Shown: one piece after another, positions 1 through 64,000 of the stretch
Position numbering within the stretch: the first letter of the stretch is position 1
Layout of the letters: every line of letters starts with the position of its first letter
Source of the DNA: a virus
Taxonomy: Duplodnaviria; Heunggongvirae; Uroviricota; Caudoviricetes
Length of the DNA stretch: 64,000 nucleotides
IMG/VR virus record: IMGVR_UViG_3300032334_002267
Coordinates: 9,310-73,309 of that record
Reading direction: 5' to 3' (one strand)
Notes under the pieces: model-generated
The model's input: only the letters and a program-made list of their open reading frames with translations
The model's database searches: none
Told to the model about the DNA's origin: nothing
Translations under genes and position numbers: made by a program

Positions 1-1
1 T

Positions 2-145
2 TTCGAAAGTAGAAAAGATGCTGCCAAATATTTCGGTACTACCACCGGATCTATAAATCAATACATTATTTCAGGAAGGACATATCGTAAAAAATACACC
101 TTTGAAAAAGGTAATGAAATTAAAAAAACAATATATAAAAATTAA
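2..145 (+). CDS. C-terminal end of a NUMOD1/IENR1-type DNA-binding domain, probably of a homing endonuclease (partial, 5' end outside window)
   Basis: Own translation: [36 protein letters not shown]...*, resembling NUMOD1 (F.S...AA..LG......I); stop TAA at 143-145, 2 nt before nrdB. Confidence 0.6.
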
Positions 146-147
146 AT

Positions 148-1131
148 ATGGAAGAATTATATCCTTTACCTGAGCACATTTTGCAAGAAAATCCTAACCG
201 ATTTGTTATTTTCCCGATAGAGCACAAAGATATCTGGGATATGTATAAAACACAAGAAGCATGTATCTGGACTGCTGAAGAAGTTGATCTAGCTCAGGAC
301 CTTAATGACTGGAGAAACAAGTTGAATGACGATGAGAGATATTTCATTAAAAATGTATTAGCATTCTTTGCTGCTTCTGATGGGATTGTTAACGAAAACC
401 TAGCTCAGAACTTCGTTTCAGAAGTGCAATACACAGAGGCTAAATTCTTTTACGGATTTCAAATTATGATGGAGAACATACATTCTGAAATGTATTCTCT
501 TCTAATAGACACTTACATTCAAGATCCGGAGGAAAAAGACAGGCTTTTCAGAGCTATCGAAACGATCGATGCTGTTAAGAAAAAAGCAGAGTGGGCTTTG
601 AAGTGGGTTTCTTCGCCACACTTCCAAGAGAGACTGGTTGCATTTGCTGCAGTGGAGGGAATTTTCTTCAGTGGATCTTTCTGCTCTATATTCTGGCTTA
701 AGAAAAGAGGTCTAATGCCAGGACTATCATTCTCAAACGAATTGATTTCAAGAGACGAAGGAATGCACACAGATTTTGCCGTGATGTTACATAACAACCA
801 TTTGGTAAATAAAGTACCAGAGCAAAGAATAAAAGAGATTATAACCAGCGCACTGGAGATTGAAAAAGAATTCATCACCGAATCTCTACCCGTTAGATTG
901 ATTGGTATGAATTCTGATCTCATGAAGCAATATTTGGAATTTGTTGCCGATAGACTCCTTCTTGATTTAGGATGTTCTAAGGTTTACAATTCGGACAATC
1001 CTTTTGAATTTATGGAAAATATTGCTCTACAGGGTAAAACAAACTTTTTTGAAAAAAGAGTTGGGGAGTACCAGAAAGCAGGAGTCAAAAATAAATCAGA
1101 AGATTCCTTCAGCTTCGAAGAAGATTTTTAA
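148..1131 (+). CDS. nrdB: Ribonucleotide reductase class Ia beta subunit
   Basis: [54 protein letters not shown] motifs. Confidence 0.98.
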
Positions 1132-1152
1132 AAAAAATTACCTAATATAAAA

Positions 1153-3636
1153 ATGCAAGTACTAAAGAGAGATGGTTCTAGAGAACCCGTGAAATTTGAA
1201 AAAATATCTAACAGAATCAGAAGAATGACATATGGTCTTAACTCAGACTATATAGACGCAATAGGAATAGCTCAAAAGGTTATTGCGGGAATATATGATG
1301 GTATTTCAACCGAAGAATTAGATAATCTAGCCGCAGAAACTGCTGCTACATTAATACCAAGGCATCCAGATTATTCAATCCTAGCTTCTAGAATTGCAGT
1401 GTCTAGACTTCATAAAACAACGAAGAAGAAATTCTCTGAGACCATTCAAGATCTTTATAATTACATCGATCCTGAAACTAATCAACCAGCAGGTTTGATA
1501 AACCAGGAAACTTATGATTCTGTTATGAAGAATAAACAGAAATTTGATGGAGCAATTATTCATGAAAGAGATTTTGACTTTGAATACTTTGGATTCAAAA
1601 CTCTAGAGAAGAGTTATCTTCTTAAAATGTACGGCAAGCCGTTCGAAAGTCCTCAGCACATGTATATGAGAGTTGCTGTTGGTATTTGGGGTGATGACGT
1701 AAAGAATGCGATTAAAACATACGAGTTGTTATCCACCCACGTGATGACACATGCTACTCCTACTTTGTTTAATGCAGGAACTAAAAAACCACAATTATCC
1801 TCTTGTTTCCTTTTAACAATGGCAGAGGATTCAATTTCAGGAATCTACAAAACACTTTCTGATGTTGCTGTGATTTCTCAAAATGCAGGAGGTATAGGTT
1901 TAGCTATTCATAACATTAGAAGCACTGGATCTTACATCAAGGGAACCAATGGATCTTCAAATGGAATCGTACCAATGCTTAAGGTGTTTAACGAAACTGC
2001 TAGATATGTTGATCAAGGAGGCGGAAAGAGAAAGGGATCTTTTGCAATCTATCTAGAACCTTGGCATGCAGACATCGAAGATTTTTTGGATCTTAGAAAG
2101 AATACAGGTAAGGAAGAGCTTAGAGCTAGAGATCTTTTCTTAGCTTTATGGACACCAGATCTTTTTATGAAAAGAGTTAAAGCGGATAAAGAATGGTCTT
2201 TATTTTCTCCCTCAGACGTACAAGGAATTTGGGAATTATACGGAGATGAATTTGAGAAGGCTTACGAAGCTGCAGAAGCTTCAGGTAAGGCTAGAAAGGT
2301 TATAAAAGCTAGAGATCTTTGGACTAGAATAATTGAATCTCAAGTTGAGACTGGAACTCCTTATATTCTATATAAAGATTCGGCCAATAAGAAATCAAAT
2401 CAGAAAAATCTAGGAACGATCAAGAGTTCTAATCTTTGTACAGAAATTCTTGAATACACCAGTAAAGACGAACAGGCAGTTTGTAACTTAGCATCCATTG
2501 CTGTTAACAAATTCCTGAAATCAACAGATGCTAGAACAGCAAAAATACACAGAGGAAGATGTGACGTAGATCATAAAGCATTATACGATGTTGCATATCA
2601 AACGACGATTAATTTAAACAAAGTTATTGACGTAAACTACTATCCAACTCCTGAGACTAAAAAGTCTAACATGAGACATAGACCAATAGGAATTGGTATT
2701 CAAGGACTAGCAGATCTTTTTGCTATTATGGGGATTCCTTTTACCTCTCCGGAAGCAAGAAAAGTAAACGAGGATGTTTTTGAAACAATTTACTTTGCTG
2801 CTATGACTGCCTCTTTAGATCTAGCTAAGAAGGATGGATCTTATGAAACTTTTAAAGGATCTCCTTTAAGCGAGGGCAAATTTCAATTCAATCTTTGGGG
2901 ATTTGAAGAAGGACAGCTTTCCGGTAGATGGGATTGGGAAAAATTAAGAAAAGAGGTAACAAAGAACGGAGTTAGAAACTCGCTTCTCTTAGCCCCAATG
3001 CCTACAGCTTCAACTGCACAGATCATGGGTAATAACGAAGCTTTTGAACCTTTCACCTCTAACATCTACACAAGAAGAACATTAAGCGGTGAATTTATCC
3101 TGATAAATAAACATCTTGTTAGAGACCTTATTGCTTTAGATCTTTGGAATGAGGATATGAAAAATTTAATCGTTCTCAATAAAGGCTCGGTTCTAAATAT
3201 TCCTCAGATACCTCAGGACATCAGAGACACCTATAAAACAGTTTGGGAAATCAAACAAAAGGATCTTATAGAGATGTCAGCAGATAGAGGCAAATTCATT
3301 TGTCAATCTCAATCTCTAAATCTTTTTATAGAGGGAGTAAATTCTGCTAAATTAACATCAGCTCATTTTTACTCTTGGGAGCTTGGTCTTAAAACAGGTA
3401 TGTATTATCTAAGAACTAAGGCTGCTGTTGATGCAATTGCAGGATTAGGGATAGATATGGAAAAGGCTAAAAAAGCTCTTAAAGCTAATGAAAAGAAATT
3501 GGAATCTGCTGAGATAAAAGTTGATCTTGGGGGTATGACAAGCGAGGAGCTAGCACAGACAGTCGATGAGATGTCCTCTGGAATTGTGTGCAGCTTAGAT
3601 TCCGGCCCTGATGGTTGTGTTTCCTGTGGTAGCTAA
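1153..3636 (+). CDS. nrdA: Ribonucleotide reductase class Ia alpha subunit with N-terminal ATP cone
   Basis: V.KRDG ATP cone, [40 protein letters not shown]-terminal CVSCGS. Confidence 0.98.
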
Positions 3637-3652
3637 TTTTTAAAGTTCCGTG

Positions 3653-3660
3653 GATATATA
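3653..3660 (+). promoter_or_regulatory. GATATATA box (putative late promoter)
   Basis: 17 nt upstream of the 3678 start; recurs at 7316, 12716, 17914, 23500, 26898, 36931, 52187 (+) and 56151, 59052, 61778 (-). Confidence 0.6.
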
Positions 3661-3677
3661 AAATAAAAATTATATCC

Positions 3678-4721
3678 ATGGAACATTATGTTTATGTATA
3701 TTTTGATCCTATCATTAATTGTGATGATATTATGAAATTGGGTATTTTTAAGCAACCAATTTATATAGGTAAGGGTAAAGACGGTAGATTTGATCATCAT
3801 TGGAATCAAATAAGATCACATAGAAAGTTAACCAATCCTCTGTTTACTTCGAGGTTAGAATTAATTAGGGATTCAGGAAACGAGCCTATAATTTTAAAAA
3901 TTAGTGAAAATTTAACCGATGGTGAAGCTAAAATTCTTGAGAAGAAATTAATATCTGAAATAGGAAGGAAGATTCATAATAAAGGACCGCTCTTAAATAT
4001 ATCTGAAGGTGGAGATGGTGGCATCACTTGGGTTGGGGAAAATCCAAAAAAAGGAAAAAGTCTAGAAACTCTTTATGGCTATGTCGAATCGGAAAGACTT
4101 AAAAAAATACTCAGTGAATCTGCAAAAAGTAGAACAGGTGATAAAAATCCAATGTTTGGAAAGACCGGAGAAAATTCACCATTGTACGGATTTAAAAGTG
4201 ACGAATCTACTCGTAATAAAATAAGCACTTCTCTTAAAAAATTCTTTAATTCATGTGATCCTGAGTATATCAGTTTAATGGTTAATAAGATGAATCTAGC
4301 TAGAGAAAACGTAGATCCGGTAATAAAGGAAACTTGGTATGCAAAACAATCTGAGATTATGAAGAAGAAATACGAATCCGGTGAAATTTTTACAGAGTCT
4401 CATAGAATCAATCTTAGCAAAAATAATTACAGAAAAAATAATTCGGGCTCTTATGTTTTAAATCATTCAGAAGAAACAAAAAGGAAGATTTCAAAATCAC
4501 TAAAAAACGTAAAATTGTCAGAATCTCATAGAAATAATCTTAAGACCTTTGATATATCTTATGATGATTTAAAGAAACTTATTTCTGATGTCGGTCTTAA
4601 AAGTAAAATAGAATATAGAGAATATATAAAATCTAATAACATAAAAGCACCTATTAGTCCAGGAAAGAAAATATATGGTGAAAAATGGGAAGGCTGGAAA
4701 AAATTTCTAAATAAACGATGA
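3678..4721 (+). mobile_element. Free-standing GIY-YIG (LEM-3-like) homing endonuclease with NUMOD3 motifs and a C-terminal repeat-unit domain
   Basis: YVYVY...IYIGKGK..R, EA..LE..LI..IGR, PLLNISEGGDG; NUMOD3-like GDKNPMFGK and HSEETKRKISKSL; C-terminal YGEKWEGWKKFL. Confidence 0.85.
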
Positions 4722-5350
4722 AAGAAAGAATAAAAAATTTTATAGATTTCACTCTTAATGAAAGAGAACTTCCGGATAGCCAGGGTGAAATCCTGGTTAT
4801 TCTTGGAGCTCCAGGTTCAGGTAAAGGAACTCTTTCTAAGGAGTTAAAGAAGGATTATGAATTTGTACACATCTCCACAGGAGACGTTATTAGAAATTCT
4901 GAAGATCCTGAATTAAAGAAAATCATAGACGGTGGTAATCTAGTGCCTGATGAAATGATGATCAAGATTCTAAGAAAAGAACTTAAAAAATTAAATCCCG
5001 AAGATAATGTTATTTTAGACGGATTTCCAAGAACAATTAAACAAGCTAGAAAGCTAGACTCAATGCTTGGTAAAATGGGATTAGGATTAAATCACGCACT
5101 ATACCTATCTCTTCCTGATGATATAGCTAAAGAAAGAATAAGAGGAAGAGCTAAAAAAGAAGGCAGAAAAGACGATGCCAGCGAAGATATTATCGAAAAT
5201 CGTTTTAAAGAGTATAAAGAAAAAACATTTCCTCTTGTTGACTTCTATAAGAAAAGCAGAAAGCTAATCACAGTTAATGCAGAAGACGGTAAAGATGATG
5301 TGCTGGGTCAGGTAGTTAAAAAATTTGATTTAAAAAAGAAATCTAAATAA
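4718..5350 (+). CDS. adk: Adenylate kinase (short-LID type) with N-terminal leader
   Basis: GAPGSGKGT P-loop, HISTGD, LDGFPRT, GRKDD; ATGA overlap with the upstream stop. Confidence 0.93.
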   Translation: MKERIKNFIDFTLNERELPDSQGEILVILGAPGSGKGTLSKELKKDYEFVHISTGDVIRNSEDPELKKIIDGGNLVPDEMMIKILRKELKKLNPEDNVILDGFPRTIKQARKLDSMLGKMGLGLNHALYLSLPDDIAKERIRGRAKKEGRKDDASEDIIENRFKEYKEKTFPLVDFYKKSRKLITVNAEDGKDDVLGQVVKKFDLKKKSK

Positions 5351-5357
5351 TCTGTTC

Positions 5358-6038
5358 ATGAGCGGTGCTTCTGAGATTTTTGTGAAGGGACTCAAAAACA
5401 AACTAATAGATGAAAAAATCCAGGACGAGTTTAAAAGAAACTTGCTTCAGGATGCCTTAGAGTATATCTTAGAGATTTTTAAAAAATCTGATAACATAGA
5501 GGTAAGAACTATAAGAGATTTTGAGACCAAGGATGTTTGTCTTTTCCTGGACCTTCATTCAAAGATTCCCATAGAGGATTCTTTTTCAGAGTGTTTTTCC
5601 CAGCATAATATAGAACACAAAAAAATCCACCTTGATGATTATAAGTGGGTATTCCAAATAGATCTGGAGGATAAAATAATATCTTCAGGAAATCCACATA
5701 ATCTTTTCTTTGTAGAGATTCATTCCAAAAGGGGAAATTCACAGAAAGTGAAGTTCTCAATCTTCAACAAAGATTTTAATTTTTCAATTTTCGATAAGGC
5801 TTATAACCATTGCAAATTTTGGGTTTTCTCAGATAAGAATTTCGAAAAGTATGAACTCTCTCTGAGATCAATAGATAGGGGTAAGAGAAAACAGAAGTTA
5901 GACACCCCAGATAATAAGTACACCGCATCTTTCCACCTTAATGATTTAGGAGAAATAAATTTAATAGAAATATCCAAGAAAAGAGGAGGAAAATCTAAAT
6001 TCAATACTATAACAGATAAAATTAGAACTAATGTCTAA
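5358..6038 (+). CDS. Hypothetical protein
   Basis: 226-aa ORF tightly packed in the operon; no motif recognised. Confidence 0.75.
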   Translation: MSGASEIFVKGLKNKLIDEKIQDEFKRNLLQDALEYILEIFKKSDNIEVRTIRDFETKDVCLFLDLHSKIPIEDSFSECFSQHNIEHKKIHLDDYKWVFQIDLEDKIISSGNPHNLFFVEIHSKRGNSQKVKFSIFNKDFNFSIFDKAYNHCKFWVFSDKNFEKYELSLRSIDRGKRKQKLDTPDNKYTASFHLNDLGEINLIEISKKRGGKSKFNTITDKIRTNV

Positions 6039-7308
6039 AAACAAAAAGAGCAAAAAGAAATCCATACCGATGCCTGTAAAAAAGGTTTCACAAGGTCAGG
6101 TTCCTGTGGGAGTTCCTGTTGCAAATCCTGCAAACAACAAGCAAATAATTAGTCTTTGTTTGGTTATGATCGTTAAGGATGAAGAAGATACGATCGCTAA
6201 ATGTTTAAAAGCTGTTGCCCCGTACATTTCACATTGGGTTATAGTTGATACTGGTTCTAAGGATAAAACCATAGATGTTATCAACCAGACGATGGCTGAA
6301 CTAAATATACCAGGTGAACTTCACGAAAGACCTTGGGTTAACTTTGAGGTTAACAGAACTGAAAGCCTTGAACTAGCTAAAGGTAAATGTGATTATAGAT
6401 GGATCATAGACGCGGATGATACTTTCTATCCTGCTAATCCAAATATTAATCCTTTTGCTGGGCTCGATGATAAACCAGACGGATACCAGATCATGTACAG
6501 ATTAAGTTCTTTACAATATCATAGAGTACAATTAGTTAAATCAACTCAGGATTGGAAGTATAAGGGAGTTCTTCATGAGTATCTCACCTTAGATAAACCT
6601 GAAATTTTACAAGGTACAGTTCCAAACTGTTATGTCATTGCAGACATCTCTCCACTTAAAAGAGCTTCAAGTCTAGAGGAGAAATACGCAAATGACGCTA
6701 AGATTCTTGAGGATGCTTTGGTTAACGAACCGGATAACACAAGATACATGTTCTACCTAGCACAGAGTTATAGAGATTCTAGCCAATTCGAGAAAGCTTT
6801 GGAGGCTTACGAGAAAAGAGCTAGTATGGGACAATGGGAGGAAGAGGTTTATTATTCCATGTACATGGTGGCTAAAATTAAAGAGAGACTAGGAAAAGGT
6901 CCAGAAGAGGTTGGTGATCTTTATTGCAAGGCTTGGGAATATAGACCTGCTCGATTAGAGTGCGCATTCCACGCTATGAGAAAACTTAGAGAACAAAAAA
7001 GAAATCTATTGGCTTTCGCTATCGGCGATGTTGCAATAAAAACAAGAGGAACCACAGACATTCTTTTCGTTGAACCTGAAATCTGGCAATGGAGATTGCT
7101 GGACGAGTATTCTTTGGCTGCTTTTTATATAGGAAACCCTGAAATAGCCCTAGAGAAAACCCAAGCAATAGTTCAGGCCCCATTCTTTAAGGACATAGCT
7201 CAACCTGAAAAAGATCGCTTGCTTAAAAACCTTGATTTCTATCAAAAAGGAGCGGATCAGAAATCTAGACAGATTAAACAGGCCCAATCGGCTCCGCAGT
7301 CTAAGTAA
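6031..7308 (+). CDS. Family 2 glycosyltransferase with TPR repeats
   Basis: LCLVMIVKDEE, VDTGSKD, IIDADD (DxD), VLHEY, followed by TPR-like RYMFYLAQSY and EEVYYSMY. Confidence 0.9.
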   Translation: MSKNKKSKKKSIPMPVKKVSQGQVPVGVPVANPANNKQIISLCLVMIVKDEEDTIAKCLKAVAPYISHWVIVDTGSKDKTIDVINQTMAELNIPGELHERPWVNFEVNRTESLELAKGKCDYRWIIDADDTFYPANPNINPFAGLDDKPDGYQIMYRLSSLQYHRVQLVKSTQDWKYKGVLHEYLTLDKPEILQGTVPNCYVIADISPLKRASSLEEKYANDAKILEDALVNEPDNTRYMFYLAQSYRDSSQFEKALEAYEKRASMGQWEEEVYYSMYMVAKIKERLGKGPEEVGDLYCKAWEYRPARLECAFHAMRKLREQKRNLLAFAIGDVAIKTRGTTDILFVEPEIWQWRLLDEYSLAAFYIGNPEIALEKTQAIVQAPFFKDIAQPEKDRLLKNLDFYQKGADQKSRQIKQAQSAPQSK

Positions 7309-7344
7309 AAAATCTGATATATACTAATAAAATAGAAATATTAG

Positions 7345-7887
7345 ATGAAGCATTTATTTGAATTTGATTCTTTTGGGACAGAAAACATCAAAGAATCATC
7401 AATCCCAGTCTACAATGACGCTCTTTTCAATAAAGATCCAAAGGCCGCTAAGGTAGACAGTATCCAAACGGTCGATGTTCCTGCGATGGTAAGAGAGCTA
7501 TTAGACAAGGTTAAAGCGGGAGAACTTGAAAAAGTAACTGTTGTTGCCGATATACCTATGCAGGGAAAAAATGCTCCAGAGTATGTTAAGGAACTTGTAG
7601 ACGAGGAAAGAAAAAGAATAGCAAAAAGAAAATACGCAATCTACGGTAGCAGAATAGAAGCTCAGGATAGACCAGAAGAGGAAAGACATAAAGGTGAGGT
7701 TAATATTTTCATAGACTCTGAGCACTTAGCAACAGGGGTAGAAAATATAAATGGACAAGAATACATTTTAGGAGTCCCTAACAGCTTCATAAGGAAAGTT
7801 GAAGCAAATCCAGAACTAGCAGGGAAATACACTGTTAAAATCAGTCCTAAGCAAGTTTTAGAACTGTCCTTTGATCCCGCAAAATAA
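7345..7887 (+). CDS. Hypothetical protein with capsid-targeting-like leader (possible virion/internal protein)
   Basis: Starts MKHLFEFDSF; GATATATA box at 7316; terminator follows. Confidence 0.75.
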   Translation: MKHLFEFDSFGTENIKESSIPVYNDALFNKDPKAAKVDSIQTVDVPAMVRELLDKVKAGELEKVTVVADIPMQGKNAPEYVKELVDEERKRIAKRKYAIYGSRIEAQDRPEEERHKGEVNIFIDSEHLATGVENINGQEYILGVPNSFIRKVEANPELAGKYTVKISPKQVLELSFDPAK

Positions 7888-7907
7888 TTCAACCCAATCC
7901 AAACATC

Positions 7908-7937
7908 AGCCCCAATAATAAATATTGGGGCTTTTTA
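7908..7937 (+). terminator. Intrinsic terminator
   Basis: AGCCCCAATA-ATAAA-TATTGGGGCT then T-run. Confidence 0.85.
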
Positions 7938-7940
7938 TTG

Positions 7941-7968
7941 GAATCTTCTTTAGATCCCGACGTATAAC
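7941..7968 (+). promoter_or_regulatory. Putative phage promoter GAAWCYT-N15-TATAA
   Basis: GAATCTT-15 nt-TATAAC upstream of the topoisomerase gene; motif recurs in at least 6 intergenic sites. Confidence 0.55.
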
Positions 7969-8002
7969 ATTTAACCTAATTGGTAAATAAAAAAGTAGAA
8001 AG

Positions 8003-9784
8003 ATGAATAAAGTTAACAAAACAATTGAAGTATTAACTGATTTTGAGCACATAATTAAAAGACCCACTATTTACGTTGGGAGCGTTAAGAGAACTGAAGA
8101 GGTTCTTCCCGTTGTTGAAAATGGAATTATAAAAAGTGTTTCTAAGGAGCACTCAGTAGGTATGTACAAACTATTTGATGAGGTTTTTTCTAATTCAGTG
8201 GACGAAGCAAAGAGAATGTCCGCTCCAATGAAAAAAATCACAGTAGAGGTAAGCACTAAAGATAATAGTGTAGCCATAACAGATACTGGAGATGGATTTA
8301 CAAACGGATCTGCTATTAATAAAAAGAGTGGACTCAGTAATATTGAAACAGCAGTTTCCATGCTAAGAGCGGGGTCTAACTTCGATAATGACAACATCTC
8401 GGAAACACTAGTTGGTACAAACGGTATGGGGGTGAGTCTAGTAAATGCACTTTCAGATCTTTTTGAGATTGAGACTGCAAACGAGAGTGAGGTTTATCAG
8501 CAATCTTGGGAATCGTTTAAAGCAACCACAGCAAAAGTTTCTAAGAGAGCAAAATCAAAAGCAAAAGGAACCACAGTAAGCTTTATTCCCAATGGTAATG
8601 TCTTCGATAATACAAAATGGGATTATAGAACAATCAAGTCTTATCTTTGCCTAAAGAAAAGAGTGCTTGAGACAGAGACTAAAACAGCAAGTCTTAAAAT
8701 AGATTTTATTTGGGATGGTAAGAATGAATCGATAACAAATTCTCTAAATCCTGAATGGACTGCTAAAACACCAATAGGAGAAATTTTGATCTGGGAGAAA
8801 CAATCGGAATCCGGATCTTTCTCTTTTGTAAACAGTGCTCTATGTACAGGTATACACCAGAAGATAGTTTTGGATAGAATAAATGCACAGCTGGAGGATT
8901 CGTTAGGACACCATTTCTATGACATGCTTCTTATTCTGAATCTTTCTCCTGGTATAGTTAGATTTGGAGATCAGAATAAAACCAAATTTGTTTCAAAAAG
9001 AGAAGAAGTTGAACCCACAATAGCTAAGCATTTTGATCAAGTTCTTGCTAAATTTTTTAAAAGCGAAACTTTTAAGAGCATCAAGAAACTAGTGGATGCT
9101 AGAAAGAAGGAAGTCGAGTTAAAGAAAATCAGAAGAGATAAAAAATCTATTAGAGTAAAGCACTCAAATAAATATTTCCCTCCCGCAACAGCCCGTGCAG
9201 AAAATCTATTTATAGTGGAAGGACTTAGTGCGATGGGATCTATATTACAGAAGAGAGATCCTAGAAAAGATGGAGTTTATGCTCTCAAGGGTAAGATTAA
9301 AAATGCTAGGAGTCTCTCAGATCTTTCGCAGAATAGAGAGATCTTAGAGCTTATGCAGATACTGAATTTAGATCCGGAGGAACACCATCTTCAGTGTCCA
9401 TTTGAAAGAGTGGTTATCTCAACAGATCAGGATCCCGATGGGGCTCACATTACTTCTCTTTTAATAAACCTTTTCTATTCTTGGTTCCCGTGGATGATTA
9501 AGCAGGGGAGAATCCAGATATTAGAAACCCCGCTTGTTAGCGTTGGAGATAAGTCAAAGAAATACTACTATTCTCTAGATGAGTTTAAAAGAGTTTCTAG
9601 TAAATCAGAAAGAAGTAACGTAAGGTACTTAAAGGGACTAGGTTCATTGTCATTGGATGACTGGGATCACGTTATGAAAAACAAGAGAATTATATCCCTG
9701 GTAGAAGACAAGAAAACTAAATACCACCTGGACATGGCTTTTGGTAAATCCTCAAGTGAAAGAAAAAAGTGGCTTAGCTCTTAA
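8003..9784 (+). CDS. Type IIA DNA topoisomerase, ATPase/TOPRIM subunit (GyrB/ParE, T4 gp39+gp60-like)
   Basis: EHII.RP..YVGS, DEVFSNSVDE, GTNGMG, VEGLSA, LKGKI.N, DQDPDG. Confidence 0.95.
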   Translation: MNKVNKTIEVLTDFEHIIKRPTIYVGSVKRTEEVLPVVENGIIKSVSKEHSVGMYKLFDEVFSNSVDEAKRMSAPMKKITVEVSTKDNSVAITDTGDGFTNGSAINKKSGLSNIETAVSMLRAGSNFDNDNISETLVGTNGMGVSLVNALSDLFEIETANESEVYQQSWESFKATTAKVSKRAKSKAKGTTVSFIPNGNVFDNTKWDYRTIKSYLCLKKRVLETETKTASLKIDFIWDGKNESITNSLNPEWTAKTPIGEILIWEKQSESGSFSFVNSALCTGIHQKIVLDRINAQLEDSLGHHFYDMLLILNLSPGIVRFGDQNKTKFVSKREEVEPTIAKHFDQVLAKFFKSETFKSIKKLVDARKKEVELKKIRRDKKSIRVKHSNKYFPPATARAENLFIVEGLSAMGSILQKRDPRKDGVYALKGKIKNARSLSDLSQNREILELMQILNLDPEEHHLQCPFERVVISTDQDPDGAHITSLLINLFYSWFPWMIKQGRIQILETPLVSVGDKSKKYYYSLDEFKRVSSKSERSNVRYLKGLGSLSLDDWDHVMKNKRIISLVEDKKTKYHLDMAFGKSSSERKKWLSS

Positions 9785-9825
9785 AATTATTTTTTTAATT
9801 CGAAATTATTTCTTAATTTTACCTC

Positions 9826-10740
9826 ATGGAAAGAAGATATGGTTACTGCTGCATAAATCTCAGCTTAGCAAAGGATAAAATATCCACCAATAGGGGTATG
9901 GTTAAGAAGACATTTCTAGAGAGGGGTTTACCCTACGCCTCGGAACTTGCACTTCAGAACGTAAAGGATCTCTATAAAATAATTCAATGGAATTATGAAA
10001 ACGGAATTCGAATGTATCGTATGTCAAGTGACATTTTTCCTTGGTGCTCGGAGTATGAAATATCAGATCTCCCAGACTACGCTGAGATTAGTAAAATCCT
10101 ATTAGAATGCGGAAATCTTGCCAAAGAGAAAGATCAAAGAATAACTTTTCACCCTTCACCTTATGGGGTTCTAGCTTCTGAAAATCCGGATGTTGTAAAA
10201 AAAGCAATAAAAGAACTCAATCAACATGGTGAGATTTTTGACATGATGGGATTGGATAAGAATCACTTTTATCCAATTAACATTCACGTCAACACAACCA
10301 AGCCATCGAAAGAGGAAGCAGCTGCTAGATTCTGTAAGAATTTTCACGCCCTATCAGAATCCACTAAATCTAGATTAGTCGTTGAAGTGGACGATAAGAA
10401 ATCTCAATATAATGCTATCGATCTTTTCTACATGGTTCATAAGGTCATTGGTATACCAGTAACTTTTGATTATTTACACAATAAATGCAATCCGTCAAAT
10501 TACAACGAAGAGGAAGCACTTAGCTTCTGTCTCACTACATGGCCTGATGACATTCCCGCAATCACTCACTATTCAGATTCTAAGAAAATCTATGAGGATA
10601 ACTCAGCAAAAGAGGTTGCACACACTGATTGGGTATGGGGAAATGTGGAAACATACGGTCTGAACTTCGATATAGAATTTGAAGTGAAGATGAAGGATCT
10701 AGCCCTTCTAAAATATATAAAATCTAAAACATTTGTTTAA
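9826..10740 (+). CDS. uvsE: UV-damage endonuclease
   Basis: RYGYCCIN, RMYRMSSDIFPW, RITFHP, PVTFDYLH, HYSDS. Confidence 0.93.
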   Translation: MERRYGYCCINLSLAKDKISTNRGMVKKTFLERGLPYASELALQNVKDLYKIIQWNYENGIRMYRMSSDIFPWCSEYEISDLPDYAEISKILLECGNLAKEKDQRITFHPSPYGVLASENPDVVKKAIKELNQHGEIFDMMGLDKNHFYPINIHVNTTKPSKEEAAARFCKNFHALSESTKSRLVVEVDDKKSQYNAIDLFYMVHKVIGIPVTFDYLHNKCNPSNYNEEEALSFCLTTWPDDIPAITHYSDSKKIYEDNSAKEVAHTDWVWGNVETYGLNFDIEFEVKMKDLALLKYIKSKTFV

Positions 10741-11002
10741 AATGGAAGAAAATCTATCTGAAGAACAAAACAATCAAATCGAGGAATTTGAAAAGAATAT
10801 ACTAGATCCCGATAAAACTGGTGGGATTAAATACTCTATAGATAGGGATATAGAGGCATCCGTTAAATATGATTTTCTAAAAGAGATTTACGGAACTACT
10901 CAAGTGGAGCTTGCACTACACGAAGAAGGTAAATCCCTTTTGGATCTTTCCGATTTGGATACTTTCAAAAAGATATCAGAAATACTTGGCCGAGGTATAT
11001 AA
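10733..11002 (+). CDS. Hypothetical acidic protein
   Basis: 89-aa ORF in operon. Confidence 0.65.
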   Translation: MFKMEENLSEEQNNQIEEFEKNILDPDKTGGIKYSIDRDIEASVKYDFLKEIYGTTQVELALHEEGKSLLDLSDLDTFKKISEILGRGI

Positions 11003-11005
11003 TAT

Positions 11006-11359
11006 ATGGGACAGGATAACAAACACTTCTTTCTATCATTCAATTCTCAAGGCGAGGATCATCCCCAGATGGAGATACTTAAAATTCATATAGAGCGAGC
11101 TGTTCAGGATTTATTCCTAGATTCACTGAGAACACAAGCTCCTGAGCTACTGTATGTTTTTTCGAGCGAGGATCAGATAGACGGATTTGTTAAGAAGGTT
11201 CTTACCTACTGGGAAGAGCTTGAAAACTACGAGGTCTGTCAGGAAGTAGTTAGCCTTGCAAAAGGGTTTAAAGAGAAATGGAGAAACAGAGATTTGGACG
11301 AATCCTCCGTTGGTCTATTAAGAATTAAAGATTTGTTCAAATCGTCGCCACAGGGCTAA
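11006..11359 (+). CDS. Hypothetical protein with UVR-like E.YE.C motif
   Basis: YWEELENYEVCQEV; the motif is shared with ORFs at 27348 and 27517. Confidence 0.7.
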   Translation: MGQDNKHFFLSFNSQGEDHPQMEILKIHIERAVQDLFLDSLRTQAPELLYVFSSEDQIDGFVKKVLTYWEELENYEVCQEVVSLAKGFKEKWRNRDLDESSVGLLRIKDLFKSSPQG

Positions 11360-11368
11360 ATTTATTAA

Positions 11369-12388
11369 ATGAAGAATTACTATTCAATTTTAGGAGTATC
11401 CAAGGATTCATCCACTGAGGATATAAAAAAGGCTTACCGAAAACTTGCGATGGAATATCACCCGGATAAAAATCCAGGCAACAGCGCAGCGGAAGAAAAA
11501 TTTAAGGAGATTAAAGAAGCCTATGAGACTTTATCCGATTCCGACAAAAGAGCAAGATACGATAACCCTAATCCGTTTCAAGGATTTGGAAACGGATCTG
11601 GAAATTTCTGGGAGAATAATCCATTTCAAACTGGTAATTTTTCATCGTTCTTTGGAGGAAGAGAAAAGCAACAAGCTAAGGGTAAAAATATAAACACGAT
11701 AATAACTTTATCCCTTGATGAAATCCTAACTGGGGTAACCAAAAGGATTAGAGTTGTTAGAAGAGCACAATGTGAACCTTGTAAAGGAACAGGAGCAGAA
11801 AACGCTGAAACCATAACATGTCCAACATGTGGAGGTATTGGAAGAATCAACAAGACCGTTCACCACCCATTTGGTGAAATGGTAGTTCAAGAAGCTTGTA
11901 AAGCATGTATGGGAAGTGGAAGTTACTCTAAGAAAGCATGCTCAACTTGTCAAGGACACGGAACGTACCGAAAAGAGGAAGAAATGGATATCAGCGTTCC
12001 TAGAGGATCTGTTTCAGGGGTATCTTTTCTTCTAGCAGGAAGAGGAGATTGGGCAAAAGCACCTTCGAACCCTGGAGATCTTGTTGTAGCTATTGAAGAA
12101 TATCTACATCCTGTTTATAAAAGAGATGGTCTTAATCTCGTTTGTGAAAAGACTCTGTCCTTTAAAGACGTTTGTCTTGGAACGGATGTCGAATTTCCTA
12201 ATTTGAAAGGTGCAGCATTCAAGATAAAAATTCCACCCGGAACTAACCCAGGGAAGATTTTTAGACTACAAGGAAAGGGAATACCCGATTTCAATGGATT
12301 CGGACAGGGTGATATTTTAGTAAAAATAAACATGGAAGTGCCTAAGGAGCTTACACCCGAGCAAGAAAAGGCATTAGAATACTTTTAA
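11369..12388 (+). CDS. dnaJ: Full-length DnaJ co-chaperone
   Basis: J domain with HPD, G/F-rich region, four CxxCxGxG motifs, C-terminal substrate-binding domain. Confidence 0.97.
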
Positions 12389-12391
12389 ACT

Positions 12392-12724
12392 ATGAGTCAA
12401 ATAAACTTATTAATGATCTTTACCGGATGGTGTATCACCACCATAATTGTAAATGGATCAATCTTCGAAGGGATGAGAAATTACCTAATCGTTAAAAGCC
12501 CATTTTTCGGGAAATTGGTTTCATGTATCATGTGTTTAGGACTCTGGGTAGGTGTTATCCTTCACTGGCCTCTGATGAGATTTGGGGTGGCTCCAATGAT
12601 AATTACAGGAAAGGCATTCTGGTTAAGCTACGTTTTCATCCCCTTTATTCAAAGTGGCTCTGGTGTTCTTATAGAATCTGCCATTATTTTCTTAATTAAG
12701 AAAGCTCCTAGATCGGATATATAA
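12392..12724 (+). CDS. DUF1360-like membrane protein
   Basis: Hydrophobic helices with FFGKLVSCIMCLGLW (CxxC.G.W). Confidence 0.65.
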   Translation: MSQINLLMIFTGWCITTIIVNGSIFEGMRNYLIVKSPFFGKLVSCIMCLGLWVGVILHWPLMRFGVAPMIITGKAFWLSYVFIPFIQSGSGVLIESAIIFLIKKAPRSDI

Positions 12725-12742
12725 AAGAAAAAAATCCTCAGG

Positions 12743-14035
12743 ATGCCTAGAATTAACAATTTTAGTGAATTTGAAAAGATTTACGAGAACGAGAAAAGAA
12801 TGTGCATTTTGCACGAGTCTAACTCTAGCGAAGAGCACTTGGACGAAGGTCTAGGTGATTGGTTCATTTCAAATGTTTGGGACCCAATTAAAAGCGGTGC
12901 CTCTAAGGCATGGAACTGGGTAACTGGCAAAAGCGGTGAAGAAACTAAGAAAGCTGCACCAGGTCAAACTCAAGCAAAAACTAACGCACCAAACGCTCCC
13001 ACAAACAAAACGGGTTCAAAAAGTCCAGCAGGATCCACTGACTATACCCTCGGAGATGCAGAAGAAGCTGGTAGCCAAAGAGCTGCCGGAGTTGGTGACA
13101 TCATAATGGATAAATTACATAAGAGTTTAAGAGGTGGAGAAGGAACTGGTATGATAATCGGAGGTAAGCTAGCTTTCGATTTCTTTTCTGTTGATAAAAA
13201 ATCATACAAACAACTGGGATCAAGCATGCCTGCTCCTGCACCATCAACACTTAATAAAGCTATTTCAACAACAAAGGGACTTGAGATAAAAGAAGATCCT
13301 TTTGCTATGACAAAAGCTGCAATGGAGAAAGAAGGCAAAAAAGTTGAACCCCCAGATTATGCTAAATTAACAGGTTCAGAATATTATCTTTCTGCCTGGG
13401 ATGATCTTTTAGATATGAGTTGGAATGGAATCTACAAAGCATTAAAGTCTAGAGGACATGATGACATAGACACAAAGAAATACAACCTAGTTGCATTCAG
13501 AAATAAGAAAGATATAAAATCAACATCGTCTAATAGATTTGTTGATCTTTTCGTAGTTTTAGGTCCTAAGAAAGATGGAATGGTTGAAAAATTCTTAGGC
13601 ACAACCACGCCATCACCGGTTTATTTATACGAGCCATATAGAAACTATCTTATAGCAGCTGGCGTTAAATGGCTGGGTAATTCTAAAGGATCAACGATCC
13701 TAAATACTGGCAAATACAAATTTACGATTGACAAATTTCACGAGATGAATAGAGATTGTTTAATTCAAGAATCTGAAGTTTCAATAAGTGAAATACCTCC
13801 TGTCAAAACACTAACAGCTGCTAAGGAGTTTAAAACTTACGAGCCAGGAACACCTAAGACAGGAAACTTTAAGCTGAGAATATATTCCACCGGTAAATCA
13901 TCTCAAACCACCATGGACAACATTTCAAACGGTTCCATGGTTATGGTGGGTCCCGGTTCTATAGAAAGAATCAAAGGCTTCTGTCAGGATAAAACTAACG
14001 AGGGAAAGATTGATTTTATTTTAGTCGATCTCTAA
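12743..14035 (+). CDS. Hypothetical protein with capsid-targeting-like leader; C-terminal domain possibly a degenerate L,D-transpeptidase-like fold
   Basis: Starts MPRINNFSEFEKIYE; low-complexity linker; YNLVAFRN...NRFVDLF...TTTPS...NTGKY; GATATATA at 12716. Confidence 0.7.
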   Translation: MPRINNFSEFEKIYENEKRMCILHESNSSEEHLDEGLGDWFISNVWDPIKSGASKAWNWVTGKSGEETKKAAPGQTQAKTNAPNAPTNKTGSKSPAGSTDYTLGDAEEAGSQRAAGVGDIIMDKLHKSLRGGEGTGMIIGGKLAFDFFSVDKKSYKQLGSSMPAPAPSTLNKAISTTKGLEIKEDPFAMTKAAMEKEGKKVEPPDYAKLTGSEYYLSAWDDLLDMSWNGIYKALKSRGHDDIDTKKYNLVAFRNKKDIKSTSSNRFVDLFVVLGPKKDGMVEKFLGTTTPSPVYLYEPYRNYLIAAGVKWLGNSKGSTILNTGKYKFTIDKFHEMNRDCLIQESEVSISEIPPVKTLTAAKEFKTYEPGTPKTGNFKLRIYSTGKSSQTTMDNISNGSMVMVGPGSIERIKGFCQDKTNEGKIDFILVDL

Positions 14036-14097
14036 AAAGTGCTTTTACCAGGAAACCTTTAGACGTTCTTTCGATAGAACTTTTAAAGTATAAATGA

Positions 14098-15507
14098 ATG
14101 GCTAATTCGACACTAAGCATTTCCGATCAAATCAACACCCAGTATAGATCTTATGCGATCTACGTTTTACAAGGAAGAGGTATTCCTAATTTCTATGATG
14201 CACTAACTCCAGTGCAAAGATTAATCCTAGAAAATTCACCAATCAGGTTCAACAAGACAGTTGGACTAGTAGGCGAGGTTATTAAAACGGGACTTTATCA
14301 CCACGGGGATTCTTCTTTGGCCGGTGCTATTTCCAAATTGGCTAGACCGTTTGGATGCTCCTATGGAATTCTAGACGGTGATGGATTTTTTGGTTCTCCT
14401 GTTAATCCAAGTCCTTCAGCCCCGAGATACACCTCTGTTAAGATAAACCAAAAGGTAAAGGATCTCATCATTAAGAATTCAGATCTGAATGAGAAAAACG
14501 AAGAAGGAGGACATGATTGGCTTCACACAGAAGTTCCTATAGGCCTTTTAAGTCACGTAGTAGGTATTGCAGTAGGATATAGAAGTAATATCCTTCCTAG
14601 AAAATTTGAAGACGTTGTTGAGTACCTAAATGGTTCTTCAAAGCTATTAAAACCTTACTTTAAGGATTTCTCAGGAAAGATAACAAGATTCAATAATGAG
14701 GAAAGCACCTGGCTATTAGAAAGCGGATTTGATGTAGACAATTCTAAGAAAACTGTTCACATCTATGATTTGCCTCCCGTTATGAGATATGACAGCTTTA
14801 TTAATAAGCTAGATTCTAAGCTCGAAAATTCAGGTGCTGAGTATAGAATAGAGAATAGATCTCAGAGTAAATGCGATCTTATAGTAGCCATAAGAGGGGT
14901 AGATCAAACGAGATTCAATGAGATAGTAGCAACTATGTCTAAGATGTGCAAGATCATAGTAAAGGAAGATGTTATCTTTGTTAAGGATGGTGGGGTTATG
15001 GAATTCACATCGGTTAAAGAATATCTGGATAATTTTAAGGGACATCTGGAATTAGTTAGACTTAAAAGATTGGTTAAGGATTCCAATGACTATTCTAAGG
15101 AATTGATATTTCTTGAAGCCAAATTAAAGTTCTTAAACTTTATGATCCTTAAGAAAAGAGCAAATAAAGAGATCATAGATTTTCTATCCGGCTTTGAGGG
15201 ATGGGTATCAAATAGACTTCAAAAGATAGAGATCATTAAATTGAATTCTGATCACATCAAGCAGACAGAGATTGACATCAAGGAATTAAAATCCAAAATA
15301 GCAGAGGTTAAGAAGAAAGTAAAGGAGCAAGAGAAAAAGCACAAGGATGTTATGGCTTCAATTACAAAGCTAGGAAAAATAAAGGTTAATAAAAGTGCTA
15401 GTCTAAATCTCTTTGAATCCACTCAGATAGATGGTATAGAGATTTTCCAAGTAGAGGAAGAAGATGAAGATAATGAGGAAGAAATTCAGGAAGAGGACGA
15501 AATTTAA
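14098..15507 (+). CDS. Type IIA DNA topoisomerase, breakage-reunion subunit (GyrA/ParC, T4 gp52-like)
   Basis: RGIPNFYDALTPVQR, YHHGDSS, APRYT catalytic Tyr, GIAVGY; acidic C-tail. Confidence 0.95.
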   Translation: MANSTLSISDQINTQYRSYAIYVLQGRGIPNFYDALTPVQRLILENSPIRFNKTVGLVGEVIKTGLYHHGDSSLAGAISKLARPFGCSYGILDGDGFFGSPVNPSPSAPRYTSVKINQKVKDLIIKNSDLNEKNEEGGHDWLHTEVPIGLLSHVVGIAVGYRSNILPRKFEDVVEYLNGSSKLLKPYFKDFSGKITRFNNEESTWLLESGFDVDNSKKTVHIYDLPPVMRYDSFINKLDSKLENSGAEYRIENRSQSKCDLIVAIRGVDQTRFNEIVATMSKMCKIIVKEDVIFVKDGGVMEFTSVKEYLDNFKGHLELVRLKRLVKDSNDYSKELIFLEAKLKFLNFMILKKRANKEIIDFLSGFEGWVSNRLQKIEIIKLNSDHIKQTEIDIKELKSKIAEVKKKVKEQEKKHKDVMASITKLGKIKVNKSASLNLFESTQIDGIEIFQVEEEDEDNEEEIQEEDEI

Positions 15508-15544
15508 TTAGAAACAGTCATAAAACTATAAATACAATTAAAAG

Positions 15545-16309
15545 ATGAAATTAAGAATTACAAGTATCCCGAACTTAATTGCTTTTTTAAAAAAGCTTAA
15601 AACGGTTGATAAAAGTGTTATTTTGGAAATCACAAAGGATAAAGTCTTTTCCAAAGTCCACACCCCCGATAAATCGGTTATGAAATACGCAAGCGTCGCT
15701 CTTCAGGATGTTCTAGAAGGTGATGTTGATTGGAAAAAGATAAAGGGTGAAAGAATTAAAATTGGTATTATAGATGCTACAAGACTAATGGAAGCATTTA
15801 AACACTTCAGACCAGAAGAAGATGTTTACATGGAAATTAGCGTGGACACTGTAGACGACCAATCGGTTTCTACCGAGTTAAAGCTCACCTCAGCTTCTTT
15901 GAATATCAAATTGAGATGTGCAGATCTTTCCCTTCTATCTTATGTGGAGGATAATATTTTGTCTATGGTTCATTCTAAAGATGATTCAGTAGCAAACTTC
16001 AAGATCTACCAATCTGACTTTACAACCATACTTTCACTATGCGGTCTAGAAACAAATTCTGAGGAAATCCTGGTGTTTGACATCACAACAAAGAATGTTC
16101 ACGCCAAAGGGGATTCTTTCAGTTATAAGCTAAACTTAGGACCTTCAGAGATCAACATGGATGAAGATTCTTCGGCTTCCAATATTTATAAAAATCAGCT
16201 CTCTTACATGGAACCTGAAACTTGCCAAGTTTTTGTACATGGCAATAGATTAGTTTTAGTTTCAGAACAATCAACAACATCCATCGCAATTGGATTAGTT
16301 GAAAAATAA
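15545..16309 (+). CDS. Putative DNA polymerase sliding clamp (gp45/PCNA-like)
   Basis: 254 aa with an alternating beta-alpha-alpha-beta pattern, directly upstream of PolB. Confidence 0.7.
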   Translation: MKLRITSIPNLIAFLKKLKTVDKSVILEITKDKVFSKVHTPDKSVMKYASVALQDVLEGDVDWKKIKGERIKIGIIDATRLMEAFKHFRPEEDVYMEISVDTVDDQSVSTELKLTSASLNIKLRCADLSLLSYVEDNILSMVHSKDDSVANFKIYQSDFTTILSLCGLETNSEEILVFDITTKNVHAKGDSFSYKLNLGPSEINMDEDSSASNIYKNQLSYMEPETCQVFVHGNRLVLVSEQSTTSIAIGLVEK

Positions 16310-16317
16310 AATATTAA

Positions 16318-17466
16318 ATGACATCCGAAGAAATAAAAGAAATAGAAGAGAAGATAGAGAGGCTCACTTCCCTTAAGAATGAATTAAAGAACGAAGAGCA
16401 GGCTGTTAAATTAACAATGAATTCCATATACGGAGCGATTGGTAATAACTGGTTTGTTTGCTTCAACCCGGATGTTGCTGAAGCGGTTACGCTACAGGGA
16501 CAGGATTTGATTAAATATTCGGAGAAGATTGTATTTAGATATTTTAGTGAATTCTGGCATAAAGACACTGATCTTCATGAAAAATTAGGATTAACCTCTG
16601 TAAGAAAGATAAGTAGCCCTATGACCATATACGGAGACACCGATTCCAATTATGTTACATTCCAAGAGGTCGTTTCCTCTTGCGATTGGAAAGGAGAAGG
16701 AAAGGATCTCATTCTTAAAATTAACGAATATAGATTAAAGGGATATCTTAGAAATTGCTTTGATATCTATTCTAAGAAATGGGGAACAGAGAATTATCAG
16801 GATTTTGAGTTAGAGAACATAGCATGCAATGCGATATTCTTAGGTAAGAAAAAATATGTGGCTAATCTTGTTTACGAGGATGGTGTTCACATAGATCCTT
16901 TAAAGAGGATGAAGATTGTAGGTGTTGAAATGATTAAAGGGGGAACCCCTCCTTTCGTAAGACAGAAATTGGAATATCTAACAAAGTTCATCTTCTCCAA
17001 AGGTAAAAGCTTTGATATCAGAGAGTTTGTAAAAGAACTCAAGGACATCAAGAAAGAATTTAAGTTACAAGAGCCTAGAAACATATCTGCTTCTGTAAAT
17101 GTCAATAACTATGAGAAATTTATTCTCAATGATGTAACTGCTCTTGAAGTTGGTAAGGCATGTCCTATACATGTTAGAGCTTCTGCTTATCATAACTATC
17201 TTCTAAACAACTCCAAATATAAAGACAAATATCCTTTACTTAGAAGTGGAGATAAGGTTAACTACTACTTTGTTAAAGTTAAATCCATAGCTGATAATAA
17301 CGTTTTTGCGTATACTCAGGGAACATATCCATATGAATTTGCTCCTCCTGTGGATCACGACGAGCAGTTTACTAAGACAATTCTAGATCCAATTAACCGA
17401 TTTATAGAGGTTATGGGCTATAATCCAATCAGTCCTAATCTTTTCATGATTAATGCTTTATTTTAA
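16318..17466 (+). CDS. Family B DNA polymerase, C-terminal half only (second finger helix, palm, thumb)
   Basis: KLTMNSIYG (motif B), YGDTDS (motif C), KKKY, GVEMIK; no exonuclease domain or motif A. Confidence 0.93.
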   Translation: MTSEEIKEIEEKIERLTSLKNELKNEEQAVKLTMNSIYGAIGNNWFVCFNPDVAEAVTLQGQDLIKYSEKIVFRYFSEFWHKDTDLHEKLGLTSVRKISSPMTIYGDTDSNYVTFQEVVSSCDWKGEGKDLILKINEYRLKGYLRNCFDIYSKKWGTENYQDFELENIACNAIFLGKKKYVANLVYEDGVHIDPLKRMKIVGVEMIKGGTPPFVRQKLEYLTKFIFSKGKSFDIREFVKELKDIKKEFKLQEPRNISASVNVNNYEKFILNDVTALEVGKACPIHVRASAYHNYLLNNSKYKDKYPLLRSGDKVNYYFVKVKSIADNNVFAYTQGTYPYEFAPPVDHDEQFTKTILDPINRFIEVMGYNPISPNLFMINALF

Positions 17467-17663
17467 TGGGATTCAATAAAAGATATTTACCGGAGTTGGA
17501 AGATCTAAAGGAACTTCATCAAAAAATTGGGAACGATCAAGATTTCATAAAGCATGTTGTTGGAAAGTCCGATTGCTTATTAGGTCCTAGCGAATCACAC
17601 CTGTATCTGGAGATGGTTTACGAAAAGGTTAAAAATTCGAAAATTTCAGAAAAAAATGACTAA
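17466..17663 (+). CDS. Small hypothetical protein
   Basis: MGFNKRYLPELEDLK; TAATG coupling to the polymerase stop. Confidence 0.7.
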   Translation: MGFNKRYLPELEDLKELHQKIGNDQDFIKHVVGKSDCLLGPSESHLYLEMVYEKVKNSKISEKND

Positions 17664-17901
17664 GATCTTCGACCTGGACGGAAGCTATGAGGAATATAGA
17701 ATTCTAATGTTAATCGAAGCGGAGGAGATTTTAGGGGATAAGAAAAGATTTATCAGCCAAGACCCCACCCCTATGGAGATCAAATCTATTAAAATTCAGG
17801 ATCTACTGAATTTTTTCTATGTTGAGGAGGAGCATGAGATCTATAATGAGCTTTATTCTATCTATAGGGCCATATACATTAAGAATATCCTCCACATTTA
17901 G
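17656..17901 (+). CDS. Small hypothetical protein
   Basis: 81-aa ORF in operon. Confidence 0.6.
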   Translation: MTKIFDLDGSYEEYRILMLIEAEEILGDKKRFISQDPTPMEIKSIKIQDLLNFFYVEEEHEIYNELYSIYRAIYIKNILHI

Positions 17902-17913
17902 CTCTTTCCAAGG

Positions 17914-17921
17914 GATATATA
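17914..17921 (+). promoter_or_regulatory. GATATATA box (putative late promoter) upstream of rimK
   Basis: Intergenic, 24 nt before the ATG. Confidence 0.6.
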
Positions 17922-17945
17922 CATAAAAAAACAGAGATTAATTAA

Positions 17946-19403
17946 ATGTCATCGAATAAAGTTTTAAATTTCTGGTCTTTTCTCAATGAGGCTAAGACTG
18001 AATCCGTAAAAGTTGTGGTTTTAACAGGAACTGTAGAGGGAAGTAAAACAGCAAAGTCTTTTGCCGAAGAGTGCAAAAAAAGAGGTGCAGAATGCCACGT
18101 AGTTGATGTAAATACGGTGGTTCTAGAGAAGGTTTACAATGGACATCTTCTAAAGACAGAAGAGGATGATATTTTGATAGATCCAACCTCAACTGTTATA
18201 GTTCCTAGAAGAGGTGTTATCGACAACTCTTACACTAAGAAGATAATGAACCAGTTGGAGGCAGCTAGATACTTTACTGTCAACACGCTTGAATCTATAG
18301 AGATTTGCGAAAACAAGTTCGTTACCTCACAGGTTTTAGAAGATGCGGGTCTACCCGTACCTAAATATGCTTTAGTGCCAAGCGAGGAAGCTTTAGATTC
18401 TGCTTTAGAAGCAATAGGAGGTAAATTTCCTATAGTTATGAAACTCCTTTCAGGGACTCAAGGAATTGGTGTATCTATAGTTGATTCGTATGCTTCTTAT
18501 AAATCCGTTTATCAAACGATCAGAAAACTCGACGAGGATAGCGAGATTCTTATCCAAGAGAAAATAGATTCAAATTACGATTTAAGAATCCAAGTTATAG
18601 TTAAAAAGTTCGATCCGCTAAATCAGAAGAAAGACAACTGTATTATTCTGGGATCTATGAAAAGAGAAGCGGTTAAGAAAGACTTCAGAACAAACTATTC
18701 ATTAGGTGGAGAGGTTTCTAAATATGATATTGATGAGAAACTAACAGAGATAGCTTGTAAAGCTGCTAATGCAGTTGGTTGTCACTGGTGTGGAGTTGAT
18801 ATTATGATAGATTCTAAAACGGAAGAACCCTATATTCTAGAAGTTAACTCTTCTCCAGGAACGGAGGGTATATCTAAAGCGATAGGAAGACCTATTGTAG
18901 ATGATGTACTAAATTACATTCTGGATAAAAAAGAATGGAGCTATTCAACATTAGAATGCGGATATTTAGAAAAGATCGCAGTTCCTGGTCTTGGTAGCTT
19001 TATAGCTAAATTCGACACAGGTAATGGTGCTAAATCTTGTAGCATTCATGCAGATGAGATAGAGGAAAAAGGAAATAAGCTTATCTGGAAATGCGGGGAC
19101 AAGAAATTTGTTAGCGAAATAATCGGTTACTCAGATGCTGAGGTTGGAAGAGATACTCACACAAGACCAATCATTGAAATGGACATCGTGTTTAATGATA
19201 TTCTAATCCCAAAGGTTAAGATATCACCGGTTGATAGAACAGGAAAGAGCACTCCATTCTTAGCGAACAGAACTCTTATGAAAAAGTTGGGTCTTATAGT
19301 TAATCCAAATAAAGCTTTCGTGGTAACTGAAAATCCAGATTTAAAATATACCCCTATGGAAGCTAAGGGTGAAGAGCACGCAGGAATTTACTTTGAAAAA
19401 TAA
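17946..19403 (+). CDS. rimK: RimK-family ATP-grasp glutamate ligase fused to a retropepsin-like (RimB/putative ATP-dependent Zn protease family) protease
   Basis: ENKFVT, PIVMKLLSGTQGIGV, LIQEKI, DLRI, FRTNYSLGG, GVDI, LEVNSSPG; then KFDTGNG, DRTG..TPFL.NR. Confidence 0.9.
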   Translation: MSSNKVLNFWSFLNEAKTESVKVVVLTGTVEGSKTAKSFAEECKKRGAECHVVDVNTVVLEKVYNGHLLKTEEDDILIDPTSTVIVPRRGVIDNSYTKKIMNQLEAARYFTVNTLESIEICENKFVTSQVLEDAGLPVPKYALVPSEEALDSALEAIGGKFPIVMKLLSGTQGIGVSIVDSYASYKSVYQTIRKLDEDSEILIQEKIDSNYDLRIQVIVKKFDPLNQKKDNCIILGSMKREAVKKDFRTNYSLGGEVSKYDIDEKLTEIACKAANAVGCHWCGVDIMIDSKTEEPYILEVNSSPGTEGISKAIGRPIVDDVLNYILDKKEWSYSTLECGYLEKIAVPGLGSFIAKFDTGNGAKSCSIHADEIEEKGNKLIWKCGDKKFVSEIIGYSDAEVGRDTHTRPIIEMDIVFNDILIPKVKISPVDRTGKSTPFLANRTLMKKLGLIVNPNKAFVVTENPDLKYTPMEAKGEEHAGIYFEK

Positions 19404-19416
19404 ATAATAAATAAAA

Positions 19417-19599
19417 ATGAGCACTCAATCAGAAAAAACTGAAAAAATCCAGGTTCTCCTATCAGAAGAGGATCTTACAGATCTCACTAGAAAAATCGCA
19501 AAGAAAGCTCTTTCAAAAGGAGAGGCACCGGTTTCTATTTCACAATATGTGAGAAATATTATTAGAAGAGATCTCGGTAAGACTACTGAGAACGATTAA
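19417..19599 (+). CDS. Ribbon-helix-helix (CopG/MetJ-like) DNA-binding protein
   Basis: KTEKIQVLLSEEDL...SISQYVRNII pattern. Confidence 0.65.
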   Translation: MSTQSEKTEKIQVLLSEEDLTDLTRKIAKKALSKGEAPVSISQYVRNIIRRDLGKTTEND

Positions 19600-19867
19600 A
19601 ATAATCTGAAAATTTTAACACCCTGTTGGATGATTCCTGCGGGGTGTTTTTTTGTTCCTCCCTATCTAGAATCTCATTTTTGGCATCGTCATCTATGTCT
19701 ATTTCATGGGGTTCCTCCTGGTCGTCTCCATAGGTAGAAGGCTTATCCAGATCCATTTCTTCGGGCTCGTAAACTTCATCCCATGAAGGATTTCCCTCGG
19801 ATCTTTCAATTTCTTGGTTTAATCCACTTGACTGCAAGTTTTGATCTATAACATTTTCTTGATCCAT
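19583..19867 (-). CDS. Acidic hypothetical protein
   Basis: 94-aa ORF; upstream ATATATATTC box on the minus strand; ends RVLKFSDYFNRSQ. Confidence 0.65.
   Translation of the reverse strand: MDQENVIDQNLQSSGLNQEIERSEGNPSWDEVYEPEEMDLDKPSTYGDDQEEPHEIDIDDDAKNEILDREEQKNTPQESSNRVLKFSDYFNRSQ
19617..19653 (+). terminator. Probable intrinsic terminator lying inside the antisense ORF
   Basis: AACACCCTG...CGGGGTGTT then T7, just after the RHH gene. Confidence 0.5.
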
Positions 19868-19883
19868 AAATAATGTGGTTTAG

Positions 19884-20213
19884 ATGAATATATATTCCAT
19901 GAAAAAACTATTAGAAATGGACGACCTCGACAGCTTAGACCTCAATGATGCTGAGAGAGCGGAGATCAAAAACTGGGTCAAAAAATATGAGAAGTTTTAT
20001 AATTTCCATGATAGTGGGAATTTCTTAGATTCTGTTGATTCCCTTACGGATGATTGTTTAAATCAACTAGACATAGACAAAACTAAAAGAGATGAGGTTA
20101 AAGATTATCTACAAAGTCTATATGACCTATCCGACGGTCTTTCCGTTGTAATGGCACCAGACCCACAATTTCAATATAATAACATCGACCAAGTTCAAAG
20201 ATTTCAATACTAG
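19884..20213 (+). CDS. Acidic hypothetical protein
   Basis: 109-aa ORF, divergent from 19867. Confidence 0.7.
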   Translation: MNIYSMKKLLEMDDLDSLDLNDAERAEIKNWVKKYEKFYNFHDSGNFLDSVDSLTDDCLNQLDIDKTKRDEVKDYLQSLYDLSDGLSVVMAPDPQFQYNNIDQVQRFQY

Positions 20214-20216
20214 GTC

Positions 20217-20244
20217 GAAACTTTTTTCCCGAAATTCATATAAT
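20217..20244 (+). promoter_or_regulatory. Putative phage promoter GAAACTT-N15-TATAAT
   Basis: Recurrent motif upstream of the DUF2828 gene. Confidence 0.6.
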
Positions 20245-20266
20245 TCCTAAATAATCGGAAATTATT

Positions 20267-27882: not shown

Positions 27883-27929
27883 AAGGTTTCGAATTGTATT
27901 CGAAACCTTTGTTTTTTAGATAATATAAT
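27883..27929 (+). promoter_or_regulatory. 12-bp perfect inverted repeat overlapping the promoter GAAACCT-N15-TATAAT
   Basis: AAGGTTTCGAAT-TGT-ATTCGAAACCTT; GAAACCT 27902, TATAAT 27924. Confidence 0.55.
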
Positions 27930-27953
27930 AAAAAGGTAAATTAAAATAACTCA

Positions 27954-29510
27954 ATGAAACTAGAAGATTTAACACATGAACAAATTTCAGATCTCTCCGC
28001 GATTTACTGGAACAGAGATCTAAGCTGGGACGACAGAATGAAACAGCTAAGTCAATACCTAAACAAATCAGAAAGAACTGTACAGACCTGGATTTCCAAA
28101 CTCGGAATAACAGAAAAATCAATAACAGATTCACCTCAATATGCAGAGGCTAAGAAAAGAAAATTTGATAAGAAGAAGAAAAAATTTATTATAACTTGGG
28201 CTCAGAATGACACGCAAGTTCATGAAGACTTCGTTACCAACCTAGAAGCTTATGCTAAGCACATAGACGCATCTGTTCATGTCATAGCAGGAAGATATAA
28301 AAATCCCACATCAGTTTCAACTGACACCAGCTATGAGTCCTGGTCGGAAAGGATAGAACAGTATTTAGATGCTGGACGTCACGAAATACATAAGCACATG
28401 TGGATCATGTCAGATATTAAAATCCAACCTACTGCAGTGAATCCAATGACGGGTCTTGAAGGAATGAGTGGCGTTAATTCCTGTGTCTTCGGATCTCCTA
28501 AAGTTCAAATGGAAACAATCCCTGTTTTAGAAGGTAGTCTACCTAAGTTAATGCTAACAACAGGAGCTTGTACTCTTAGAAATTACACAGACTCTAAAGC
28601 GGGTAAGAAAGGGGAATTCCATCACGTTCTTGGTTTTGTGGTTGTCGAAATAAAAGATTCCTCTGTTTTCTTTGTTAGACAGGTAACTGCAACAGACGAT
28701 GGAAGTTTCACAGATCTTTACAACAAGGTTCAAAATGGAAAGGTTACTAAAGTTAAAAAGTTGGCTGCTGCCATTCTTGGAGACTTGCACTATGGACAGC
28801 ACGACGAAAGAATTATAGACAAGACCCTTGAGATGCTTAAGGATCTAAAACCAGATCATCTGGTTCTTCATGATGTTTTCGATGGTCTTTCTATAAATCA
28901 TCACGAATCAAACGATCCGTTTATTCAATACAAAAGAGAGATGGACGGAACCAACTCTTTAAGAAACGAGGTTGATCAGATGCTTAACGGTCTTAAAGAT
29001 TTTGAAAAATATAATGTGGTTGTGGTTAGAAGTAATCACGATGACTTCTTAGACAGATGGCTGAAATCTACAGATTGGAGAAAAGCCGGAACACTAAAGA
29101 ATTCTTTAGAGTATATGGAATACAGCTCTCTACTTCTTAAGGGCGAAGCACCAAACGGAGTTATTCCATATCTGATCAATAAGAGATATCCTAAATTCAA
29201 AACTTTAGGAAGAAGTGACAGCTACGTTGTTAATGGCTGGGAGCTAGGACAGCATGGCGATATTGGATCGAATGGAACTAGAGGATCTCTTTTGCAATTC
29301 AGAAAGCTGAACACCAAGATAGTTGTTGGCCACTATCACTCACCAGGAAGAAAGGATGGAGCTTTAGCGGTTGGAACATCAACTAAGCTAAGAGTAAATT
29401 ACAACCTAGGTCCAAGTGGATGGCTTCATTCGCATATTATCATCCATGAAGATGCTAAGGCTCAGCATATCAATTTTATTAAAGGCGAATTTACAACTCT
29501 TAAACCCTAA
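27954..29510 (+). CDS. N-terminal HTH-like domain plus calcineurin-like metallophosphoesterase/nuclease
   Basis: SERTVQTWISKLG (HTH-like); GDLHYG, HDVFDG, SNHDDF, QHGD, GHYHSP. Confidence 0.8.
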   Translation: MKLEDLTHEQISDLSAIYWNRDLSWDDRMKQLSQYLNKSERTVQTWISKLGITEKSITDSPQYAEAKKRKFDKKKKKFIITWAQNDTQVHEDFVTNLEAYAKHIDASVHVIAGRYKNPTSVSTDTSYESWSERIEQYLDAGRHEIHKHMWIMSDIKIQPTAVNPMTGLEGMSGVNSCVFGSPKVQMETIPVLEGSLPKLMLTTGACTLRNYTDSKAGKKGEFHHVLGFVVVEIKDSSVFFVRQVTATDDGSFTDLYNKVQNGKVTKVKKLAAAILGDLHYGQHDERIIDKTLEMLKDLKPDHLVLHDVFDGLSINHHESNDPFIQYKREMDGTNSLRNEVDQMLNGLKDFEKYNVVVVRSNHDDFLDRWLKSTDWRKAGTLKNSLEYMEYSSLLLKGEAPNGVIPYLINKRYPKFKTLGRSDSYVVNGWELGQHGDIGSNGTRGSLLQFRKLNTKIVVGHYHSPGRKDGALAVGTSTKLRVNYNLGPSGWLHSHIIIHEDAKAQHINFIKGEFTTLKP

Positions 29511-30088
29511 TGATAGATCTTAGTAAATATAAAGCAATAGCAGGGGTTGACGAAGTAGGCCGTGGGGGTCTCAGTGGCCCGGTAGTTTCTGCTTGTGTCA
29601 TTCTACCTGATGATTTTAGGGATTCTAGAATAAAGGATAGCAAGCTAATTAAAAGCATTAAGAAAAGAGAAGAGATAGAGAAGGTAATAAAAGAAAATGC
29701 TATCTCATGGGGCATAGGAGCAAGTTCTCCTCAGGAGATAGATCAATTTAATATTCTTCAGGCAACTTTTATCTCTATGAAAAGAGCCATAGACTCTTGC
29801 TCTACACAGCCTGATTTTCTCTATATCGACGGAGATAAATTTATAGGTCATAAGGAGATTCCTTACGAATGTGTAATCAAAGGGGATTCTAAAATCCTCT
29901 CAATTTCTGCGGCTTCCATACTGGCTAAAGTATATAGAGATAGACTTATGCAATCTATAGCAGCAGAATTTCCTCAATACCTTTGGGAGAAAAATATGGG
30001 TTATGGAACATCAGAACACATTAAATCAATAAGAGAAACAGGAATAACTAAACATCACAGAAAAAGCTTCTGTACAAATTTTATTTAA
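29510..30088 (+). CDS. rnhB: Ribonuclease HII
   Basis: GVDEVGRG, DSK, IDG, KGD..ILSISAASILAKVYRD, GYGT..H. Confidence 0.96.
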   Translation: MIDLSKYKAIAGVDEVGRGGLSGPVVSACVILPDDFRDSRIKDSKLIKSIKKREEIEKVIKENAISWGIGASSPQEIDQFNILQATFISMKRAIDSCSTQPDFLYIDGDKFIGHKEIPYECVIKGDSKILSISAASILAKVYRDRLMQSIAAEFPQYLWEKNMGYGTSEHIKSIRETGITKHHRKSFCTNFI

Positions 30089-30092
30089 ACAT

Positions 30093-30428
30093 ATGGAAAA
30101 CTTAAACAACGAGATTACAACACAGGAATTTGAACAAGGAATGGAAAACGACACGATGCCAATGCCTTCTATCGAGTCTAATTATCAAAAATTCAAACAA
30201 CCGGAATGGGTGTTTCAATTTGATGACGAGGAACCTACTGTTTTTGCTTGGTCAACGGACCCGGAAGAAAAAGCTCAGGTTAATCTACACCTAACTGGTG
30301 ACAGCCAATGCAATGTCATCTTCAAATCTGCTAACGGTAGACAGATGAGAATTTTTTCTAGAGAGATTACGGAGCCAACTTTAAAGATGCTAGCTCAAGA
30401 CGGAAACGTGGAAGTTGAAGAAAATTAA
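30093..30428 (+). CDS. Hypothetical protein
   Basis: 111-aa ORF. Confidence 0.7.
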   Translation: MENLNNEITTQEFEQGMENDTMPMPSIESNYQKFKQPEWVFQFDDEEPTVFAWSTDPEEKAQVNLHLTGDSQCNVIFKSANGRQMRIFSREITEPTLKMLAQDGNVEVEEN

Positions 30429-30461
30429 AAACCATTTGGTTATATACTCTTAAAAAACTAA

Positions 30462-30923
30462 ATGAAGTCCAATTATTCCTTCACTGCGGAGCTCATCTCC
30501 AATAAAAAATTCACGGAGTCCCAGCTAAATGACATAAAGAACGAGATAGAGACTCGGGAGGATTTAGCACAATTGCATTCGGTATTTCTACGCTATATAG
30601 AGATAAATTTTAGCGGACACATAGAAATATACGTTGAAGATTTTGGATTTGACATCGATCTTTCTTCAGACATAGAGATAATGGTTTCTGAGATAGATGG
30701 TATAATACCAGGGGGATGGTCAAACGATTCCAAAATTGAATTCTATATAGAATTCCCAGCAACAAACCTAGTCTGGTATAAAGAAGATATGAAGTGGAAT
30801 TTTACCTCTTCAAATTCACCTAAGAGTGATTTTTTTGCTAGCGATGGTTGGGAAGAACCAGAGAAAGATGATTTTTATCTATACGATTCACCAGATTACG
30901 ATGAAAGTGATAACGATTGGTAA
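30462..30923 (+). CDS. Acidic hypothetical protein
   Basis: 153-aa ORF. Confidence 0.7.
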   Translation: MKSNYSFTAELISNKKFTESQLNDIKNEIETREDLAQLHSVFLRYIEINFSGHIEIYVEDFGFDIDLSSDIEIMVSEIDGIIPGGWSNDSKIEFYIEFPATNLVWYKEDMKWNFTSSNSPKSDFFASDGWEEPEKDDFYLYDSPDYDESDNDW

Positions 30924-30957
30924 TTTGGATCAGATAGATGATTAATCATATATAAAA

Positions 30958-31038
30958 TATTGTATTGAAAGGTGCCTTTCGTACTTAGTGTCCCAGGTCA
31001 AAATGGCCTTAGAGTTGTTTGAAAGAGCAGCAATGGGA
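30958..31038 (+). ncRNA. Structured 5' leader: long-range pairing arm (30958-30984) plus a three-way junction (30991-31038)
   Basis: TCCCA/TGGGA closing stem, GGTCA-AAA-TGGCC hairpin, GTTGTTT-GAAA-GAGCAGC hairpin with GNRA loop. Confidence 0.55.
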
Positions 31039-31063
31039 TTTTAAAAAAAAGAAAAGGTAAAAA

Positions 31064-31885
31064 ATGAAAAACAAAAACACAGGGGTAAACAGTACCCCAC
31101 AAGCTTGGATAGCCGTATCCAACAACAGACAAAAAATCTACGGCGCAAAGAATGATCTAGTTTATCTAGACGCAGGACAAGAGTTTCAAATTGAACTCTA
31201 CAACCCAACTTCCACGTCCTATCTTGCAAAAATCTATCTGAACGACAAGTTGATTAGCACATCAGGTTTGGTTATTAAACCAGGTCAGAGATACTTCTTG
31301 GATCGCCATATAGATGAGCAAAGAAAACTTCTTTTTTCCACATATTCAGTGGATGACAACGAAGAGGTTAAGGAAGTAATCAAAAACAACGGTAAGTTAA
31401 AGGTTGAATTCTACCAGGAAAATACTCCTAACTGGAATTCAATATCAACTGGCACTGTAACCTGGACAAACCCAAATTACGTAACTCCTCCAATAGTCTG
31501 GGCGACCCACAATTCCTACATCACCAACACCGGAGGATTATCGGGGAATCTAGCAAATCTCAGCGGAGGTGCAACATTGAATGGCATTAATGCAACGTAC
31601 ACAACAAACTCTTTCGTTAACCCGTCGTTTAACAATTCATCCATCTCTAGTAATACCTTAGAGACAGGAAGAATAGAAAGAGGCGGAAACTCCAATCAAG
31701 ATTTCGGTAAAGACTATGGCAATTATTCTTTCTATTGTGCTTATAAATCAGAGTACCAAATACTTCCGAGGTCAGTTAAGCCTGTGGAGGTTACAGAGCT
31801 CAGAGAATACTGCACTGAATGCGGATCTAGAATCAAAAAGAAAACCTGGAAATTTTGTCCATCATGTGGGGAATCTCTAGGATAA
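31064..31885 (+). CDS. Hypothetical protein with beta-rich N-terminal domain and C-terminal zinc ribbon
   Basis: GQEFQIELYNPT, KPGQRYFL.R; YCTECG...WKFCPSCG. Confidence 0.85.
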   Translation: MKNKNTGVNSTPQAWIAVSNNRQKIYGAKNDLVYLDAGQEFQIELYNPTSTSYLAKIYLNDKLISTSGLVIKPGQRYFLDRHIDEQRKLLFSTYSVDDNEEVKEVIKNNGKLKVEFYQENTPNWNSISTGTVTWTNPNYVTPPIVWATHNSYITNTGGLSGNLANLSGGATLNGINATYTTNSFVNPSFNNSSISSNTLETGRIERGGNSNQDFGKDYGNYSFYCAYKSEYQILPRSVKPVEVTELREYCTECGSRIKKKTWKFCPSCGESLG

Positions 31886-31893
31886 TTTAATTT

Positions 31894-31919
31894 GTACGGG
31901 AGGCACCTTAAATACAATA
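31894..31919 (+). repeat. 3' arm complementary to 30958-30984
   Basis: GTACGGGAGGCACCTT-A-AATACAATA pairs with TATTGTATT-GA-AAGGTGCCTTTCGTAC (two G-U pairs). Confidence 0.8.
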
Positions 31920-31972
31920 CACCCCGAAATTAAATTCCAGATAGCCCATACAATATTTAAAAGATAGAAGTT

Positions 31973-33928
31973 TTGAAAGTAGTTTATATTACTCCCCATC
32001 TCTCGACTGGGGGAATGCCAGAGTATCTAAAAAACAAAATAGAAAAGATAAAGGACGATGTGGAGATATGGGTTCTTGAAAAAAATCACGAGAAAACATA
32101 TAACACAATCCGCAAAAGGATCGAATCTTTAATAGGACAAGATAGAATAATAACTTGGGGAGAGATGCCTCAGAAACTTCTACTTGATAAGATTACAGAA
32201 ATAGATCCTGATGTGATCCATTTCGAGGAGCCTTCAGAGGAGTTTGTGCCAGACTATCATCTTGATAAAATATATTCTGATGAGAGAAGATATAGCATTT
32301 TTGAAACGCTCCATGATTCTTCATACAACGCTAAGGAAAAGATTTATCTTCCTGATAAATTTATTATGGTTAGTCCTTGGCAGGTGAATATTCTATCAGA
32401 TCTTAAAGTTCCTAATGAAGTTATTGAACACCAGTTACCCGAGGGAAGATCTAGAGACACAAATAAATCTAGAGAACTCCTAGGTTTAGACCCGAGTAAA
32501 AAACACGTGGTCCAGATAGGAATATTTACTCCCAGAAAAAATCAGAAAGAAACTGCAGATTTAGCTAAAAATTTTCCTGATGTTCAATTTCATTTTATCG
32601 GAACATTAGCAGATAATTACAGATGGTATTGGGAGCCTATAGTTAGGAAACTTCCGGAGAATTGCAAGATCTGGGGAGAAAGAGATGATGTGGATCTTTT
32701 TTATCAGGCTGCAGACCTTGTAATATTTCCATCAATAGCTTTATTCAATGACAAAGAGACAAGTCCTCTAGTTATAAAGGAGGCTATCTCATGGGGAAGC
32801 CCATTGTTATTAAGAAACCTTCCTGTTTACGTTGACATGTATCAGGAATCAAAAAATATAAAATTTATGTCAGATAAAAGAGAAGAAAACATAGAGATAT
32901 TAAAAGAGCTTCTAAGCACAAGGGTAGAGGTAGCACAGGAGGATTTATTCAGAGCCAGCTTTAATCCAGATGACAATAAGATAAGCATAGAATACTCAGG
33001 AACCACCCCGATAGGAAATGTTTTCGTTTCTGTGAAAGATCGGGACTCTAATGCCTGCATATACGGTTTTAATGTTGAAGCAAATTCACAAGGATCCGGT
33101 TGGTGGTGTATACCAATTCCTAAACAACATTTCGACTTTATGGGGAACCCTAATTTTACTGGATTCAAAATAGAGTTCTATAAGGATAGAGTGGATTCTT
33201 CACCTATCTATACTCATATAATAGATCTCAAAAAAAGCATTAATAAAAAGAAGATAATTTCAAACGGATACATCAACTTTGATCCAGTGTTTGTAAACTA
33301 TACCCAATTTTTCGTTGATGGAATTTATAATAATTTCTTTGCAGGTTATAGAATAAATTCTGCTATAGATGTTGGTGCAAATGTTGGACTTTTCACAGAG
33401 TGGGTTTTAGATAGATTTGGATCTGATACTTTTGTATTAGGAGTTGAACCAAACTCTGTGGCTGCTAAAGCCTTTGTTGCTATGCATGGAGAAAGGACAA
33501 ATGTTAAGTTTTCAGAGGTAGCACTTTCTGACACATCGGGAGATGAAATAGAAATGTTAATCAATCCCGAAAACACTCTAATCTCAAGTATAGAGGGAAC
33601 AGGAAGTCAGTACACGGAAAAGCAAATAGTTAAAACAAAAACTCTAGCTGATCTTATGACTGAATATGGACTTGATGAGGTTGACCTTTTAAAGGTTGAT
33701 GTAGAGGGAGCCGAGTATCAGATATTTAGTTGCTTGTCTCCTGAGGATATTAGAAAAAGATTCAAACACCTTTTAATAGAATTCCATAACAATCAGGGAA
33801 GAGCATCTGAGTTGATTAAGAAAATAAGAAGTGCAGGATATAGTGTTGATTTAAGAGACGATGACACTAGATACAGCACAGATGAAAATAATGATAGAGG
33901 TACAATCTTCGCAACAAGAATAGACTAA
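31973..33928 (+). CDS. GT4 glycosyltransferase fused to an FkbM-family methyltransferase
   Basis: HLSTGGMP, RKNQ, ETSPLVIKEA; IDVGANVG, LLKVDVEGAEY; TTG start. Confidence 0.9.
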   Translation: MKVVYITPHLSTGGMPEYLKNKIEKIKDDVEIWVLEKNHEKTYNTIRKRIESLIGQDRIITWGEMPQKLLLDKITEIDPDVIHFEEPSEEFVPDYHLDKIYSDERRYSIFETLHDSSYNAKEKIYLPDKFIMVSPWQVNILSDLKVPNEVIEHQLPEGRSRDTNKSRELLGLDPSKKHVVQIGIFTPRKNQKETADLAKNFPDVQFHFIGTLADNYRWYWEPIVRKLPENCKIWGERDDVDLFYQAADLVIFPSIALFNDKETSPLVIKEAISWGSPLLLRNLPVYVDMYQESKNIKFMSDKREENIEILKELLSTRVEVAQEDLFRASFNPDDNKISIEYSGTTPIGNVFVSVKDRDSNACIYGFNVEANSQGSGWWCIPIPKQHFDFMGNPNFTGFKIEFYKDRVDSSPIYTHIIDLKKSINKKKIISNGYINFDPVFVNYTQFFVDGIYNNFFAGYRINSAIDVGANVGLFTEWVLDRFGSDTFVLGVEPNSVAAKAFVAMHGERTNVKFSEVALSDTSGDEIEMLINPENTLISSIEGTGSQYTEKQIVKTKTLADLMTEYGLDEVDLLKVDVEGAEYQIFSCLSPEDIRKRFKHLLIEFHNNQGRASELIKKIRSAGYSVDLRDDDTRYSTDENNDRGTIFATRID

Positions 33929-36279
33929 TGAGAATAGCACAAATAACACCAGGAGTTATACCGATCCCACCTAATGGCTGGGGAGCGGTCGAAAAGATAA
34001 TTTGGGAGTACACCAAGGTTCTAAGGAATCTCGGACATCACGTTGAAATCCTATACACCGACGATGTCAAAAAAGGTGAATGGGATATTGTCCATGTTCA
34101 TATGGCTAACCTAGCTCTAATCCTAAGGGACAGAGGTATTCCTTATATCTTTTCTCATCACGATCATCACGCATACCATTTCGGAAAGGATTCTGAAGTC
34201 TATAAGAAGAATAAAGAAGCAATTGAGGGATCAGTTCTCTCCTTTGTTCATGCAAAATATCTAGTTGAATATTTTGGATCCTTACCACAATTAAGGTATT
34301 TGGGGCATGGTGCTAACGTCGATGACTACGAGTTTGCAGATAGATCAAAGGAAGTTATATCAGGAGAAACCAGACTTCTGATGATGGCCAATAATGGGCT
34401 CGGTGGAAATGTTACATATGACCGAAAAGGATTTATCCCGGGAATAGAGGCAGCTAGAAAACTGAATCTCCCCATAACAATCATATGTCCAGAAAAGGGA
34501 AACAAGGAGCTTCTCTCTGCGGTTAGTCCATATGATAAGCTTCAAGTTCTCTATGATCTAAACTACGAGGACACTTTGACTGAAATGGAGAAATATCATA
34601 TATTTCTTAATCCGTCCATGCTAGAAGCTGGACATCCAAACTTAACCGTGACTGAGTCTATATGTAGGGGAATCCCTGTTGTTGGAACAGCAGAGTCACA
34701 GATTCCGGGACATAAAAGAGTGGAGCTTAGATCTGATTTAACTGTGGACCCAGTCGAGATTGCAGATTCAATCTCACACGTGATTGACAACTACTCCTCA
34801 TACGTTTTAGATTGCAAAGAGAACAGATCGCTTCTCTCATGGGAAGTTGTTGTTTCTCGAATGATGATGGATTATGTGAAATTCTCTAAAATCTCCCAAA
34901 GAGATTTAATACTTGAAGACTACTCTAGAAAATTTAAAAGAAATCCAAAAAAAGAAGAAAATGGATTCTATTATTGGTTTAGCGATAGCCCTTATTTTTA
35001 CAAGTCCTCCAAACCAAATAATCCATGGGACTGTGTGGTTTTCAAGGATTCAAGAACTGGATCAGTTTTAGGGTACTATGAAAACAATACAGATCGTAGA
35101 GGGTGGTATAGACAAAATGACATTCATAATAGATTTATAGATTGGGAGATTGTTTTAAAGAATAATTCCAAGGATGATGAGGTGATTAGCATGAATCTAG
35201 AGAACCAGCATGTACTGATAAAGAACGGAATGGACCAAAGCCTAGATAAGAGTAACCTAATCCAGAAATTTGTGGAGTCTACCGGCTGCATCCCAACAAT
35301 CTCGAGCTCAATCGGGGTGGAGTGCAGATTTCCCCATTTTAAACACACTCATGGGGACGATAAAAGATTCTATAGGATTCTGAACACTGACCAGATAGCT
35401 GACTATTTCTCAGATAGGGAAAAAATCGAGGAAAGAGTTCTAATAGTGTTGAAATCCAAGGCTTTGGGTGACACCATTGCATTCCTGCCCTATGCTAATG
35501 AATATGCCAGAAGAAGGGGAGTAAAGTGTGACGTTATTTGCAATTTTAAGCACCTTTTTAGCGGACTTTACGAAAACATAGAGATTATAGAGGCTACACC
35601 AAATTTAAGCGTCTATAGTGACGTAATAGGATGTAATTACGATTTTAATATGCCTCTACAGGAGGGATTTGCTTCCCAGCTGGGTGTTTTAGATGCCGGT
35701 AGAATCAGACCTCTCATAAGTCCCACAATAAAGGGCATACCTTTGGCCAAAAGATACGTCTGTTTCTCGATGCACAGCACTGCACAGGCAAAGCATTGGA
35801 ACAATAATAACTCATGGGAGAAATTATGTGAAGAGCTTAAAAAAGAGGATCTAATCCCCGTTTGTATAGACCGACATCCTTCATTTGGAGCGGAGGGCAA
35901 TTGGAATCCTGTCCCTGGCAACTGTCTTAATAAAACAGGCATGGAACTTCCGGATATGATAAATTGGATAGAACACTGCGAATTTTTCATAGGTCTATCC
36001 AGCGGTCTAACTTGGGTTGCACACGCACTTGGTAAGAGGTGCGTTATGATCTCCGGGGTAACTCCAAAAGAGAATGAGTTTACAGAGGACTGCATAAGAC
36101 TTCATAAAAATGATGTTTGTAACTCATGCTTTACCCAACCCAATAAGTACAAATTCGATCCGGGTGATTGGTTTTGGTGTCCAGAACACAAGGGAACGTC
36201 AAGACAATTTGAGTGCACCAAGAAGATATCAGCTAAACAGGTGATGGATGCAATAGAATCAGAGGGATGGCTAAAATAA
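33928..36279 (+). CDS. GT4 glycosyltransferase fused to an autotransporter O-heptosyltransferase-like (GT9/BAHT) domain
   Basis: GWGAVEKIIW, EAGHPNLT..E; ALGDTIA, FFIGLSSGLTWVAHALGK, CNSC...WCPEH....FECTK. Confidence 0.85.
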   Translation: MRIAQITPGVIPIPPNGWGAVEKIIWEYTKVLRNLGHHVEILYTDDVKKGEWDIVHVHMANLALILRDRGIPYIFSHHDHHAYHFGKDSEVYKKNKEAIEGSVLSFVHAKYLVEYFGSLPQLRYLGHGANVDDYEFADRSKEVISGETRLLMMANNGLGGNVTYDRKGFIPGIEAARKLNLPITIICPEKGNKELLSAVSPYDKLQVLYDLNYEDTLTEMEKYHIFLNPSMLEAGHPNLTVTESICRGIPVVGTAESQIPGHKRVELRSDLTVDPVEIADSISHVIDNYSSYVLDCKENRSLLSWEVVVSRMMMDYVKFSKISQRDLILEDYSRKFKRNPKKEENGFYYWFSDSPYFYKSSKPNNPWDCVVFKDSRTGSVLGYYENNTDRRGWYRQNDIHNRFIDWEIVLKNNSKDDEVISMNLENQHVLIKNGMDQSLDKSNLIQKFVESTGCIPTISSSIGVECRFPHFKHTHGDDKRFYRILNTDQIADYFSDREKIEERVLIVLKSKALGDTIAFLPYANEYARRRGVKCDVICNFKHLFSGLYENIEIIEATPNLSVYSDVIGCNYDFNMPLQEGFASQLGVLDAGRIRPLISPTIKGIPLAKRYVCFSMHSTAQAKHWNNNNSWEKLCEELKKEDLIPVCIDRHPSFGAEGNWNPVPGNCLNKTGMELPDMINWIEHCEFFIGLSSGLTWVAHALGKRCVMISGVTPKENEFTEDCIRLHKNDVCNSCFTQPNKYKFDPGDWFWCPEHKGTSRQFECTKKISAKQVMDAIESEGWLK

Positions 36280-36318
36280 AATAGTCATCAGGAGATAAAT
36301 AGAATTAAAAAAACGTTA

Positions 36319-36912
36319 ATGAAAAAATTAATATTATTGCTATTATTATCTCCGATCCTAGCATTCGGACAAAAGCTCAGAGAATCGGTTAAGATAAAAA
36401 CCCCGATATACGAGGTGGTATATAACGAAAAATTAGAGCAGCCAACTTGGATCCAGTACACAGTTGAATGTCCAAACGGGACAGCTTCTAGAGCAGGTAT
36501 GGACTTTTATACTAATGACTCTGTTAAAACATCCGATGCAGCTGACTATGTAAATAACGTCTATGACAAAGGACATCTAGCTCCCGCAGCGGATTTCAAT
36601 TGCACAAAGGAGATGCTATATCAGACGTTCAGTTACTTAAACTGCGCACTCCAAAATCAATACCTTAACAGGGGGGTGTGGAGAATGTTAGAGGAATATG
36701 AGAGAGAATTGGCAATCACTGACAAAGTTACTGTCACGATAGAAGTTATATTCGATAAGCACTCTATTAAATTACCAAGCGGGGCCACTGTCCCGACCTC
36801 TTTTAGAAAGACCATACATCTGGAAAAGCATAAGAAAGACCTTGTTTATCTTTTCCCAAATAAGGATCCGGAGCATCCCAAATATTCAGACTATGCAGCT
36901 GGAAAAAAATAG
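36319..36912 (+). CDS. Secreted DNA/RNA non-specific endonuclease (NucA-like)
   Basis: Signal peptide MKKLILLLLLSPILAFG; YDKGHLAPAAD, NCALQ...LNRGVW. Confidence 0.9.
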   Translation: MKKLILLLLLSPILAFGQKLRESVKIKTPIYEVVYNEKLEQPTWIQYTVECPNGTASRAGMDFYTNDSVKTSDAADYVNNVYDKGHLAPAADFNCTKEMLYQTFSYLNCALQNQYLNRGVWRMLEEYERELAITDKVTVTIEVIFDKHSIKLPSGATVPTSFRKTIHLEKHKKDLVYLFPNKDPEHPKYSDYAAGKK

Positions 36913-36930
36913 GGAATTAAATTTAAAAAC

Positions 36931-36938
36931 GATATATA
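36931..36938 (+). promoter_or_regulatory. GATATATA box (putative late promoter)
   Basis: Intergenic, upstream of the leader-bearing ORF 36960. Confidence 0.6.
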
Positions 36939-36959
36939 ACATAAAAATAAGCAATTATT

Positions 36960-37418
36960 ATGTCTAACAAAATAGTTTCATTTGAAGAGTTTTCTAAAAA
37001 ATCCCATGGATTAATGGGAGAAGATACAGTTTTACCTGTTGAAGACGGAGACGAAATGACAGGAGCATCATCAGACAAACACGGAGAGCAACATTATATG
37101 TTCTTCCAAAACCTAGCTTCAATTAAGCACTACATCGAGGAAATCCTCGTTTTAAACCCCGCTGAAATTGACGAACTTCTAAAAAACGGTCACGACTGGG
37201 CGTCTGATCACATTGCAACTTCTAAGGACGATATTCAGGAGGTTGCTGAGTGGCTAAGAAACGAATTAAGTTCTGAATCAGATCACGAAGAAACAGAGGA
37301 AAGGCCAGAAAACATAACTGTTGATGTTGAAGGTGATGACGATAAAGTAGAAGTTGAAGGCGGAGACGAAGAGGAAGAGGAAGAAGATAACAAAGAGGAA
37401 GAAGACGACGAGGAGTAA
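36960..37418 (+). CDS. Hypothetical protein with capsid-targeting-like leader and poly-acidic tail
   Basis: MSNKIVSFEEF; YMFFQNL, GHDWASDHI; ends EEEDDEE; GATATATA at 36931. Confidence 0.8.
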   Translation: MSNKIVSFEEFSKKSHGLMGEDTVLPVEDGDEMTGASSDKHGEQHYMFFQNLASIKHYIEEILVLNPAEIDELLKNGHDWASDHIATSKDDIQEVAEWLRNELSSESDHEETEERPENITVDVEGDDDKVEVEGGDEEEEEEDNKEEEDDEE

Positions 37419-37440
37419 TCTAAAACAAGCACTAATATAT

Positions 37441-37469
37441 AAAGACCGGATAATCCGGTCTTTTTTTTG
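37441..37469 (+). terminator. Intrinsic terminator
   Basis: AAAGACCGGA-TAA-TCCGGTCTTT plus T-run. Confidence 0.85.
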
Positions 37470-37516
37470 AAACTATATCCCATCTAAATAATAAGACCAT
37501 AAAATATTTCTAGAAG

Positions 37517-38161
37517 ATGAAGATTCAAATCAGTGACACTTTTACTAAGTCTATAAAAAGACTAGCCTGGCAAGAAAGCAAGACATACAAGGCATACAGT
37601 TTTTTCAGATACGATATCCCTGGTTTTTTTAAAAACATTTGGCATTTCAGAAAACCTCTTTGGAATTTTAGATGGTGGGATTATAGGTTTACTTTGGAGA
37701 TGTTTCAAGCCTGTTTTAAAATCATGTCTCCCCGTTTTGAAAAGTTGGGACTTGAGATTGATGAGACTAGAATGCTCAAGGTTAATAAGATGAATAGAGC
37801 GATAGAGATTCTCCAGAATTTTTTAGATGACACCTTTATAGAAGAGGCTGAAAAGGAACTTGGTGAATTAATTATCCGTGATTGGGAGTTTGAACCCGTT
37901 GAGGATAAAGATGGTTATTTTCAATTAAAAGATAACGACACTGAAGAGGAAAGGGTCCACAATAGAAAAGTCTTCGATAGGGCTCGGGATATAGAGGATG
38001 AAAAATGGGAAGAACTTTGGAACATCATGAGGGGGACAGATAGAAGCGAATGGTCAAAATACGTTCGAGGTGTCAGAAGGGACAGTAAAGAAGAAGCTGA
38101 AAAAAAAGATTTTCAAAAGGAGATCTATGATGGAACGGATCTCAGAGGATGGTGGGATTAA
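37517..38161 (+). CDS. Hypothetical protein
   Basis: 214-aa ORF, FRWWDY, ends GWWD. Confidence 0.8.
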   Translation: MKIQISDTFTKSIKRLAWQESKTYKAYSFFRYDIPGFFKNIWHFRKPLWNFRWWDYRFTLEMFQACFKIMSPRFEKLGLEIDETRMLKVNKMNRAIEILQNFLDDTFIEEAEKELGELIIRDWEFEPVEDKDGYFQLKDNDTEEERVHNRKVFDRARDIEDEKWEELWNIMRGTDRSEWSKYVRGVRRDSKEEAEKKDFQKEIYDGTDLRGWWD

Positions 38162-38173
38162 ATAAACAATAAC

Positions 38174-38794
38174 TTGATGGAAAAATACAAACACACCGAA
38201 AAATCCATACAGAAAGCTCTAGATATTAGATTCTCAAATAATGGAATTAAATACACAGTATCAAATCTTTACCTCTTTAAGCAGGATTGGGAAACTGATT
38301 TTCTGGTAGTCCAGAGATCATCAGGATATTGTTATGAGATAGAAATAAAAGTCACAAGATCGGATTTCTTAAATGATTTTAAGAAAGAGGTGAAACACAA
38401 GATCCTAAGAGAAGGTGTTTACCCGAAGAAAAAATATAAAAGATCCTGGAATCAAGAGCTTAATAAAACTGTTTCAGAAGCGTATTATGAAGACACATCT
38501 TGGGATTTCAGACCAAACAAATTCTACTATTGTGTACCTGAGGGAATGGTAGAAAAGAACGAGGTTCCCGAATATGCTGGTCTTATGTACGTTAGAGGAG
38601 ATGAAAGATACTCTACGGTTTATACAGTTAAAGAACCAAAGTTTATCCACAAGGAGAGGCTTAAGCTTGAGGATAAGTTATGTGATAAGTTCTATTATTA
38701 TTGGAAAGATTCAGAAAAGGAATTAATGCTTCTTGAAAATAAAAGAAAGCTCTACGAAAAGCAGATAACAGATCTTAAAAATAAACTGCTTTAA
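38174..38794 (+). CDS. PD-(D/E)xK nuclease-like protein (MmcB-like)
   Basis: WETDFL...YEIEIKVTRSDF..D, FYYCVP, YAGL. Confidence 0.7.
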   Translation: MMEKYKHTEKSIQKALDIRFSNNGIKYTVSNLYLFKQDWETDFLVVQRSSGYCYEIEIKVTRSDFLNDFKKEVKHKILREGVYPKKKYKRSWNQELNKTVSEAYYEDTSWDFRPNKFYYCVPEGMVEKNEVPEYAGLMYVRGDERYSTVYTVKEPKFIHKERLKLEDKLCDKFYYYWKDSEKELMLLENKRKLYEKQITDLKNKLL

Positions 38795-38819
38795 TTTTTT
38801 TTATTCCGAGCCCTTTCAT

Positions 38820-38827
38820 TATATTTG
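38820..38827 (+). promoter_or_regulatory. Bacteroidota-type -7 promoter box TATATTTG
   Basis: Matches TAnnTTTG, followed by CA; preceded by T-run and ATTCCGAG. Confidence 0.55.
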
Positions 38828-39196
38828 CATGGTAAAATAGTAAACGTGAAAGAAAATAAAAAGGAGCCAAAAAAAGCCTCCCAAACAACATTCAAGGAAA
38901 TAGTTAAAGATTATCAAAATGCAACCAGATCAGAAATATGGGAGGGTTTCAGGGATAACTTTGTCTTCGGCTTCATAGGGGCAACCCTAGTTGTTTTCAT
39001 AGCAACGCGAATAGATCTAGCAGTGTTGGTGGGTTATCTAGCCTATTATTTTTTCATGGGAAGAATAGTTAACCGTCCCAAATATGTGACAAAACTAGGT
39101 AAGTTGATAGTTTTTCCTGTACCGTCCGCTCTTGGTGCTTTTACAGGTTACAAGCTATCTTATTTTCTAATCCTCTATATAAAAGCTTTAGTCTAG
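38825..39196 (+). CDS. Membrane protein (start uncertain, possibly GTG 38846)
   Basis: Three hydrophobic segments. Confidence 0.7.
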   Translation: MHGKIVNVKENKKEPKKASQTTFKEIVKDYQNATRSEIWEGFRDNFVFGFIGATLVVFIATRIDLAVLVGYLAYYFFMGRIVNRPKYVTKLGKLIVFPVPSALGAFTGYKLSYFLILYIKALV

Positions 39197-39247
39197 AGAA
39201 ATAATTACAGAAAACATCAATATAACGTAAAATACTAAAACAAAAAT

Positions 39248-40198
39248 ATGTCAAAAAATATCGAGCTAACAGAAGAGGAAATGGATATGCTTTTGAGAGA
39301 AACTGTAGATCCAATTTATACTGAAAGAGATGATACCAAAAAACCCTATAGCCAATGGTCAGTTGTAGGTGACGGCAGTTATGCAGCTACGGTTCCCACC
39401 GTTTCTAAACTAGAACCTGGTCTGTATGAGTTTCAGTGGAATAATCAATACAACTCTTTCACCTTCATGAAGCAGAGTGTAAACACTGACGAATTGTACG
39501 AGCTTCCAACGGAGGAGATCAAAGAGATATTGGCCGACATCAAAAGTTTCTGGAATAAGGCTGAAGAATATAAGAAATACAAATTGATGCACAAAAGAGG
39601 AATTCTTCTTTACGGAGAACCCGGGTGCGGTAAGTCTGGAATCATTCAGCTCTGTATGAAGCACATCATCAACGATCTTTCTGGTATAGTGATCAATATC
39701 AAAGACGAAGATTCAGTTAAAGCCTACATAGACACAATCCAAAGATTTAGACAGATCGAACCCGATCGACCATTGATTGTTATTATAGAAGACATTGATA
39801 GTGTTGCCGGAGATAGCAACTACTCAAATTCTATGCTTCTCAACATTCTTGATGGTGTAAAGCAAATAGAAAATGTTGTTTATATTGCCACCACGAACTA
39901 CCCAGAAAAACTCGCGGAAAGAATAACCAACAGGCCATCCAGATTCGATAGAAGATATTTGGTGGAACCTCCTTCGAAAGAAGTTCGAAGAGCTTATCTT
40001 AAAAACAAATCAGAGGGATTACCAATTGACGTTGAGAAATGGGTAAAGGACACTAACGGAATGTCGATGTCGCATATTAAGGAGTTATTCATCTCGGTTG
40101 TTCTTCTTGATATTAAATACGAAGATGCAATTTCGCATTTAAACGGACTGAAAAAATCTCCTAGAATTAAAAAAGGAGGAGACATAGGATTCAATTAA
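39248..40198 (+). CDS. AAA+ ATPase
   Basis: GEPGCGKS Walker A, IIEDID Walker B, TTNYPE, RPSRFDR. Confidence 0.92.
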   Translation: MSKNIELTEEEMDMLLRETVDPIYTERDDTKKPYSQWSVVGDGSYAATVPTVSKLEPGLYEFQWNNQYNSFTFMKQSVNTDELYELPTEEIKEILADIKSFWNKAEEYKKYKLMHKRGILLYGEPGCGKSGIIQLCMKHIINDLSGIVINIKDEDSVKAYIDTIQRFRQIEPDRPLIVIIEDIDSVAGDSNYSNSMLLNILDGVKQIENVVYIATTNYPEKLAERITNRPSRFDRRYLVEPPSKEVRRAYLKNKSEGLPIDVEKWVKDTNGMSMSHIKELFISVVLLDIKYEDAISHLNGLKKSPRIKKGGDIGFN

Positions 40199-40234
40199 TA
40201 ATAAATAACAAACCAGAAAAAATAAAAGAACTAT

Positions 40235-40849
40235 ATGAAATTTTCAAGATTAATCCTAGACGGACAGGTTACAGACCTAGAGCAATTTGCTAAAAAATGT
40301 ATATTAGCTTTCGGTGCAACTGAGCACATGCAAAAAGAGGATCAGGAAAGTGACGAGTATATTCAGAGAGAAGCAGACGAATCTTACGAGAAAGAGCTTC
40401 TCGAGATGGAGAAAAGTTTGGAATTCATTAAAAACATGAGCGACAAAGATATTCTCCAAAGTCACACAACTTATCTCTCCAGTGAATTGGAGTACTATGA
40501 ATCTGACCTCAATAGGATAAGGGAGAGTAAAAGTAGAATCGAAAAAATCCTAGAGGACGCCAAATCTTGGGAGATACCATCGGAGGATCATCAGGAGTTT
40601 AAAGAATTCATGATAGATGATCTTGAGGAAGGTCTAAAAAAAGGATGCGACGAATCCCACCATCTAAAAAGAATTGAAGAAATTAAAGAGGAGCTTAAAA
40701 TGGATGCCAACTCTGTGAGAGAAAGAATTCTGAAGGGAGCTACGGAGGATATGGAGAGACAGAAAAAAGAGATTGAAACAGAGAAACAATTGGCGAGTGA
40801 CTCTAATTTATGGGTTGAAAAAATCATAGAATCTTTTAATAAAAAATAA
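40235..40849 (+). CDS. Coiled-coil hypothetical protein
   Basis: 204 aa, E/K-rich, W..P..DH..FK.FM. Confidence 0.75.
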   Translation: MKFSRLILDGQVTDLEQFAKKCILAFGATEHMQKEDQESDEYIQREADESYEKELLEMEKSLEFIKNMSDKDILQSHTTYLSSELEYYESDLNRIRESKSRIEKILEDAKSWEIPSEDHQEFKEFMIDDLEEGLKKGCDESHHLKRIEEIKEELKMDANSVRERILKGATEDMERQKKEIETEKQLASDSNLWVEKIIESFNKK

Positions 40850-40850
40850 C

Positions 40851-40991
40851 ATGAAAAAATCACTATCTAACTTCATCAAAAGAAACAAGTGGCAGACAAT
40901 AATCATATTGTTTGGATCTTTCCTAATTTATCAGGACCACCAAATACTAGGAGCAGCTTTTATAGGTATAGGCTTCGGAACGCTAGATTAA
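40851..40991 (+). CDS. Small membrane protein (46 aa, not in ORF track)
   Basis: Own translation MKKSLSNFIKRNKWQTIIILFGSFLIYQDHQILGAAFIGIGFGTLD*; fills the gap between genes. Confidence 0.55.
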   Translation: MKKSLSNFIKRNKWQTIIILFGSFLIYQDHQILGAAFIGIGFGTLD

Positions 40992-41000
40992 ATTTAAAAA

Positions 41001-41258
41001 ATGAATAATATGTCAAACTGTGATATGTGTGTTGTCTGCGATAGAGAAACACCATACAAGAAAGAAACCCCAATAGATTGGAGAATAGGTTACATAGAAG
41101 GTGCAGGACAAGGTTGCTTTCAACCTTCCAGATGTGAGCAAGAAAAAAATCAAACTCATGTTATAGTTACCGAAGAAATGATTAGAGAAATTCCTAATGA
41201 TTCTGAATTAGGTAAAACTATCAGAGAAAGGTATTACCTAAATAGAGATAAAATATAA
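41001..41258 (+). CDS. Hypothetical protein with Cys motifs
   Basis: CVVC...R.GYIEGAGQ.C. Confidence 0.7.
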   Translation: MNNMSNCDMCVVCDRETPYKKETPIDWRIGYIEGAGQGCFQPSRCEQEKNQTHVIVTEEMIREIPNDSELGKTIRERYYLNRDKI

Positions 41259-41720
41259 ATGGAGCTATTAAATACACACCCGATTAAAAAATCGGATCTA
41301 GGGTTTCATGGGAATCTTTTTGGCGGAAAGCTATTGGCTTGGATCGATGCTGCAGCAGCAGGCTATTCAATGCAACTTTGCGATAGCCCTAGAATGGTTA
41401 CCGTCTCAATCGATAAGTGTTTCTTTGAGAAACCAGCTAAAGAAGGACAGCTACTAAAAATATATGGATATCCCAGCAAACTTGGGACCACGTCCATTAC
41501 TCTGTATATGGAAGCAAGAGCTCATAATGTATACACAGGTAACCAAGCCGTTGTTTTAAAAACGAATATTAGATTCGTTAGGATAGACGAAGAGGGAAAT
41601 CCTATACCTATAGGTGAGAAGGGAAGAATCCGAATATCCAAGATGTTAGAATCAGTAAATAAAGAACAAGAAGAAACTATCCCTCCAAATGATGCTTTAA
41701 GAAAAGCATATGATGATTAG
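41259..41720 (+). CDS. HotDog-fold acyl-CoA thioesterase
   Basis: DLGFHGNLFGGKLLAWID, VTVSID...F..P, GTTSI. Confidence 0.9.
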   Translation: MELLNTHPIKKSDLGFHGNLFGGKLLAWIDAAAAGYSMQLCDSPRMVTVSIDKCFFEKPAKEGQLLKIYGYPSKLGTTSITLYMEARAHNVYTGNQAVVLKTNIRFVRIDEEGNPIPIGEKGRIRISKMLESVNKEQEETIPPNDALRKAYDD

Positions 41721-41750
41721 AATGATCGTTTAACCTCGCAATAGGAATAT

Positions 41751-42002
41751 ATGTCACTAGGAAGATTTTTAGGATTTGTCTCTTATGGAACTCTGTCGGT
41801 AAAGAGCAGAATCTATTGGGAAACCCAGCTCTTTGCACCTATAAGGAGTTGGAAAGATGGGATCACCTTCTTTAGTTTTAAGGTTAATCTAGATAGGTAT
41901 AAAAGCGAACACACCCCATCGTTACAAATAGAACTAACTTTTCTAAACTTATACAATCACGTATGTGTATATCAGAATAATTTCGAAGAAGAATCCATTT
42001 AA
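41751..42002 (+). CDS. Hypothetical protein
   Basis: 83-aa ORF. Confidence 0.6.
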   Translation: MSLGRFLGFVSYGTLSVKSRIYWETQLFAPIRSWKDGITFFSFKVNLDRYKSEHTPSLQIELTFLNLYNHVCVYQNNFEEESI

Positions 42003-42028
42003 GTTAAAAAAAAATAAATTAATAAAAC

Positions 42029-42235
42029 ATGAGCATCGAAGAAGCAAAAGACCAACTAATAGAATTACTTGAAAATCAAGTAATGGACCTTACCTTAATG
42101 TCTAAGATTGAATTAGGAGATGATGTAATCGCAGAGATTAAACGATTAAAAGGATTGATAGGTAATACTGAACCCTATGTATCAGATGATTTCCAGATTG
42201 GACCTGATGGTGCTTATGAACATATAAAACAATAG
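42029..42235 (+). CDS. Hypothetical protein
   Basis: 68-aa ORF, ends FQIGPDGAYE. Confidence 0.65.
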   Translation: MSIEEAKDQLIELLENQVMDLTLMSKIELGDDVIAEIKRLKGLIGNTEPYVSDDFQIGPDGAYEHIKQ

Positions 42236-42241
42236 AAAGTT

Positions 42242-42661
42242 ATGAGAAATATCAAAGCAACAGAATTAAGAATCGGTAATTATATCAAATTAATGTTCAA
42301 CTACGAAGATTATGAAACAATACAAGTTACTTCCGATGAATTAGTAGATGTAGATAAAAAACGAGCAGATTACGAACCATTGCCATTAACAGAAGATTGG
42401 TTGTTTAAGTTTGGATTTAAGAACACCGATAAAGATGATAATGATTACATTACATATACTGACACAAACCATGACTATTATTTACAGATTGATACTAGAA
42501 GAAGAGATGGAAAATACACAATATTAGATAATTCTTTTGATGATTTAAGGGCATTTTCAATGGTAGATATTGTTTATGTCCACCAACTCCAAAACCTTTA
42601 TTTCGCTTTAACAGGTGAAGAATTAACTTTAAATAAAAACAAAGATGAAAGGAACTCTTAA
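42242..42661 (+). CDS. Conserved Bacteroidota-phage hypothetical protein
   Basis: ELRIGN...EPLPLTEDWLFKFGF...VHQLQNLYFALTGEEL. Confidence 0.8.
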   Translation: MRNIKATELRIGNYIKLMFNYEDYETIQVTSDELVDVDKKRADYEPLPLTEDWLFKFGFKNTDKDDNDYITYTDTNHDYYLQIDTRRRDGKYTILDNSFDDLRAFSMVDIVYVHQLQNLYFALTGEELTLNKNKDERNS

Positions 42662-43223
42662 AAACACAAAAGCAGGTTGGTTTGTATTATACCAAGTAAT
42701 GAGAGATGAGATAACATCAGGTTATGATTCGATACCATTGCATCCCGATAGTCAAATTTGGATGGATGGATATAATCTATATGAAGGTAAAGAAGTAGAA
42801 TTTGAAGTAAGAGTTTATCCAAGTGGTTCTCGTTTTGCTAAAACAATTGGAGAAGATGTTTTAGGTTGTTCATATCCTGATTGCATTTGCCAAGGTGATG
42901 AAATAACATATTGTAATAATAGAATACCTGAACAAGTTGTATTAGGTGATAAGACAGCATTAGTTGAAAATATATTTCATCAAGAATTGAAAAAAACATC
43001 AATACAAGAGTTAATTGATGAAATAGTTGAACATCTTACTTATGATGACGATTTAAGTGATGATTCAAGAACAACTTATGAAACTATTAGGTTAAGGTGT
43101 TTAGGTAAATTATCAGTGGAGAAAGAACAAATAATAAATACCTTTAAAGACGCACAAGTTTTTAAAGTTATGAATGATGAAACAAGAGCAGAGCAATATT
43201 ACAATCAAATATATGGAAAATAG
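42645..43223 (+). CDS. Modular hypothetical protein
   Basis: KTSIQELI and EKEQII..F...AEQYYNQ modules. Confidence 0.75.
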   Translation: MKGTLKNTKAGWFVLYQVMRDEITSGYDSIPLHPDSQIWMDGYNLYEGKEVEFEVRVYPSGSRFAKTIGEDVLGCSYPDCICQGDEITYCNNRIPEQVVLGDKTALVENIFHQELKKTSIQELIDEIVEHLTYDDDLSDDSRTTYETIRLRCLGKLSVEKEQIINTFKDAQVFKVMNDETRAEQYYNQIYGK

Positions 43224-43644
43224 AAAAACATCAATGCAAGAATTGTTTGATAATTTACAAGCAATTGATATATCTGTACCAAATGGAGTTAAACAAATAT
43301 TCCTTGAAAAAGAAAAACAACAAATAGAAGATGCTTTTTACTCAGGTTATGAAGATAGAGATTTGTTTAAACATGGTGATGATTACTACAATAAAATGTA
43401 TGAAAAAAATGGTTGGCAAGGTATTCTATTTTTAGGAGAAGTTGATGATGTAAAAATATACTATGATAGTTATCATCCTGACCAAACGCTGACAGTTGAA
43501 TTAAATGAAGATAAAACGGAAATGGTTTATATCATTAGTCCGTATGATGATATTACCATATTTGAAGGTATTAGAAAAAACATAATAATACCAGAAAAGC
43601 CAACCACATTAGAAAAAATAATTACAAATGAACAACCTCGATAA
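43213..43644 (+). CDS. Modular hypothetical protein
   Basis: KTSMQELF, EKEKQQIEDAF..DYYN; ORF track start is 43174, likely start 43213. Confidence 0.7.
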   Translation: MENRKTSMQELFDNLQAIDISVPNGVKQIFLEKEKQQIEDAFYSGYEDRDLFKHGDDYYNKMYEKNGWQGILFLGEVDDVKIYYDSYHPDQTLTVELNEDKTEMVYIISPYDDITIFEGIRKNIIIPEKPTTLEKIITNEQPR

Positions 43645-43849
43645 CAAACTACCATTTCAAAAAGAATATGTTTTTGACAACAGAGAAGTTAAAACCTCAT
43701 TACCCGGGGCTGAACTATCTGATGTTGATAGTTTGAAATATTTTTTTCAAAAATACATATCTTCAGTTGAAAATACAAAACCAAGTCAAAGTATGGCGAA
43801 TATACTGAAAGCATGGATTGATATTATACAGCAAAAATCAAATAAATAA
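43628..43849 (+). CDS. Hypothetical protein
   Basis: 73-aa ORF in operon. Confidence 0.6.
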   Translation: MNNLDNKLPFQKEYVFDNREVKTSLPGAELSDVDSLKYFFQKYISSVENTKPSQSMANILKAWIDIIQQKSNK

Positions 43850-43851
43850 AA

Positions 43852-45162
43852 ATGAATAAATTAGATAAACAATACACAGACCTACTTCAAGATATACTTG
43901 ATAATGGTATCACTAAAAGCGACAGAACTGGCACTGGGACCATTAGTGTATTCGGTAGACAGATTCGTCATAAGATGAGTGATGGGTTTCCACTTCTTAC
44001 AACTAAAAAGATGGCTTGGAAAACTATGGTAACTGAGCTCATCTGGTTTTTAAGAGGAGATACTAATATTAAGTACTTAGTTAATAATGGTTGTCATATT
44101 TGGGATGGGGACTGTTACGCTAACTATCTCGTAAAAACAAAAAATCAAATTGAAGACCCAAACGACTTGAATTGGGACCTTAGCTCACCTAAAGACCCAA
44201 AAATAACTCAATTAACACAAGAACAATTCATCAACAAAATCAAAACAGATGATGAGTTTGCTAAGAAGTGGGGTGAATTAGGACCAATTTATGGTAAGCA
44301 ATGGCGAAATTGGGCTAAATTTAATGAGAAAGTTTACACTAAACAAGTTAGAGAAGTTCCTGAAGGAGGTAGATTTGCTGAAACGAGAAATATTAATTGG
44401 GTTGGGGGAAGTGAAGTTGTTTACATAGACCAAATCGCAAACCTAATCAACGACCTTAAAACAAATCCAGACTCAAGACGCCTACTTGTCTCAGCCTGGA
44501 GCCCAGCCGAGCTCGACCAAATGGTGTTACCACCTTGTCATTATGGATTTCAAGTTTATACAAGAGAGTTGAGCTTGGAAGAAAGAAGAAAATTAGTTAC
44601 TCAGGAAATGTTTAATCAAATCTATAATGGAGGCGGACCTGATACTTTATCCCATTCTGAGATCGATCAATGGAATGTTCCGACTAGATCAATCTCTTTA
44701 ATGTATAATCAACGTTCAGTCGATACATTTTTAGGTTTACCATTCAATATAGCATCATATGGTTTATTACTAGAGATTATTGCTAAAGCAGTTAATATGG
44801 TTCCTGATGAACTTATTGGTAACTTAGGAGACGTACACCTTTACTTAAACCATATTGAACAAGCAAAGGAACAGATTAGTAGAGAAAGAACACACGAAGA
44901 AATGGTTGAAATGTATTATGCAATAGAAAATAAAAAAGATAGAGAAAATAAATGGACTTGGCAGACTCGATTTGAGGATAATAACATATCAAAACACACA
45001 AGAGAACCATACCCATTACCAACACTAAAAATAAATTCAGGTAATGAAAATTGGCATTTGTTAGATATAGATGACATCGTCTACTCATTAGATAATGAAT
45101 TAACTTTTAAATTAGAGAATTATCAATCACATCCATCAATTAAAGCACCACTATCAAACTAG
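43852..45162 (+). CDS. thyA: Thymidylate synthase with several in-frame insertions
   Basis: DRTGTGT, FPLLTTKK, LGPIYGKQW, SRRL, LPPCHY, QRSVDTFLGLPFNIASY, GDVHLY.NH. Confidence 0.96.
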   Translation: MNKLDKQYTDLLQDILDNGITKSDRTGTGTISVFGRQIRHKMSDGFPLLTTKKMAWKTMVTELIWFLRGDTNIKYLVNNGCHIWDGDCYANYLVKTKNQIEDPNDLNWDLSSPKDPKITQLTQEQFINKIKTDDEFAKKWGELGPIYGKQWRNWAKFNEKVYTKQVREVPEGGRFAETRNINWVGGSEVVYIDQIANLINDLKTNPDSRRLLVSAWSPAELDQMVLPPCHYGFQVYTRELSLEERRKLVTQEMFNQIYNGGGPDTLSHSEIDQWNVPTRSISLMYNQRSVDTFLGLPFNIASYGLLLEIIAKAVNMVPDELIGNLGDVHLYLNHIEQAKEQISRERTHEEMVEMYYAIENKKDRENKWTWQTRFEDNNISKHTREPYPLPTLKINSGNENWHLLDIDDIVYSLDNELTFKLENYQSHPSIKAPLSN

Positions 45163-45164
45163 TT

Positions 45165-45302
45165 ATGAAGATAAGATTGGACTTGGTTATGTGCCAGATA
45201 TATGTGTTACCATACATTAAAGTAACACATGACAAATGGTTAAACGGCAACTATGAATTAATAATAGGTTGGCTCAAATGGCAACTGGTAATAGGAATAT
45301 GA
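45165..45302 (+). CDS. Small hypothetical protein (45 aa, not in ORF track)
   Basis: Own translation MKIRLDLVMCQIYVLPYIKVTHDKWLNGNYELIIGWLKWQLVIGI*; ATGA overlap with the next gene. Confidence 0.5.
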   Translation: MKIRLDLVMCQIYVLPYIKVTHDKWLNGNYELIIGWLKWQLVIGI

Positions 45303-45508
45303 AAAAAATTAGAATTAAAGGCTATTGTTACAGTACTTGGGATAAAGGCGGGTTTAAGCAGATAGCTTTACTACCATGTCCGTACTTCACACACAACCCG
45401 GAAGGTAACTTTATTGAAACTGGGGTTTCAACAAACCTTTGGGCTATAAGCATCAATTTCTTGGCATGGGATTTTGGTATCCGAATTTATGAAGATTTAG
45501 AATATTAA
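45299..45508 (+). CDS. Small hypothetical protein
   Basis: Likely start MKKIRIKG at 45299 (ORF track 45269). Confidence 0.55.
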   Translation: MKKIRIKGYCYSTWDKGGFKQIALLPCPYFTHNPEGNFIETGVSTNLWAISINFLAWDFGIRIYEDLEY

Positions 45509-45510
45509 AA

Positions 45511-46368
45511 ATGAAAAAAGTATTAGTAACAGGAGGATGCGGATTTATCGGACACAGTCTAGTAAATGAGCTAATTAGAAGGGGATACGTCGTTGACGTA
45601 ATAGATAACCTATCAATAGGGAAAGAAGCTAAGATTCCCGAGGGATGTAATTTTCTAAGCGGTGATATCAGGCTAATGGAGCGTGAGGACAATTACGAAT
45701 ACATCTTTCACCTGGCAGCTCTGAGTCGAATCCAGCCATCATTTAAAAATCCAGATTTTACTTTTTCTGTTAATGTTGATGGAACGAGAAAGATCGTGGA
45801 ATACGCAGCTAGAACTGGATCTAAATTAATCTACTCTGGGTCTTCATCTAGACATCATAATCCTGAACTATCTCCCTATGCTATGTCCAAGCACATGGGC
45901 GAGGAGTGGTGTAAGATGTACAAAAAAGTTTTTAATCTTAATTGTGAAATAGTTAGATTCTACAATGTTTACGGTCCAGGTGAACTAGTTGATAGCCATA
46001 TGGCTGCTGTCATAGGTATATTTCGAAAACAGATTAGAGAGGGTAAACCTATTACCATATATGGCGATGGAGAACAGAGAAGAGATTTTACCCACGTAGA
46101 TGATATCGTTGAAGGCCTAATTAGAATAGCGGAATCAGATGAAAAGAATCCAGACGCATGGGAACTCGGAACAGGGAGGAATTATTCCATTAACGAAGTC
46201 TATGAAATGTTCAATGAAAGACATCAAGGAAATCTGAGTAAGATACATTTGCCTGATGTTGGAGGAAATTATAGAGAAACTATAAGAACAAACAACGAAG
46301 CTATTGACAGATTAGGCTGGAGCCCTAAAGATCAATTAAGGGAGTATATTTTAAATCAAAAAAATTAA
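45511..46368 (+). CDS. NAD-dependent nucleotide-sugar epimerase/dehydratase
   Basis: VTGGCGFIG, FHLAA, SSS, YAMSK (YxxxK), RFYNVYG, RDFTHV.D. Confidence 0.93.
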   Translation: MKKVLVTGGCGFIGHSLVNELIRRGYVVDVIDNLSIGKEAKIPEGCNFLSGDIRLMEREDNYEYIFHLAALSRIQPSFKNPDFTFSVNVDGTRKIVEYAARTGSKLIYSGSSSRHHNPELSPYAMSKHMGEEWCKMYKKVFNLNCEIVRFYNVYGPGELVDSHMAAVIGIFRKQIREGKPITIYGDGEQRRDFTHVDDIVEGLIRIAESDEKNPDAWELGTGRNYSINEVYEMFNERHQGNLSKIHLPDVGGNYRETIRTNNEAIDRLGWSPKDQLREYILNQKN

Positions 46369-46374
46369 CACGAA

Positions 46375-46650
46375 ATGAAATTTAGAATCGTACAAATGAT
46401 ACACAGCGTGGAAGAACTATCCAGAGAGAATGGGGGTAGATCAAAAATCGAGTATGTGATCCAAAGGAAGAACTTTTGGGGAAAGTGGAAAGAGATATTT
46501 GCTACCGAGATAGATTCTCAGAGAATCTCTCATAAAACCTACGAGGATGCGGAGGCGTATATGCTAGTTAATTATATGGGGCCTGGAATGTGTGAGAGGA
46601 TAGGGGTTGAGTACGAGTACACACGATACTCCTACAATTTTCATTTTTAA
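46375..46650 (+). CDS. Hypothetical protein
   Basis: MKFRIV...YVIQRKNFWG.W. Confidence 0.7.
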   Translation: MKFRIVQMIHSVEELSRENGGRSKIEYVIQRKNFWGKWKEIFATEIDSQRISHKTYEDAEAYMLVNYMGPGMCERIGVEYEYTRYSYNFHF

Positions 46651-46677
46651 TTTAATATAAAATCTAAAAAATATAAC

Positions 46678-47295
46678 ATGGAAATAAAAACAAATGATGG
46701 ACCATCCTTCGAGAGGATAGCAGTTATCGAAAAATCAACAGGGGGTTTAATTGAAACCTATGAATGGTGGGATGTTAAAGGTGTAGGTGGTAATTTTAAA
46801 TCAAATGAAAAACCATCTCATGGGGAAGACATTATCTACCATGGGGTTCTAGAAAATTCATTTGTTAGTAAAGGAGGTGAGTACATTGGAGATTTTAAAA
46901 GAGCTGAATGGTATGAGAAGAACAAGCTAAAAGTATATGAACCTTATCCTCATGGTGTTGCTATTCTAATGAATGACGATCTTACAGGAATTGTTGGATA
47001 CTATGGCTATACTCATCGAGGTGGTTGTACTTTCAAAATCGGGGATAAAATTTTCGACGGTAATTACGAGCCTCAGGAAAAAGACTACACTCCAGAACAA
47101 TGGGCTGGTTGGGTAAAAGAGTATAATGATGGGATCGCCCAGGCTGAAGCCGATGGAGATACATGGTGGGCAGATGACATCAGAAATGATGGCGTTGCTC
47201 GTTACATCCCATATACATTAAGAGGAGCAAGGACTATTGAGAATTGGGAAGATGCCATACAATCTGCAAAAAATATGAGTGACCATTTAAGCTAA
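46678..47295 (+). CDS. Hypothetical protein
   Basis: 205-aa ORF, GYYGYTHRG. Confidence 0.75.
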   Translation: MEIKTNDGPSFERIAVIEKSTGGLIETYEWWDVKGVGGNFKSNEKPSHGEDIIYHGVLENSFVSKGGEYIGDFKRAEWYEKNKLKVYEPYPHGVAILMNDDLTGIVGYYGYTHRGGCTFKIGDKIFDGNYEPQEKDYTPEQWAGWVKEYNDGIAQAEADGDTWWADDIRNDGVARYIPYTLRGARTIENWEDAIQSAKNMSDHLS

Positions 47296-47299
47296 ATAT

Positions 47300-47533
47300 A
47301 TGCCAAAATATAGACTATTAGAGATTACAGACAAGCTCGTTAACGGAGGTAAACCGTATTGGAGAATTGAAAAAAAGATTCTTGGACTCTGGTGGACAGA
47401 TTATTTCGAAGAGCACAGCCAATGGAGTGGGGGTGCAACATACTATGATAAAGAGGAAGCTATGAAATGGTATGAGTACCACTGTGATAAAAAATCTAGA
47501 TTCACCACAAAAATAATTGCTCAAAATGGATAA
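47300..47533 (+). CDS. Hypothetical protein
   Basis: 77-aa ORF; pattern similar to 46375 (YRL...W.IEKK.LGLWW). Confidence 0.65.
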   Translation: MPKYRLLEITDKLVNGGKPYWRIEKKILGLWWTDYFEEHSQWSGGATYYDKEEAMKWYEYHCDKKSRFTTKIIAQNG

Positions 47534-47855
47534 GCCAGAGTATATCACATGTTCAGCAATCTGGTATAAGGATCTACCGGACAGCACATTCAAACCGGTA
47601 AACATAGATAAAGGAATCGTAGTATGTGGGCACAGGCACAGTAATTGTATTGACACAGTGAAGTCACTATCAGGCTTAAGGTCAGTTAGATTTTCTCCTG
47701 ATGGTGTAGGAGAATCGATACAGGGATTTATGACGAGTATGAATAGATTTGTGGATAGACAAGAAGCTATGGCAATTGCAAAAACCACAGGTCAGGTGGA
47801 TGAAAGTAAATTATACAATCCTTTGACAGGATTATTCAGCGAAGATTTATATTAA
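47517..47855 (+). CDS. Conserved phage hypothetical protein
   Basis: CSAIWY, CGHRH, QGFMTS.NRFVDR.EA, LFSEDLY. Confidence 0.75.
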   Translation: MLKMDKPEYITCSAIWYKDLPDSTFKPVNIDKGIVVCGHRHSNCIDTVKSLSGLRSVRFSPDGVGESIQGFMTSMNRFVDRQEAMAIAKTTGQVDESKLYNPLTGLFSEDLY

Positions 47856-47870
47856 GTAAAAAAAATAGCA

Positions 47871-48596
47871 ATGGAATTTATAGGATTCAGAAAAGAAAAA
47901 TACGGTAAGCGTACAATTTACAAAAATAATTGGATGGAATTTTGTACAGGATGGCACAAGTTAAACTTTAGGATAGCACCAGCAAGTTACTTTGATAACA
48001 GAGCTCATGTTTCATTCTCCACTGGATGGGGACAATTTTACATCAACATTCCATTTATTAGAAGTAAATACGACGAGTGTGATCCACCAGAATACGGGTT
48101 TTATCTTTATTCAATCGATTCATGGTTTCCAACTTCACTTGTTTTTTGTTTGGGAAAGAAAACTAAATTTATCTACATGCCATGGGATCTAACATGGGTT
48201 AGAACATCATGTATGAGGATGGACGGTGAATGGGAACACGAGCTCTTATCAGAAAAACTAGGAAGGAGAAATAAAGAATTTTATGACAATAAAAAATGGG
48301 AAGGAATACTTTGGAGCTGGACTTATCCATATACTTATACACTAAAGAATGGAACTGTCCAGGAAAGAACTGCTACCCTTAGAGTGGAAGAAAGAGAGTG
48401 GAGACCTAGAGGGTTTAAATGGACCAGTCTATTCGCAAAGGTCAAGAGAACCATTGATATTACATTCAATGACGAAGTTGGGGAAAGATCAGGTAGCTGG
48501 AAAGGAGGCACCCTTGGATGTGGATACGACTTACTCCCAAATGAAACCCCGCTTGAGTGTCTAAGAAGAATGGAAAGAGAAAGAATATTTAATTAA
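47871..48596 (+). CDS. Hypothetical protein
   Basis: 241-aa Trp-rich ORF, EVGERSGSWKGG..GC. Confidence 0.75.
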   Translation: MEFIGFRKEKYGKRTIYKNNWMEFCTGWHKLNFRIAPASYFDNRAHVSFSTGWGQFYINIPFIRSKYDECDPPEYGFYLYSIDSWFPTSLVFCLGKKTKFIYMPWDLTWVRTSCMRMDGEWEHELLSEKLGRRNKEFYDNKKWEGILWSWTYPYTYTLKNGTVQERTATLRVEEREWRPRGFKWTSLFAKVKRTIDITFNDEVGERSGSWKGGTLGCGYDLLPNETPLECLRRMERERIFN

Positions 48597-48645
48597 GGGA
48601 GTATATTTTTTGGAATATATAAATAGGCTCAAATAAAATAACTAT

Positions 48646-48852
48646 ATGGAAAATTGCTATTCATATGTGTTCTGGTATAACGAATACGAAAAAATTTGGA
48701 CTGCTATACCCCGGGAGGGATATGTAGAATTCTTCAGCGGAAGAACAAAGAAGGAGAAAGTTCCAGGAATCTATAGGTCAAGCAGAATAGAAACTCTAAT
48801 AGAAATCCTAAGTAATCCGAAAGTTATTGAGGACCTCGATAACGATCAATAA
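48646..48852 (+). CDS. Small hypothetical protein
   Basis: YVFWYN.Y...W.AIPR. Confidence 0.65.
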   Translation: MENCYSYVFWYNEYEKIWTAIPREGYVEFFSGRTKKEKVPGIYRSSRIETLIEILSNPKVIEDLDNDQ

Positions 48853-48897
48853 ACGAAATCCCATGGAATTTTTCCGTTATTTTGCAATATTAAAATT

Positions 48898-49401
48898 ATG
48901 ATTATGAAAAAAATGAAAAAGTTTTTATTTATACTTTGTTTTTTAGCAGGTCTTCAGCCAGCTAAAGCTCAATTTGTTAATCTAAGCAAGATTGATAGTT
49001 TTGTTAACAGTTGGATTGGAGTTAAATATTTATACGGAGGAACCAAAAAGAGCGGTATAGATTGCTCTGCCTTTTCCAGAGAGATGATTAAATTTGTCTA
49101 TGGTGTTACACTACCCAGAACGGCTAAGAGTCAATATGCTGAAACTAAGAAGATTAAAACAGACAGTCTAAAAACAGGAGATCTCGTTTTCTTTAAAAGC
49201 AAGCAAAGTCCAAGCGGATGGCATGTTGGGGTTTACCTATACGACAATAAATTTGTCCATTCGGCAAATAGAATGGATGGTGTTATCGTGAGCGATCTAA
49301 AAGGAAGAAAAATATACGGGGCTGGAAGAGTACCGAAAGATTCAATTTATCCAGTTCCAAATACAGATTCACTTTTACGAAAACCTAAAAAATTGAATTA
49401 G
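48898..49401 (+). CDS. Exported NlpC/P60 (C40) peptidoglycan peptidase
   Basis: Signal peptide; YLYGG, GIDCSAF, LPRTA, GDLVFF, HVGVY, FVHS. Confidence 0.92.
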   Translation: MIMKKMKKFLFILCFLAGLQPAKAQFVNLSKIDSFVNSWIGVKYLYGGTKKSGIDCSAFSREMIKFVYGVTLPRTAKSQYAETKKIKTDSLKTGDLVFFKSKQSPSGWHVGVYLYDNKFVHSANRMDGVIVSDLKGRKIYGAGRVPKDSIYPVPNTDSLLRKPKKLN

Positions 49402-49405
49402 AAAA

Positions 49406-49621
49406 TTAATAAGTATTCCTATCGGGAAATAAAGGATCAGAATCTATATTCTGATCCTTTTTATTTTTAAGAAAGTTTAATGCTGCAGATCCTATATCTC
49501 CCATAAGACCCGAAGTGTCCTGTGGTCTTTTCATCTCCTTTACACTTTCTGGAGTTAGTCCAGGATTCATAGCTTCTAGTCTTTTAGCTATACTTTCTAA
49601 ATATTCTTTACTTGGTTGCAT
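49406..49621 (-). CDS. Small hypothetical protein
   Basis: 71-aa ORF convergent with NlpC. Confidence 0.5.
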   Translation of the reverse strand: MQPSKEYLESIAKRLEAMNPGLTPESVKEMKRPQDTSGLMGDIGSAALNFLKNKKDQNIDSDPLFPDRNTY

Positions 49622-49722
49622 GATATAATATATATGTTTATGGGTCTTGGTCTTATAGCTTCAGCTCACGCAATTTATAAAATATCAGGAAACAAAATAC
49701 CGCTGGAGGAATATAACTTTAT

Positions 49723-50100
49723 ATGCAGTACAAAAATTTTTCCAAGATTGTTCTCTCTATTAAAAAAGCATCAGAGAATTCTAGTAAAGCCCATAAGATC
49801 GGAATTGATCTTTTTGATTTTAATGACGATCTCCACTCCGCTATACAAATTCTACTAGAGGAGGTTTATGGCAAGGATGGTGCAGATTGGTTCTATTGGT
49901 TCTGTTACGAATCTGATTTTGGAGATAAAGACTGGAGCAGAGGTGATACTTATAAAAAGGAGAAAGATGGGACTATCCGAAAAATGGAGGAGAAAGAAAA
50001 AAGCAAATACGGGGCACACGATGAAAACGGGAATCCCATATGCAATTCAATTAAATCGACCTGGGAGTATCTTGAAAAAAATCACAGAGTGGTAAAATAA
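49723..50100 (+). CDS. Hypothetical protein
   Basis: 125-aa ORF, DWFYWF.YE.DFG. Confidence 0.7.
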   Translation: MQYKNFSKIVLSIKKASENSSKAHKIGIDLFDFNDDLHSAIQILLEEVYGKDGADWFYWFCYESDFGDKDWSRGDTYKKEKDGTIRKMEEKEKSKYGAHDENGNPICNSIKSTWEYLEKNHRVVK

Positions 50101-50128
50101 ATTTCTGAACATTAGATAAACATAGGAC

Positions 50129-50689
50129 ATGAAAGTTATTTTTTTAGATCATGATGGCGTTATTTGTCTCTCCAACAATTGGGGAAGTAGACACAAGAAG
50201 ATGAAAAAGTACAAGATGAAAAATCCCGATTGGGATCTTAATGCGAAAACGGTGGATGTGCATGTGCGTCTTGATAATTTTGACACCAAGGCTGTTGAGG
50301 TGCTAAATGAAATATTGGAAACCACTGGAGCTGAAATTGTTGTTTCTTCCGATTGGAAAATGCACGCAACTCTTGAGGAGTTATCAGAATTTTACAAAAA
50401 ACAGGGTATCATCAAACCCCCTATCGCATTTACACCTAGACTGGCTGAATTCGATGAAGAAACATCGTGGCTTTTCTCATGGAAAGGCTGGCTTGAAAGA
50501 GCAAGATGTCTAGAGATTAAAAAATGGCTAGAGGAAAATGCGGTTGAATCTTGGGTTGCAGTAGATGATCTCAACATGTCTAATGAATTCCTCCATCCTG
50601 GATTGGACAATTTTATCCTTACCCCCAGAAGTAATGAGGGGATCAAGCAATCAGGCATAAAGGAGAGGATAATTTCCAACTTAATTTAA
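50129..50689 (+). CDS. HAD-superfamily (Swiss-Army-Knife RNA-repair-like) phosphatase
   Basis: FLDHDGV, IVVSSDWK, R..EI..WL, WVAVDD. Confidence 0.85.
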   Translation: MKVIFLDHDGVICLSNNWGSRHKKMKKYKMKNPDWDLNAKTVDVHVRLDNFDTKAVEVLNEILETTGAEIVVSSDWKMHATLEELSEFYKKQGIIKPPIAFTPRLAEFDEETSWLFSWKGWLERARCLEIKKWLEENAVESWVAVDDLNMSNEFLHPGLDNFILTPRSNEGIKQSGIKERIISNLI

Positions 50690-50786
50690 GCGTTTTACAG
50701 CTATAAAATAATGCGAATAATTTCTTAACGTAGAACATCTCCCCCTGGGCCACGGATCCAGGATAAATAGGAAATACCAGAACAAA

Positions 50787-51482
50787 ATGCAAAAGATAGA
50801 GGCCTTATTTGTTAGCGATGTCCATTTAGGAAGTAAAGGGAGTAATGCAGAAGAACTTCTGTTATTATTCAAGAAATATGACCCTGAGGTTCTTTTTCTC
50901 GTTGGCGATATTATAGATGGCTGGCTGTTAAAGAGAAAATTTCGCTGGCCACAATCCCACACCAATGTAATCAGAAAAATTTTATCGTATTCTAAGAATG
51001 GAACAAGGGTAATATACATCCCAGGGAACCATGACGAGTTTCTTAGAGAGTATGGAGAATTCTCATTTGGTAACATAGAGGTTCATAACGAGTATGTCTG
51101 GAAAAACACATTCATTACACACGGGGATCTTTATGATGGTGTTGTTAAATTGAAATGGTTAGGTGTTTTAGGATCAGTTGGTTACGATCTGGCAATCTCA
51201 ATTGATAGAAAACTAAAAAAATTGGGAATGAAAAGATCATTATCTAAGTTCTTAAAACAAAAAGTAAAGGAAGCTGTTAAGTTCATTACTCAGTTTGAGA
51301 TCGAATTGACTAGACAAGCAAAGAAACATCATTGTCACACAGTAATTTGTGGTCATATACATCACCCAGAAGACAGAGATATAGACGGGATCAGATATTT
51401 AAACACCGGGGATTGGATAGAGAACAATAGTTATGTGATATACGAAAAGGGGGAATTCACTATTCACAAATATGAAGGATAG
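50787..51482 (+). CDS. LpxH-like (UDP-2,3-diacylglucosamine diphosphatase family) metallophosphoesterase
   Basis: SDVHLG, VGDIIDGW, PGNHD, THGD, CGHIH, NTGDW. Confidence 0.88.
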   Translation: MQKIEALFVSDVHLGSKGSNAEELLLLFKKYDPEVLFLVGDIIDGWLLKRKFRWPQSHTNVIRKILSYSKNGTRVIYIPGNHDEFLREYGEFSFGNIEVHNEYVWKNTFITHGDLYDGVVKLKWLGVLGSVGYDLAISIDRKLKKLGMKRSLSKFLKQKVKEAVKFITQFEIELTRQAKKHHCHTVICGHIHHPEDRDIDGIRYLNTGDWIENNSYVIYEKGEFTIHKYEG

Positions 51483-52170
51483 TTTAACGATAGTCATACC
51501 TTCAAAGAATGAGAGAGAAATTCTCTACGAGTGCTTATCTCACATAGAATCCCAAAATTCAGTACGAGGAACTAACGTTATTGTAGCGGACTGTTCGGAT
51601 GATGACGAATCTTTAGAGTGGATAAAAAAAGCAAAGAAAGATTTTTTTAAAATTAAGCTAAATTTCATACCAGGGGGTTACCCAGCAGAAGCCCGGCTAA
51701 AAGGATCAAAGCTTGTAAAAACCCCATACGTTCTATTTCTCGATTCGGATGTAATGTTAACAGATCAAAGAACTCTGGAGAAAGTTATCAACTCGGATTT
51801 TGATCTTCTAACACTTAGAATGAAAACTGATAAAGGGTGGAACTGGGTTTATAGGGGATTTGATTTTTTTCAATCTATAAGTAAGATGCTAGGAACCCCA
51901 TTTGCTATAGGTGGATTTCAACTCTGGAAAACCGACATATACTGGAAGTGTGGAGGTTATGATCCCATGGATCTTTTTGCAGAAGACTATGCTCTTTCCA
52001 AGAAAGTTTCACCTAAAAGATTTACAGTCATGAGTGGAATGAGAGTATGGACATCGGCTAGGAGGTTTAGAAACAAGGGGGTTCTCTGGATGTTCTCTAT
52101 TATGATCAGATCTTATTTCAACAGAAACAATCCTGAATTTTTCAGAAACCATCATGGATATTGGCAATAG
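51472..52170 (+). CDS. Family 2 glycosyltransferase
   Basis: IVIPSKNE, VAD.SDD, LFLDSD, FAED, TSARRF. Confidence 0.88.
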   Translation: MKDSLTIVIPSKNEREILYECLSHIESQNSVRGTNVIVADCSDDDESLEWIKKAKKDFFKIKLNFIPGGYPAEARLKGSKLVKTPYVLFLDSDVMLTDQRTLEKVINSDFDLLTLRMKTDKGWNWVYRGFDFFQSISKMLGTPFAIGGFQLWKTDIYWKCGGYDPMDLFAEDYALSKKVSPKRFTVMSGMRVWTSARRFRNKGVLWMFSIMIRSYFNRNNPEFFRNHHGYWQ

Positions 52171-52186
52171 GAGTAATCTTCTTATA

Positions 52187-52194
52187 GATATATA
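52187..52194 (+). promoter_or_regulatory. GATATATA box (putative late promoter)
   Basis: Intergenic, upstream of the leader-bearing ORF 52200. Confidence 0.6.
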
Positions 52195-52199
52195 ATATC

Positions 52200-53651
52200 A
52201 TGACAAACCGGATTCATAATTTTTCTGACTTTTCCCAAATTTTTGAAGGTGCGATTGGAGGATCTAATATTATTATAGGAGATTCGTTATGTCCTCTAAT
52301 ATCAAAACATGTAAAAGGAGCAGGTCTAGTCTCAAATACACCAGGGGAAGCATCTCTTTGGAAACCGGGGATGGGCGTTAAATGGTTAAAAAACGCAGTT
52401 TCATTATACCCGGTAAGTCCAGCAGTTAAAAATGTAATTATCTCTATAGGAACCAATGGCGGATTTAATCCAAGAGAGGATATCACAGGGTTAATCTCTT
52501 CCATAAAAACAAAATTCCAGGAGTCTAAAATTACGGTTATCCAGGGATCTTGGGGATGGGGAGGAAATAGGGGAGTCACCGAAGATAATGTTAGGAGATA
52601 CTATAGTCTTTTTTCAAATCTAGGGGTAACTGTCATAGAACCCCCAGTAGGATTCTCTGCAACCGACAGAGAGGCTCATAGCGATAGACCGGTTTTAGCA
52701 ACTATAGGAAATGCAATAGACCAAGCAATTCAGACTGAGAGATACACAAGTCCAACAAGAATGAGGATCTCTCCCGGGGTAAACCCGGAAGGTGTAGTTA
52801 CAGCGATTGGAATTATAGCTAGACCTGGTGATCCTTATAAATATAAGGTTGAAAATGATCACTGGTTAGCTAAGAAGGATGTCCAACCCAGATGGTACGA
52901 AATCACAGGTGCAGATTTTAAACCCCAATTTCAGCCTTCGATTGACACCTTAGACAGCGAGAACCCTTCTGCTAGAAGCAAGAACGCACCAAAGAGAAGC
53001 GGGACTTCTAACATAACACCAGATAAACCCGAGACAGGCTCAGAAGAGGAAGATTTGGAAGGAGGTATATTACCTTTAGAAGGTAAAGAAATATCTCCAG
53101 AAAAGAACGATCCAAAAATCTCTGAAGAATTTAACTTTCATCTTATACCAGATAAGACAGGAACAAATTACAGAAGTGCACAATTTCCAGAAGACATTAT
53201 GAAGAATGTTTATTCTAAGTATGGAATAAAAAATGTAATTAGGCTTAATGGAGATGGAAAGGACGGAAAGCACAAAGCTAAATATGAATCAGTTTCGATA
53301 GAAAGAGAAAGACAGATCGCCAAAGATCTTGGGATAAATTTCTATAAGCTTTCCGCAACTAAAGATCAAGACAAAGTTAATGAAATATTACTTAAGGGAA
53401 ACACTTTAATACATTGTGCTCACGGTGCAGATAGAACAGGTGGAAATGTTGGTGGATATTTTTACGATGAAAAAGTTAACCCTAATCGGATCACAACAGA
53501 ACAGATTTGGAAATACACAACACAATACAACGGATGGAATAATATGGCTTTAAGAAGGCCTAAGACTTTCACAAATGGATATTTACAACAAGCTCAAAAG
53601 TTTGGAGTGGAAGATCTAGAGCAAGCACAAGCTCTAGCTAGAAAAGATTAG
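52200..53651 (+). CDS. SGNH/GDSL-like domain fused to a Cys-dependent PTP/dual-specificity phosphatase domain, with capsid-targeting-like leader
   Basis: IIGDSL, SIGTNG; YRSAQ, IKNVIRL, HCAHGADRTG; GATATATA at 52187. Confidence 0.75.
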   Translation: MTNRIHNFSDFSQIFEGAIGGSNIIIGDSLCPLISKHVKGAGLVSNTPGEASLWKPGMGVKWLKNAVSLYPVSPAVKNVIISIGTNGGFNPREDITGLISSIKTKFQESKITVIQGSWGWGGNRGVTEDNVRRYYSLFSNLGVTVIEPPVGFSATDREAHSDRPVLATIGNAIDQAIQTERYTSPTRMRISPGVNPEGVVTAIGIIARPGDPYKYKVENDHWLAKKDVQPRWYEITGADFKPQFQPSIDTLDSENPSARSKNAPKRSGTSNITPDKPETGSEEEDLEGGILPLEGKEISPEKNDPKISEEFNFHLIPDKTGTNYRSAQFPEDIMKNVYSKYGIKNVIRLNGDGKDGKHKAKYESVSIERERQIAKDLGINFYKLSATKDQDKVNEILLKGNTLIHCAHGADRTGGNVGGYFYDEKVNPNRITTEQIWKYTTQYNGWNNMALRRPKTFTNGYLQQAQKFGVEDLEQAQALARKD

Positions 53652-53682
53652 AATTTTTAATTAAACAAAAAATAGAGTAAAA

Positions 53683-53964
53683 ATGAAAGTACAAGTATTA
53701 GATTTTTATGCAGATTGGTGTGGTCCCTGCAGAGCAATGATTCCAGCAATTGAAGCACTGATGACAGAGCATAACGTCGAAGGATCAAACGTTGAAATCA
53801 AAAAGATTAACGTTGACAGAGAACCTGAATTAACGGCAAAATACGAGATTAGGAGTATACCGGTTCTCGTGTTTTTAAAGGATGGAGAGGTTATTCAAAA
53901 ATCAGTGGGGGTTCAACCTAAAGATAAAATAGTAGCTAAAATAAACGAAGCTTTAGCAAGTTAA
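53683..53964 (+). CDS. trxA: Thioredoxin
   Basis: DFYADWCGPC, IRSIP. Confidence 0.95.
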   Translation: MKVQVLDFYADWCGPCRAMIPAIEALMTEHNVEGSNVEIKKINVDREPELTAKYEIRSIPVLVFLKDGEVIQKSVGVQPKDKIVAKINEALAS

Positions 53965-54512
53965 TTTTCTATTTCTTCTATATCAAGAATCTTTATTAAT
54001 GAAGGGTCAAAAACGGCTACGTTTTCTTGACCCTTTTCTATTGTTATTATAGAATCATATCCCATTGATCTAATCGAGTCTATGACAGGTTGACTTTCTA
54101 TTATCCTCCAAGATCCGTTTTCTATTCTCCATAAGAGATATTGAACTGACTGATCAGTATCTGGATCTTGTATAGATTCCCCATTTAGAACTATATACTT
54201 AGAGTAGAATTTTGCACCAGTCTGTTTATCTTCATATCTCTTTCCTATCAGATCTTTAAGAACAGGGATTAGTTTATCTCTTTCTAATTTATTAAAAGGG
54301 TCAAATGATTTTTTATTATAGAGCTCAACCGTGTATAAGTAGGTTTTATCGGTTCCTCTATCAGAAGCAAACTGCATAGCAAAAGGTTTACTTTCTGTAA
54401 AGTATATTGTGCCTGAATAGTTGCTTACGCCTCTATCGAAGGTGTCAAATTTCTTAGCACTTCCGTGATAATAAACTTTATTGAAATTCTCGAATAGTTT
54501 AATATATCTCAT
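53961..54512 (-). CDS. ADP-ribosyltransferase-fold protein (ART-PolyVal-like)
   Basis: YYHGS..KFDTF, IYFT....A..FA, YDSI, VAVFDPS.IKI; likely start MRYIKLFENF at 54512 (ORF track 54554). Confidence 0.7.
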   Translation of the reverse strand: MRYIKLFENFNKVYYHGSAKKFDTFDRGVSNYSGTIYFTESKPFAMQFASDRGTDKTYLYTVELYNKKSFDPFNKLERDKLIPVLKDLIGKRYEDKQTGAKFYSKYIVLNGESIQDPDTDQSVQYLLWRIENGSWRIIESQPVIDSIRSMGYDSIITIEKGQENVAVFDPSLIKILDIEEIEN

Positions 54513-54522
54513 ATGACAGGAA

Positions 54523-54924
54523 TTAACTGTATGCAATTTTTTTCTGGTCCACAACCACCATGTCTTTATTTCTATCTATGTAGATGTACTCGCAAGAAGA
54601 TAGACCAAATTCGTCAAGATGCTCTAGGACTTCTTCTGCAGAAAAACAGCTGCAAGAATAGATGTCAAATTGAAACAATGAAGGGGATTCTTTATCCCAG
54701 ACATGAATAGCTGCGTGAGAAGTAGCAAGGGTCACTGTTCCTGTTATCCCCTCGTTTCCTGGTTCATTAACATAAACCGATGTTGGTCCTGCAACCACTA
54801 CCATTCTAACTTTTTCTACTAGCCTTTTTAGCCAATCATTAAGAATCTCCTCTTTCTTTGGAGGGGTTTTCACATATCCTTTAACAATCAAATGGAGATG
54901 GTTAGGTACAAAGGGAGTTTTCAT
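54523..54924 (-). CDS. speD: S-adenosylmethionine decarboxylase-family proenzyme
   Basis: HLHLI, GITG...LATSHAAIHVW, FDIYSC. Confidence 0.85.
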   Translation of the reverse strand: MKTPFVPNHLHLIVKGYVKTPPKKEEILNDWLKRLVEKVRMVVVAGPTSVYVNEPGNEGITGTVTLATSHAAIHVWDKESPSLFQFDIYSCSCFSAEEVLEHLDEFGLSSCEYIYIDRNKDMVVVDQKKIAYS

Positions 54925-55127
54925 TTATTCTCTTTTAAATTTTTTGATTTATATATTTTTCTTTTCTAATTAATATATAAGATTAGAACCAGTTTTTATG
55001 ATTTTCTTTACTTTTAGATATCTTTTTCCTGCATCTTTTGCTGTATGATCGATCGACCCGGTCTTTAGAAGTATTAATATACCAAAGAATTAAAGGGCTC
55101 AATCTACTTTGGTCCTATTAATTTTTA

Positions 55128-56129
55128 TTAAAGACCAAATCTAGATTTCGTTGAATTCCAAATTGACGAAATTTGACCTGCGGTTAATGCAGTATTGTAT
55201 ATCCCAACCGTCGCTAAATACCCTTCCAGATACTCTCCTGCTTCACTGTTTCCCATTAACTGTATACTTCCGCCTGAGCTTACGCTAGCTGCCGTCTGAT
55301 TAGCGCTATCAATTAATACATTGTTAACGTACAACTTCAGTGTGGCCCCGTCATACGTTCCGACTATGTAAGACCAAGCATTTGCAGTTAACTGATAACT
55401 GGTAGTAGTAGTTCTCCATACTGCTCCACTATTAAATCCAGCTACGAATCCGTAGCCGCTATAAATATTGCCTAACAGATAGTTTACATTTGCAGAGGAG
55501 GCGTAAGATTCCCATATAACTGGAGTATTAAGACTCCCAACGGAGTAGTGCCAAACTGCAACTGTCCAATTGCTTAAGCTAGATAAACTTGGAGAACCTT
55601 CAGCAATGTTACTACCGTCGAAGTACAATTTACCTCCATCCGCTGAACTGTAAGCCGGCGTGACAGGAAAGTAGAACACCTTTCCTCCGATCGTGTCGGT
55701 CCAAGTAGTGCCTGATCCTGGATAGCTAGCGGGATTACCGGCGTCTAGATACAGGACTGGGGTCACTGCTGGTGTAGTAACGTAAGAAGTCCAATATCCA
55801 TTTGCGTTTAACCACGTTTTAGCACTTGAAGGGTCAGCGAAATTTTGTCCAAATAAATTGTTACAGAGGGTAAGAAAACTATTATCAGTTTTTGCTCCAG
55901 ATCTCCAAAAACCGATAGTAGGCGAAGGCACGTTTATCGTCCCCTGACCTGCAGTCCTTGCTCCTGATGTGTGACAGATAACATAGCCTAAATCTTCATC
56001 TGGTCCATTCCACCAGGTAAGTCCGCTCCCATAATTCTGAGACGCGTTTCCTGCTGCTATGAACCCAACCTGGGTTGTTCCTGTTACTCCAGTTCCCGAG
56101 TTGTATGCAAATGATCTAACTGTTGCCAA
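55128..56129 (-). CDS. LamG/concanavalin-A-like domain virion (tail/fibre) protein
   Basis: LYLDAGN..SYPGSGTTW.D, W.YIVGTYDG..LKLYVN, YNTALTA..I; Gly/Thr/Ser-rich; TTG start; GATATATA upstream. Confidence 0.82.
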   Translation of the reverse strand: MATVRSFAYNSGTGVTGTTQVGFIAAGNASQNYGSGLTWWNGPDEDLGYVICHTSGARTAGQGTINVPSPTIGFWRSGAKTDNSFLTLCNNLFGQNFADPSSAKTWLNANGYWTSYVTTPAVTPVLYLDAGNPASYPGSGTTWTDTIGGKVFYFPVTPAYSSADGGKLYFDGSNIAEGSPSLSSLSNWTVAVWHYSVGSLNTPVIWESYASSANVNYLLGNIYSGYGFVAGFNSGAVWRTTTTSYQLTANAWSYIVGTYDGATLKLYVNNVLIDSANQTAASVSSGGSIQLMGNSEAGEYLEGYLATVGIYNTALTAGQISSIWNSTKSRFGL

Positions 56130-56235
56130 TCTTTATTAATTATTTTGATTTATATATCCCGTGAGGGGATCCCACAAAAAGACACAGTAACCTAGATTAT
56201 AACGATCTACAAAACCTATAGTGTTAATGATTATC

Positions 56236-56271
56236 AAAAAGAAAGCCCAGAATAATCTGGGCTTTCTTTTT
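56236..56271. terminator. Intrinsic terminator (symmetrical, serves the minus-strand endolysin)
   Basis: AAAAAGAAAGCCCAG-ATAAT-CTGGGCTTTCTTTTT. Confidence 0.88.
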
Positions 56272-56286
56272 TCTATAGTATTTTAA

Positions 56287-64000: not shown

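Follow-up and report, generated by a model that had tools for sequence, protein, structure and literature searches.

The locus described here lies within a 64,000-nt stretch of DNA, referred to as the window, that was taken from a 154-kb virus contig of IMG/VR (~55% complete). It comprises a single open reading frame (ORF) preceded by a structured leader, together with two complementary segments, or arms, one of which lies at the predicted 5′ end of the transcript and the other shortly after the stop codon. The features of the locus, in order and with the kinds of evidence behind them, are as follows.

30948..30955, + strand: late-type promoter box ATATATAA, a recurrent motif that is found at the same position in relatives
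30958..30984, + strand: 5′ arm of the long-range helix (sequence, repeat search, fold, and covariation with the 3′ arm)
30973-30980, + strand: UGCCUUUC, the 3′ part of the 5′ arm and its proposed anti-RBS core (pairs with the ribosome-binding site, or RBS, when the 5′ UTR is folded alone)
30991..31038, + strand: three-way-junction leader (44-sequence alignment, covariance model)
30991-30994 with 31035-31038, + strand: leader stem P1
30995-31009, + strand: leader hairpin P2
between P2 and P3, + strand: conserved leader junction UAGA(G)
31014-31031, + strand: leader hairpin P3
31051..31066, + strand: A-rich ribosome-binding region GAAAAGGUA (31051-31059) and AUG (31064-31066)
31064..31885, + strand: ORF of 273 aa, with an N-terminal Ig/MSP-like beta sandwich, an N/S/T-rich disordered linker, and a C-terminal zinc ribbon
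31894..31919, + strand: 3′ arm of the long-range helix, starting 9 nt past the stop codon (sequence, repeats, fold)
31953..31962, + strand: ATATTTAAAA, a near-match to the promoter box, 20 nt ahead of the TTG start (31973) of the next gene

The helix and its transcription unit

On the + strand of the window, the two arms (30958-30984 and 31894-31919) are complementary over 9 bp, a 2×1 internal loop, and then a further 16 bp, with only two non-Watson-Crick pairs, both of which are U-G. A repeat search returned the same complementarity as two blocks, one of 16 nt (30969-30984/31894-31909) and the other of 12 nt (30958-30969/31908-31919), in agreement with the helix that the original prediction had read from the sequence. 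The 16-nt core of the arms is found at these two sites alone within the 64 kb, aside from one chance match with three mismatches. When complementarity between upstream and downstream flanks was scored for the 209 ORFs of the 154-kb contig, this gene scored 44, against a next-best score of 29 and a median of 18; since it is the single outlier, the arms are a property of this gene and not of the genome at large. In the minimum-free-energy fold of a 996-nt RNA, the arms are paired with each other and the RBS is open (z = −4.8 versus shuffles).

The ATATATAA box that precedes the 5′ arm had been described simply as promoter-like, and it proved to be a recurrent promoter motif. The contig holds 27 copies, at least 20 of them intergenic versus 2.3 expected, and these sit 11-33 nt ahead of same-strand start codons. 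The box is of the late type, like the T4 box TATAAATA. Because the ATG of some genes is reached 11-12 nt after the box begins, transcription should start ~4 nt after the box; on the basis of these motifs, the predicted start for this gene is ~30959, which falls on the second base of the 5′ arm. This gives a predicted 5′ UTR of ~105 nt, far longer than in the other genes. In distant clades, the 5′ arm begins after a TTGACA-17-TATATT promoter instead. Downstream of the gene, relatives carry CTATAAATA at the place where the window has the near-match ATATTTAAAA.

The 3′ end is more varied. A terminator lies downstream of the 3′ arm in 49 of the 103 loci found to bear arms, so that the 3′ arm is placed between the stop codon and the terminator. 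Together with the promoter box ahead of the 5′ arm, this arrangement is consistent with the idea that the arms bracket the transcript. It speaks against circularisation of the mRNA, which had also been suggested, as the ends of the RNA would not be juxtaposed where a terminator follows the 3′ arm. In another 22 of the 103 loci, a T-run of at least four directly follows the 3′ arm, with no separate terminator hairpin. Such loci would suit a split intrinsic terminator, one that would release the polymerase when the newly made 3′ arm anneals to the 5′ arm ahead of the U-run. As an explanation of the arms, this is very unlikely, given that no T-run follows the 3′ arm of the window, that the 49 other loci possess an ordinary terminator further on, and that long-range annealing is slow relative to polymerase escape. 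No recognisable terminator was seen past the 3′ arm in the window locus or its clade.

The enclosed protein offers few clues to its role. In its AlphaFold model (mean pLDDT 72), a beta sandwich at the N-terminus is connected through a disordered linker to a zinc ribbon at the C-terminus. The zinc ribbon was part of the original prediction and is present in the model, whereas the corresponding Pfam match is weak and falls below the cut-off (PF13240, 24 bits versus 25). Fold searches gave only generic neighbours with an Ig/MSP-like sandwich (Z of 6.5 or less), and BFVD returned high-rmsd matches to uncharacterised proteins from large eukaryotic viruses. All homologs recovered by protein searches are hypothetical, PHROGs yielded nothing for the ORF or its two upstream neighbours, and a search of GenBank phage DNA with 29500-33900 gave no match.

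Conservation of leader and arms in huge phages

Homologs were collected through protein-guided scans, which yielded at least 182 viral and 293 metagenome stretches from contigs of up to 430 kb, and tblastn located the gene in huge phages of 462-735 kb and in Lak megaphages as well. Judging by these matches, homologs of the 273-aa gene are present in hundreds of Bacteroidota-type huge phages, including the 462-735 kb “Mahaphage” genomes and Lak. The largest of these phages make up the “Mahaphage” clade, which infects Bacteroidetes and includes the Lak phages (PMC7162821). The gene retains the same place, orientation, and upstream ORF in phages that are 55-65% identical at the protein level. In the Lak-A1 homolog, an in-frame TAG at codon 10 is recoded and read as Q.

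The leader is conserved along with the gene. In the 44-sequence alignment, double compensatory changes are seen at all 12 of its predicted pairs, and 97% of cells are paired, versus 41-50% when the partners are slid by 1-3 columns. The junction has near-invariant U.GA and A residues. When a covariance model of the leader (R1) was applied to the contig and to five genomes with lengths of 270-430 kb (four of them at least 99% complete), each contained precisely one strong copy. The model also matches phages of 462, 636, and 735 kb and, weakly, Lak-B5, where the match to the Lak leader has an E-value of 0.055. An independent pattern scan recovered 13 complete leader matches, and all 13 are directly ahead of a homolog of this gene. 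Matches from a 15-mer scan of viral contigs were mostly due to chance, with true leaders accounting for 14 of 80. The three-way junction first noticed in a single sequence is, by this covariation, a real structure that is specific to the gene and present as a single copy per genome. It may serve as a scaffold or as a protein-binding site.

Together, the leader and the arms define an undescribed RNA motif. The original prediction had recognised no named family here, and an Rfam search of 30900-32000 at up to E = 10 likewise gave no meaningful match, its only return being a C/D snoRNA (12.6 bits, E = 6.3). At gathering thresholds, the whole window contains a tmRNA alone, which is located elsewhere. 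The chance-level snoRNA match falls inside the ORF, outside the leader and arms.

Several known kinds of element were compared with the locus by eye and dropped. Hammerhead and other small ribozymes, as well as a purine-riboswitch-like junction, were set aside since their defining core sequence, size, or genes are absent. The same applies to a group I intron with an ORF in its loop, a retron, a tmRNA-like closure, and an IS or MITE, all of which lack their defining features here. The formal tests behind the dropped ribozyme, intron, retron, and IS candidates were the Rfam and Pfam scans only.

The arms are likewise widespread. Among 116 distinct flank sets that were analysed with in-house scripts, 103 have the same two sites joined by at least 9 bp of complementary sequence that is free of gaps. 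The ungapped cores are 9-19 bp long (median of 12), with the 5′ segment ending 75-96 nt ahead of the ATG and the 3′ segment located just past the stop codon. If gaps are allowed, the helix starts 1-18 nt after the stop (median of 7) and has a median of 22 pairs, including AT-rich extensions; 69% of the arm-bearing loci then reach 20 pairs.

Pairing is maintained even as the sequence of the arms diverges. The arms were sorted by eye into ~23 types, examples of which are GGUGCCUUUCGUAC, AGGAAAGAGCC, CCUUUUCCCGUU, GACCUUGUGGUU, and ACGUUAACUC, along with GGAACCUCGU, AUCGUGAUUGA, UAGAGCCUCGCUC, and AUCCUUCUCUCC. When one hand-picked representative of each of 23 types was used, cognate 5′ × 3′ duplexes had a mean of −21.2 kcal/mol versus −7.4 kcal/mol for permuted ones, and none of 20,000 permutations was as low, under a null that is not phylogeny-aware. 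For every 5′ arm, the cognate 3′ arm ranked first or second of the 23. Individual compensatory steps can also be followed. For example, a G-C pair has become A-U between loci L003 and L004, and again in L011; a change of U to A is met by one of A to U in L102, with L106 representing an uncompensated intermediate; and a series of G-C, G-U, and A-U occurs within the GACCUUGUGGUU arm type. The covariation indicates that the arms are under selection for pairing, and the helix proposed for the window is thereby extended to its homologs.

The pattern has exceptions. In ~11% of loci, no clear 3′ arm was found within 50 nt of the stop codon, and these comprise the L042/L043/L137 clade, the L063/73/74/88 clade, L064, L065, and L084. 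A weaker, G-U-rich candidate is located ~85 nt into the next ORF in L042 and L043 (−17.6 and −16.4 kcal/mol, respectively) and is unconvincing in L137. No convincing arms were found in the Lak phages. Loci with maintained pairing include relatives of the Lak phages and of the 735-kb record holder.

An RNA duplex and the ribosome-binding site

Inverted repeats may be maintained at the level of DNA or RNA. In a DNA-level scenario, the arms would be sites at which a mobile or invertible cassette recombines, or else paired sites for a DNA-binding protein, and the presence of 10-27 bp inverted repeats around a single gene, with the promoter outside, is in keeping with this. Several observations render it highly improbable. 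Contigs from four DNA runs that were aligned over the region contained no inversion or excision joints, and no inverted or skipped form of the gene; they showed no substitutions in the arms or junction either, but they come from close strains. No inversion or excision was seen among relatives, where the position, orientation, and upstream neighbour of the gene stay constant in the phages of 55-65% identity. Pfam scans of six neighbouring ORFs and of the enclosed ORF detected no recombinase or transposase domain, nor did PHROGs provide any candidate. The sequence of the arms varies by clade, unlike that of crossover sites, and the arms are always inside the transcription unit. With no skipped or inverted DNA form seen in the four DNA runs, the excisable ORF-in-a-loop element that had been raised as an option is disfavoured as well.

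The composition of the arms points the same way. The arm cores contain 14 G-U versus 5 A-C mismatches, and of 75 arm pairs, 38 form the stronger helix on the sense strand versus 21 on the antisense strand (Wilcoxon p = 0.002). The suggestion, made from the two wobbles in the window, that selection acts on an RNA duplex thus holds across the wider set. These comparisons favour selection on an RNA duplex that joins the 5′ end of the transcript to its 3′ UTR.

A duplex of this kind could be a processing stem, in which case cleavage by host RNase III would free or mature the mRNA out of a longer late transcript. A comparable arrangement is seen around 16S and 23S rRNA, whose flanking stems are RNase III substrates that enclose a long RNA in a loop. 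Unlike those stems, the phage loop holds a translated ORF, most of the helices amount to less than two turns, and no cleavage is known. [quoted passage not shown] A processed 3′ end is also plausible for the clade of the window, as it has no terminator. The role in RNase III processing that was first proposed is nevertheless improbable, since the ungapped cores are just 9-19 bp and their AT-rich extensions may be due to chance. In addition, many clades would need no processing because they already have their own promoter and terminator, and the RNase III Pfam family PF14622 gave no match in the phage’s own, ~55% complete contig.

A second pairing partner of the 5′ arm points away from a processing stem and towards a switch that acts on translation. 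When the 5′ UTR of the window is folded alone, UGCCUUUC (30973-30980) pairs with GAAAAGGUA (31051-31059) of the RBS, which becomes unpaired once the 3′ arm is included in the fold. Arm:RBS pairing was predicted for 14 of the 17 arm types folded in this manner, and the words involved are specific to their clades: GCCUUU:AAAGGU, UUAACU:AGUUAA, CCUC:GAGG, UCGUGAUU:AAUUAUGA, and GUGGUGC:GCACUAU, the last of which spans the start codon. In the 462-kb phage (L190), the pair GGUCUCA:UAGAGAUU was identified by eye.

This pairing, too, was compared with permuted partners. Cognate arm × RBS duplexes have a mean of −6.9 kcal/mol versus −4.8 kcal/mol when permuted, with 0 of 20,000 permutations as low, in a test where the cognate RBS ranks only moderately and where arm types are not independent, since many have a CCUU:AAGG core in common. 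Cognate arms are expected to form 5.1 pairs with the RBS; the figure drops to 2.9 once arms are exchanged among types and to 2.4 once they are shuffled. By these measures, the pairing between the 5′ arm and the RBS covaries as well, and it is less strongly supported than the helix between the arms. Bacteroidota-type hosts rely little on Shine-Dalgarno pairing, so the RBS may be set by a lack of structure and not by the AAGG word.

The two pairings of the 5′ arm are mutually exclusive, at −21 kcal/mol for the 5′ × 3′ helix versus −7 kcal/mol for 5′ × RBS, and the arm:RBS helices are short (4-9 bp). In full transcripts that include the 3′ arm, arm:RBS pairing drops to 0 in 15 of 15 types, and the 5′ arm is taken up by the 3′ arm. 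In the window, addition of the 3′ arm raises RBS accessibility from 0.63 to 0.89; in whole-transcript equilibrium folds, for which partition functions covered 15 of 21 types, accessibility is little changed in many types. The 3′ arm of the window includes an RBS-like purine run, GGGAGG, and a test for words common to 3′ arms and RBSs was weakly positive (4.65 versus 4.24 nt, 216 of 20,000 permutations).

The reading preferred here, to which a probability of roughly 50% is assigned, is that of an RNA-level device on a monocistronic late mRNA, where the 5′ arm would act as an anti-RBS and the 3′ arm as a decoy. Because the first ~25 nt of the transcript pair with the start of its 3′ UTR, the leader, RBS, and ORF would all hang as a loop from one helix, and this long helix abuts the conserved three-way junction. 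In nascent RNA, or in RNA that has lost its 3′ end, the 5′ arm would close on the RBS over the three-way junction and block ribosomes. The 3′ arm, once transcribed, would act as an RBS look-alike and form the much longer helix with the 5′ arm. This would free the RBS, while the 5′ end would become buried in double-stranded RNA beside the terminator. Translation would accordingly be permitted on transcripts that are complete, and closure of the mRNA probably also guards it against nucleases that depend on free ends. The complementarity among 5′ arm, RBS, and 3′ arm provides a testable hypothesis, namely that the 3′ UTR activates translation, and flags the synthesis of the encoded late protein as one that these phages may gate tightly.

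A more far-reaching and tentative version of this proposal can be framed as a checkpoint for complete messages. The 5′ end of the mRNA would shut its own RBS until the 3′ UTR pulls it off, such that only full-length, intact transcripts are translated. Ribosomes terminating 1-18 nt before the helix would reopen it with each round, and in some clades the helix plus the U-run would also terminate transcription. If true, this would be the first mRNA of a prokaryotic virus shown to need 5′-3′ closure for translation, and one that is conserved across the largest known phages.

Known pairings between mRNA ends

The helix might alternatively be a pure stabiliser, giving structure to the 3′ end and sparing the leader and 5′ end from nucleases that are end-dependent or cut the leader, in which case complementarity to the RBS would be a mere by-product of pyrimidine-rich arms and AAGG-type RBSs. 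A local 5′ hairpin would stabilise the mRNA equally well. This explanation also leaves unaccounted for the position of the 3′ arm 1-18 nt past the stop codon, as well as the non-Shine-Dalgarno arm types that have matching non-Shine-Dalgarno words at the start codon. It is rather doubtful on these grounds, and yet several points favour it: the 5′ arm starts where transcription is predicted to begin, the helix adjoins the terminator, and RBS accessibility changes little in many types. [quoted passage not shown]

As in hbs, the phage helix links both UTRs of one mRNA and would act in cis on the fate of the leader. In other respects the two differ. The hbs helix involves neither the RBS nor the 5′ terminus but overlaps a site for RNase Y, while that of the phages starts at the predicted first nucleotide, abuts a three-way junction, and has a 5′ strand that can pair with the RBS. 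Furthermore, the hbs case concerns one bacterial gene, for which deep covariation has not been reported, unlike the pairing described here.

For the anti-RBS and decoy reading, a closer parallel is found in icaR of Staphylococcus aureus, where the 3′ UTR pairs with the 5′ UTR (Ruiz de los Mozos et al. 2013, PMC3868564; review PMC7821165). In both systems, a 3′ UTR segment and the RBS region of one mRNA take part in mutually exclusive pairings, by which translation is, or in the phages would be, controlled. The roles are reversed, however. The icaR 3′ UTR bears the anti-RBS (UCCCC) and represses translation, with RNase III cutting the duplex, whereas in the phages the anti-RBS is at the 5′ end, the RBS look-alike is in the 3′ UTR, and the predicted effect of the 3′ UTR is activation. 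RNAIII-hld is another close precedent, and the same review lists only three cis pairings between 5′ and 3′ UTRs in bacteria, none of which has deep comparative support (PMC7821165).

By comparison, the phage arms retain their pairing through ~23 arm types and >100 loci, which places the helix among the best-supported long-range mRNA helices of prokaryotes. Given this conservation, and given that the first bases of the mRNA can cover the RBS as well, the end-to-end pairing has the look of a previously undescribed switch in RNA that would act on both translation and stability.

The hiding of an RBS within a helix has other known counterparts. In the T4 late genes e, soc, and 49, the RBS is occluded by pairing with upstream sequence, so that translation is governed by how the transcript is built, and relief comes from a late transcript that starts inside the occluding hairpin. 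Relief in the phages described here would instead come from a partner ~900 nt downstream. A helix in the rpoS leader similarly conceals the RBS, which is opened when the small RNAs DsrA, RprA, and ArcZ, with Hfq, pair with the inhibitory strand. The phage mRNA would resemble that of rpoS in having its RBS freed by a second strand, and would differ from it in that the opener sits in the 3′ UTR of the same mRNA.

Structure, flanking sequences and a Lak homolog of the zinc-ribbon gene

The model of the enclosed zinc-ribbon protein (m3447e7f54418; window 31064-31885) was compared with viral models by Foldseek, which gave E-values down to 1e-8 at high rmsd. The matches come from giant viruses, nudiviruses, nimaviruses and iridoviruses and are uncharacterised; one of them is annotated as an immediate-early protein, ICP-18. 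Further features relate to this gene and its flanks.

31923-31935: conserved word CGAAATT(T/A)TAT, at the same place in L003-L011
Lak-A1 phage, MK250016.1 (L187), 595-1413: homolog of the zinc-ribbon gene in a Lak megaphage

The conserved word is kept in the window's clade, where it lies between the 3' arm, directly upstream of it, and the promoter of the next gene. In the 735-kb phage (LR756501.1, L192), the 5' segment AUCUC occurs about 110-130 nt upstream of the ATG and has two partners, namely a local hairpin partner GAGAU a few bases downstream and a segment past the stop codon. This arrangement may represent a variant form in which a local sequence competes for the 5' segment.

The Lak-A1 homolog contains a single in-frame TAG, at codon 10, so that its frame stays open only when TAG is translated as Q. 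Such a reading agrees with the alternative genetic code that Lak phages use (PMC8346664).

Neighbouring genes

27954-30088: protein of 518 aa that weakly matches calcineurin-like phosphoesterases, then an RNase HII gene
31973-33928: gene following the zinc-ribbon gene, in which a group-1 glycosyltransferase is fused to an FkbM-type methyltransferase, TTG start

The RNase HII gene directly follows that of the 518-aa protein, and both products are 75-86% identical among related huge phages; the small ORFs between this pair and the zinc-ribbon gene are far less conserved. On the other side, some relatives (L008, L012-L015) carry different genes in place of the fusion gene.

A tmRNA-like locus and promoter-type boxes

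22921-23394, + strand: full-length Rfam match to tmRNA (RF00023)
131, 3654, 4622, 10713, 12717, 23501, 36932, 48615, 52188 and others: copies of the promoter-type box ATATATAA

The RF00023 match scored 70.9 bits, where the gathering score is 47. In 22500-23800, ARAGORN found neither a tmRNA nor a tRNA. The phage may carry an atypical tmRNA at this locus.

The box ATATATAA is strongly intergenic, with 27 copies on the whole contig. In several genes, such as that following the box at 52188, the ATG lies just 11-12 nt after the start of the box, a spacing which suggests that their late mRNAs are leaderless or nearly so.

Follow-up and report, generated by a model that had tools for sequence, protein, structure and literature searches.

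The window, as we call the whole 64,000-nt stretch of DNA analyzed here, corresponds to bases 9310–73309 of a 154-kb Caudoviricetes record in IMG/VR that is ~55% complete. Within it an ORF for a 273-residue protein lies in a neighborhood that includes genes for an A1-like DNA transfer/metallophosphoesterase protein and RNase HII; two acidic ORFs are found upstream, and the downstream neighbor, with a TTG start at 31973, encodes a fused glycosyltransferase/FkbM-methyltransferase. In some homologous loci a tRNA is present upstream of the gene. The ORF is framed by two complementary arms, which form the helix P1, and by a structured leader composed of helices P2a, P2, P3 and P4. The features of the unit are as follows (window positions):

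30938–30949, + strand: 12-nt perfect palindrome ATGATT/AATCAT, overlapping the promoter box by 2 nt; a possible operator or small hairpin
30948–30955, + strand: promoter-like box ATATATAA, 2 nt before the 5′ arm; probable phage promoter of the unit
30958–30984, + strand: 5′ strand of P1 (5′ arm), holding a near-invariant CCUUU (30975–30979)
30985–31044, + strand: three-way junction leader of 60 nt, from the RNAalifold consensus and covariation
30985–30988/31041–31044, + strand: P2a, a 4-bp extension
30990–30994/31035–31039, + strand: P2
30995–30999/31005–31009, + strand: P3
31010–31013, + strand: J3/4, U-A-G-A
31014–31020/31025–31031, + strand: P4, with a GAAA loop
31032–31034, + strand: J4/2, A-A-U
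31045–31063, + strand: A-rich spacer with a Shine-Dalgarno-like AAAGGU (31053–31058), 5 nt from the AUG, with which CCUUU might alternatively pair
31064–31885, + strand: ORF of 273 aa, with an N-terminal β-sandwich, an N/S/T-rich linker and a C-terminal CxxC...CxxC zinc ribbon
31886–31893, + strand: A/U spacer of 8 nt from the stop codon to the 3′ arm (3–13 nt in most homologous loci)
31894–31919, + strand: 3′ strand of P1 (3′ arm), from its pairing with the 5′ arm, the window search, the fold and the homologous loci
31925–31954, + strand: conserved CGAAAUU(A/U) box (31925–31935) and TACAAT (31949–31954), the probable promoter region of the next gene

The ORF has 587 homologs at E ≤ 0.001, a large share of which lie on contigs of 100–430 kb, and a tblastn search also located it in the Lak megaphages of Prevotella and in further huge-phage genomes from the literature (460–735 kb). 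The gene that carries the element is thus one that huge phages conserve, and the protein family is found only in viruses. The sequence-only reading that preceded this work had described the product as a zinc-ribbon protein; the ORF itself is borne out by its homologs, while the zinc ribbon appears in Pfam only as sub-threshold matches over residues 249–271. The protein had no match in PHROGs, and Foldseek matched its model to nothing in the PDB at E ≤ 0.001; the matches in BFVD were all uncharacterized viral proteins, and those in the ESM Atlas were virus-only hypothetical clusters. An AlphaFold2 model (mean pLDDT 61) comprises a β-sandwich (residues 12–120), a disordered linker, further strands and the zinc ribbon. 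Weak hints for the β-sandwich were to TssJ and Pam3 gp18 (E of 0.006–0.03).

The two arms pair on the + strand as first proposed, and rereading the sequence gave the same coordinates and the same two G-U pairs: an outer segment of 9 bp (30958–30966 with 31911–31919) is separated by a 2 × 1 internal loop (30967–30968 opposite 31910) from an inner segment of 16 bp (30969–30984 with 31894–31909). P1 thus totals 25 bp in the window, with a calculated energy of about −32 kcal/mol, and encloses a loop of ~850 nt that contains the ORF. A search with the 16-mer arm over both strands of the 64-kb window, allowing ≤3 mismatches, returned these two sites only, with 0.23 matches expected. A ranking of stems between upstream and downstream flanks across the 154-kb record (224 crude gene calls) put this gene first with a score of 38, the second gene scoring 28 and the median being 16; a genome-wide search of the same record for other panhandles comparable to P1 found none. 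Folding of the whole 971-nt RNA recovers both the panhandle and the junction in the minimum free energy and centroid structures (z = −3.46). Taken together, the search, the ranking and the fold make a chance pairing unlikely.

Immediately inside the 5′ arm, P2a, P2, P3 and P4 were predicted from 30 sequences with RNAalifold, and the three-way junction with a GAAA tetraloop described at this position in the sequence-only reading proves to be real: all 20 of its base pairs change on both sides among 80 distinct sequences. Of the junction cells 98% are paired, compared with 82% in shuffles and 32–51% in controls with the partner strand slid; the slid control is the fairer comparison, since the junction alignment was fitted to the model. 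Conserved G-U pairs also occur within the junction. The unpaired bases follow a U-N-G-A pattern before P4 and an R-A-W pattern after it, invariant in the 80 distinct sequences (before P4, G in 79/80 and A in 80/80; after P4, R in 79/80 and A in 80/80). A covariance model of the junction, R1, found its target in 97 of 100 sources, with one match in each locus and always immediately 5′ of this ORF; the 154-kb record as a whole holds a single match. R1 likewise recognizes the leader in Lak-A, Lak-B and Lak-C and in LR756500, LR756504 and LR756508. No Rfam 15 family (hammerhead, riboswitches and tmRNA included) reached its gathering score, either in this region of the window or at any of seven homologous loci, and E ≤ 10 brought up chance-level matches only, in agreement with the original failure to recognize a named family, and a literature search for a published huge-phage RNA motif gave nothing pertinent. 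A hammerhead reading of the junction was discarded on inspection, the core CUGAUGA...GAAA being absent. On this comparative evidence R1 defines a new RNA family, a marker of one gene that is conserved in huge phages, Lak-like ones among them.

Conservation of P1 was assessed in 178 homologous loci collected from viral and metagenome contigs, 110 of which are unique in both flanks. An unanchored duplex search (RNAduplex and Smith-Waterman over wide flanks) was noisy in A/T-rich DNA, with 61 of the 110 loci exceeding shuffles, and was replaced by stems anchored on the junction (45 nt upstream) and on the stop codon (55 nt downstream), with R1 as the fixed anchor in each locus. Under this scheme 80 of 93 unique loci had an ungapped stem scoring above the 99th percentile of shuffles; among those that fell short, several simply have bulged stems. 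About 100 loci from huge-phage contigs retain the arrangement of P1 and junction, and its geometry is nearly constant: in nearly every locus P1 stops, on its inner side, at −4 to +1 nt relative to the junction, and the 5′ end invariably pairs with the stretch immediately past the stop codon, never with the distal 3′ UTR.

The arm sequences themselves fall into 32 clusters with distinct cores (e.g., AAGGUGCCUUUCGUAC, ACGUUAACUC, GACCUUGUGGUU, GGAACCUCGU and AAGCCUUUCUCCGGCU), each matched by its own 3′ arm; covariation of the arms among homologs, proposed as a check at the outset, is borne out by this retained complementarity. Over the inner 11 positions of P1, 87% of cells are standard pairs, with four to six pair types at every position, compared with 46 ± 2.6% (maximum 54%) when 3′ arms were dealt among loci and 32–50% when the partner was slid by 1–3 nt. 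These counts were made in Python, as the arms lie 850 nt apart and the joined sequence has no reference form. A single P1 pair is seen in transit among three near-identical loci, as G-C (L107), A·C (L100) and A-U (L104). The length of P1 varies from 11 to 29 bp in the family (21–29 bp in the close clade of the window, 11–14 bp in many other clades), with cores of 11–23 bp at −15 to −32 kcal/mol, and about half of the 5′ arms can also fold alone into a modest hairpin. The most conserved stretch of the 5′ arm is CCTTT, which is invariant or almost so in the arm alignment.

The strand on which P1 is selected is indicated by its G-U and A-C oppositions. It had been argued that the two G-U pairs (T30978/G31900 and T30979/G31899 on the + strand, C-A if read from the − strand) favor an RNA duplex; within the window this argument is weak, but it gains force across clades, where the P1 core, counted with one representative per cluster and with G-U and A-C penalized equally, has 27 G-U against 9 A-C (p = 0.004). 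This excess fits selection on the + strand RNA and not on DNA. The comparison of loci thus shows P1 and the junction to be selected as RNA structure on the + strand, and shows the whole module to be tied to one gene family. Because compensatory mutations keep both parts in related phages, the panhandle with its junction is, as judged by covariation, a real and as yet unnamed RNA control element.

Not every lineage builds P1 from the 3′ UTR. In Lak-A, Lak-B, Lak-C, LR756504 and LR756508 the junction is present without a significant P1, and in the Lak and LR756504 junctions P2 is visibly longer; L185 and L074 likewise carry a longer P2 in place of P1. The clade of L138, L042 and L043 is without a 3′ arm and instead forms a local hairpin flush against the junction at the same spot. 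This clade is closely related to P1-bearing loci. Local hairpins also occur in L062 and L073, and in some loci the hairpin that replaces P1 is 8 bp long. The occurrence of a local hairpin or a longer P2 in some lineages suggests that what is conserved is a helix flush with the junction. We infer that the family as a whole needs a helix abutting the junction at its 5′ end, of which long-range P1 would be the commonest supplier.

Signals flanking the arms point to a discrete transcription unit. The promoter-like box noted before the 5′ arm, ATATATAA, contains ATATATA, which no other 7-mer in this genome exceeds in enrichment upstream of genes (10.5-fold, with 43 of its 60 copies ≤100 nt from a start codon); its usual distance is 11–60 nt before the start codon, whereas here it is 116 nt, the extra length being the arm and the junction. 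Of 84 unique homologous loci, 62 have a TATA-like box within 30 nt on the 5′ side of the arm, and in distant clades TTGACA/TTTACA, a 17-nt spacer and TATATT directly precede the arm. Relatives carry other short palindromes or hairpins in the place of the palindrome upstream of the box. Transcription probably starts a few bases past the ATATATAA box, and given the proximity of the box the outermost P1 pairs may lie upstream of the start. At the other end, a terminator (hairpin and T-run) follows the 3′ arm in 31 of the 84 unique loci, starting 0–9 nt downstream in nearly all 31. Together, promoter boxes and terminators delimit a unit consisting of promoter, 5′ arm, junction, RBS, ORF, spacer, 3′ arm and terminator. 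Within it, AAGG(U) is conserved 4–8 nt before the AUG in most clades, and the start codon lies 13–30 nt from P2a across loci. The earlier proposal that the arms bracket the transcript is upheld by these signals in homologous loci, with a proviso for the clade of the window itself, in which no terminator was found past the 3′ arm: here the RNA may read through, and P1 is possibly internal rather than terminal. Neither a σ70 promoter nor a terminator on the + strand was detected by a consensus scan around the unit in the window. Members of the close clade repeat CGAAATTTTAT and TATAAATA in front of the downstream gene.

The explanation that we favor, with somewhat better than even confidence, is that the panhandle is a cis-acting structured mRNA element controlling both stability and translation, in which a helix is held flush with the junction. 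In this model the first ~25 nt of the RNA, the 5′ arm, would pair with the 3′ UTR beginning 8 nt past the stop codon to form P1, the inner end of which would run gaplessly into P2a/P2 of the 60-nt junction, so that the RBS and the 273-codon ORF would leave as one large loop at the P1/P2a seam. The 5′-terminal helix would shield the start of the RNA from end-dependent decay, and its long-range form would additionally tie down the 3′ UTR; the helix would also fix the leader fold that governs ribosome access. The hbs mRNA of Bacillus subtilis provides a precedent for a 5′/3′-UTR helix affecting decay (PMC5737220). Stability alone would be an incomplete account, as a local hairpin would suffice for 5′ protection and the choice of the distant 3′ UTR would be left unexplained. 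Of the functions suggested in the sequence-only reading, stabilization and circularization by base pairing remain plausible.

The junction in this model is probably the binding site for a protein, possibly the zinc-ribbon product of the gene itself; the exclusive association of the motif with one gene family points to a protein ligand rather than a metabolite. The leader fits a k-junction-like fold in its sequence and topology, which we take as a lead. A k-junction is a k-turn with a third helix inserted in the non-bulged strand (PMC4005666), and the helix order here (P2-P3-loop-GA-P4-RA-P2) agrees with that description. P3 would be the C helix, P4 with its G·A and A·R pairs the NC helix, and P2 the third helix; the G·A and A·R signature at the base of P4 is present as a sequence signature. 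With the k-junction of the TPP riboswitch the leader shares a G-A after a short loop, an R-A on the opposite strand at the base of one helix, and the insertion of the third helix in the non-bulged strand (PMC4005666). In contrast to the TPP case, the loop is shorter here, with two clearly unpaired bases and not three, and there is no sequence or Rfam similarity; as the motif occurs with one gene family only, its role is more likely to lie in protein binding or architecture than in metabolite sensing. A search of the 55%-complete phage record for an L7Ae-type k-turn binder (PF01248) found none.

A role in sensing the 3′ end is compatible with the favored model, although we hold it only tentatively. 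The CCUUU of the 5′ arm would mask AAAGG(U) until the 3′ arm displaced the RBS, with the result that only complete mRNA would be translated, in a mirror image of the hok tac/fbi logic. In the window, the predicted fold of the 5′ region alone pairs the arm with AAAGGUA, and the predicted unpaired fraction of the RBS rises from 0.55 alone to 0.95 with the 3′ arm; averaged over representatives, however, RBS openness rises just from 0.62 to 0.72. The arm pairs with the RBS in 14 of 27 representatives. Cognate duplexes of arm and site average −7.1 kcal/mol compared with −5.1 kcal/mol for non-cognate ones (0 of 20000 permutations as low, with relatedness ignored), and the longest complementary word averages 5.0 versus 4.4 nt (6 of 20000 permutations, again ignoring relatedness), although the complementarity extends over 4–7 nt only, is absent or weak in about one-third of clusters, and involves A/U-rich leaders that readily pair with U-rich arms. 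Arm and site change together between clades (CCUUU/AAAGG, CCUC/GAGG and UUAACU/AGUUAA), no part of the arm is more conserved than CCUUU, and hok provides a precedent for refolding by 5′/3′ pairing (PMC9841398), but lineages that rely on a local hairpin or a long P2 function without a 3′ arm.

A broader formulation, that the mRNA is functionally circular, we likewise regard as possible but rather unlikely: P1, by linking the base that follows the stop codon with the one ahead of the leader junction, would either license translation of 3′-intact mRNA or return terminating ribosomes to the start, and the zinc-ribbon protein may bind the k-junction motif. If true, a bacterial-type mRNA would have, in base-paired form, an equivalent of the closed loop of eukaryotes.

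We consider it improbable that P1 serves mainly as an RNase III processing stalk, cut to free or mature a monocistronic mRNA from a longer transcript. Double-stranded RNA of ≥20 bp, roughly two helical turns, is present in the window and its clade, where P1 has 25 bp and a 2 × 1 loop and 21–29 bp, respectively; stacking on P2a/P2 would lengthen this into a quasi-continuous helix, the lack of a terminator past the 3′ arm in the close clade makes read-through plausible, and the 5′/3′-UTR duplex of icaR can serve as an RNase III substrate (PMC3868564). Such a length is absent from many other clades, and the P1 of only 11–14 bp in these, together with the replacement of P1 by local hairpins (8 bp in some loci), argues that cleavage is not the family-wide role; no RNase III gene (PF14622) was found in the 55%-complete phage record. 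Processing by RNase III, another of the originally suggested functions, fits the 25–29-bp helices in the clade of the window and not the family.

Still more doubtful is closed-loop translation, in which P1 and P2a would place the stop and start codons side by side and terminating ribosomes re-initiate. The partner of the 5′ end does always lie right past the stop codon, and the distances from stop codon to P1 (3–13 nt) and from start codon to P2a (13–30 nt) are short and conserved in nearly all loci, but such spacers may just reflect a compact genome, and lineages without a 3′ arm exist.

A DNA-level inverted repeat (mobile-cassette ends, an invertible switch or paired operators) is scarcely credible: inverted repeats too can covary if one protein recognizes both copies, and the gene behaves as an independent unit in differing contexts, with a tRNA upstream in some loci, but such a reading is rejected on the G-U bias (27 against 9), on the 32 arm clusters, which would require a recognizer to be re-specified many times, on the single orientation of ORF, promoter box and junction in every listed locus (and of both neighbors in the close clade), and on the exchange of the long-range repeat for a local hairpin in three loci, while the arms abut an RNA junction on one side only, inside a promoter–terminator unit, and no transposase or recombinase adjoins the gene. 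As specific candidates, transposon terminal repeats and an invertible segment were set aside, the arms forming 32 clusters with no adjacent recombinase and one orientation in all loci. The suggestion of an excisable ORF-in-a-loop element likewise did not hold, in that no ribozyme, intron, recombinase or orientation polymorphism was found.

Long-range pairing between 5′ and 3′ UTRs is already known from hok, icaR (PMC3868564) and hbs (PMC5737220), and comparison with these systems defines what is particular to the panhandle element. In hok, end-to-end pairing holds the mRNA untranslatable until the 3′ end is trimmed (PMC9841398). With the tac/fbi pairing of hok and type I toxin mRNAs the present element shares the pairing of the extreme 5′ end with the 3′ end across the coding region (PMC9841398), and alternative partners for the 5′ element are plausible; the local hairpins that 5′ arms can form could be metastable intermediates. 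However, hok sequesters the Shine-Dalgarno sequence, whereas here the RBS is predicted to be more open with P1 (0.95) than without it (0.55); hok-type genes encode a small membrane toxin, whereas the ORF here has 273 codons and a soluble-looking β-sandwich and zinc ribbon as its product; a cis-encoded antisense RNA accompanies hok-type genes and none was seen here, although the consensus scan did find minus-strand sites in the region; and, unlike hok, a three-way junction adjoins the helix.

The hbs mRNA of B. subtilis has a 14-bp 5′/3′-UTR interaction proposed to shield the leader from ribonucleases (PMC5737220), and is similar to the phage unit with respect to the length of the long-range UTR-UTR helix and its occurrence in a monocistronic mRNA. 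In contrast, hbs is a host gene without a junction motif, the pairing of which overlaps an RNase Y site (PMC5737220), while the helix described here probably begins at or near the first transcribed base. In icaR of Staphylococcus aureus the 3′ UTR pairs with the Shine-Dalgarno region and represses translation (PMC3868564); both cases involve 5′/3′-UTR pairing within one bacterial mRNA, in icaR as a possible RNase III substrate (PMC3868564), but the 3′ arm here pairs with 30958–30984, ~70–95 nt upstream of the Shine-Dalgarno-like sequence at 31053–31058.

RNase III stalks are formed by the long-range helices flanking 16S and 23S rRNA, and RNase III also processes the T7 R sites. The rRNA stalks resemble P1 of the window (25 bp with an internal loop) in that a helix is built from sequences on either side of a long RNA, but the length of P1 is not conserved across the family (11–29 bp).

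End pairing in bacterial-type mRNAs has thus been represented by a handful of singly studied cases (hok, icaR and hbs). The panhandle described here is new in being phage-borne, deeply conserved by covariation and joined to a new junction motif; its helix spans ~850 nt, and compensatory changes have preserved it in dozens of huge-phage lineages that are otherwise divergent. Nature supplies a series of variants, in which the helix is long-range, is replaced by a local hairpin or gives way to an extended P2, and these offer a means to ask what end pairing adds to an mRNA, the candidate gains being stability, completeness checking and ribosome recycling.

Boxes of the form (G)ATATATAA lie at several sites in the window; together with the ATATATA motif, which is enriched 10.5-fold upstream of genes, they probably represent a phage-specific promoter class. 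These boxes, the T4-late-like boxes, and two further features near the gene for the zinc-ribbon protein (31064–31885, +) are:

3654, 23501, 36932, 37435, 48615, 52188, among others (+): (G)ATATATAA boxes, 11–82 nt 5' of start codons
15527 and 48618: T4-late-like TATAAATA boxes
30938–30949: perfect 12-nt palindrome ATGATTAATCAT, overlapping the start of the zinc-ribbon gene's promoter box
27954–30088 (+): genes for a T5 A1-like "DNA transfer"/metallophosphoesterase protein (phrog_1745, E = 4.6e-151) and RNase HII

At the position equivalent to the palindrome, relatives carry different small palindromes or hairpins, which in some overlap the upstream stop codon. The RNase HII gene comes after the A1-like gene, the start codon of the one overlapping the stop codon of the other. 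The gene downstream of the zinc-ribbon gene (31973–33928, +) encodes a group-1 glycosyltransferase domain fused to an FkbM-type methyltransferase domain; its start codon is apparently TTG, with no obvious Shine-Dalgarno sequence.

The Rfam tmRNA model (RF00023) matches positions 22921–23394 (+) with 70.9 bits (E = 1.3e-25), and the match covers the full model, with the 374 model positions spread over 474 nt. Across the whole window, ARAGORN reported neither tmRNA nor tRNA. The region may be a phage-encoded tmRNA that is unusually long or contains insertions.

Among the homologous loci, one clade (L153, at 1306–1392, with L162, L167, and L170) has a tRNA gene and its terminator directly 5' of the 5' arm; the gene before the unit there encodes a tRNA, not a protein. 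In L183 (LR756500), P1, the helix joining the two arms, is 12 bp long (TCTCACTTTGTT with AACAAAGTGAGA). Besides P1, the 3' flank of this locus is complementary to the 5' flank at a second place, over 7 nt (GTTAAGG with CCTTAAC), in an order incompatible with a simple stem; this complementarity may be coincidental or mark a pseudoknot-like alternative.

In the homologues from Lak, the Prevotella megaphages (L180–L182; Lak-C1, Lak-A1, and Lak-B1), a small local hairpin (ATAAGT...ACTTAT) is possible in the start codon region, 3' of the three-way-junction leader. Their ORFs contain in-frame TAG codons, in agreement with the stop-codon recoding of Lak phages.
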